Source of the DNA: Auanema rhodensis
Taxonomy: Eukaryota; Animalia; Nematoda
Direction: 5' to 3'
Length of the DNA: 64,000 bases
Assembly: GCA_964057225.1 (NCBI GenBank)
Contig: OZ059894.1
Location: forward strand, 9,734,001-9,798,000
Part shown: piece by piece, positions 1 to 64,000 of the stretch
Position numbering within the stretch: position 1 is the stretch's first letter
Layout: every line of letters starts with the position of its first letter
Translations under genes and position numbers: made by a program
The notes under the pieces: model-generated
Told to the model about the DNA's origin: nothing
What the model saw: the letters and a program-made list of their open reading frames with translations, nothing else
Databases searched by the model: none

Positions 1-2190
1 TCTGGCTTTTCAGTTGACTGTGGTTGAGGTTCCTTTGATGGTTCAGCAGAATCCTTTGGTTGAGCTTCTTCAGTCTTCTGTGCAGGAGTCTCCTCTGGCT
101 TTTCAGTTGCCTGAGGTTGAGGTTCCTTTGAAGGTTCAGCAGAATCTTTTGGTTGAGGTTCTTCGGTCTTCTGTACAAGAATCTCTGCTGGCTTCTCAGT
201 TACCTGAGTTTCCTGTTCCTTTGATGGCTCAGCAGATTCCTTTGGTTGAGCTTCTTCAGTCTTCTGTGCAGGAGTCTCCTCTGGCTTTTCAGTTGACTGT
301 GGTTGAGGTTCCTTTGATGGTTCAGCAGAATCCTTTGGTTGAGCTTCTTCAGTCTTCAGTGCAAGAGTCACCTGTGGCTTTTCAGTTGCCTGAGGTTGAA
401 GTTCCTTTGATGGTTCAGCAGATTCCTTTGGTTGAGCTTCGTCAGTCTTCTGTGCAGGAGTCTCCTCTGGCTTTTCAGCTACCAGAGGTTGAAGTTCCTT
501 TGAAGGTTCAGCAGAATCTTTTGGTTGAGGTTCTTCGGTCTTCTGTACAAGAATCTCCGCTGGCTTCTCAGTTACCTGAGTTTCCTGTTCCTTTGATGGC
601 TCAGCAGATTCCTTTGGTTGAGCTTCGTCAGTCTTCTGTGCAGGAGTCTCCTCTGGCTTTTCAGTTGACTGTGGTTGAGGTTCCTTTGATGGTTCAGCAG
701 AATCCTTTGGTTGAGCTTCTTCAGTCTTCTGTGCAGGAGTCTCCTCTGGCTTTTCAGTTGCCTGAGGTTGAGGTTCCTTTGAAGGTTCAGCAGAATCTTT
801 TGGTTGAGGTTCTTTGGTCTTCTGTACAAGAATCTCTGCTGGCTTCTCAGTTACCTGAGTTTCCTGTTCCTTTGATGGCTCAGCAGATTCCTTTGGTTGA
901 GCTTCGTCAGTCTTCTGTGCAGGAGTCTCCTCTGGCTTTTCAGTTGACTGTGGTTGAGGTTCCTTTGATGGTTCAGCAGAATCCTTTGGTTGAGCTTCTT
1001 CAGTCTTCAGTGCAAGAGTCACCTGTGGCTTTTCAGTTGCCTGAGGTTGAAGTTCCTTTGATGGTTCAGCAGATTCCTTTGGTTGAGCTTCGTCAGTCTT
1101 CTGTGCAGGAGTCTCCTCTGGCTTTTCAGCTACCAGAGGTTGAAGTTCCTTTGAAGGTTCAGCAGAATCTTTTGGTTGAGGTTCTTCGGTCTTCTGTACA
1201 AGAATCTCCGCTGGCTTCTCAGTTACCTGAGTTTCCTGTTCCTTTGATGGCTCAGCAGATTCCTTTGGTTGAGCTTCGTCAGTCTTCTGTGCAGGAGTCT
1301 CCTCTGGCTTTTCAGTTGACTGTGGTTGAGGTTCCTTTGATGGTTCAGCAGAATCCTTTGGTTGAGCTTCTTCAGTCTTCTGTGCAGGAGTCTCCTCTGG
1401 CTTTTCAGTTGCCTGAGGTTGAGGTTCCTTTGAAGATTCAGCAGAATCTTTTGGTTGAGGTTCTTTGGTCTTCTGTACAAGAATCTCTGCTGGCTTCTCA
1501 GTTACCTGAGTTTCCTGTTCCTTTGATGGCTCAGCAGATTCCTTTGGTTGAGCTTCGTCAGTCTTCTGTGCAGGAGTCTCCTCTGGCTTTTCAGTTGACT
1601 GTGGTTGAGGTTCCTTTGATGGTTCAGCAGAATCCTTTGGTTGAGCTTCTTCAGTCTTCTGTGCAGGAGTCTCCTCTGGCTTTTCAGTTGCCTGAGGTTG
1701 AGGTTCCTTTGAAGGTTCAGCAGAATCTTTTGGTTGAGGTTCTTCGGTCTTCAGTGCAAGAGTCACCTGTGGCTTTTCAGTTGCCTGAGGTTGAGGTTCC
1801 TTTGATGGTTCAGCAGAATCCTTTGGTTGAGCTTCGGCAGTCTTCTGTGCAAGAGTCTCCGCTGGCTTCTCAGTTGACTGTGGTTGAGGTTCCTTTGATG
1901 GTTCAGCAGAATCCTTTGGTTGAGCTTCGTCAGTCTTCTGTGCAGGAGTCTCCGCTGGCTTTTCAGTTGCATGTGGTTGAGGTTCCTTTGATGGTTCAGC
2001 AGATTCCTTTGGTTGAGGTTCTTCGGTCTTCTGTACAAGAATCTCCGCTGGCTTCTCAGTTACCTGAGGTTGAGGTTCCTTCGATGGTTCAGCAGAATCC
2101 TTTGGTTGAGCTTCGTCAGTCTTCTGTGCAGGAGTCTCTTCTGGCTTTTCAGTTGCCTGAGGTTGAGGTTCCTTTGATGGTTCAGCAAAT
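1..2190. repeat. 93-bp coding tandem repeat (~23.5 units), consensus ETPAQKTEEAQPKDSAEPSKEPQPQSTEKPE, with 651-bp (7-unit) higher-order periodicity
   Basis: tctggcttttcag recurs every 93 nt. Identical ORFs 572..829 and 1223..1480 are offset by exactly 651 nt (7x93). Confidence 0.95.
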
Positions 2191-2394
2191 TCACTCTTTA
2201 CTTCTCCATTGTCCTGGACAGCAAACAAGTGCTGTTTCATTTTTGGTTGATTATCTGTTTTAATCACCGTCAGGTAACATGTCGTTTCACAAATGCCTAG
2301 TCCATTGTTTGCCTTACATGTAATTTGATATTTACCTTCTGCGAATGTTTGATTTAAAATTGCAACACCGTCTATGTATTCTGTAGTTGTTGCT
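1..2394 (-). CDS. ttn-1: ttn-1 exon: end of an Ig domain followed by PEVK-like 31-aa tandem repeats (open to window edge)
   Basis: Acceptor tttcag at 2400-2395. The frame reads ATTEYIDGVAIL...CKANNGLGICETTCYLTV...EFAEPSKEPQPQATEKPEETPAQKTDEAQPKDS... with no stop seen. It is missing from the ORF track because it has no stop inside the window. Confidence 0.9.
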
Positions 2395-5300
2395 CTGAAA
2401 TGATTTTATTTTCATTGAAACTGTTTTGAAGAAATTATCACCTTTGATCATCAATGTTCCAGATAACTTCTGGTTCTGGAGATGACATGATCAGTACTTT
2501 CATGCGAACTGGCCCTTCCTCAATTGTTATATCTTCGAGTCCTTTGATAATATAAGGTTTTTGTCTGAATAACCATTTTTTTTGCTTCATTTTATCCCAT
2601 TTCATACCTCGAATCACTGCGCTTCAGCATATGTATATCAGGTTTATCATCAATACGTAATGAGCATTTCGTGGTTTTTGTTCCATAGCTGTTTTGTGCT
2701 TCACATTCAACGATTGCATTTTCAGTTAAGTTGTTGATTGAGAGAATATGAACTCCATCTTCGTCAACAATTTCAAAATTGCTTAAATAAATAATTTTAT
2801 GAAAAATAAATGAAAAAAGTAAACAAACCTATCTTTAGGTGTTAATTTCTTTCCGTTGAAATACCATACAACTTTGATAATAGGTGATCCAGTCGCGATA
2901 CATTTCAACTTCAAATTGCCTCGAGCAACTTTTCCACTCTGAAACATTATGTTGTGATAATGAGAATTGCAAATTTTCGCTAGCTCTTACTTCAAGTTTC
3001 AAGGCAAAACAAGGTGCTTGGCCTGTCTCTGTAGCTAAGCTTCCTGATCTTGTGACGATACAAGAAGTTCTAGCTTCTCCATGCTCATTATCAGCTACAC
3101 ATTCGAACATAGTATCTCCTAATCGAACATTATATGCTTGTAAAATAGCAATACCATCCTCGTATATTATAGTTCGGAATCTGAAAGTATATTAGATTCG
3201 TCATCATAGAATTTCTCAAATACCTATTAGGTGTAACTTCTTGTCCATCCTCGTACCATAATATCTTAGCTGGTGGTGTTGCTATGACAACCGTTTTCAA
3301 TGCAATATCTGATGTTTCAATCAGATTATCTTCAAGTTGTTTCACAAAGAATGGAGATTGTCCATCATCTTCATTTTCTTCCCATCCATTAGGTACTTTC
3401 ATAACAACACAACTTGAAGCAGTACTTCCTTTGATGTTTGAGGCTTGACAAGAAATTACGGTAACACCAACAACATCAGAGATATCCAAAATGGAAACTC
3501 CGTCCTCATAGATAAATCTTCAAGCAATTCATATTAAAAAACGAAAAATGAATACAATTCTTACCCTTCGGTTATATCAACACCATCACGACTCCATAAT
3601 ACATCAGGTGTTGGTGTACCTGTTATAATACATTTCAATCGAGTTCTTTCTTCTTTAATTCGAATATCATTTAATGGAACGACAAAATGTGGTTTTTGAT
3701 TAATTCCACTTGATGTCGTTGATTGGCTTGACATTGATAGATCACATCGACGTAAAAGAGCTCGAGTAGTTGTTGATCCACGGCTATTCTTAGCTACACA
3801 AACAACTCTCAACTGATCAACATCGATGTTTTTCAATCTGAGTATAGCAATACCATCTTCATAAATCTCCTCAGAAGAGCTGAAATACATTAAGAAACGT
3901 TGAATACTAATCATCCTGTGAGTTCTTACCCTGATTCAGCTGGTTTGTCATTGATTGTCCAACTTACTGCTGGCATTGGCATTCCCATCACAATACATTT
4001 CAATGTTGTACTTTCTCCAGTATAGTAATCATCTTTCAAAGCAACAACGAAATGAGGTCTTTGTTCAGTTGGTGTTGATGATGTTGTTGGTACAGTCAAC
4101 AACGATGCATCAGCTTGATCTTGCGTCTCACTGACTACATCATCAGATGCAGGCGATTGAACATTGAAAGCGAATTGAGCTTCAGTTGTTCTAGGGCTCA
4201 TAATCAATACATCAATAGCTGTATCAGCTAGATCTCGATCACATATAACTTGTGCTCCAATTACTTGAACATCCAATACGTCTTCTTGAAATAAACAAAA
4301 GTAATAAGATTAAGAATTATAATACAAACAACCTTCAATAACAACTTTGCATGCTGTTGATGCAACTCCAAATCCATTAGCAATAGTACAAGTGAAAACG
4401 GCATTATCATCAAATACAGTTGAATCAATTGATAATATAGTTATTCCATCTTCACATATAATTGTATAATTTCTGAAAAAATCAATATTTTACTTGTATT
4501 TCTTATATTTGTTTTAATGAAAATTACCTATTCATATCAACTAATAGGCCATTTTTCTCCCATGTCACTGAAGGTAATGGCTGTCCAGTAAACGAGCATC
4601 TCAATTGAATATTTTCATTTGTCTAAAAATATTATTCATGTTGATTGTATCTAAGTTTAGTAATATCGTATATCTCAGACCTTGGCATATAATTGAGGAG
4701 GAAGATGCGTAATAAAGGTTGGTGGCTGTCCGAGAGCAGATGAAGTGCTTGATTCCGAACATATACTAACATCCATAGAAGCAAATGAGCTTCTTCTACT
4801 GCCACTTGTATTACCATCAACCTAAAACAAGATAAATTGTAAAATTAGTTTGATTTATTCATAAATTTACTCTTGCTTCAACATATTCGTAGTCTCCTCG
4901 ATTATTTGAACTTGTAACTGTTACTTCGACATCTACCTGTTGAGGAATTCCTTGAATATGTACCTCAGTTGGAGAAGAAGCTGAATATGTTTTTCATTCT
5001 CATAGCTAGTTTCAATCAAATAATACCAGGAACAACAGTAATATCACCAGATGTTTTACGAACACCAGCAGAGTTAGTTGCTTCACATGCTAGAGTGCCA
5101 TTCCATTTTTGGCTACATTCACGAATTTCCAAATAACACACTCCATCTTCATAAATAATCTCCACGACATTTCTTAAAAAATCACATTTTTTCACCAAAT
5201 AAATCGTTTTTTCCATAAACTATACTTTTCACTTTGAATAATGTTCTCATTATGATACCATATGACTTTAGGTAGTGGCACACCAGTTACAGAAACTTTG

Positions 5301-8300
5301 AATAATGCACGTTCGCCTTCTGTGATACTATATGATTTCTGGAGTGAAGTTACAAAATCTGGAGATGTGTATAAGCAACTACTAGATAATGAAGTTAAAG
5401 TATCATCTATAGTTGAAGCTTCTATAACGTAAAAATGAATTAAAGGATAGTTGTACATGTCACTTACCATCATCTTCATAAACTATTTGAGATACAATCA
5501 CTTCAGAATGCTCATGTTCAGTTTCACGATGAATATCAATTGTTATATTGATATCAGTTGTTAGGATATCTGTATTCTCACGATCGAATGTCAAGTATGT
5601 TGTTAGGCGACATCCACGAGCTTTTGGTATGACGATTTCCTTATTTTCACGAGAAACATCCTTTGTGAAACTTAAATCAACACAAATATTTTCGGATGTT
5701 TGTTTCTGAAGATCGACGCTATCTGTGTCATCTTCAATAATAGTTTGAGCGATGATAGTAGCATCAGTTGTGGTCGAAGCTTCAGTTTTCAAATCTTCGC
5801 TAAGAATTGGAGATGTCAGACAATCTTCGCGATGTTGAGCTTCAACAGGTGTTTCCTTCTCCGGGCTTTCTTCGATGCTTGACTTGGAATCATCAATTTC
5901 ATTCATTTGTCCAGATGAGCCAAAAAGTGATTTTTTGGCTTTCAGAATAGCTGATGTTTCCTCAATATTTGGAATATGAGCAGACACCGACTCGCTTTCA
6001 GCTGTAGATGTTTGCCAAGAAGTTGATTCGTTAATAGTCTCAGCCAGAAGTTTCTCGGTCATATCAATAGCAATAGCTTCAGCAGCTTTAAGAGCAAGTT
6101 CGTCTATTGCCATTTGATCAGGTTCAGATACAACTTCAAAGGTTGCAAAGCATTTATCGGAGTTATTATCAATCTGAATTAATTTTTTTTTTGCTTTTAT
6201 TCTTCTTCTGAATCTTTAAACCCTCTCTACTTACCTGAACATTCAATTCAGCTTCAGCTGTTTCTTCAACTACGATTGGATCATCATCTGCACTAAAAAC
6301 TTGTACAGTTGGAACTTCAAAGAGTTTCCGAGCTGGCTCGTGTTCCTTCAATGTTTAGTTTAACATCAGATTTTGATTATTTTTGATTATTTCTACCTCT
6401 GGGTCACTTTCTTCACATATTGCTGGAATACTTTCAAGTGTATTGATAGATATCCTATCAGCCATTTCCGTCTCAGCAACATCTTTAACGGATGGCATAG
6501 TTAAGGAAATATCAATTTCTGGTTCTTCAAAAATCATTTGACTGAACAGTTCACTGTCTGAAAACATTTCAAACAATTGCTCAGCCATTGCTCATCACTA
6601 TCTCGTTCTTACCAGACACTTTAACACGTGTAACTGCGGTATAGATTCCACCTACGACTACTCCATACTCGCCGGCATCACTAGTTTCGACGGGTACTAT
6701 ACTAAGAGCATGATGTCGTCCATCATCGGAATCTTCAAAGACATAGCGATTAGCTTCATCTTTGTTTTTCGTTCGAGGAATAGTTGTGTCGCGATCCTAT
6801 AAAGCGTTTTTCACTGTTTCATATGACCTTCCAGATATTTATTTTTCATTTTTGATCGAAGAGAAGCGGTTGTTCATCACCTGCTCTCTGCTCTTCCTGT
6901 TTTCAGACGCACTAAGCTGGTTGCCTACACTAGTTCTCTTACCTTTTTATCATATTTTATAATTTATTTTTATTTTTATTATAATTTTATTATATTTTAC
7001 CTTACGCCATTCGATAGACTTTTCATCGCTTACTGTTTCGCATTTAATAGTTGCAACAGCTCCAGCTGGTATACATGTTTCATCAATCTCTTCTCCACCT
7101 GAATCATTATTTATTTCGTTTTTTTCATTTTTAGTTTATGGCTTATGGCTTATTTTTAATTTTTTAATTTCTATATTTGTATATTGTGGATTCGACTCAA
7201 GCAACGACATATCAATTCAATCAGAAGTTCATTAATAATTTTCTTTTGTTGTTGTGTTTCGAAAAAAAAAATAAAAACAATCAAAATAACATGAGAGCAA
7301 AAAAAGAAACAAAGAGGAATGATAAGATATAATATATGAATTAATAACAATTTTTAAATTAAAAATATATAAATAATAATAAAAATAATAAATAGATCCG
7401 TAATAATAATAATAATAATATTATAAATTATATTTTAGTTAATTTCTGTTAGTTAAACTGAGAAAAAACTTAAAAAAATAAGGATAGGGAGAGCAAAAAG
7501 ATCATAATCTTCATAAAAAATTATAAATTTCATTTGCATAATGAGCTATTCGAGATTCGTTTCCGTTTCAAACCCTGATTTGATGTTGCCAAATCATTTA
7601 CTATCAGATGTGCAACTCGAAAAACGACATTAGAAATGGAAACAGAATAGATACCCGAATCAGAATTGCATGTATCATGTATAACAAGATAATGCTTTAA
7701 TCCGTTAACAACATGCTCAGATTTACCAAGATCATCAAAAGTTATTGGTTGGCCATCACGTAGCCAGATTAGTACACGTTTATAATCATTTTCTTCTAAT
7801 TCACAAGCTATTGTAGCTGTGCTTCCTGGCGGTACTAAGTATTCTTGAACATCATCCTCTTCGCTTTCCGTTCCAGAAGCCATGACAGTCAGTTCCTTTT
7901 CGTCAATTCGTTCTAAATCGTTTATCAGAGTTGTCACCGAGTAGAGAAAATAACAGAAACAACAAACAAACAAAGGACAAAATACTTGAAGCTCTGAGGT
8001 TCAAAAGCTTCGGTACTTGACATATCCAGGGAATGAATTCTCAAATTCATGCTCTGATCACATACACACATAACACAAATGATATGAAACATACCTTCAA
8101 CAACAAGAGTGATTGTGACATGTTGATCTCCTAAAACAGCATAGTATGTACCTTGATCTGCTAATGAAGTCTTTTCAATAAGTAATCGATTCCATCCATC
8201 TGACGTGCACAATATTCGTTTGCGTGTTCCTTGAAGTTTCAATGGCTTGCGATCCTTCAGCCACATGATAGCGTGACTGTCATATCCTTCAACAAGCTGT

Positions 8301-11300
8301 ATACCTAGTTCTGTTGGCTGACCATCCATTACGAACTGCGTTTGAGGTGGAGTCACAAAAATGGTCTGTACATCAGGATCCTCAACAACAAGATAGGCTA
8401 CAGGAAATATGTCATTGTTGACTTTCAAACTGTATAAATCATTATCATCAATCTCAACTACATTGATAATCAAGACTTCGAGTAAATCATGGCTTATTCG
8501 ATCGAATTTTCCTGGAACTCTTTCTAATGGCTGTTTTCCCTTGTACCAATCAATAATGCTATTAGGTGGAAGATAATTATTCAATTCACATGTTATAGTG
8601 GCTGTTGATCCAAGTTTGATTACATAACTTGGTATGTTAATGCTTCCAGAACTTAATGTATTTTCAATTTCTGAAATTGAATTTTGTGACTCCTTGAATG
8701 AGGCTTGTGATCGTAGTGACTTTTTCTCATCTGCTGTGGCTTCTGATACAGTTACATTGAAGTGAAGTGAGTTATCACAGCTTCTACTCATTTCACACTC
8801 ACGAACTGTCATGTTTGCTTCTCCCCATGGAATTTCTTCAAGAGAAGCATAGATTCCATCATGTAAGCTACGAGCAATTATAGAAACTGAGATGCCAGTC
8901 TTGTTATCTCCTCGTTCGTATTCATCGAATGAACTAGTTTCTGTGAATTCTTCTCTTTCCATAGGAATAGGTTCTAACGCTTCTGAATATTCCATATTCT
9001 CTAAGTTTGCCATTACTGTCAGTGATGTGAAATCTATTTGATCTTCAATAACCTTGATGGTTAAGCCCATTAACTCAGGTTCTTGAGTGATTTCGATGTC
9101 AAATGTGTCATCAGCAGCAACGTGAGCAGCAATACGTTGTCTGACATCTTGAGATAATGTGGCTATAAGACCACGTCTAGCTGGGATTCTAGAAAATTCG
9201 AAATCTTGTTCTATGTCGTCACGAGGCTGTTCAATCTCTGTGACTACTGAGTCGTCGCTGAGAATATCTGTTTCGCGCATCGTGTTAGCAGAGCTAAATG
9301 GTCGTTCCAGCTCATCTGTTTTAAGTGATGATCCCATCTGACTCAACTGAGTTTCATCGACAATATAATGAATAGTCTCTTCAGATTCTGGATCAGGATT
9401 TGAATCAGCTTCGCTTTTCTGTTTTAAAGTTTCTGTGCTTCGTTCCATAATAGTGGATAACGTAGTACTATTTTCACGTTTGATGGGCGTTGGGGGTAAT
9501 CTGTCTTCAGATCTTGAATCTAGATCAGATTCTTGAAGTACATAGTCATTGATAGGAAATTGAGCTGAAGTTGTATTGTTATCTTCAACCTCTTCATCAA
9601 TATCAACAGACTGAAGCTCAATATTAACATCGATATTCTCAACAGGTTGTTCTTCTATAACATTTTCCTTTACTGGTTTGAGAGAATGCTGACTGTTTAA
9701 GCTGAGATTTGAATGTAATTTAGCAGATTCATTCGGATTAGTATAGCGATTGAAGAATTGGATTGTTCCTTTTAGCATGCATGATGTATCCGTATCCGTA
9801 GCATAGTCGGATTCTTCACACAACATTTGAACGGAGCTTGTATCATCTGCTGGTACATAGCAATCTACGTTCATGTGATGACACATAGGCATTTCAGATT
9901 CAATTGACATGTCCATGGTCACAGCTCCTCCGTATGTCATAGATATCATTGAGAAATCCAGGTTAGTTGTTTCTTCAAAACAACGTTGTGGTTTTGGTGG
10001 ACTACTCTGCTTACTACTGTAAGCTTCTGAATGTTCTGTCATTTGGCAGATCATTGGCTCAACTGTTTCACACGAATTTCCAGTTGATTCATTCCTGTTG
10101 TTAACAATAATCATTGAACAATCAATGTTCGTGGTCGGTACTTCTTCAGGTGGTTCACCACTCAGAGAGCGCAGTTGCTCAAGTAATTCCGCTTCTGTTT
10201 GATCATTGTCTTCGCTGACGTACTCAGAATACGATGGAGTTGCGTCACGGTCTAAAATTGGAGTCTCAAACTGAGACAGATCTTTCATTTCAGGAATAGG
10301 TATCTGTGAAATTGTCTCTTCTGCTCGGTTAGCTTCTTCGGATTTCTTCATAAAAACATTATGACTGATGGTTTCTTCATGAACAGGTACTTCAGATCCT
10401 GAGACAACCTCTAAGATAACTCCTTGTTCAGAATCTGTAGGATAATCTGATTCTTGAACACTGGGAACTACAGGAGAAACATGAACAGCTGGAGAAATAG
10501 GAGCTAAGCTCGATGTCGTTGGTGATGTAATTTTAGGTTGTAGCTTAAGTTCTTCTGAAGCTACGTTTTGCTGAGCATTTCTTTCGCTTTCAAGTTTCTT
10601 CAATTTTTTCTTTTCAGCCTTAGCTTCAACATACTGTTGCAATATATTTTTTGTTTTCTCAGCCTTTTGCTGAATATCTGTGTCAGATATTAGTGGCTCT
10701 CTTTCAGCCGTTGTTTTACTTCTACTTCGTCTTCGTAATGGATTCGGGAAATTAAAGTTTCGAATCTTATCCAAAGCATTCTCAGTGAATTGTTTGAAAG
10801 CTTTAGAAGTTGATGTTCTCTGAGTAGAAGAATAGGATTCTAAATCACGAGACATACTCTGGCTATCCAACGACGTATGACGTTGGGATATTGGTCTCGG
10901 TGCGGAGGACTCCGTTTTGAGGTGCATGGTAGGATCATGAGAAGTATCACGGTGCCTTCTCGGAGGCGCAACAGGTTGTGCAATTCTCGATTGATGATAG
11001 TTAGGTAATGTAGAAGATCGGGAAGTATTTCTAGAGATACGTTCTGTGTCAATTGAAGCTTCAGATATCTGCTTAGCCTTCTGAAGAGCTTTAGATTCAA
11101 CTGGTTCTCGAGCATACGATGAACTAGTTGTCTCAATATATGGATCGTTTGACTTGTCACGTTTCTTTCTTGGAGGAGCAACTGGTGTTTGTATTTTTTC
11201 TTCTTCAATCACCCCAACAGAAGGAGAGCTCATCTTGGATTTTGTCATTCCAGCATCACTGAAGGATGTTCTTAACTCAGTTGAATATCTCCATGTATCA

Positions 11301-14300
11301 TCACTGACTGATCCACCTATAGATGCTTGAATAGTGCTTGATCGATCTGAAGATTTTCTTTTGAAGATCATAATACCTTCAATTTGTTCAGAAGCATCTG
11401 GATTTGATAGATTCACGTGAATATCAGTGTCTGAATCCGGGCACTTCTTTTGCTCCTTCAGTTTTTGACATTTTCTCTTCGATAAAGCCATGATGTTAAC
11501 TATGCTTGTTACATGAATTTTTACTTTTTCAAGTACATGCATGACAGCATCTGTTCCCTTTTTCGTCAATTTCTTCTTACAAAATCCCTTAATTGTCGAA
11601 ATTTCATTATTAATTTGAACAAAGATATCATGTAATTCCTGACGAACTTGAGCTGCTGATTTCGTTGGATTATGTGGTATGATGGATGATGTAGATTCAC
11701 TATTTATATGTTCATTTATCATATCTTCTAATGTTGTTAGTTGATCTCGTATATCAGTTGTTAAGGGTGTCATTCGGATAAGTTCAGCACTTGGAACTCT
11801 TTTTGTTTTTACTGGATTCTTCAAAACTGTTGTAGCTGATCCAGTTAAGGATGTAGACCCGTCTTGTGTGAGATCGGCTTCATTGATCTCACATACTTCA
11901 ACATCTTCCATCAGTGAATTCTCAATATCTGACAATTTCCGCTTTAAAATCTGAATAGGTGTTTTCATCAGCTGGGCATCTTCTGATCGTTGACTCGGAT
12001 TCAGAATCATATCAGCTAGGGTTGTTCTCATAAGTTCTTCACTAGCTTCTGCTTGTGCTTCTGTGATTGGACTGTGATGCACTAGCTGGTCAGACATTCG
12101 AAGTATAGCTTCTTCAATCTCTTTGGCATCATCATTCAATTTACTTGTACTCGAAGCTGGTGGTCGAACCTTCAAGTCATTCAATTGTTGTTCAACTTGT
12201 TTAGCAATTCGTTCGATTTCTTTCATTTTTTCAATGGGAATTACATTTGATTTTGAAGATTCGCCTTCTTTATCCTTTTCTGATCTTCCTCCTCCTGGAA
12301 CATATGGTTTTCGTTGACTACTGCTTCCAGAACTATCAGATTTTGTTTCTCCTAGAATACTCGATTTTGATGATTTTGCAGACTGTGGTGAAGAATCAGC
12401 ATTATCTATCGATGGTTGAGTTTCGTTCGTTTCCCTTAACATTCGAAGATCTCTCTCAATCTTCTCTAATTCTATCTGAGAAGGATCTGAAGTAGCTTCA
12501 CTCTCCAAGATTTCTTTCTTCTCATTTTCAGATGTTTTCGATAGATTTGATAACATTTCTTCGTCTTTTGTGGTAAAATTCATATTTTCTAATGATTTTC
12601 TCATATTAATTTCAATAATTTCTTGGTCATCTTTCATAAATGTATCAGTTTTGGATGATTGATCTGGTGACAATCTCTGTGAATCCTGAGTAAGTAATAC
12701 ATCTTCTGTCAGTTGTTCTGACTGTAATTCAGTCGGTTCTTCAGTTGGTTCTTTGGTCGGTTCTTCTATCAGTACTTCTGACTGTAATTCAGTCGATTCT
12801 TCCGTCGGTTTTTCAGTCGGTTCTTCAGTCAATTGTTCTGACTGATGTTCCATGCTATTAACAGAAGGTGGTAAAATAATTTTTTTTGCTGGTAAAGGAG
12901 TGTTAAACTCTAATGATGTTTCTAAAACTTTTTTGGTTGATTCAGTAGATGGATCAGGTTCAATTTCATTCACAAAAACTCCAATTTCTTGGCCTTTGTA
13001 ACTGATCTTTAGAGGCAATGTAAGAACACGAGGCTCATCTGATCTTCTTTCGTTCTCAATTTCTAATTCAACTACTTGTTCTTGCTTCAAAAGTTTGTTA
13101 ACTTCATCAGCAAACGGATCATTGAAATCCTTATTGAACTGGCTACTGTCATTCAATGGAGCAGTAGCTTCAAAGTTGATAGAATCAAATAACTTTACTT
13201 TATCCATATGGACAATACTGGCAGATGACTTGATATCAGTGTATGGATTCAAAAAGAAGGCTTCTGTACTGCTAGTACTGTTCAAAGTATCCGAAAGCCT
13301 TCTTCTTAAAGCTTCAGATATTGCTGGCTTTGGAGGTGGCACTGGTGGTATTTTCAATCGAGGAACTTCAAAATTAGCTTCAACTACATAATCTTGAACA
13401 AGCTCTGTCACTTTTACAGAAATTTCTCCTGTTTCGGGATACTTGTAGAAAGTGCTCGTCTCTTTCAAATCCTCATTGAAACGAGCAGTAGTTCGTAAAG
13501 CTGCAACAGGTGCAACAGGTGCAACATCCGGTATTACGGTAGCTTGTTGTTGTTGTTGTTGTTGTTGGATGTCAATGTCATGAACGGCATCCTGATTACT
13601 CTTACTACTTTGAACTTCATTAGCATATTGAATGATGTCATCAAGGTACGTAATAGCTTTGCTACTTATGTTGTTGGCTTCTTCATCATCAGAATCTGTA
13701 AAAAGAAAACAAAAGCTCCAACTAATCTTTTTCTACAATTCTCATGCGTGATGTGATATGTAATGTATGTAGAAGAAGAAGAAGCAGAAGATGAAGAAGC
13801 AGAATGTATCATAAAATCCTAGAAAGAGCGCGCCAAACAACACACAATAACAAAGCACAAAACACAAAACAAAACGTAATTTTCTCTACCGTATACGGTT
13901 AGAATGAGAAAAATGGGGAAGAATGTGGTTAGCAGAGCAGAAAGGTTGAGTATAATAATAGTCAGAATGACAGAAAATTATGAAAAACAAGCTAAATCAA
14001 TTGATCACATACATATTCATAAGATAAGATAATGATAATGATAATGAAAATAGATAAATTTAATTTTGAATATTGAAGATGAACTACTGTACTTATGATG
14101 ATAATCTAATTTCGGGGCTAATAAGGTAGTGGTAAGAGGTTACCAGATACGGAATTAGCTATCGACGTTTTATTTTGTGATTCACACTTTGAGATGCCGT
14201 TGCTTGACGTCGACTCCGAGTTTTTTTTTTTCAAAATAAAATGTTATTTCGTTCAAAAGTTCTCAGATACTTTTCACATATTTGTAGCCATTTTTTTGAA

Positions 14301-17300
14301 TTTTTCAAGTTGTAAAGGTAAAGGAACTTACTGAAAACTTTCAAAAAGCATTTGGTAGAAGCTGTTCCAGCGTCGTTCGTTGCGACACAACAGTATTCTC
14401 CTTCGTCTTCGATTAAAGCTTCGTTAATCCGCAAGATCGAAACTCCATCTTCGAATACAATACTATATTCTCTGAAAAACTTGGCAATGAGCAAAATGAA
14501 TGAAATTCAAGTGTGGCTTACATGTTCGGTTCAATGACATCACCATCTACTGTCCAGATGACATCTGGAGTTGGTGTACCACAGACAATGCATTTGAATT
14601 GAACTGGGTTTCCAACTATTGTCTTGCAATCTTCTAACTTTCGGAAAAATCTGCAGCAAAAGCCAAACATTTATGTGAATGGTGAGTGAAAAGCTTACTT
14701 AGGAGGTTGCAATCCATTTGTTATCGAAGATTCCGTAACGCTTTGCTCGCTAGACTCTCGAATTTCGATTTTCTGGGGGTTATGCGGTTCGATTTCGGGT
14801 AAACTATCTATGGGAAGGTTGACACTTGCTACGATCTCCACACTTTGATCAGGACATGTAGCATCTACTTCAACGAAAACAGCAACTACGTTCAAATTAT
14901 TTTCGTCAGAATATCGGGTTGGTCGTGACCATTTTTCTTCTCTCGTTTCCTGAAAATCAGAGAGAATATTCCAGCGTTTGTGATCAAATAATCTTACAGA
15001 AGCCTGTCGACTACCATTAAGTTGAGATACTGCAAGGTTAGCTTCATCTTCTAATTGGCTTTCATATTCAATAACTAGTTCTTGATGAGAAGCATCACCT
15101 TGCTTTACTAGGCTAACAGTTACATTTTCAAGCTGAAAGTCAAAATTTTCTCGTAAAATTAAAAAAAATAAAAACCTTTAACTTGCTAGCGGCTGCCGCT
15201 ACTTGTAATAGTTCAGGAATGATTTGTTCTGGAATAACGACTGTGGTTCCTTGAGTATTGTCTTCAACTGGTTGAACTACTTCTATATTGGCATTAGTAC
15301 TTTCTTCTTCGTTTACTAAGCGCTTGACCTGAAAATATTGGAAAAGTTTTAACAAAAATTTGAAGGAAACATACTTTTTTCAAGCTCCATTTCATAGCAT
15401 CTTGGAAATTTTTTGATACACCTTCTAAGACAACTATGCGATGCTCAGCTAAAGCCTTCTTAGAAGACGATGCTTGAACTACATGAGTTGCTTCAGATGA
15501 TGTTCCAGGCTTCTGTAATATAGTTTCGAGGTCGATGAACTTATGTTCAGTTGCTGTTGCATTGAAACGGTGTGTCAACTGCAGAGCCAATGGCTCGCTA
15601 ACAGTAACTACGTGGTTGAATTCCGTGTCGGGGTTTCGTACGTCTACAGTGATTACGGTATCAGCTTGGTGTTGTTCTTTAAGAGATAAAACAGTATTCA
15701 TGACCATATTCACAGCTTCTTGAGCTGAGAGATCTGGTGATGAAGCATACTTTAGTCGATCTTCGATTACTTTAATCTGAAATTCGTAATTATTAAGATT
15801 ACATAGAATTTTCAATAAGACGGACCTTTTCATCATATGGCATGACATGGCTTCCACTATCTTCGGTGTCACTTTTATTCAGGTGAACATCAAGTTTAGA
15901 AGATTCTGTGATTACTGGCTGTTGTTCCTTTTCCTTTACAGTTGGAGTTGAAAGAGTCATTGCTGCTTGACTCATAACACTCTCTGTAAAGGACTGAGCG
16001 AATTTCTCTGCTACAGCCTGAATTTCCTGCAAAAGAAGATGCGAAAGTTTATTTCTAATTTGGGTAACAACTCTACCTTATCGACAAGTTCTTTTGTTGG
16101 TGATGCTGCTTTATCTGGTTGCTGATTAATTATTTCAATTGGAGTTGTGATTTCAATTTGGTGAGTTTCTTCTGATACGTTTGGCAAATCTAATGAATTT
16201 TCAATATGTGATTGGGCTTCAATGATGTCTTGTGGTTTTGACAATGTTTCTTCCTGAACTGCAATAGGAAGTTGTCTCAAATCGCTTTCACTCAATTCAT
16301 CCAAGACAGTTGTAACAATGGATTGAGCTACTTTTTCTGCGGAAGTAGATTCAGATGGTGTCTGAGTAGAAGGAAGAACAGAAGTTATAGTTATTTCAGC
16401 AACTTCCTCCTTAACTTCTTCCTTCTCAGTTGGAGCATGTTCTTCTGGTAAAATTAGCTTAGGAACAACTTGCTCAACTTGTTCAACAGCTTTATTGGAA
16501 AGGGAATCGGGAGCTTGCTCATTGACCTGAATTGCTGCATTTTCAAGTTCAAGAGCGCTTGATTCGCTAGGATCTTGTTTAGCTGTTTCATATGAAGCAG
16601 TAGTCGATTCATCAACTTTGCTTGAATCTTCTCGTTCACTTCGTGCTGTAAGAGGTAGAACGATACTAGCAGACTGACTATCTCTTCGTTTTTCGAAAAT
16701 GTTCACTTTATGTTCAGTGCTATCCTCATTGTTATGAGCAAATACATTAGTAATAACCTGAAATAAGTTATGAAATATAGTAGAAAACACATTTTCAAAC
16801 CTTTTCATCGGCTTCTTGTTTATCATAATTGGCTAAAGAGAATCGAATGTTCATGTCTGCGGCACGAGGTAAAACTCTTAATTTGCTTGAAAAAACTTTA
16901 GTTCCATGAATGTTTGTTGCATAACAGTAATATGTTCCTTCTGCTTCAAGCTTTAAGTTTTTCATGTTTAACGAAGCTGTTCCTTTTTCGTATGACATGC
17001 TTAAATCTCTGAAAAATTATTGATTTTTATTGAAAAATAAGATGAAAACTCGAATTCTTACTCTGAAATTTTGATTTTCTGATCGTTGAACTTCCATTCT
17101 ACAAATGGTGTTGGATACCCACCAACCGTAGTACTGATGCGAATAGTTCCTCCTTCTGTAGCCTCATACTCTTCAACAGATGTATCGAAGCGTGGTAGTC
17201 CTTCCTGCTCAGGAACCGATTTTACTTCTTCATCCTTCAACAGAGAAAGAAAGATTAAATTGGAAGAAGAGTTAACACTAACCTCAGAAATATCATCGGC

Positions 17301-20300
17301 AATTTTCTTAGCAGCTTCTTGGACCGCGCTAACGATGACATTTGCCACAAGAGCAGAAGCCACAGTTTCGGCCACCTTCACAAGCAGTTTGAATTCTTCT
17401 GAAATCGATTAAGAAATTTAGAAAAACGTTAACCATTTTTATAAGAACCTTCATTTTTTTTGATTTCAGTAGTACCGTCAACGTGATCTGAAGCGAATGA
17501 TTGAAGTGGTTGAGGTGCTTCAAGTTGAACTTGAACATCATCTTGAATAACAACCTGAAAACAACCTGAACTTAGAAAAGTCTTTGCTGTAAAACTCACA
17601 TCAACATTGACATCAACAACAGATGGACTGGAAGATGGCATTTCCAAGTCTTCGAGCTTTTCAACAAGTGTTGGAATGCGCACTTCACAGCTGCTGCTAC
17701 TGAGTCCGTGTTCGGATTCCACTCGACATGTGTAAACTCCTGTAATCATAAAAGTATATTAGGATACAGAGAGGATGATTAACCTTCATCAGCTTCATTA
17801 GCTGAATGTATTGTAAGAATTTGAGATCCATCTTCAAACTGATAGATTTCATATTTTTCATTTTCAGGAATAACATTTTCTTCCTTCAACCAGGTAACAG
17901 TGTAATTACTTCCACTAAAATACAAACAAAAATACAAAAAATTGGAAATCCAAGAATTTTACCTGGTAACACGACATACAAGACGAATATACTTAAGATC
18001 AACAATAGCATCCGTTTCGGCAATCAGATTTTCCACAAACTTTGGTGGAAGAATGATCTTTTGACCATCCGCGGCTTGAAGATCTTCAAATATAGCGCTA
18101 GACATAGATTCACTCATTGATGCTTCTTCACCATCCTTTAGATATGTTACTCCTGTTAATACAAATTAAGTTTTGCAAAATGAATGAAGTAGTAACTACC
18201 TTCAACAGCAATATAAGCTGATGTTTCAGCTGTTCCATGTGGATTAGAAGCATGACACTTGTAGACGCCACCATCTTCAGCATAGCATTCAGGATTGATT
18301 AATTCACAAATTCCTCCAGGTAATACCTGAAATAATTCAAAATTTCCTAAACATTAGAAGAAGAAATGTATTTACCTGTGTGTTAACATCTTTATTAATT
18401 ACCCATTCTTCGATATTAACATCGTCTTTAGACCATACAATGACAGCTGAAGGAGAAGCATGAATTCGACAACGTAAAACCATCGATTGTCCTGAAATTA
18501 TTGAGAAAAATCATATTTTTTTAAGAAAAAGCAGGATACATACCATCCATGAATGATGCAGAATGAAGTGGTTCCAAAATCTTTGGAGCACTTTCATCAG
18601 GCAGAACTGGAGCAACCATCTCAAATGGTTCTTCGGTTCCTAAAATTAAAATATTAAATTCAAATTTACAAAGAGATTTTTTTTTTGAAATTGTTAGAAG
18701 AGAAAACGATCAGCTTCGAAATATTCAAACAACTCTAAATAACTCGCAAGCTTGATAGCAAAAAGGTTGTTAGAATCAACAGATCAGAGCAAACCAACTC
18801 ACTCTGCACGCTAAGTTGAGCCGTTGTAACGGCAGTTCCAAAATCATTCTGAGCGACGGCAGACAATGCTCCAGACAAGGACAACGGCACGCGTTCGATC
18901 GTCAGGATACTTTCATGCGTAGTAGAATCAACGACATATCCTGTTGATGGATCAATCGGCTTGTTATCAAGCGACCATTGGAATGTTGATGGCTCAGAAT
19001 TCTTTTCTAAACCAACACCACAAACAAGGGGACTTTCTTCTTCGATTTCAATATCAATAAGTTCTTTGGCGAATACAGGTGCTCGATTCTCTTCTGGAGG
19101 TGGGATCACTTTTGGTTCTGCAGTAGCTCGTTTCACTTGAATAGCTTTCGTTTCACTTGTAGCTTCTCCGTCATTGTTACGAGCAATAACTTTGACAATG
19201 GCACCATCTTCAATGGGTCCTCGAATAATCAAAATAGCTCGATTGCCTTCGACAGCCGATGTAATGGAATTATTTCCTTCAATTGAATTTTCATTGATAA
19301 GCCAAACAAATGAGATTGTTGGATATCCAGATGCTGTAACAACAAGCCGTGTTTCATCACTTGTCATTAGAGTTTCTGCAGGTAATCCTTGTAGAAATAC
19401 AGGTGTACGATTGACATGTTGATGCTCGCTGTCTTCATATTGAACAACAACTTTGCAGTTTGAACTAGCTTGTCCCAAACGATTTTGAGCCATAACTTCA
19501 TATTTTCCAGAACCAGCATTTTTTATGAATAGTTCAGAAACATTTTCTTCTTCTGCTAGGAACTGCACATTGGGACCAGGTTTGATCTCAAAGTTGTTCA
19601 GTCGCCACAAAAAGTTTGCAGCTGGAATAGCAGTAACTTTGGCTTTCAATCGAACATCTTCTCCATCCTCTATGCGTAAAAGAGCTGGTAATTGTTCAAC
19701 AAAGACTGGTGGCTTAGGAAGATTAGCTTTCTCATGCTTCGACTTAGGTACAAGTCGATACATAGAAGATGCAGCTGATGTAGATGGCTCCGGAACATTC
19801 GACACTGTCGTGGTTACTGTACTTTTTTCGGTGAACTGTTCTTCAACAACTTCGGTAGTAACCTTGGTGACGGTTTCCACTTGTCCAAATTCATTGCGAG
19901 CAATAACTTTGTAATTTCCAGCAACAGGCTTCAAGAATGTAATACGAGAATGGTTATCATCTACAGCTTCAACTTGAACAAATTGTCCTGTTTTCACTTC
20001 AAAGTTGTTTACGTACCATTCAAACTTGGAAGCTGGATCAGAATCAACTTTAGACTCAAGAATCAGCTTTTCTCCACATTGAATGTGAATTTTATGAACA
20101 GCTGGCTGTGTCAAAGTTGGCTTTCTAGGTAAAGCATCTGGACAAACTGTTCGAATAGCTCTTTTAGTGTATGATGTCGTAACCGAAGTTTGATCAACAG
20201 TAGGTACAGTTGAACTCTCTGCATCGGTTGCTTTTGAATTTGTTTCAGATTCTTCTTGAATAACTTCAGGCACAGTTGGAACAACTTCTTGTCTCTTCAA

Positions 20301-22739
20301 CACAGTTTCGAATGAAGTTGTAGATGGAATCGACTGACTATCATCAAGCATTTCCCAATCGCTATCAGGAGCACTTGTGACAGTAACAGCTGATTCCAAA
20401 ACTTCTGGAGCTGCTGGAGTAGGTGTAATACGAATATCCGAATGAATTTCTTCAACAGTTTCCGTAACAATATGAGTTACACGAGTAATCAGAGTATCAC
20501 GTCCAACATCATTAAGAGCAACAACATTGTATTTGCCCTGTTTAACTGGTGGATTGACGACAAGTGTTGAGCGATTCTGCTCATTCAGAAGTGTGACATT
20601 CTTTGATTGTTTCACCTCAAAACCGTTCACATCCCATTTGAAATCCGCAGTTGGAATGGAACTCACATCAACCGATAAAACTAGCTTTTCATCAGGTCGA
20701 ACAGTGATTGTCTCAGGTAATTGGGTGAGAAACTTTGGTGGATGCGGAAGATATTTTGCTCCATCGCTTTTTGTCTTGTGCATTGATCGTGGAATCCGTT
20801 GCGACGCATTTGTTGGTACTTCTGAAAACACATTAGTTCACACGAGATTGTAAGTGTGGATAGTTGTCCTGTTGTTTAAAGAGGGGGAAGAAAGGGAGAA
20901 TAAGGGAAAATAAACAAAATTGCAAATAAAATCGAAGCAAAAAAAAATTCAAAAAAGTTCTAATAAAGCCAAGCCTATCTCTTAAGCTGTTAAGTTAAAT
21001 ATCTTATAAAGCATTCTGTAAACAAGCTTTCTACAGCACTTCATAGCAAAACTACAGCAGTACAACTAAGCTAAAAAGCAATAAAAGGCAAAAAAGGGTT
21101 AGATAAGCTTTTGGGAATTGAATATAACAAGTTATTTTTCAAAATGAAAATCAAAAAATTACCTGAACGATGAAGATTACTTAAAGTTCTTTCTGGTGAT
21201 TTAGATATTTCGAAGTGGCGTTCAAGATGTCTGACACCTCGAGGAACACTACTAGATCTTTGAGTATAGTTTACTTCATAAACACTAGTAGACTATAAAA
21301 TATAAGATTGAAATTTGAAATTATTATGGTTACTGCTACCTGATGAGTTGAAATTGGCTGATCTCCATTCTGGGCTTGACCAGTTTGATTGCTTAATGTC
21401 ATAACAGCACGAGACAAGTGCTCTCCAGGAGCAACGGGAGGTCTCATCTGCTTTGAAGGATTTGCTGAAATTCATTGAGATAAAATTACAATTTCTAAAA
21501 GATGCTCATGTTTTACCTTGATAAATCTCAATAAATCCTGAACTCATCGCTGATCCATGTACGTTGGATGCTACAACCTTGTATTCACCAGAAGTAGGAA
21601 TATGGAATCGAGCTACACAACGATTCTCTGCGGGGTAGAATATATCCACAACATTACTATTTTCCCGGAATTCTTTGCCATTCACAAACCATGCAAATCT
21701 ATAATTGGTTGATTGGAAAAGCTTGTCATTGAAGTTTTCTTACCGAGCTGGCGGATTAGCATCAACAACTACATCTAATACTGCTTCTTGACCAGGTTGT
21801 ACTGTCAAGTTGGGAACTTGATTGATAAACCTGGGAGCTAAATTGTGTGTAACTGACGCACTTCGAGATCGTTTAACTTCTGCTTGATCAGAAGATACAC
21901 TCCAATCTTCATAACGATGTTCAACTAGAAAAAACAATGAATTATACAGAAATTCCTTGAATATAACTTACAGTTAACAGTAATATATCCATAACTGGTG
22001 CTGCATCCAGCAGGATTTCTTGCTGTACACTTATAAACTCCTTGTTCAGGATGTGTAACTGTTAAAGTTGTAATATTCAATCCATGTCGAACTTGAAAAC
22101 GTCTTCTATCCTATAAGTAATGAGATTAATATGGATTTTCATGCTCTCTTGTTAGTTCAGGAAAAAGGATGAATAAGGTGTGTTTTTCCTTGAGTTTCAA
22201 GTCAAGCTACTTACCTGTTGAACTGGTTTATCATTACAAAACCATTCAAATATTGCTGGAGGATCTGACGCTACTTCGACAACGAGTGTTGGTGTATCAG
22301 AAGATAATACTCTATATGCTTTAATTACCTGAAAAATAAAAAAAATGCTTTGAGGTTCAAGTTTTAATTCAAGTTTACTTGAACAAATTTTGGTGGAGCA
22401 GCTGCTACAAAACTTGTAATTTCACTACTCCAATGTTCTTCGGTAAATGACTGTGATTGTGTGCCCGAAGATCGTATAAGATGTGTTTCCGCAACTGTAG
22501 CACTACCCGAACGGAATACAGCTTCTCTATCTGTGAGTACAATATACGTAGTTAGAATCATATAATCAATTCACGGCATTACCTGTTGCATAAGCTGTAG
22601 AAGGACTCGTCGGAGCTGTAACAACACGTCGTGGTGATGGCTGACCTTCCATTAACCATTCTGTGTTTGTGTCAACTCCTAGTTGTTGAGAAGTTTCATT
22701 ACGAGATTGACGAGGTTGATTTGAATCATCTCTATCCAT
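1..22739 (-). CDS. ttn-1: Titin (giant multi-Ig muscle protein), multi-exon, 3' part beyond window start
   Basis: The spliced N-terminus MDRDDSNQ...PTSPSTAYATDREAVFRSGSATVAETHLIRSSGTQSQSFTEEHWSSEITSFVAAAPPKFVQ closely matches the C. elegans TTN-1 N-terminus as I recall it. About 21 I-set Ig domains (P-x-F...C...P-x-P...W...D-x-G-x-Y-x-C-x-A-x-N-x-x-G) are spread over GT-AG exons, followed by low-complexity elastic-type repeats. The ATG at 22739 is 39 nt after an acceptor (ttttaag) that is in frame, so an upstream coding exon is possible. Confidence 0.9.
7530..7912 (-). CDS. ttn-1: Alternative terminal exon of ttn-1 (one Ig domain plus basic tail, stop codon)
   Basis: The acceptor gatttag|AA CGA (phase 1) matches the phase-1 donor at 8095. 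It encodes ERIDEKEL...PPGSTATIACELE...WLRDG...DSGIYSV...KRKRISNSSLCK* (TGA 7532-7530), followed by ~415 nt of U-rich sequence and AATAAA at 7115-7110. Confidence 0.8.
8095..13695 (-). CDS. ttn-1: ttn-1 giant exon (5601 nt, 1867 codons): disordered/coiled-coil region plus two C-terminal Ig domains
   Basis: Acceptor ttttacag ending at 13696, donor GAAG|GTATG at 8095/8094. It largely overlaps the 1844-aa ORF and extends it upstream with SDDEEANNISSK...QQQQQQQ. Ig motifs are GSTATITCEL...DWYKG and PTELGIQL...MWLKD...DQGTYYA. Confidence 0.88.
12706..12846 (-). repeat. 60-bp coding repeat (QSEQLTEEPTEKPTEESTEL-like, ~2.4 copies)
   Basis: The protein reads EQLTEEPTEKPTEESTELQSEVLIEEPTKEPTEEPTELQSEQLTE; actgtaattcagtcg occurs at 12721 and 12781. 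Confidence 0.8.
18801..20821 (-). CDS. ttn-1: ttn-1 2-kb exon with five Ig domains
   Basis: ORF 18735..20831 has repeated PPKF/PPVF...W...N..G Ig motifs. The acceptor ttttcag ends at 20822 and the donor gtgagt is near 18800. Confidence 0.88.
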
Positions 22740-23192
22740 GTCTAAGTCCTTACGGACACTCGTGGTGGTAACCCGCTTCTTAAAAGATTTTTATTGAAAA
22801 AACAAAAATCGATAATAGCATATTAACTAAGAGAAAAGGAACAATAGATCATAAACTACTATTATATGGATATTTTAAAAAGTAAAAAATGTGAATGGGA
22901 TGACATCATAAGGTGGAGGTAAGACGGTAAAAAATGAAAATGATTTTGTTCCATTTTTTTGCTGTTTTCTATGTTTAAAACTTTTTCCAACTTATTACAG
23001 CTTGAGAGCATATAATTTAGTTTTAATCGCATATACAATATGGGATGTTGTTAAACATTTCCTCTAATTTTTGGATATATTGATGATTTTATGGCCTATC
23101 ACAGTTTCAAATTGTTGTTAGGGATAACAAGTAGGCAAAAACGTGTGCTGCTCCCTCATTTATCAGCCTCAGTGACAACGGTCAGGTCTCAG

Positions 23193-23206
23193 AGAACAGC
23201 TGTTCT
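23193..23206. promoter_or_regulatory. Palindromic E-box AGAACAGCTGTTCT (candidate HLH-1/MyoD site) upstream of ttn-1
   Basis: A 14-bp perfect palindrome with a CAGCTG core lies ~450 nt upstream of the titin ATG. Further CAGCTG sites occur at ~24468 and ~24694. Confidence 0.45.
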
Positions 23207-23850
23207 GACCAAGAAAGAGATAGAGAAAATGAAAAGCAAAAGAAAAGAGAAATAAGATAAAAAGAGCCGAGAAGAGTCGACTTTTCTCTTTTACTAATAC
23301 TGAAGCAGACGATTAGTGGAAGATAGCAAGCAGTTTCTTCTTAGCTTTTCTGAAGTGTTTCAGTGAATGTTTCCTTTAAATTTATCAATGATTGCCTTCA
23401 CTCTACACATAAAAAAGCCACGGTATAAAAGTCGAAGATGGATTGATACTAGAAAATGCTGAGAACAAGAGAAATTGATGAAATAGTAGGTGAAATTCAA
23501 ATCTTAAACAAGGGAAATGACACATTGACTTTAATACCGTCCTAGGCTTCGAGATGACTAAATGACTCAATTGAGTTTAATACAAAGTGGCCGGTAAGAG
23601 TTTGCCATCGTATGATAGACGAATGGACGGACGGATGGACTGACGGTGTTCACATACTAATTGCTCTTTGTACTCATATCAGTAGAATAGAGAGCTTAAA
23701 CCAGGAAATCTAAGATTGGCTCAAGAAGAATGTGCAGCTTGTTGTTATTACATACATATGTATTTGAGTGGTGAAATTATATTTTAATAATAGAAAGATG
23801 AAGCATAATTGACTATGAAGTTCGTAAGTTATTAAGAACTTCAAAAAACT

Positions 23851-23908
<58 letters not shown>

Positions 23909-24235
23909 TGTTGAAAGTCAGAAGAAAACTCAAAATCAAAACGATAACTTTAATACATACAGAACAGTGAGACATCTGAATATAATGGTTAAATTGATGT
24001 TCGAAAAACAGATGCACTAGAAAATCTCTAATAACTACGTTCATCTCATTACTACAGATGCACATATAATCGTTTAAAAATATTGTTTGTAAAATTTTGA
24101 GCAAAGTTTTTTGATAAATCATGTTCAGAATTGAAAAAAAATGGTTTGAAATATGATTATGAGATAGGAAAAGTATGAGTTGTAGAAAAAAACTGAGAAA
24201 AGGAGATGTGAAAAGAGAGAAAAGGCTTCAAAGTT

Positions 24236-24276
<41 letters not shown>

Positions 24277-26406
24277 ATGAAGAAGAAAAGGCTGATCAGA
24301 TATTTTGAAAATCAGTGATGTAAATCAATTTGAAAGAGAAAGAAAAAAGGAATTCATTAAGTGCTAAAAATAGAGAGACAATGATTCAAGTCAACAGAAT
24401 AACAACGATCAAATTCATATTTTTGGAATATCTAGCTTGAATATGAGAAGGTGAAACGAAGTAGTAGCAGCTGTTCAGAAGATTTACAGCATATTTCCAT
24501 TGGAGAGCAAAGATATAAGCATAAAAGGTATTCGATACCAGATGTTTATCTTGAAATTCTGGTTAAAAGTTCATCAAAAGTTGAAGAAAAAGGTTGGAAA
24601 AGACGTAAACAGAATTTGAATGAATGTCATCCAAGCTGATAAGAGGTGCATTCCAATATCATCTGCCTCTATAGGCAGGACAGACAGAACGGACAGCTGG
24701 ATGAGATTGTTGTTGGTGTCCCAAATGGGATAGCAATGGTTGTAACAATCGGTTCATCCATCAAATAGCTTTACTTATAACTTTGATCTGTTTTTCAGGA
24801 TAAACTAAATATTTAATGTTTCATATTTCGAAGGAGTTAACAGAAAACCGTCAAAAAAACCAGAAATCAATAGCAGAACATAGAAAAGTCTGATCAAATG
24901 TGCTTGAAGTGATATTTTATTTGATACATAGAGAGATGAAAAAAAAAGAAATTAATTGGTAAACAACAATTGTAAGAAATAAACAAAACAACAAAACAAA
25001 TAAAAATGAAATTTACAGACTTATTTAGGGAAACATTTGATCAAAACGTGCTGTATTCGAATATTTGGACATATCTTTTATCGGGAAATTATTCAAAAAC
25101 AACTTTTTTTGCGCCAAAAAGACAATATCGAACACGGTTTATAGATGTTCAATGAAGTTCAAGGCGTTGGAATTCAAAGCAATGTGGAACATTGAGCATG
25201 GCTAAATTAAAATCAACGACAAAAACGACGCATCCGGTCTATCACCAATGATGATGGAGCTGAGGTCTTTCTCTTTTTCTGTTATTGTCTCATCTCTCTT
25301 TCACATCGGTGCTATTTCAAGAAAATCTTACTGCCAGTCGTCGAAGACGTGCCTCTTCTTCTATTGTAATGATCTCTGACTCTCTGCTCACAAATCCCGA
25401 TGGAACAACTGCAAAAAGGCAGAAAGTGGGATTGGAGGGGGAGGGTAGAAGGACGGTTGTAAAGCAAAAGGCAGAAAGACAACGGTTAGAGATCACAGCC
25501 ATCTGAGAGGACCAGAAGTTTGTGTAGGTGACTTGCTCCAGTGAAACAGATATCACTACTTGGGTTTCAATACCTCATAATTGATTCGAGTACATTAATA
25601 AGTCCTTGTAAGGTAAACCGGTATCACTTCTAGAAGATAATGATTTTCTTTCAAGTTCAACATCCGTAGGTATTTGGTATGTGAAACAAGACAAAAAGAA
25701 CAGGACAAATAAGTTTTATATTGGATCTATTTAAATATTCATAGGCAGAAGTTTATTAAGAGAAATTTTCGAAAACCCATGATTTCCCTTGCTCATCCAT
25801 AGTCTCATGTTTTCAGCTCAACTTCTATCTATTCATTATTTCTAAGGGCATTCCGAATTGAACTATCAATAATACAATCAAAAAATAGAATCTCAATAAC
25901 ATATTTAAACTTTTCAAGAATTGTTTAATTTCTCACAAAGAACATGCTCAAATTAAACTACAGTATCCTTAAATTGTTTAGATATGGACATGCATACAAT
26001 TTCTACAGTAATCCTACAGTAATTTTAATTTTTTCAATTTTACACGACATTTAGTTTATATTCTTTTGTAAATTTAAGGAAATACGCAGTTTATAGAAAG
26101 TAATCGAATATGCACACTGAGCAAACGTGAACTTTCACGTATTATTAACCTGGTCGTACTGCCTCACGTGAACTTTCACGTGAACTCCTCTTTTGCATTG
26201 TATATGTACGTGAACTTTTACGTAAGCTGAATGATAACAAGTATATATATGAAGAAATGTTTTTTTTTATTTTAAAACACAAGTATTTTACACCAATGAT
26301 ACACGTTAATTACATTAATTAGATGCTTGAAACCCAGTATATACTTGAAAATAATTTGATAAGAAAGATAATTCAAAATCGGATCTTTAAACCGTGGAAC
26401 AAAACT

Positions 26407-28937
26407 TTATTTAGCAAGTCCAACTTGCTTCAAACTGTACTCGTATAAAGCATTGCAAGCCCCGTCATCTTTAGCAGCTGCACTTTCGTTGGCCAATTTA
26501 CAATCACTAAATAAGGAAATACATTAAATTGTATTAAAATAAGATCATACCGGAAGTATTTTCCACTAATTCCGTCAACTTTCTTACTGAGAGAGAGGAA
26601 AAGAGATGTCTGAGCGCCGTCTTTTGTTGTTTTAAAGAAAAACCATCTGGAACAATTATCAAATGATAAAGTATTTAAGAAATCTTGAATTCTTACTTGA
26701 ATGGAATTGAAATTTGGCGGATAGGTGTGGCATTTAGTAACGTATTTCTAGGCAAATCCGTATCAACAACTCCAGGATGTAAGCTGTTGATAGAGACATT
26801 TGAATCTTGTGAGCGTATACGCTTAGTAAGTTCTCTAGCATGCATCACCTAAAAAAGAATTAAGTAAATATAAATTGGATGTCATTACATTAGCTAGCTT
26901 GGAGCGGTTGTAACTTTTGTAGGAGCCGAAATGTGACTTTTCATCGATCTTGGTAAGATTAAGAGGATTGCTATACTGATGAAGCTCAGAAGAAACATTA
27001 ACAATGCGTCCACCGGTCGATTTTTTCAGCGCGGGGAGAAGCAATTCTGTCAGAAGGAAGGGTCCTGCAATAGAAGTGTTACAACAACAAAGTAGTATAC
27101 AAATAATGAACGCTTGGAAACTAGTTTTAGCACTTCATACTAGTATTTTGAACACAACAATTATAAAAAATTCAGGTGACAAGACCAAAAAAAGCAAGAG
27201 AGCACAATCCAAAACCTGTCATTAGAGTAGTGAATTATGATTGAAAATTACGAACAGAAAACTAGTGCAACAAAGAACCATGATGAGCTCAGAAAACAGA
27301 TCAATAGAACGACCCTGGGAAGAAAAATCGAAAAATATTTTCCTACAAGTGCCACATGTCAGGGAACAAAATAAACAGAAGATCCATTTATTGTTTCTGA
27401 AGTCATGTTACTTAGGTCATTACCATGTATTTTCGTTTGAGCTTATTGTCGTTGAAATTTGTTCACGTTTTCACACGAATTTGTTTTCTTAACAACCTTG
27501 CATTGATTCACTCACCTCACTCACCTTCACTCGATTAACGTGAATTAGAGATAAAGAATGAGTGAGAGGGAGAGAAACAGGAAGAAGCATATCAACAAAC
27601 AGGCATTCAAAACCATTCTCTTTGAAATTAGTGTGGATCCGCTTCTGAACAGCAGGAAACGTTTACATCTGTTCCACATTTACTAGGTATTCACGTTCTC
27701 ACTCATACATTTCAGCGTATCTAGTTACTACTTATTCATCTTATAATCGCTTGCTCGGCATAGTAGCTTATCAGTGAAAAGTTTTAAATTGATTGATTCT
27801 CATTAGTATTAGCTGTACAATCGAGACAACTTTCCATTTCATTTGCGTAATGCGCTTAGTTACTCACCTAAATAGTTGGCTTGCCAGGTTTCCTCATGCC
27901 CATCCACTGATTTAGCATACTTCGTGCACACAACTCCAGCATTGTTAACAAGAATATCGATTTTGCTCTCAGCTAAATAACAGAAATGATCAAACATGAT
28001 CAAGACAGCATTACCTTGTAAAATACGCTTTGCACAAGCTCTAACACTGTCCAAATTCATAAAATCACAATGCTCGATGAAGATTCTTGTTGCATCACAA
28101 CCTTTCTGTAAGTGAATTCGTCATTTTAGGAATGAACCTAGACAACAATGTTCCGTATTTTCCTCAGAATGTTTACGTTAAATGCAAACCAATAGCATTT
28201 ACTTCAGATGCAAATCTTCACGCTCTTAGACCAATACGAGGAGTTATAGTAAGTTTTCGAAAAATTGCATTGCAAAAATCATATTTTTCTCTAGGCTTCA
28301 GCAGAACGTATGATAAGAAACACCCAAATTGTACCTATTGAAAGCCCTATTCTTCGACCTATTATATCACACGAAATTGCTTCATGCGCAAGACGAAGAA
28401 ATATCCTATTAACTATACTAATTTCATCATTATCTGTAGGTGTTTACATGGGACGATTGGGTGCTAAAACAGTTGATGATTTTGATGATTATCTCGTAAA
28501 AATAAAAGAGCAAGAGCAAATGGATCCATATCGTTAAGTAATGTCTATATATTTATACATATCTTTTACCTTGACTAGCTTAATTTTAGCTTCATTCGCC
28601 TTATTCTCATTCCGACACAGCATATAAACCTAAAAACAGTTGTTTTATTGAAATAATGATTCTATATAATTATATGTTTACCTTAGCTTTTGCAAGGTTT
28701 AGCCCACATACTGTCTCCAAACCAATTCCGCAGTTTGCTCCAGTAACTACAGCTACCTTTTCTTTGGCCGATACTCTTTCATTAAATTGAGCCCCTTTGA
28801 AGAATTTTCTGTAATAAATATTGAAATTTTCACGTTTTTCTCTTCACTCTTAAACAATACCTGACCAAGAAAACAATTGTACCCGTGAGAACAACAGAGA
28901 ACAGCAACGTGACGAAACTGCTGGATTCGTCTTCCAT
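26407..28937 (-). CDS. dhs-22: Short-chain dehydrogenase/reductase, retinol dehydrogenase (RDH12/13/14)-like, 9 exons
   Basis: N-terminal hydrophobic anchor, RKFFKGAQFNERVSAKEKVAVVTGANCGIG (TGxxxGIG), LVNNAG, GRIVNVSS, catalytic YNRSK, SLHPGVVDT, GAQTSL, ending ...YEYSLKQVGLAK*. It closely resembles C. elegans DHS-22 as recalled; the symbol is less certain than the family. Confidence 0.88.
28132..28537 (+). CDS. Nested antisense two-exon gene encoding a ~119-aa single-pass membrane protein (weak EMRE-like C-terminus)
   Basis: ttttag|gaATG at 28132; exon 1 28132-28248, 46-nt intron GTAAGT..CTAG, exon 2 28295-28537. The protein ends RRRNILLTILISSLSVGVYMGRLGAKTVDDFDDYLVKIKEQEQMDPYR*. It lies wholly inside SDR intron 3 (28106-28569). 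Confidence 0.65.
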
Positions 28938-29229
28938 CTAAACAAATTTTTAAATGAAAAACGCAAAACCGAATAACAGTTCAAGCAAAAGTCAATGGCA
29001 AGTTTCCGTCAGCTGGCAAGAAAAGACATAGAATAGCTGTTACAACAAACTTGAGGAACGAAGATCATTGAGATATTTCAACGTGGAAACGTTCGCGAGC
29101 AAATAAAATATTTACATAGGAATTTTATTATTTTCTATAATAAAACGATTGCTCGAAGTGTTAAAACTGATGTAAAAAAAATGCAACTTATGACACATAA
29201 AATTAATCAACTCGTAAATATATAAAGAT

Positions 29230-32200
29230 TTAACTTGGAAGAACGAGATCGGAAATAAATGGCAAGCTGGAATAAGAATTACAGAATTTGAAAAGACATA
29301 CAAACTTACACTTCTGTAATGTAAAGCCAGAGACGAGATTCCTGTCTAATGGTGTCGAAAATTCTTCTTTCTACGTGAATTAATATCAAGTACGGACTAT
29401 TATCCTAAAAATTGAAAAAATAACTTAAAGCCGAACACGAAAAATATTACCTCAATATCATTGATATTGATAGCTGCTCGTTGTAAATCATAAACAAAAA
29501 AAGGTTCTTCGGGATTTAAAACTGTGTGGAGTAAGAGTAGAAGGATATCTCTTGAGAATGAACGGATAGCACCTCTAAATAAAATGATTTGATGATATCA
29601 TAAGAATGTTATGAAATAACAAACCTTGTGAATGAATCATTCATTAAAGAATTAAGAACCAGACGAATAGTCCTATTTTCTTGAGTGTCTACTTTATGCC
29701 ACACACGCTCAATATAATCCCCAGAACTTTCGTTAACCAGCCTCTTTTGTAAATCTGTTAAACCAAATTCTTTAAAACGTTTGAAACCTTTAAAAACTTT
29801 TGTATAATTCTTCATGGAATCTCTTTGCTTGCACATTATCAGAATTATATCGATTCAAGGGTCTAGGCCAATCTTCGACAGTTTTCCTGGAATGATTAGA
29901 AGGAGTTACTCCAGAATAATACAAAGCACAAACTCTGTCCACTCCGATTTGAAACGATGAGACGGTTCATCCCATGAAGATTTGCTTGAACCTGTTTGAT
30001 GGACATACCTAGAAAGAACTGATAAGACATTGAAAACTGCAGTCAGTTCATACCGATCAACATGCGGAGCAATGGTTTGCATTGGCTGCTCTGTTTTTGG
30101 TATCGGAGAAGAACTTGTTGACATCACGCTATCAGATATGTCTTGAAAAGGTTTGGGCTGAGTAGGCCAATTCATCTGGTTCGAAGAAGGTCTTTCGAAT
30201 AAAGATGAATCATTGCTTCAAATATTCAATAATAAAAGTTTTCGTTCAATTACATTACTAACTTGTTCGAAGCGTGAGAGTTGGGTCTAGAATCATAATT
30301 CCGGGATTGCGTATAATCTGAAAAGTAAAATTGCGTAATCAAAACAAATTAAAAAGTACTTCTCTGGCCATATCTTATATTATTCGGATTTAATCTATAA
30401 TTTTTACCTCCGATATATTTCGGCATAGTTTTACTATGCAACTAAAACAAAAACTTCAGAATAATAAAGCTAATCTGAAAAACCTCATCAATCATTTCCT
30501 GATTATACTCCACATAGCCTTTTCTCATTAGACATGACACTGCTCTTAACTTTGAATCCAACTTCGCAATCTCAAACAAGGTATAACGAAACTACATGTT
30601 AAACTTCAAGATACTTCGCTTTCAGACATATTTTCATTCGTGCAATTTAAATTATTATAACTATGGCTAGAGAATAATTCTTGATTATTCTCCACTGGAT
30701 CTATCTCTAAATGTAAGAACCTTGAAAAAAAGTTTATTATAAGTTTCTCACTTTGGGGTTTAGATACGACTGGGGGTGAAAACCTCTCAGGCTGCGACTG
30801 ATTTTTAGATTCATTTGTCTGTAAAAAAACGTTTTAACAATGTCCTTGTAATGTAAAATAAAGGAAACCTTCGGAGTCACCATATCACGAAACAATATAG
30901 ATTCCAAAATCTTCGTTGACTTTGCTTTCTTAAAATCAAACATATAATCACGAAATTAGACTACACTTACTACTTTGGTTTCTACTGGCTTACGTGGTTG
31001 CTCGACAACTAAAAATATATTTGAATTATCTGTCACTAATGAAACATACCAGTAGACTTACACCAGTCTAAAGGATCATTATCTATATCCCATGGATCAA
31101 ACTTAAACAGAAAACTTAATTAGTTTTAAAAAATAAAATAAATTTTCTTACAATTCGCAAAACATTTAAAATATCTTGTTCAGAACATGAAGAACTATGC
31201 TCTTCGTCAGACTCAAGCGTCAGAGTTTTATTCTCCGTGGTAACTCTCTATAAATTAGACTATCCACATATTCTAATTTAAAGTTGGAAAACTAAAAAAC
31301 ATAATAACAACTTACATCAAATATTTCATTATAACAGTATTCGTCTGTTAAAAACCCGCCAATATATACGGAATCGCCTTTTTTGGTTGACACTTTATAA
31401 TATGCTACTTTCCAACTTTCCTAAAAACAAATAATTTTCTTTTTAAACTGAATTCCTTGTTACCTCAGATGAAGTATCTAGTTTTTTACATAATGATAAG
31501 TGCTTGTCCAATAGTATTATACGTTTCCCATCACTTGTCTTTGCAATGTAGTTATCATTCACGTTAACTAACTTAAAAGACGAAAAGTCTCTTGTTTGCA
31601 GTCTAACAAACCTCAACATCCTTAGCAAAAAACAGACTTCTAGTTCGGTAACTTCTATTGCTCTTCACTGATGTTGCCTAAATGCTCGGCTCATTTACAC
31701 CTCTATATAAGGAAACTCACTGCAAAACTGAAGAAACGACATGGAAAATTCAGCATTATAGCGTTGAACATAACAGGGTCCAACGGAGCGAAGAGCTAAT
31801 ATTTCCTTTCGTTATTTAAAAAATCAGGTTAAACACCTACTGTTTCTAAATTTACATCGTCTTTAGCTGGATGAATTATCAAGCCAACTTTGCAGTGCCA
31901 AATGACCATATACTCTTTATGAATATCAAGAACAACTCCCGACCCTATAGAAGAAAATGAAAAATTGAAGAATTGGTATTATGTATAACCTTCGAATTTG
32001 GCTCCAGGTTTTCCATTTTCTAATAACACTTTCGCACATCCCAATTCTGACTTAACATGAAGTAGTTCTGAAGATGTTTCAAAGCATCCATTCAGTCTGC
32101 TCATTTGTTTCTAAATATTTCTGAATATTTCATTATCTTAGAATGAAGAAACAAACGCAGGTGGCATACTTGTGTTGGAAAACACTAGCTTCATCATTCC

Positions 32201-32414
32201 ACTTGCAATTGAACTCATACCATCTACCAAACTCGTCTGACTTAACTGGGTCAGTAACAATAACATTTCCTACATCTTTAGAATAAAGATAAAAAGTATT
32301 CGAATCTGAATAGTATGATATTGAAAGTGCTTCAAACTTTTTTTTACCATTTTCCAAAAACGCTGAGTCAATATGCCGTAATAACACCCCAGATAACTTT
32401 TGTAAAGAACCCAT
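29230..32414 (-). CDS. Uncharacterised multi-exon protein (beta-rich N-terminal region, central low-complexity N/R/S/Y/P region, helical C-terminus)
   Basis: ORF fragments 32133..32447, 31443..31628, 30737..30943, 29906..30175 and 29609..29836 lie in one run. Several junctions checked are joined in phase by 40-55-nt GT-AG introns, e.g. ...FAKDVE|LVNVND... and ...VETKV|KAKSTK.... The start (MGSLQK at 32414) and stop (TAA 29232-29230, AATAAA at 29129-29124) are best guesses. Confidence 0.7.
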
Positions 32415-32641
32415 TACGCAAGTAACGAAGTTGAAAGTTGCTTTCAAAAGTGGTCTCTAAGCAAGACAACTAGAAAAGCTCAAATTCCAAAATACCACCG
32501 AACTTGAATACAGAATAACAGCATTAATCGGCATGTACGCAAAAAGTATTTTAGATCACGCTTGAACTTGCGACCACACTTCAACTTTAAATTTTGAAGT
32601 TATATATATATATATATATAATAATTATAATTAACAATAAT

Positions 32642-33784
32642 ATGTCTGATGAAGATGATTATATGGCTGAAACCTTTCTAACACAAGCTGAAACTGTTAG
32701 TAGGCCAGGTAAGAATTTTATTCTTTTTTTTTTCATTTTGAAAATTTTCGTATTAGGTGTTTCGACAAGTCATAATCACAGAAGGCATCTTATAAATGAA
32801 AGTAAAAGAGAACGAAATGAGTTTCATATGAGAAGTGCTCCGAAAAAAGCTGAATTAGGTATGTATATTATGAGTTTGTTGTAATTCTCCTTTTTTATTC
32901 AGAAAAAAACAAGAGAGAGGAAGCTCTACAAAAACCCATATGTGAGAGTTCGAAAGGATTTTCATTGATGGCCAAAATGGGTTACAAGCCTGGAATGAGT
33001 TTAGGAAAAAAGAAAGATGGTATTTAAAAATATTTCTCAATCGTATAAATTTTTAGTTTTTAGAAAATGATATGGGAAGTGGAATAAAAGAGCCAATTCC
33101 ACTAATGCTAAAGACGGATCGAAAAGGTTTAGGAACTGGTGCTGTAGAAAAAGAAGAAGCAGAACTTCGTGTGAGGGCTGCTATGGATCAAATGCTCAAT
33201 TTAGCTCGAAATAACGTATTTTCTTTTCTTTTTATTCATTGTAATAAGTTAAAATAGGAAAAATTAATACATTCGTACCGGAAACGCAAACGTGATGGCA
33301 GTACCACGAAGCAGTTAATCGGCGATATCTTAAGAAGCAGATCAGCTTGTGAAAACTTAGATCTAAATGCAAATCTTCGAATTCCCGCAGTGTCATGGTT
33401 TTGGAAATCTTTCCGGGATAGGAATGCTACAGAGAAGAAGAATGTAGTCGACAGTGATGATGAAGATGACATTACGTAAGTTTTCAAGTGTACATATGCT
33501 TTTTATATTTTTTCTTTTAGATATCATTATTCGAACGGAGAACCGGGACCAGCCGAGGAACGTTATAATGAATTTTCTGACGATGTTTTAGAAGAAAGGT
33601 ATTTTGAATTTACATTGACGAAAAGTTAACAAGTTGATATTACAGAATTCAACAAATTACCTTATATTTGCAAGAAACTTATTATTATTGTACGTGGTGT
33701 GGTACGTCATATTCTGATCAGGAAGATTTTAAACAAAATTGCCCTGGACCTAGTCGAGACGCTCATGATGATTGTGAAGATTAA
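32642..33784 (+). CDS. GPATCH11: G-patch domain-containing protein 11 (CCDC75) homolog
   Basis: MSDEDDYM N-terminus; G-patch SKGFSLMAKMGYKPGMSLGK...GIKEPIPLMLKTDRKGLG; C-terminal DUF4187-type YLQETYYYCTWCG...CPGPSRDAH. Multi-exon. Confidence 0.9.
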
Positions 33785-33955
33785 TCTTTCATAATAACAT
33801 CTTAAGTGTTTCCAATTTTCATTTTTAAAGAAATAAATGATCTCATCAGATTACTATTTATCAACTATGTTTGACATGTTCAAGTCTGCTCTTCACTAAT
33901 TACTTATTTAATATTTTAAAAATGATATATATGATATTACTATAACCATATATAG

Positions 33956-36141
33956 ATGAATAATAAGCCGTCTAAAATTTTATGTTGTGGAGATGTAAAC
34001 GGAAAATTTGTTCAACTTCTTAAGAAAATTAATGCTGTGAACACTAAGGTTGCTCAAGCTGTGAAGCTTTACAGTTAGAATTTTATTCAAGAATGGACCA
34101 TTCGATATCTTGTTTTGTGTTGGAGAATTCTTCGGTCCTGATGAGGAGGAAAACGAAAAAGTCATCAATGGTCTAGTTCAATTTCCATTTCCAACTTATA
34201 TTCTTGGTAATATTGAATGAAACTCTCAGTTGTATAATTTTTTCTTGGTTTAGGTCCCTGTTGTCCTTCAACTTCTGCATTATATCCCGAAAATTCTATT
34301 GAATTTTCATCTAATTTGACATATTTAGGAAAACGTGGTCTACTGAATACAGCGTCCGGTATTCCATATCAGAAGATTATTAATCAATGTTGTTTTAGGC
34401 TTACAGATAGCATATTTAAGTGGAGTGGAAGGAACTAAATCAAATGCTTTCCAATTTACTAAAGAAGACATTCAGGTTTTTTTTTCATTTTTTTTGTATT
34501 TTAAATATTATATTCTGTCAGGAATTATTAATTCCAATCAAAACACAGTCAGGATTCTTAGGCGTAGATATTCTGGTAACTTCTATGTGGCCCGCTGGGG
34601 TATGTTGTTAATGGTTTAACATGAGTGTAACTTCTATTTTAGGTTTCAAATCATGCTCATAACACCCCAAGTAGAGAAGTTGATGGATGTCGTTTAATTT
34701 CACGACTTGCATCAGCACTAAAGCCCCGTTATCACTTTGCTGGGCTTGGAGCTCATTATGAGAGACAACCTTATAGGTGGAAACTAATTTTGTTTTTTTC
34801 TAATTTCAATGAAAAATTCAGAAATCATCGTGTCTTGCTTGAACCAGCGCAGCATTGTACTCGTTTCATCGGTCTGGCAGAGGTGGCTAACCCAGAAAAT
34901 CAAAAATGGCTTTATGCTTTCAGCCTTCAAGTATTGTTTCTCACAAAGTTGTGTTTCTTAAGCAGTGTATTTCAGCCCATGCGCAAACTTTCGAGAGAGG
35001 AACTAGTAGCCCAACCACCCAATTCTTCTGAATTTCCATATATGGACATGATTCAGGAAATGTTCAATGAGTAAGTCAAGCGTCACTTTTTCTCCGATTA
35101 AGCAATGCTCATTGATTAGAGAAGCAATCGAAGCTAGAAAAGGAGATACTCGCCCCGAAGGGGCTCAATTCAGATTCGATATGACTGATGATGGGGAAGA
35201 TCCTGTCGATCGTGGTGGTCGTAAGAGACGCAGAGGAGGTAATAGAGACAATTAAATGACGCTACTTATTTTGATTTCCATAGATGGTGGTCCATCAGAA
35301 AGAAAACAGCCTACTGGACCCTGCTGGTTCTGTTTATCAAATAATGATGCTGAGAAACATTTGGTTGTTTCTGTAGGAGACACCTGTTATGTGGCTATGC
35401 CAAAGGGTCCTCTTGTTGAGGATCATGTCATGATTCTTACCATTGGTCATATACAGTCATTAGTTGCCGCTCCGGAGCAAGTACAAGAAGAGGTTGAAAA
35501 GTTCAAAAATGCTTTCATCCTGATGGCTGACAAGGTATAAAGTTGTGGTTACGAATTCATCAACATTTTGTTCAGGCTGGCAAAGCCTTAGTAGCATTTG
35601 AAAGAAACTATTGTTCTCAGCATTTGCAAGTTAGTTGAATCTATTTTTAAGTTGGTACAAGAGTAGTGTTTAGATCCAACTCATTCCTGTCCCCAAAGAA
35701 TCAGTGAAACCTTTACGAGGAGCATTTTTAAATGCAGCTAGCTTAGCAGGTTTCGAACTAACGACCGTATCAGAAGATGATAAAGTATTGGAAGATTATC
35801 AGCTTTCTGATTTTATAACTACCTTTTTAGCTTGTTGAAATAGTGAATGAGGGTTGTCCATATTTCTTTGTTGAATTACCCGACGGATCTCGATTATTCA
35901 CCAGGCAAATGAAAAACTTCCCACTTCAGTTTGGTCGAGAAGTCAGTTCTAAATCAAATCTCTTCTAACTCAAGTAATTGGCTGTTTTTAGGTCTTAGCT
36001 GGAAGCGCCATATTGGACTGTGAGGATAAGATAGATTGGCGTGCTGCTGCTCTAGATAAAGAAAAGGAAACAGCTCTGACGAAGAAAGTGCAAGAGAGAT
36101 TTAAACCTTTCGATTTCACCGCAGACGATGATAGTGATTGA
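33956..36141 (+). CDS. CWF19L1: CWF19-like protein 1 (Drn1; metallophosphoesterase-like plus CwfJ domains)
   Basis: [10 protein letters not shown]...[34 protein letters not shown]...[10 protein letters not shown], CwfJ motif GPCWFCLSN...[32 protein letters not shown]...[19 protein letters not shown]. Confidence 0.93.
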
Positions 36142-36589
36142 TATTGTGAATTGAACCGATCTCTTTATTGAATATGTTGTTGATAAATGATAAAAGTTGT
36201 TGATGTATTTACTCACAAACAAATAAAATACAATTAAAGAATTTATTTATTAAATTGTATAATTTTCTGATTAAATATGGGAAGAGAAAAAAATGATATG
36301 ATGCTTTCGATGATGTATATAATTTTTAATATTAAAAATGAAAAATATATATAATATAAAATATAATATAGAAACTCTATCAGGTAGGAAAACGTTACAA
36401 GTGGAGAAAATTTGAATATAAACTTTGTTTAATCAATGAATACCCGGAGACGGCATAAGGAACTCAAAGATAATATACTTTAGACATATCTCAACAAATC
36501 TGTTGAATCGTTGTTGAAGCAATTCTAATGACCTAATTCAGATGTTCCTCATCAAATAATTTGAAAACTGTTTAAACCGTCAGTTAACT

Positions 36590-39573
<2,984 letters not shown>

Positions 39574-42500
39574 CCTACAAAGTGAAAATAAAATAAAAGT
39601 CAGGAAAAAAGAAACAAAAAAAGAAACGAAAAAAAAAAGAAACAAGAACTGATTCAAAAAGAAAAAATGAAAACGAAGAGTTCAGTGAATGGATAATAAG
39701 GGTCAGACAAGATGTTGGGCGGATCAGCTCAGGGAATGCTTGTATCAAACTGTATACATCTTAGATCAGCCTCTTGTATCTCTCCAGCCTCATGTCACAC
39801 TGTCTTTCTTCTTCTCTATTTTCGATGCGATTTCGCGTTCAGTCGGATGATCTTTAGCTTTTCTTATGCTCATGAAGCCTAGTTCTTGCAGATATGTTTT
39901 AGCTGTTGCATACACTTACTATTTCTCAAGTAATCAAAGACAAAGTGTTGGGAAACACCGTAAATCTTCAGTTTGAAGAGTGTACAACACTAAAAACACT
40001 ATTCAAATAAAACCAATTGCAAGGAAATATAGAAAATGTTTTAAAACTTTCTAAATAAGTGAAAAAGTATCGGAATTGAATCTGGAAACCAGATAAATTT
40101 ATCCGAATTTTAGAGAATGAACTTTTTTTTCATTTGTTCCTATTAAGTTCAGGAAGAAAATTGAAAAATATGTGAAACCGCATGACTTCATCATGCCACC
40201 AACCGGCATTACAGCTTTAAAAGTATTATTTTAGAGATTAGTCTGACATATCCAGGATCAGCCGATATTTCAATTGACTGTGAATTTTGGTTTCGAACAG
40301 AAGTGTGTTTGAGAAGCTTTCTCATTTTCTCGTCAATCTCAAAGACTTAAGATTTTTGAGCGCACATTTCTTGCTGAACGAAAGTGTTGAGCGAAAATTA
40401 TGAGTTTTTACGAGAAAAATAAGCAAAATGAATAGAATAACTAAATAGAATAACGACGGAAAGACAGTAAAAGGGAAAAATGCGAAAGAATAAACAGTAC
40501 AACTATTAACTGCCAGCAATAAATGCAACCGTTTGCAAGGATAGACAAAAACCAAAATGAGTTTATAACCTTCACGTCACGTAATAATGGCTGTAGTATT
40601 CTAATTAGATTATCATAGCTCATTCACTACATATACATATAGTTTATGAATGAAAAGACAAAAAAAGGAGAGAAAAGCTTGATCAATTAGTTATTTGAGA
40701 AAAAAAATTGAAAATCGGCAATAAGACAAGAGTGCGAAAGGGGCTAGGCCCATAGTATGAATTTATAAATTTTTTTTTTCTTATTTTCTAATTCAAGAAT
40801 AGATGTATATAGACAATAGAAACAGTAGAATTAATTCAGATAAATCTGAATAAGTTAAGACGCAGATGAAAAAAAAAGAAAAATTGAAGTATTTTTGAGA
40901 TCAAATGAATGCATGTATGTAGCATGTACATACAACTGCAAGAGACAATCATAGTTTTGAAGTACTTAAAGAGGATGGAGAAATTATATTAAATAATAAT
41001 TTTTTATATAAAAAATAGTAAAACTTAATACATTATAATATAGTTTAATAAAATTATTTAAGAAAAAAATGAATAAAATTAAAAAAACAACAATGAGCCG
41101 AATGGGCAATGCTATTAATGGCATGCCAAGCATAATGCGAAAAACGAAAGAAGGATGGGAGGGGGGGGGGCAGGGTGGGCTACATGAAGCTTCTTTCGTG
41201 AATGATTCAAAATAACTGATTTCATGCTTCTTCTTCATTAGTAGTGCATTCCAATTTGAATAATTCTTGTCAAACTGTGTGATCATGTTCTCAGACGACG
41301 ATAACGTCAATAAGGAAGAGGAAAAGCTGAGACACATCTGACGTGCATCAAACAATCCTCTTTCAAGTGTTAAGACCCTTCTATCACGGATTTTATGTTG
41401 ACTAGAAAGAAGCTAGCAGAAAGTTTGTTTCTTGTCGGCTTTATCGCCATCTAACACAGATTGAATAAGAGACGATAGTAACATATTAATAAGAAACTTA
41501 ACAAGCAAATAATAAATAAGAACAATGTCCAAATATTTAGCTTTTAAAGGAAGACAGTTTTGCTATGTTTATTAGCTCGAACTCAAAGCACTCCAACTCG
41601 AGTTGAGAGCAACTATCTCAGTATTTTCAGTTCATACAGCAGAGTTGAAAGAATTAAACCAGAAAGATAAATAAAAGGAACTTACTGCAAACTTATTGTT
41701 TAAAGAACAACTCATTTAAGCCGGGAAAGGAAAGAAAGTATTTTGGATTTGCTTGTCCCGTAAGTTCATTTGGATGACCTGAGGCAACGTATTTGAGGAT
41801 TTGTTGCCTTCTGCATTCCACGAATTCCGATTCTTTTTTTTCTGAATTCACTACATATGCGAGTTCAGATATAATGAGCATAAATGAAATAATGAAATTG
41901 ATTTAATTATAACATGACCACCTCATTGCCGTGGGGCAAAACAATAAAAGTAAGAAGAGAATGCTGAGGGAAAACATGATGCTAGTGCACTTTCAAATAC
42001 CAAAACAAGAGAAAGAACAATTATTCAACTTTTCCCAATTTGGGAATGAGACTAAACCTAACGATTGGATCAAGTGAAAATAGGATTTTTTGGGTGCATG
42101 AAGTACGAATGAATACCGATCCATCATTTGCGGATACATATGCATGTATATCATGAAAGTGCTGTATCTTTCCACATATCTCTCTCTCTCTCTCTCATTG
42201 CTCTAAACTCAAAACGTCGTCCTCCCTCTATCTTTGGAAAAGATTGCCTCCGGCAAGATAATCCGTCTAGAAAAGAGGGGACAGATTTGAGATGTGAGAG
42301 AAAAAGAGAAGGAAAACGTCTCGGATAGATTTGGCAACTAATGGGGAAATCTAGAGGCGGATAGAAAGTGAAAGAAGGAGATGAGGTAACAGAGGGAGAA
42401 AATGAAGAGCATTTCCAAAAAGCGATCAATTATGTGACGTCACACTTGGAGATGTACCTCATTTGTATGAGCATGTAGCGTTTCTTCAGTTCAAAAATGA

Positions 42501-42694
42501 AGAACTCTGAGCTTTACTAGCATGCATACATACGTGTATGTTAGATACCCTCTTCATGCACTCATCCCCCACTCTATTCTTACCCGTTCTCTCTTCCTCT
42601 TCGTCTAGTCAACCTATTCAGTTTAAATCGTTTTCTCTCTTCAAACATTTCTCAAATCTCTCGTTCTCTCCTCAAACGGCTATCACTTTCTTGT

Positions 42695-42742
<48 letters not shown>

Positions 42743-43158
42743 TCTCTTCATATTTCTCTTTCTATCTATTCTCTTTGCTATATCTCAATATATTTTGTCC
42801 CAAGGCAGGTCCATCCTTATATGAGGACTCACACACGAAAGTTAAATTATTAATGAAATAAGTGAAATAGATATTAGATGGTGATCTATTGGCGCTTCGT
42901 AGAATAACCAGAGGCAGATGAAAAAAAAAGAACATCGAGGGGGAGGAGAAGTAGCTAAAAATTGACGCCCAAGCACATGATCATTAATGTTGTCAACTCA
43001 GTAAATTATACGTATAGTTAGATCGAATACAATTTTAATAGGTACATAATATAGTTGAAAGTGGAAATGAAGAAAGATATATACTACTGATTGCATGCTA
43101 TAGGTACATAATAATTTGTAGTTTTTGAAATAAAAGGTTTTTTTTTGAAGAAAAAGAA

Positions 43159-43214
<56 letters not shown>

Positions 43215-43669
43215 AAAAGGTTTATGTGTCAGAAACAACAGCATGTAACCATAATCTTAGATGTTTCTCAATTTAATTAGCAGGAAGTAATCAAGTTCTT
43301 AAATTTGTGAAGAAAACATTTTACAATTTTAAAAATTCATAACTGGCTTATAGCTTATGAAAGAATTTTTATAACTATAAGACGAATTAAAGTAAGAATA
43401 TTTGAATAAAACAGAGAGAGAGGGGGAGAGAGAGAGATAGTGAGAGAGAGGTAAGCATGAGAATGCATATGAATCTTAGTAGGATTTAGAAAATCCTAGA
43501 ATGAAAACCAAAAAAGTAAAAGAGATTGACACAAAATGACAAAACGGAGTTGAAAATAATAGAAAAGGACATCAGGGATAGCAGCTTGTACTGAATAGGA
43601 AGATGTAAGGATAATATTTTTAACTTTTTACCTTTTACAGCAACATTTTCTTCAAAATGTACAACAAAA

Positions 43670-43724
<55 letters not shown>

Positions 43725-43860
43725 TTCTCAATTGAGTATTTATCTATTGTCTTTTCATATTTTTTATTGATTTCTTAGTAGTAAATGTCGACGAATTTTT
43801 AAATTGTTTTTGTGATGTTCCAGAGGTGCAAAAGAAAAGAAACATATAGCAATATAACCT

Positions 43861-43911
<51 letters not shown>

Positions 43912-45854
43912 TTATGATTCATTTACCAAATAATAATGTTTCTCTATAAGATTCAAATCATATTATAAGTCATTTTTTTAATATAAGAACACATATAGTT
44001 ATGAAAACAATATATGATAACATGAAACAATCAAAGAATGAAATTGCTCGTTTTGATTATTATGTTGATTACTGGTTGGTTGCAATAATCGCTTTGGTTC
44101 AATCTCGTTATATTATTATATCTTTTCTTTCTATGAAAATCAGAGTTATCAAAGAAGAAAAATCAAAAAATATATAAAATTAAAGTAGATTAGATTCGCT
44201 CAGCTGACTATTTGATGAGAATAGGAGAATCAACTTCCGATTTTAGATAATTAATCGAGCAAAAGGTATGTCCTTACAGCTGAATAAGAATTTATATGAA
44301 AGCGTCTGACGTAACAATGAATATAATGTTTGAATATACTAGTAATAGTATAATTTTAATCAAATACGTTTTTTTGTTTTTTAACCTTTTTTGTATTAGA
44401 ATAGACAAAGTTTTGAATACAAGATTCAAGTTTGGTTATATGTATGTGTGTGTGTGTGTATGTATGAAGCATGAACTATGATTCTCTCTTCATACATATA
44501 ATACATATATTCAAGTTATAACCAAATTGTGCATGGTTTGGCGAGTGAGAAGGCGGAGAAAAGCCGGTCAAATTCTTAAATAAAAGTTTTAAAAGTTTAA
44601 TTAAGTTTCAAAGTTAATGTAATGAATAGAAAAGAAAGAATATGTTGAGCAACGTGAATGATACAGAGAAAATATCATATCTGCTGTCATTTTCTCTTCA
44701 TCTCCATCCCTCTCTCTCTCTCTCTCCCCTCTCTCTCTCTCTCTTTCTCAATCTTAATTCTATGGTTGTTTCTCTTTATATTCTTATAGTTATTTTATCT
44801 GCTTCTTACTCTCTTCAATTCTTGCTATCATTTTCTCAGTTTCCCTGATGGAAATCGAAAGAGGGATTAGCAACGTAATGATTATAATATCTCCCATGGG
44901 CTCTGGTGGCTTTCCTATATATGAATATAGCCATTATGTCTGTTTCTGATATATTTGAATCGGAAAAGTATTCATCCGTTTAGTCCTTGTCACTTGGATT
45001 CAAATCTTTTTCCTTCTTTTACATCTTCGATTTAACCATCTTCAAGTTTTCAGGACATCCTTCCTCATTCTTTTCTCGTTGTAGGTCTGCTCGTACTCCT
45101 TCATAATCCGTCCAAACCTCGATTCCTCCCTGTCTCTCGTTTCCAATTCATCCCTTCTTTCTTTTGTTTCTTTATATTTCTATCATTTTTTACTTTCTCT
45201 CTTTCTCTAGCTTTTTCTCTTTCTCTCTCTTTCTAGCTCTTTCTCTTCTTTTTTTTGCTCTCTGGATATATAGTATATTTGGGTCTGTGTCAACAAATCT
45301 AGATCCTCATGGGTAGAGAGAATCACCGCATTCAGCGTGAATTCTATCGATTTTGCAGTCAACCAAGGGTGGCCAATAATGTTGGCAAAAATAAAAGTTT
45401 CGAACGTAATAAGCGTGATGATTAGGATATGAAGTCTGGGCTAGATGAGTGAAGCTCGTAGTAAACAGTATACTGGAGATGAACAATGAAGGGAAAGAAC
45501 TACTTAAAGATAAAAGAAGAACAAAAAAAAGTTGAAGTCAGTAAAATTGGAAGAAAAATCAAAAAAAAAAGAAAGAAAGTGAACAAAGTTATCAAAGAAA
45601 AAGAAAATGAAAATTGAATGAAGATGAACAGGAGTTTTGTTGAATTAAAGCAAGATGCTACAAATTTTTCATTGAAATGTAACATTTTGGTTTTTCGTCT
45701 TTGAATTTTTTATTTTTTTCGTCTTTCTTTGTCAATTATCCAAATAGTAAGTAAGTATTTGAGCAGAATTATAAGAAAATTTCCATATATAATGAAATGA
45801 AATCAAGAACTGATCAGTCAGATGATTAAATGGTTTGTTAGAGAGAAAGAGATA

Positions 45855-45888
<34 letters not shown>

Positions 45889-45979
45889 AAGCGGACACAG
45901 GCATAGAGGGAAACATAGTAGAAGAGATGTATATGTATAAGATGTAGTATGAAATTAGAGAGAATGAATGTAAATGTTT

Positions 45980-46025
<46 letters not shown>

Positions 46026-47129
46026 AACTTAAAACATATCCACATGCAAAGAAAAAAAAGAAATACAAAATATATTGGTATATGTATATGCATTTCAATT
46101 ATAGTCTACAACTTCAACGTGCATTCAGAAAATCAGAAAACATGTAGTTGACGTTGAGTTCACGCACGTGATATAACAAAGTACTATATTTAATGCTTCG
46201 AGGACAAAGAACGGTTGTTGTCTGAGAAAAATATAAACATTCAAGCTTTTCCTTCAATTACTTTACTATGCTTGAACATTATACTTTTTTTTTTGGTAAA
46301 AAAACTATAAGATAAGTAAGAATTGAATGAGTTGAGAGCAGCAAAAACTAAGCGTTTTCATCAGAGATTCACAACAATGAAAATGGAGGATCCCAGAATT
46401 TGTAATTGGAAAATGGCCGTAATCTGGTCTCATCTTATGTATCAACAGGACCTCATAGAATATTAGTTTTAAATATCGAATTTGGCAAAACAAATAGAAA
46501 AAATGGAAAAAGAGAATAGACATGTTTCGGATTGTGATGGATAAATTCCTCCTTTAGCTCCTGTCAATCAGTCGTACTTCAACTTCGAGCTTTAATAATA
46601 GTAAAATCAGAAGTTATTCCTATTAACTGTTTGGATTGGAGAATAACATGCAAGACAGTTGTTTAAGAGAGTTTTTGAGAGAAATTGGAAACATTCGTGA
46701 TGCTTCTATTTGACTTCTGCCCAAAAAAGCGATGGCAGCATGAAAAAGGAAAAGCAATTGATGAGGCTAGACAAAGCTTAAAGAAGTTGATGTCGTGCAG
46801 CTTGAGCATGTTACGTCACAAAGTCTTAATGGGTGGTCATCTCCTCCAAGTCTCAAATTGAATTGGCTTTCGGTATAACATGAGCTGAGAAGAAATGATG
46901 ATAAATAAGAAGATCAGAATGATGATTTGAAAACAAATTGAATTCATTCTATGGCAACGAAGCTCTTCCATTCACAGGATACATGTGCATCAGAGAGCAG
47001 GATGGAATTGAGCCATTAGCCTGAGGGTGAAAAGCCTGTTATGGAGTGCTGAAGAGTTGGTGAATTACTTTTCTATGTCCAGAATAGATAGTGAAAGAAA
47101 AAAATATAGAGAGGGATGGGAAAATAGGA

Positions 47130-47161
<32 letters not shown>

Positions 47162-48925
47162 ATATATACATAAAGAGAGAGAAAGAGAAAGGGAGAGAGG
47201 TTGAGGAGGGGGGGGGAGTATGAAAGGAGAGGAAGGGAGAGACGAAATAAATCGGAAGAGCATGATAGAAGGTATGTAGGAAATTAGTAATAAATAACTC
47301 TCATTGATCATTCTGCATATTAAAAATTATATGAAAGAAATTATAAAACAGCATGAGCAAGTGGATAAGTTTTGAAGAAACAGAGTCAGGCTTCATGCTC
47401 AAAGGCTTCCCCCTCCCCCCGCTTCTCTCACCGCCCTCTCTCTACAGCATTATGTTTCGTTTTCTCTTCTACCAAACCAAACTATAGAGTCAAAAATTGA
47501 AATGTGTTGCTTGCAATCTCCTACATCATTGTTTTTGTTTCTCCAAATTTCAATGTTCGCATTTTAAATTCAAATATTGTCCTTAAAGCTGATCATGGAA
47601 TCAGTGATCACGACCAAAGACGGATCATTGATCTGATGTAACTCAATTAATTCTTCTTTTTGTTCAAATTCTGTTGTTCTTTTCTTATTTTTTTTTTGCA
47701 GAACCTCAGCATCCTAGCAGTAGGTCATCAACAATTTCATTTTAAACTCACAATCTAATAGGATAAATAGCCATCCAAAGCTCATTGCCAGTTCTAAAAT
47801 TGGAAAATTGGCCCAATTTCTACTAAACTTTTTTCTTCCGATATGACAAATTTCTTCATCAATGGTTTGTAAAAAATTGGAAGAGCATGTCTATTTCTAA
47901 TCAAAACAGAAACATGATGGCTAATTTTTTTTTTGTGTGTTCAACGAAGAAAAATGACTTTTCTCATTTGAGAAAAAAAAATTAGCTGTTTTGAAAAAAA
48001 ACAAAAAGTCATAGAAGTAGAAAGAGAGAGAGGGAGAGAGAGAAAGAGACTGCGGGGAAAAAAAAGAAAAAGAGAGAGAGAGAAGCAAGGTAGAAGGGAG
48101 AGAAACTCAAGAAAAAGAAATAAGAACAAGAGATCTCGAAAAAGAGAAAATGGAGCATTATGTAGGATGAATGTGTATACACTCTAACCATAAAATTGAC
48201 TGAGGTCGTTCTGTGTGTTCCGGATCACAAAAGTTTCTTGTTATGTTGGAGAGTTAGTCCAGAAAAACAGGAAGTCTCTAGTGGTGAGAAGTGTCCTTCT
48301 ATATTACCTGATGTTATATGAACATTGAAAGAGATAAATTAAAAAAATGATAAAATAGAAATGTAACTCTGATTAGGAGTCTTGAAAAGATAACTTTTGG
48401 TCTGGATACGGTAGGTTGAGGTAATGTAGAACTAGGTTGAGGTTGAGGTAATGTAGAACTATTCGCAGGTACAAGTAGGCTTGTTCTATTCCAGAAAATT
48501 GGAAACAAACTAAAACATAAACCTGAAATTTCCAGAATAGTCGCAACCGACTTTGCTATCAAGAAACACTTTGTGAGGTTTCTTGACAGCCTTTCTAAAT
48601 CTGTCTGTGGCTTCAACATTATGGATATATAATCTGAAATTGAGAGGATATTTCACATGAAGCCTGATGAGGCCGAAGAAAAAGAAGAAAAGAATTATAT
48701 GGGTAGAATAAAAATCAAAAGAATATGAAAATTAGTAAAGAATGAGCAAAAGTTTAAAACTAGATTGAAAGCTCAAACTATATAATCACGCTTAACATGA
48801 AAGAGCACAAAATCTTAGAACTGGCAACATTGGAAGAAAATAGAACTAGAGAAGATAATGGTCAGAGAGAATGAAAACGTAGAGAGCAAGTAATGAAAAT
48901 ATAGAGAAAACGACAAGAAGAGATT

Positions 48926-48977
<52 letters not shown>

Positions 48978-49456
48978 AGACTGAAGGGATGTTGGATGTT
49001 AGTTCCACTATGTGCTGCTGCTACTGCTTCTACACCCTGAGTATGACAATCCTTTCGCCTGAATGGTCATGAGAGAAGGGGACAGCCAACAGACATTTCT
49101 TTATTAACCAATTCATAGTCGATATGCCATACTAGAGCAACTTGCTTTCGGTTCTCATCTTATACCTGCTCAACTCAATTTTCCATTTAAAACCTGAAAC
49201 GTTAACAAGGAATCCCGGCAAACCGAGAGCCAACGATATGAAATAAGAGAAGAAAAACAGAAACATATTCGTAATTTTATACCTTAAAGCAACACCCATT
49301 AAGTAATTTCTGAAAAAAATGAGATGCTAGTACATGTGATAGTCAAATTCCAGATATAAGCTTGAGAAGAAACGGAAGAAAAAGAAAGTGGCATCATTTA
49401 AGAAACAAAAAATTAAATTGAAAAGGAAAAATTTTAAATCAAATCTACAGAGTGGT

Positions 49457-49514
<58 letters not shown>

Positions 49515-52500
49515 TATATAGAGCACTTACACATACATACACATAGCTTCACACATATCCAGCTTAACCAATTTTCAAGCAAAAGCCATGAAAACTCTTT
49601 CCGAGCATCAATGTTGACAAGATACACATGTAAGATATAGCACTGACCTATCATGACGACGATGCTTCCATGCCAAAATTACGATGAAAATGAAAATTTG
49701 GAATTTTTATTAATTGGCAAAATCTCAAAAAGGCTGACTGCCAAATTTCTTCATTTTTGGTTTTTGTTTTCAAATACATAACCAGCTAAGAATGATCGTA
49801 GCCTGTGACGCACAATGTATTCTGATCGAGCTTCTCGAATTCTGTTTCCTCAGTCTTAAATTACTGCTCAAATTTCGTCACTTTGCCTAAATCAGAAGAA
49901 GCAAAAACCTTTGTTAAAATTAAACAAAATTTATTCAGAATTCGGAAATCTAACCTAAGCATTGGTTTCTTCTCTGAGTACTGGTATCCTAGCCATCTGT
50001 TTGAAAAATATATATACTGAACCGAAATATGAGGATGTGATGAGAACTTTCATCAGATTTCCCGGGCTTGTTCCCGGACAGACAGGTTAGGTGTTGAAAG
50101 GGTAGAAAGATACAGCAACAGAGAGGGAGTGAGAGAGGAGGGACAGGATGAAAAGAGGAAGATAGAGAAAGAGAGAGCAACATTTAAGCTATTCAATGGA
50201 AAAAAAACCAAAAAGAGTTGCTGTATGTTTTTGTTTTCTATATTGGTCGTCCAATTTGAATAAATATTTGTAGAAAAAAATGGTAGAAAGAAGTAAGAAT
50301 TGGCTGTGTGTGAACCGCTAAAAGTGTTTTTTATACGGGACCCAACATTTCATAAGCATTTAAAACTCAAAAAAAAAGGAGAAGAACAAGAACAAAAGTG
50401 AGCAAAAAAGAGAAGTGAGAGAGAGAAATTGAAAAAAGAAGAGAGAAAGAGAGAGAGAATAAACGTAAAACATCATGGAAATTATTTGAGAAAACAATAC
50501 GCATAGATTAAAGAAAGAATTTGTTGTATTCGGACTTTGTGTGCAAAATCTTTCTTTCATATAAACCGCATAATATAAGTCTTTTCTCGAAGTTTTATAA
50601 GTTCTCTATAAGGATTTCACGGAACGAAGATGCAAAAAGGATGAACTGAAAGAAAAAGAAGAAAAGAGAGACGAAATGAAGAAGACGAAGAAGGTTATAA
50701 AGTCATATTGGATACAAATACTCTCTCAGTTTGTCTTGTTAGCGGCATGTTCAGAGAAATGTTCTGATAATCAAAACATTTCATATGCTTTAGTACTGCC
50801 CTCTCATGTCGTAACATGAGCACTTATAAGGGATAACATAGCTTTGTGATTATGGATGAAGACGATGAATTCAACTTTCAACAAAACATGAACAGCCTAT
50901 TAGATGAACAAAAATATTTTCGTTAACTTGATCATCGGACGATCTTGTCTTTCCTTTTATTCTCCTCTTATCCAGCATTCTTGTCAACTCTTTCTCTCTT
51001 TATTCTATTTTCCTATAATACATAAATATGCAACGTCATGATTTGAAGAATATTATTCGAAACGGTAAACTACTAAGAAAAGCATTCTTCTTCGTTTTCT
51101 CTTTCTTATTCCTCATCCACAACTTTTCTTTTCTACTTCTTGTAAAATATAAAAATACATACTTAAGTACGCATATATCAAAAGATTTATGATGATAAAT
51201 ACGTAATGTTATGTGTAAATTCTATAGCAATCTCACCATATACTCACTTAAGAGAGAAGGGTGTCACATTCGACAAAAAATGCTCAATAATATTAAGGAA
51301 AACTTTAGAAGAAAAAACGTAGGTGCCTAGAAAACACAACGAATATCTCCCCCCCCCCTCATTCAGTAGAAGACGTGAGTACCTCCTCTCTTCTCACCCC
51401 CTCAAAATGCAAAAACTCAATTTTAAAAGTTTGAAAGCAAAGAAGAATTACTGAAGATGAAAATACAACCGTACTGTGTTTTACACGTCATCAAAATGAT
51501 TTTTTTGTTTTAAACTAATTAGAATATTAGTTCACGTTTACGCAGCATTTGAATGATACTTCATTCAAGTTTCTCAGAATTTACATGAAAATACTTTGCA
51601 AAGATGGGGAAAGCAAGATCAAAAACGAAGAACAACCACGTACGACGACGAACTTACATATTTGAGAACATCATTTTGATAGACAAAGTGAGTAACAATG
51701 AATTAGTTTCAAACAGAGAGAGAAAAAAGATTTTTTTTCTCTTTTTTTTCCAATTAAATAAAGAAAATTATGATACTCAGTGATTTCAGTTGAGATGCTT
51801 CACTTATCTTTCTTTTTTTTTGCGAAATTGAAAACAAATTTTCCATTTTCAGCAGAAATAATCCAAAAGTTTCAACGCTCAAGCTCAAAGAACAAACTTA
51901 ATATTTGAGATAAAATTGGCAGAAGAGAGTGAAACGTATAGAGATATTCAAAAGATTGGCAATTTCTTTTCGAAGAGCCTAAGTTGGATATGCTGATGTC
52001 GTATTACTAGAAGGGTTGAAGATAAACGACTCTTTTCAAGTCATATTACTTGGAATTGTTTGAGGATTATAGGTTGAAGAATGAAAAGTTGGAGAAGTAG
52101 GTTGAGCTTAAAATAGAAAAAATGGAAGAGAAAATGGAAGTTTTGGAGACAAGTTAGATGAAACATTCAAACAGATGCTCATGAATAGAAATACTTGATT
52201 ACTCAAGAATCATTAACTAGAGTTCAAGTATGTAATCATTCGACGAACAAATTTAGAAAAACTTTTCCATCGTTCAGCCTCATAAGTCAGCTTCTTTTAA
52301 AGAAATGAGTTTTTGGTACGAAGAAAAGAGTTAAACTACTAAATGAAGTTGAAGCTCTATCTCTGTTCACTCTTCTTCTTATTCGTCTGGCTCATTTTTT
52401 GGTTTACGTTATGTCTCGTTTTCTCAACTTATCACTTCTTTCCACTCATTTTGTTCATTGAATTATCAGGAAAGGGAAGAGATGGAGTTAAGCAATTTTT

Positions 52501-52955
52501 TTTCGCAACTATAGGTCAAGAAAATTAAAGAAAAGGGCAGGCTGTTGCTGAACGCGTTACATGGTTTCACCTCAGATTAGGAATCAGGCTTGTATTCCGT
52601 GGGAGACGGTGATTGAATAAAGCATGACTAAAAGAATACGAGTGACGAACAACGACGATAGAGCTTGTGAGCTCGTGACGATAGAATAGATTACCAGATG
52701 TAACAAAAGACAAATCCATAATTGGATTGTACATCGAAGTGACGTGTTTACAAAGCAGAAAAAAAGAAAGCTAAGCTGGAGGAGTTTACTTGAGTTGCTT
52801 CACACTAGACGAACCAATCGAAAGTATTGTAATGACGGACTTCCAATGATATTAGCTAAAAATAGAAAACAAAATACAATTATTACAAAAATAGAAACGA
52901 AAAGAAAAGAAATCTTCATAAATCAGTGAAGGGAAATACAAGGAAAAGAGATAGA

Positions 52956-53007
<52 letters not shown>

Positions 53008-53495
53008 GAAAGCTAAAAGAGAGAGGAAGACATAGAAATATGAGAGCGGAGGGAAACGTGGAAGAAAACAGAAAGACATGACAACGAGATGTGATGTGCT
53101 GACTGTAAATCGGAAAATTTTTGAATGAAATGGAATAAACTATCAGTTGGTTACTTGACAACGGATATTTTTAAAAAAAAAAGATGAAAGGAGTGATGAA
53201 CTGAAATACAAATAATGAAATTTTGCAGCGACAGCATCGAAACACAAGAAACGTTATCTAGACCTCTTTAAAAATAATCATCAATCACGATCAGATATAT
53301 AGAAGCATGTAATGATCTATGGCAAGTATTTGAGATCGACGGAGGAAAAAGCTAGAAGTTAGCTGTAGGCTACAAGATAATAAGGAGAAAAACGATGGAG
53401 AATACCTAGAGAAGAACATCCACAGAGAGCTCCGATCTCTTCAAAACATTTCAGATATTTGTCTGTAGACTTCAGATTATATCTTAGTGTGTTAG

Positions 53496-53932
53496 AACAT
53501 CACAGTCAACAAGGCATGTGCTCGAAACAGATCTTCCACTTACCGCTTGCTATCTCTAAAGACCGCGAAAACAGTGCAACGTCCGATTTCTCTCTCATTC
53601 TAACGAATATCCTTATCAGAATATGCTTTAGCAACCAGGAACAAGAAGCTTACTCAGGAAGTACGAGATAGAGCTGTAGGTTCTCATTCCTCCTTCCATC
53701 TTATCAAAAAGGTTACAGAGAGAGTTCGACAAGCATTGTAGCATCACAAGTAGTAGATGTTCGGAAGTCCCTAGGATTTTCAAAGAAAAATACAATCCAA
53801 ACATCTTCATCGAGGTATTAATGAAGCCTGGAATATCCAATTGCTTGGTAGTAGCTTCTTGTTTTATCTCAAGCCATTCTGCCGCTTCTTGCTTTCGCCT
53901 CTATCATCGCCGTTTTCATCTTCTTGCTATAG
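53496..53932 (+). CDS. Candidate small tail-anchored membrane protein gene (5' end unresolved)
   Basis: Exons 53496-53580, 53632-53675, 53719-53814 and 53855-53932 join in phase via 51-, 43- and 40-nt GT-AG introns, ending LLVLSQAILPLLAFASIIAVFIFLL*. Confidence 0.35.
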
Positions 53933-55868
53933 CTTAAGATGCTCCGATGATCACTTAGTATCTGGCTCTTCTTCAATTTGCTGCCTTTTCCCCAAACATT
54001 ATCTATTTCGTCACAAAAATCTAAAGAGAACCATGATCAAGCGCAGATACATATGTATATATAGCACTGATACCGTATACTTTCAGGTGCAAAACAGATT
54101 TGTAGGCTCCAGGATGAGTACTTACTACTCTAAGAATGTATACAAACGATTCACAGTTCATAGCCTAGATATGTTAACTGTTGAATGTGAAGAAGAGACA
54201 CAAAAAAAACATTTCTTCGACAACTTTTCTTTCAACAATAGTCAAAAGATCGAAATTATTAAGTTTTGAACTTATGAGATCTAAGAACGCACAAGTCTAG
54301 TGATAAGTAAACGATCTTTTATGACGTAAACATGTATGTACATACATATATCAACGTGAACTTCAGAATCTGGTTTAAAAATGAACCCAACTAAGCTTTA
54401 GCACAAGTGCTTTAGATAGAGAAAAACGTTTGGGATTCACCTTTGACTTGAGAGTGCAAAAAATTCGAAGAATCATGTCTCCTCGGTACTTTCTACCGGA
54501 ATTTTTACAAAAAAAAAAACTTCAAATCATAGTTCATTCATTCATCAAATCTTATATTTGACAACTCTCAAAATGAAACTAAATTTAAGTTGCTTGAACA
54601 AGAATTTCGATATCGAAAAGATGAGATGAGATTGAGAAGTTGATGTTTAATTACATTTTGTAAAGTTAAAATCTTTTTGTTTTAATTCAAATACTATGTA
54701 GTATGTATCGAAATAGGTTATTCCCTGTATTTACTTATGAAACACTACGTTTTGCAGTTCTTTCTTCATTTTTACGTACATTGACCCTGGTAAATGCAAA
54801 TGCACGAGAGTTTTGTATCCGTTATTGAGCAGAAGAAATGAGTTAAGGAGGACAGCAGTTAGTCGTGTCAAAAGATATGGTAATCTGATCTAAGATCTTC
54901 AATGTTTGAAGCTTTCTCTCATTTTTTCTTTTTCTGTGAGCCGACGGACATCATCTAACTGCCTCTCGGTAGCTCTTTTACCAGATAGTTTTTCCCTTCG
55001 ATTATAGATACTTCAATCAGTTTGTCTCACCACTTTCGCGCATAATAGATTATGTGTAATGGAAACAGATGTCATCAAAAGCTTCATTACCGCCTTTCAT
55101 CGTGAAACCATATGCCTTAAACAATATGAATGACATTGAAAGAAATGAAGCTGATAATGGAGAATCTTATACAATTCTCTTTGAAGATTACTACTTAGAG
55201 AAGACTTTTCTCGTACGGCTTGCCGCCAGCCGAGCTAATCTCTATTCATTCCACATTTTGTTTTATTGAACCAAATTATCTAAGAATATTATGTTTTCAT
55301 TAATCATTTAAGGATTAAGCTATACTATATAGTATATTTAGAAATCATTTCAAATCTATTGTCCTTGTAATGAACCATTTTAAATGAAAAACAACTGGCG
55401 GAAAAGAGAAAAAAAAGAAAAGAAGAAGAACATAAAGATTATAATAAAAAAACAATGATCGCGCTCAATAATATATGGCTATTCATATGGTATTATATCA
55501 TTTTTCTTCATCTATTCAAGATTAGTTTGAAATTCTGCAGATGTTTTATCCATAAAAAACATTTACATTCCATATACATACATACATATGGTTATAATTA
55601 TCTTGCAGATCCTTTGTTGGTGTTCTTTCTTCACTTTCTTCTTACCGTTTACAACATTTATTCTGATTTTCTATATTCTTATATATTCATTTCGAGTATT
55701 AACAAGCTTCAACTATAGTTGAAAATACAATTAAGAAAATTAGATAAGAGGAGAAGTTGAAGACAACCGTTTAGTATGCTATGAAAGTTATGAAATAACA
55801 TCATTTGCATGTCCGTCAACGTGTACGTGAACTTTTACGTGAAATGCAAATGAAACTAGAGAACGTTC

Positions 55869-55930
<62 letters not shown>

Positions 55931-57235
55931 TTTACACATTAGATATAAGTTCTAAGTAATTGTCTCTCATGTTGTAACTTAGTCATACATCAATGTTTGC
56001 TTGTAAACAAATGGTATCATACCTTTAGAGAGGATTATGATTGGAAGAGTATTAGAGATAATTAAAAATTGAGAGAGAAAAGAGAAAAAAGTAGCAAAAG
56101 AAGCAGAATATGTGAATGACGAGAAGAAGTCGTTATCCTTATATGATAGATTATGTCAGAATAATAATTGTAAATAGCAGATGTTACTGGTTAGTCAAAT
56201 AACAGGTAAAACTATTACGTCATCTGAGTAATAATTAGAAGAAACAGTAGTCAACGACTGTCATTGATGTGTTGCATATCATGCCTAACTATATATTATA
56301 TACTATATGATATAATCTATTATTATTATTATTATTGCAGATTTGTAGAAACATACTTTGATATTCTCAATGAAAAAGTTGAGAAAATCGAAGAAATTTC
56401 CTATATGTATGGAGAAAGGAAAGAATAACTTTTCTTCCTAATTTCATATTTTAGCTTCTTTTTTTGTTTTTTTTTTAATCATTTTCTCATTTACTGTATT
56501 CATGTTATAAAAATCTTTTCCTTCTTCAAATATCTCATCAAGTATTCATTTCTTTCAATTACTTTACCTTACTAAATAGCCTTAAAACTTTTTCCATTAA
56601 AGGACATCAGGCGGAATAAGCTTTGTTGTTACTGAAAGTTTGTCCTAATCGTGTAAAGTACCGACTCAGATGATCACGGAGAACGGAAGAAAAAGAAAGA
56701 GAGAGAGAGAGAGAGGGAGAGGGAGAGAGAGAGAGAGAATGAGTGAGCTGCAACTGACCTTGTCCTATCTGTCTTTCACTCTTTCTCTGTATGTACAGTT
56801 GAAAATCTCATTTTCCGATTTGATGGCCAGCTTCGGCAAATTCCATTACCAGCCACTTAACCATCCGTCAGTTTTTACCAGATACAATCCGTTTTTTTCT
56901 GTTCATTTGAGATGTTTTTGCACTGTGAGAACGTTCACTGCTACTGTTTAGTAATCAAATGTGTTTGGAAACATAAATGGAATTGTTTCAATTTTGTTTT
57001 TTTTTTGATTTCTCATCTTAAGGAAATGAATTCCATTTGAATTCACTTATCAATAATTCAAATGATAGAAGGACACTACGAGATTATCATAAAAACTTTT
57101 CATTTTCAATCATGAAATCATTTTCTAATAAAATTTTGTGTTCTAACATTAGCTAAAGAATATTTAAAACCGGTCACCTGAAGCACATAGGTTATTCCCC
57201 ACTTCTTTTAGTTCAAACATTAACAAAGATGAAAA

Positions 57236-57266
<31 letters not shown>

Positions 57267-58285
57267 TAGAGAGAGAGGGAGATAGAGAGAGAGAGAGTGA
57301 GAGAGAGAGAGTTAGAGAGGTAAGCTTGTATAAGAAATAAATAGATCTATGATGAAATAGAAGAGTATGGAGAAATAAAAACTGAATGCTTATCATTTTG
57401 ATAAGTGGCTCGAAGTAACCGTCTGAATAATATAATTTTAGATTTTCTTGAATGACAGTGCCAGGTACAATGTCAATTTTTTGATGTTTTTGGCACATGT
57501 CTCACATCAAATCTTAATTTCTTATCAATTAAGTAATAATTCTCACAAATACTAGATTGAAACAAATACTTTATCTTTTCCTTTTTTTTTAATTAGTCGC
57601 CGTTGATAGAAAAACAAAACAAAACAGTTTATCTGTCCAGCTATTTGTATTCAATCACTGCACTCTCAATGAGTAGTCAGTCAGATATTTTTGATCAAAT
57701 GACTCGATTCATTGAAGATTTTTTTTCTTCAAAAATTATTAATGACATCATACAAAAGGTTAATTTCAAATAAAATAATTATAATTACAACAAGATATTC
57801 TAAGATACATTTCAATAATTGAAAATCATTTTATTTCTTTCCTTTCTGCTTTTTTTTTTGAAAATTATCGAGAAAAATCCGGTTAATACGACATACCACC
57901 CGTAAGAGAAATGACCGAATTGCCATAAAAGGCAGTTTTTTATTTGAAAAATAATATACTTCTATGAAATCGTATCAATATGTGTATGTATATGTATTTA
58001 TATAATTGAAATAGACGAATTAATGATATATAGCATTTAATTGGCAAAAAAACGATGAATTCTTTCATATCTATTCAACATCCTCAACTCTCATATTTTA
58101 TATTTTTGGGAGGGCGTTTTTCTGAAATGAGAGGAGGAAGAGACGGACGTCGGTGGGTGGGTGTACGAATGGACGACACCAAGGTGGCTCTCATCTACCG
58201 CATAACGCTAAGATTTTTTCATATATATAATCAGCACAATATAGAATACATCAAAGACTTTGCCGTCGTAAACGACGTCCTCTTG

Positions 58286-58475
58286 ATGAGGCTCTTCGCA
58301 GTCGTTTTTATTCTTTTTTTTTTTTCATTAATCTCCGTCCTCGAGTCAGTCAGGCCGATGACAACAGCCACTACTATTCACAGCAACGACGTTGGTCTAC
58401 ATCTTTTCCACTTTTACCATAGTCTTCTTAGTTAAGCCGCAAAGTCCTTGGATTCATCCTCTCAATCATCTGTAA
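58286..58475 (+). CDS. Candidate 47-aa secreted peptide, two exons
   Basis: MRLFAVVFILFFFSLISVLES (signal peptide-like) then VRPMTTATTIHSND|PQSPWIHPLNHL*, with a 46-nt intron 58391-58436 and TATA-like tatatataa ~60 nt upstream of the ATG. Confidence 0.45.
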
Positions 58476-59909
58476 CAGACAAATCCTATTATTCATCTGG
58501 AGTTCCCATGCCCATCCACTTAAGTCTGTCAACGGCAAATCTATCTATCCGGATATCCGGCAATACATAAAGAGATTATACGGTTGTCTTAGTGATATCT
58601 CAACTTGACGAATATGCTCTGAGTCTTTCTTAGAGCCATACAGTCTTCTGTATTCATCTAACTACATGATTATATACGAATATGTTGAAAAAACCGTCTA
58701 ATTGGAAAGAATGTAATAAGAAAACAATAGCAAATGCCAGATGTTTATGCCTCATCTTCAACTCTTCAAACTTCTACAACCAATCATTTTGCAATTTTAT
58801 ATGATGACTGATGTTCAATGGCTTACCCATTTCAATTCTGATGACACCCTCCATTCTCAAATGCCATATATCATCATCATGCCAGTAAGACTTGAACTAT
58901 CACTTGTATTTCTCATTGACTAGCATTCACTCTTCAAACTCAGTCTTTAACTAAATCCCGGAAACATTTATTGGTTTTTTATTTTATTTTTATTTATTTT
59001 CTCTTCAAAAAGGTTCATTTTATAGTTTATATAGCTAAGCTTTAAACATTTGCTTTTGAATCATTTCCAGATACTTGCAATCTGGCAATTTAATCTTTTT
59101 TTAATTTTAATATTCCAATAATTACAGGAGAATCACTAACAGAAATTTCTAAACTTTAAACAAATGAAAGTATTTTAGGCTTCAAAAATCTCTTATTAGT
59201 CCCACAACTTGTTGAAGCATTTTGACAGACGAGGACAAACTTGATGTTCAACTTTTTTTTTGGAAATGTCGGCATGTTCATCACTCTCTTGTTTTAACAT
59301 TCTATCTCTTGTTGAAACTCATTTCAAGTACTTCAAATTTAAAAATCAGTGGGTAAAAAGTAAATTCAATCAAATTAACTTTTACTTTCATCTAATTTAA
59401 TCATAAAACCCGAAAAGATGAATCGCAATCGTATAAGCATCATCTGATTCAGCTATCCTGCTTCTCAGCAACTTTTATTGGAAGCTATACGTTTAGTTAG
59501 AATCTTTTATGCTTTGAATCTTTCGTTGCACCCGTTCTGTAAGATTTCTGACTCAACGTTTTATATCTTCGCACCCTTTAGTCGTTATTTTAATTGCTAG
59601 AAACCTATTAAAACATCCTATACGACATATTGGAACTCGATATTCAATGCCTCTCTTTCATATGTCAAACTGAAAATATTGTAAGCCAGATCACATCAGA
59701 AGCCTCATACTACTTTCTTTCTTTTCCAACTCTCCTTTCCTCCTTAAACTATTAAACTTTTCGTCTTTTCCTGTTTTATTATAGAATCAAACAGTATTTT
59801 TCTATTCCTAATACCATTTCTGTCTAACTATCAGTGCGTACATTTCAAAAAACTTTTCCTGCCAAATGACAATAATTCATTTTAATTTGACATACAGATT
59901 ATGGGTCTG

Positions 59910-59940
<31 letters not shown>

Positions 59941-61342
59941 CTCTCTATCTGTCCCTCCCTTTCTTTCTCTCTCTCGTGATTGCCTTTTAAGATTCAATTA
60001 CTATCTTCAATTATGAGTTTGTCATATACAGACATGATGTTCGTTTTCATTCTGATTCCAGCTACACATCATTCATCTAGCACTATCTATTCCAAATAAC
60101 ACATACTGTCGTCATTGTTCTTAGAGTGTATGCTCAAACGTTTTTCATGGTAACTTGAGGGTTTCAAGCTGATGCTTAGATGTTTGCTTCAATCATATAA
60201 GTGCCATCATCATTAGTTTGCCTGTTTTTGCTTCTTAAGCCATCTAATTGATGTCTTCAAGTGCCTCCTTGTTCACACGTCGCAGCTAATATGATAGATG
60301 GTCATTGAGTCGTGTTGAGTCCACATGGTCGGCTCATTTCTCAGATGTTTCTGCTAACTATGTACTTGGTTCTAAGTGCGGTTAGAGCAAAAACAAAATA
60401 AATTTCGAGATTGCCACTACTATAGTTGGTCATCTCTGATGACTATCAGTGACTAAATGCTTACCGCCGACAAAACTTTATATAATTACCTATCTATACT
60501 AAACTATATGTAGTTTACATATCAGCTGCACCTGTCCACATGTCTAATGAGCCTCATCCAATACATCTGTCCAGATACTATTATGGCTTATGTGCACAGA
60601 ATACAGATTGCTATCAGCAGTACAGGAGACTAAAAGAGGAATGGAATAGGCAAATGATAGAGTATGCCCAACCGAATATAAGGAAGAGAGAGAGAGAGAG
60701 AGAGAGAGAGAAATTGCTCATAGTGTGTATAGTAATATAGAGCACCTACTACATAAACACTCATACATGTATTCGCTAGCCATTGGCCTATATCGTTCAC
60801 ACTATGACCCTTTCTAATCTTCTAATTAAATTGTCATATTAAGATCATATGCTGTTATCAACTTGTCAGCAATTTTAATGCTTTTGACATGAATCATGTT
60901 GAAACGTCAGCGTATAAGCTCATTTTAATTTTCACGTGAGATTGACGTGATAATTATTTAATCATGCAATTAAACGGAAATCGGTTGTTTTTTTATGATT
61001 TCTTCTTTTCCACACCTTTTCACTCCCTCAAAAATAAGTTTTTTCTTCTTCTTGGATGCTAAGTCAAGATTTTTGGATTTATTTCTCTTTATATAGTATA
61101 CGGATGACGTTTGATATTATAATCTGGGTGTGAAGTGGAAGCCTTTTCATAATATAATACTTGAGATGGCGCAATGTAGCGGCTTAGCTTTATATTTACC
61201 TGTGTGCTACTTTGAATCCAAATATGAGAGCGGATGAGCAGCAACTCGTTATTAGGTAATCACAGCACGTCAACTTGATACAATTTCAAGAGACGGAGGC
61301 TAATGAGCCGAATGAAAAATAAAAGAGAGAGAGAAAGAGAGG

Positions 61343-61375
<33 letters not shown>

Positions 61376-64000
61376 GTGGGGGGGGAGGATTGGGAGTGAG
61401 AGAAATGGCGGTACCGGATATTCAAAAATACCAAACGTTCATTTAAGTTGGCAAAATGTTTAACATAAATAAAATATTAATAAAACGTAAACCAGAGACA
61501 TTAGCCCTGTCAATTGAAAATATCGTTGATTGACCGTTCCAACTAATCCTGTCCTGTCAATCTTGTACAGGAAACTATCGTACATGTAGTCAGTTAGGTA
61601 TTGCCAATAGCAGCAAACAATTAGCGGATTTGCATCCGATACGTGTCGTTAACCGTCAGAAGAGGATTGAAGTGTTGATTTGAAACATTTGAAATCAGCA
61701 TATATCATCAATCTGTCAGTTATTCATGCAAATGTTCAAGAAAGTAGTTGAAATTCTCATGTTTCTTCTTTTTGTTTCATGGAAACAATATCTTTGTTAG
61801 ACAGAGGAATATCCATTTACTTGTCGTTGAACGATAGTTGATGGCTTGCGAAACGTTTTGTCATTAATCCAGCCAAGACAACGAAAACGACAAAACTTAT
61901 CTTCTTCGGTATGATCTGCCGTCTTGTCGTCGTTCTTGTCGTTCGTTCGCTTCCGTCCGTCCGTCAGTATGTTCATGTAAATGCGTTGTCGAAATGTGTG
62001 AAAGCTGTCTGATTGATGATATCGTTTGGCAGTCTGATGTTCAAGAGCTTCTAATGTATTTGAAAAATGTTGTCTTCTCCTTTCAAACTACACTCTTTCT
62101 TTCCGGCCTATTTTAGTCGTAATTGAATGTTCATGTTATGAATGGCCTCTTCAGACTTACAAAAAATTCAGCAGTTCATCAATCTAATCAGATGCCATAC
62201 ATCTCATTTCCAGCCATATACATTCCCGGCTGGCTCTTCGTCTTTCTTGTCTCTTGGTGTTCGTGAGAAGGGATAGAGAGAAAGAAGAATCCTGATGTCA
62301 AAGGTTGTGATGATGATCGACGCACGATGGAGACGATGCCAGCCATGGACTTGATTAATACATCCTATACATGGTCTACTCACATTTCTCATCACGTTCT
62401 CCATCTATCTCGTTGTTGTCGTGTTAATACTTTAGCAAGGCCTTATTCGGCTAAAGCTGCTGCTATCCTTTCCATTGACTTTCAGCTTTCCCTGCCATAA
62501 ATTTCTTTTTTTTTTCAACTCTTTTCACTCTTACATTCACTCTTTCACAAATCTCATATTACTTTTTTGTATTAGAATCTTCTAAGTTGCCATTCGTCTG
62601 AGGAGGTTGGGTCAGCTCCCTGACCCGACTTTTCTCAACTCGATGCAATGGTTTTAGGGCCCGCCCCCTATCACATCTCACAGACTTGCCACAAACGCAT
62701 CATCTACATAAACTTGCAAGAGGTGGATCATCTTCCCCACTACTCTTACCCATTACTTCAATTTTTTATATATTTATTGATGATTTTTTTCCAATAACTA
62801 TCTCAATTCAATTTCTTATTTCTTATTTTATTTTGAAAAACAAGTCCAACAACTAATCAGTTGCTATATCTACTACCTTACTTCTACATTTAACTTCAAA
62901 AATCTGCCGCTTATCTAATTGAAAAACTCTCTTTCATGACAGTTTTCAGCATTGTGTACGTTAAGCATATCCGTACTGCTATTTTTCATGCCTAACGAAC
63001 TACTCATGTCATGTTTCATTAGCTGAAGAATAGTAATTCGACGTATGTCCCAGCGTATTATCCTCTTCCGCACTTAGATCCATTCGGTTTTACTCTACCA
63101 CAACTCACATTATACAGCCATATACCTCTATATGACGATATTATGACAATGGAGAAGCTCTTTTCAATGTCATCCTCTCTAATTGGAATTTTTAGAGAGG
63201 AAGAACAAGAAAAAGAAAGAAGAATTGTGAGTAGAACATCATTTGGTCGGAGAATTGCATGAAAACTGAGAGAGTTAGAACATACTGATATGTGTTCATA
63301 TGTGTTCGCCATGTTTTTTGGCTAACCCTCAACGTATTCTTGTATTGTCCTCCATTTTCTTCTTTTAATTAACCAAACATCCTTCACACTCAGGTTATCC
63401 CTCTCTTCTCATCCCTTTATATTCATCAACTTTTTTTCTCTTTTTCTCTCAATTCTCTTAATATCTTATCTCTCACTGATGCTATTCTGTAATTAGATAA
63501 TTGCTCAATCACATAGATTGTGTCTGTTTGTCTGTACCTGTCGTAGACAATCTCTGAGTGTATCTTGGATGCCGACGTTCATTAGGTGAAGACAGTTCTC
63601 GTGTTCATTCAGGTGTAAAACTGTCAATTTGCGTTCGTCAAGCGACGTCTTCTATCGCTGTCGACCTCTGCTGTCGCCTCCTTAATAGTGAATCAGCAAT
63701 TCTGCCTTCCTCATATCTGCATGTTCGTTTCCTCTCTTCTTTCTTCTTTTTTTTTCTTTCTTATGAATAATTTGTTTTTTATGCTTTTAGCAAGGGATTG
63801 AATCTTCAAATATCTGTTCTATCTCTTCGTTCTATCCTCCTGATTATTAGAGTTCAGCTGATCTTTTTCTAAAACATTCCATTAACTGTTCCATCGTTGT
63901 ACAGTCGATGTCATATGCTACCTGATCATCAATTTCAGCTTCAGAATTGCAGACACATATCAATGATCATAATTTTGATGCTATCCTATAACTAATATAT

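Follow-up and report, generated by a model that had tools for sequence, protein, structure and literature searches.

Exon arrangement of the titin locus

The window, a stretch of 64,000 nt from Auanema rhodensis, carries on its minus strand a titin gene transcribed from about 22.7 kb downward, with a candidate start ATG near 22739 (−), in the region to which the N-terminus of C. elegans TTN-1 maps (about 22364–22760). The gene spans just about 1–22.7 kb of the window, and the remaining 41 kb hold something else. Behind a large coding exon that ends at 8095 lie two exons that both begin in phase 1: exon A, which contains a stop codon and in which a short form of the protein would end, and exon B, through which a long form would run on. 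The features of this region are given below.

8095–8695, minus strand: 3' end of the big upstream coding exon, with its last two Ig domains (site reading and Pfam)
7913–8094, minus strand: intron from the shared donor to exon A, 182 nt, open in frame for 54 codons (sequence and ORF list)
7530–7912, minus strand: exon A, with a linker, one I-set Ig, a conserved basic tail and the stop at 7532–7530 (translation, Pfam and alignment)
7572–7574, minus strand: GGT codon, G/GTTTGA, the only phase-1 GT near the tail as a possible internal donor; weak and not conserved
7533–7571, minus strand: C-terminal tail LKRKRISNSSLCK (alignment of 24 sequences)
7099–7529, minus strand: AT-rich interval of 431 nt, putative short-form 3' UTR that also falls within the long-form intron
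7228–7233, minus strand: AATGAA, a poly(A)-signal variant and candidate proximal signal, 24 nt upstream of the 13-mer (sequence only)
7197–7209, minus strand: conserved non-coding 13-mer TGTCGTTGCTTGA (comparison of five rhabditid species)
7110–7115, minus strand: AATAAA, the sole canonical copy in the interval, its last base 9 nt before the exon-B acceptor AG
7001–7098, minus strand: exon B, coding for the first half of the following Ig, with phase-1 entry, no in-frame ATG and a donor after 7001 (translation)
6613–6796, minus strand: exon B2, second half of exon B's Ig, ending in phase 1 (translation and a weak Pfam match to the C-terminal half of I-set)

The shared donor reads GTT GTT GAA G/gtatgt (a slash marks the splice boundary), with 8095 as the final exon base, the GT at 8094–8093 and phase 1. 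An ORF of 1844 aa (7934..13468) reads ...TITLVVEG into the intron, which is consistent with a donor at 8095, a site that this ORF overshoots by 54 codons. Pfam places two Igs at the end of the upstream exon, within its last 200 codons; the position and phase of the donor behind it are kept in Haemonchus placei, Necator americanus, Heligmosomoides polygyrus and C. elegans. Acceptor A, gatttag/AACGAATT, is the first AG beyond a long pyrimidine-rich tract and also lies in phase 1, with the AG at 7914–7913 and 7912 as the first exon base. From there, exon A runs for 127 codons, beginning with the split codon G+AA (E) and continuing RIDEKELTV...PPGSTATIACELE...KRKRISNSSLCK to the stop. Its domain was detected by Pfam as Ig_3/I-set, and its best matches among solved structures in the PDB are ordinary sarcomeric Igs, those of cMyBP-C (the best match) and of titin. 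A search of Rfam over positions 6000–9000 of the window gave no match.

Acceptor B reads gattcag/GTGGAGAA, with the AG at 7100–7099 and 7098 as the first exon base, and stops occur in every frame directly upstream of it. Exon B opens with the split codon G+GT (G) followed by GEEIDETCIPAGAVATIKCETVSDEKSIEWRK, and its protein aligns at 58–61% over 31 aa with those of three strongylids. In the six species that were read, exon B starts in phase 1, matching the donor at 8095, and lacks an in-frame ATG, so that its translation needs a splice to an upstream phase-1 donor. These readings reproduce in full the coordinates and peptides that an earlier sequence-only reading of this DNA had given for the donor at 8095 and for the acceptors at 7912 and 7098. 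The order of upstream Ig, stop-containing Ig exon and next Ig exon, together with the phases, recurs in H. placei, N. americanus and H. polygyrus, and also in a C. elegans-like contig and further nematode loci. Because the same order and phases recur in this way, sequence comparison confirms that the stop-containing Ig exon is genuine and that the arrangement is orderly far beyond chance.

The interval between the stop of exon A and exon B measures 431 nt in the window; among rhabditid relatives its length ranges from 151 to 508 nt, and in the filarial-like locus L004 it reaches about 2 kb. In the window, the putative 3' UTR is filled with simple AT repeats, among them an ATT trinucleotide run at 7395–7425 (−). 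Five species have an AATAAA in this interval; it starts 17–65 nt before the first base of exon B (29–65 nt in H. placei, Necator, H. polygyrus and C. elegans), and one relative (L009) has variant poly(A) signals only. The conserved 13-mer stands 68–111 nt from the exon-B acceptor and at a variable 84–416 nt from the stop in five species, so that a role in 3'-end formation or in splice regulation is conceivable. As TGYYGTTGCTYGA, it also occurs at 6468–6480 of the related locus L003 and at 15274–15286 of L009, and L001 and L002 have near-matches. A first exon that begins at the ATG within the 13-mer was considered as an alternative and rejected, being out of phase with exon B. The candidate poly(A) site would lie near 7095 or, since AATGAA stands 24 nt upstream of the 13-mer, alternatively at a proximal position near 7210.

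Conservation of exon A and its C-terminal tail

With exon A alone as query, 23 short database proteins were retrieved at 49–78% identity, among them those of H. placei, N. americanus and H. polygyrus. The alignment shows that the Ig core, the tail and the position of the stop are kept, the stop shifting by a few codons at most. Across the exon A codons of seven species, non-synonymous divergence (pN 0.05–0.33) lies far below the saturated synonymous divergence (pS 0.66–1.0) in all pairs, from which it follows, as far as codon substitution can tell, that exon A is translated and under strong purifying selection. A profile search for exon A, run without length limits, returned numerous gene models from nematodes with exactly this exon as their last, including the following.

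Gnathostoma spinigerum: model of 4286 aa ending at exon A
Steinernema hermaphroditum: model of 3520 aa ending at exon A
Parascaris: 'Titin' of 2981 aa ending at exon A
Acanthocheilonema: model of 4183 aa ending at exon A
Panagrellus: model of 3580 aa ending at exon A
S. carpocapsae, Dictyocaulus, Ditylenchus, Caenorhabditis japonica and C. nigoni: further models ending at exon A

As these models come from many nematodes, the exon is, by the evidence of gene models, at least as old as rhabditid clades III–V. In the relative L010 (GCA_958295435.1, about 10300–10602), an extra intron apparently splits the terminal Ig exon, the upstream Ig half being non-contiguous with the half encoding EHVINGCKHYL.... 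A loss of the intron before the terminal exon was considered for L009 and ruled out, this intron being merely open in frame; at about 14400–14560 it is fully open, so that ORF calling yields a single frame of 1729 aa across both exons.

The tail of exon A ends KRKRISNSSLCK in the window, immediately before the stop. Across the 24 aligned sequences, K117 and I119 are invariant, and R118, S120, S123 and L124 are conserved at ≥90%. The sequence-only reading had described the KRKR in this tail as similar to a nuclear localisation signal. The motif is indeed present in the window and in clade V relatives, but filarial and other nematodes have YTKR, HTKR or PMKR in its place, and only the K-R followed by I-S is conserved across nematodes. 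Beyond clade V, K-R-I-S and S-L are kept and the first two basic residues are replaced, so that the conserved feature of the tail does not, on the aligned residues, look like a classical NLS, and the interpretation of KRKR as an NLS is weak. A basophilic-kinase site of the type K/R-K/R-x-S, or a docking motif, would fit the conserved pattern better. Cardiac MyBP-C carries an R-R-I-S regulatory site. No paper naming a function for the exon A tail was found within the literature searched. For C. elegans TTN-1 a nuclear-envelope location has been reported, and for novex-3 one in the nuclei of cardiomyocytes (PMC6098106), so that nuclear roles are conceivable.

At the nucleotide level, CGT followed by AT is found at the Arg codon of the tail in L004 (6203–6232), L001 (647–676) and L008 (14909–14941), vs the corresponding stretch at 7533–7556 of the window. 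A nucleotide-level constraint on this codon was considered and dropped: CGT occupies the column in 6 of 8 cases, which is not significant because CGT is the commonest Arg codon in exon A (20 of 46). Ascarid and filarial models exit exon A by differing cryptic donors.

Proposed short and long forms of titin and the rival readings

The primary papers on ttn-1 isoforms are Flaherty 2002 and Forbes 2010, the former reportedly describing products of 2.2 MDa, 1.2 MDa and 301 kDa, the smallest of which may correspond to the 2789-aa C. elegans isoform described below. The sequence-only reading had pointed to the annotated C. elegans ttn-1 isoforms as the comparison to make, and two curated products there prove to end in the orthologous exon. 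Isoform c (UniProt G4SLH0-5, NP_001024200.1, 'Isoform c of Titin homolog', 3215 aa, computed 358 kDa) and NP_001346724.1 ('Titin homolog', 2789 aa, computed 311 kDa) both terminate in ...ITLVVEERIEEKEV...ALKRKRISNNSLHN, encoded by the orthologous exon after the orthologous junction, and isoform c is collinear with the window in ordered tblastn HSPs, the first beginning at residue 41 (22534) and the last reaching residue 3213 (7539). The terminal exon of these two products is 71% identical to exon A and follows a phase-1 junction after ...TLVVE, the tail KRKRISN.SL and the stop position are the same, and the next genomic exon is again a split Ig. In the C. elegans-like contig, the donor GAAG/gtaaat, a terminal exon with a stop and 265 nt of non-coding sequence with AATAAA are followed by tttttag and a phase-1 exon encoding ...IIPRGVVATIQCQT.... 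The two species differ in the big exon (about 1,790 codons in the window, about 1,265 aligned residues in C. elegans), in the intron before exon A (182 nt against about 581 nt), in the 3' interval (431 nt against 265 nt) and in the last residues of the tail, which are CK in the window and HN in C. elegans. For the long form, whose C. elegans counterpart is of the 18,000-residue class, the support is indirect and consists of the phase match, the missing ATG and the conservation of exon B together with the curation of ttn-1 as one gene. In the literature, ttn-1 is one gene, with nine isoforms in UniProt (PMC5290486) or at least six isoforms (PMC2851571).

Taken with the orthology, these features suggest that the window probably holds the ttn-1 orthologue with an alternative-last-exon switch between a short and a long titin. 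Site positions, phases, conservation and orthology are seen directly in the sequences, and from them we infer that A. rhodensis uses both junctions, as well as the position of its poly(A) site. For the short fate, 8095 would be spliced to 7912, followed by cleavage and polyadenylation somewhere in 7529–7099, to give a product of about 3,800–4,400 residues with one extra Ig and the tail ...KRKRISNSSLCK. For the long fate, the terminal exon and its 3' UTR would be skipped inside an intron of 996 nt (8094–7099), with 8095 joined to 7098, and the frame would stay open through more Igs and on into the spring region, upstream of which the ORF map places exon A. Splicing would thus stand in competition with polyadenylation. 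The sequence-only reading had proposed one titin gene that ends in, or skips, a stop-containing Ig exon, a proposal to which the curated C. elegans ttn-1 products lend support, since they end in the orthologous exon. That reading attributed the choice to competing 3' splice sites; two phase-1 acceptors are in fact present, but the short form would also require cleavage and polyadenylation before 7098. Its size estimate of 4,000–4,200 aa is about right, the minus-strand ORFs between 22.7 and 7.53 kb summing to about 3,800–4,400 aa, a range because these are rough sums. Judged by its sequence, the feature was correctly read and is ordinary for nematode titin, and the mechanism is one that is already known.

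Automated annotations often divide the locus differently, in a manner that would fit two genes: an N-terminal titin-like gene that always ends at exon A and a spring/kinase gene that begins at or after 7098, for example through trans-splicing in an operon-like arrangement. Many of them split at exon A, as in Necator (KI660196.1, 1–20404), where four models break on both sides of it, and models of Steinernema, Gnathostoma, C. nigoni and C. japonica end there. Nematode operon junctions are tightly packed, and the placement of AATAAA beside an acceptor, here ending 9 nt before that at 7098, recalls them. The first exon of such a downstream gene would, however, be one whose phase 1 matches the donor at 8095 in all six species read, which has no in-frame ATG and stops in all frames just upstream of its acceptor, and which encodes only the first conserved strands of an Ig whose second half lies in the next exon; a mini first exon begun at the 13-mer ATG would be out of phase. 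Together with the C. elegans curation, which lists the short forms as isoforms under a single gene, the phase match and the missing ATG make two genes quite unlikely.

A further arrangement is raised by Brugia malayi 'Bm6219, isoform k' (5798 aa, WormBase-named) and by Elaeophora, both of which join ...TKR to exon B. This TKR junction corresponds to a phase-1 GT in the Arg codon (AAAC/GTAT), present in six of nine species, and models of Toxocara, Loa, Dirofilaria and C. auriculariae also have exon A internal. Exon A would accordingly be a composite exon, most of which the long form keeps before exiting via a 5' splice site ahead of the tail, whereas the short form leaves that donor unused and is then polyadenylated, like the IgM secreted/membrane switch. 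We regard this as very unlikely in A. rhodensis, for the Arg codon is CGA in the window, CGA in L009 and CGC in L010, which leaves no GT, and the G/GTTTGA at 7574/7573 is a weak site without conservation. Annotations moreover disagree on where the internal junctions lie, and one H. contortus model cuts mid-Ig (...GSTATIA/SEEPTEE...), inconsistencies that indicate predictor artefacts. A further protein search returned mostly vertebrate obscurins and nematode models with inconsistent junctions. A third alternative, in which exon A is an Ig exon in decay or out of use and is not expressed, appears extremely unlikely: the exon has been retained over clades III–V together with its tail and the position of its stop, despite saturated synonymous change, and it forms the curated C-terminus of C. 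elegans isoforms.

For the alternative-last-exon switch in a single ttn-1 orthologue, a more specific form can be conceived from the closeness of AATAAA to the acceptor and the conserved 13-mer, namely direct competition for one site. The short-form poly(A) signal and the long-form 3' splice site would then share one stretch of RNA, titin length would depend on whether the cleavage/polyadenylation machinery or U2AF occupies that site, each sterically excluding the other, and a factor binding the conserved 13-mer would tune the competition. This remains a speculative refinement, and we consider it unlikely.

Other short titins and the meaning of the proposed switch

Novex-3 is a short splice variant of titin (PMC6098106), and the sequence-only reading had called the short form of this locus novex-3-like. 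The likeness is that one titin gene has, ahead of its elastic region, an alternative exon carrying a stop and a poly(A) site, and that the product is an N-terminal titin without the spring and the kinase. Novex-3 uses a very large exon with unique sequence of its own, whereas exon A here has 127 codons and encodes a single Ig. For novex-3 a nuclear location has been documented; for the A. rhodensis form it would be a conjecture. The comparison is made for an analogous mechanism and not as one of homology. In Drosophila, Kettin was described as a short Sls isoform whose protein ends after Ig35 through use of an alternative poly(A) site, although newer data revise the use of this site in flight muscle (PMC9886278). 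Sallimus/Kettin resembles the nematode short form in ending before the spring, but belongs to another gene lineage and uses another site. The nematode switch is, by comparison of these systems, best regarded as analogous to novex-3 and Kettin rather than homologous with them.

For annotation, these observations supply a rule. Nematode titin is often miscut into separate genes at exon A or forced through it by cryptic donors, and recognising a conserved alternative terminal exon would fix both errors. For the biology of the family, a spring-less, kinase-less titin of about 3,000–4,300 residues with a conserved tail appears to have been kept in rhabditid nematodes, parasites included, and the retention of the short form and its tail across this group argues for a distinct function of the short form.
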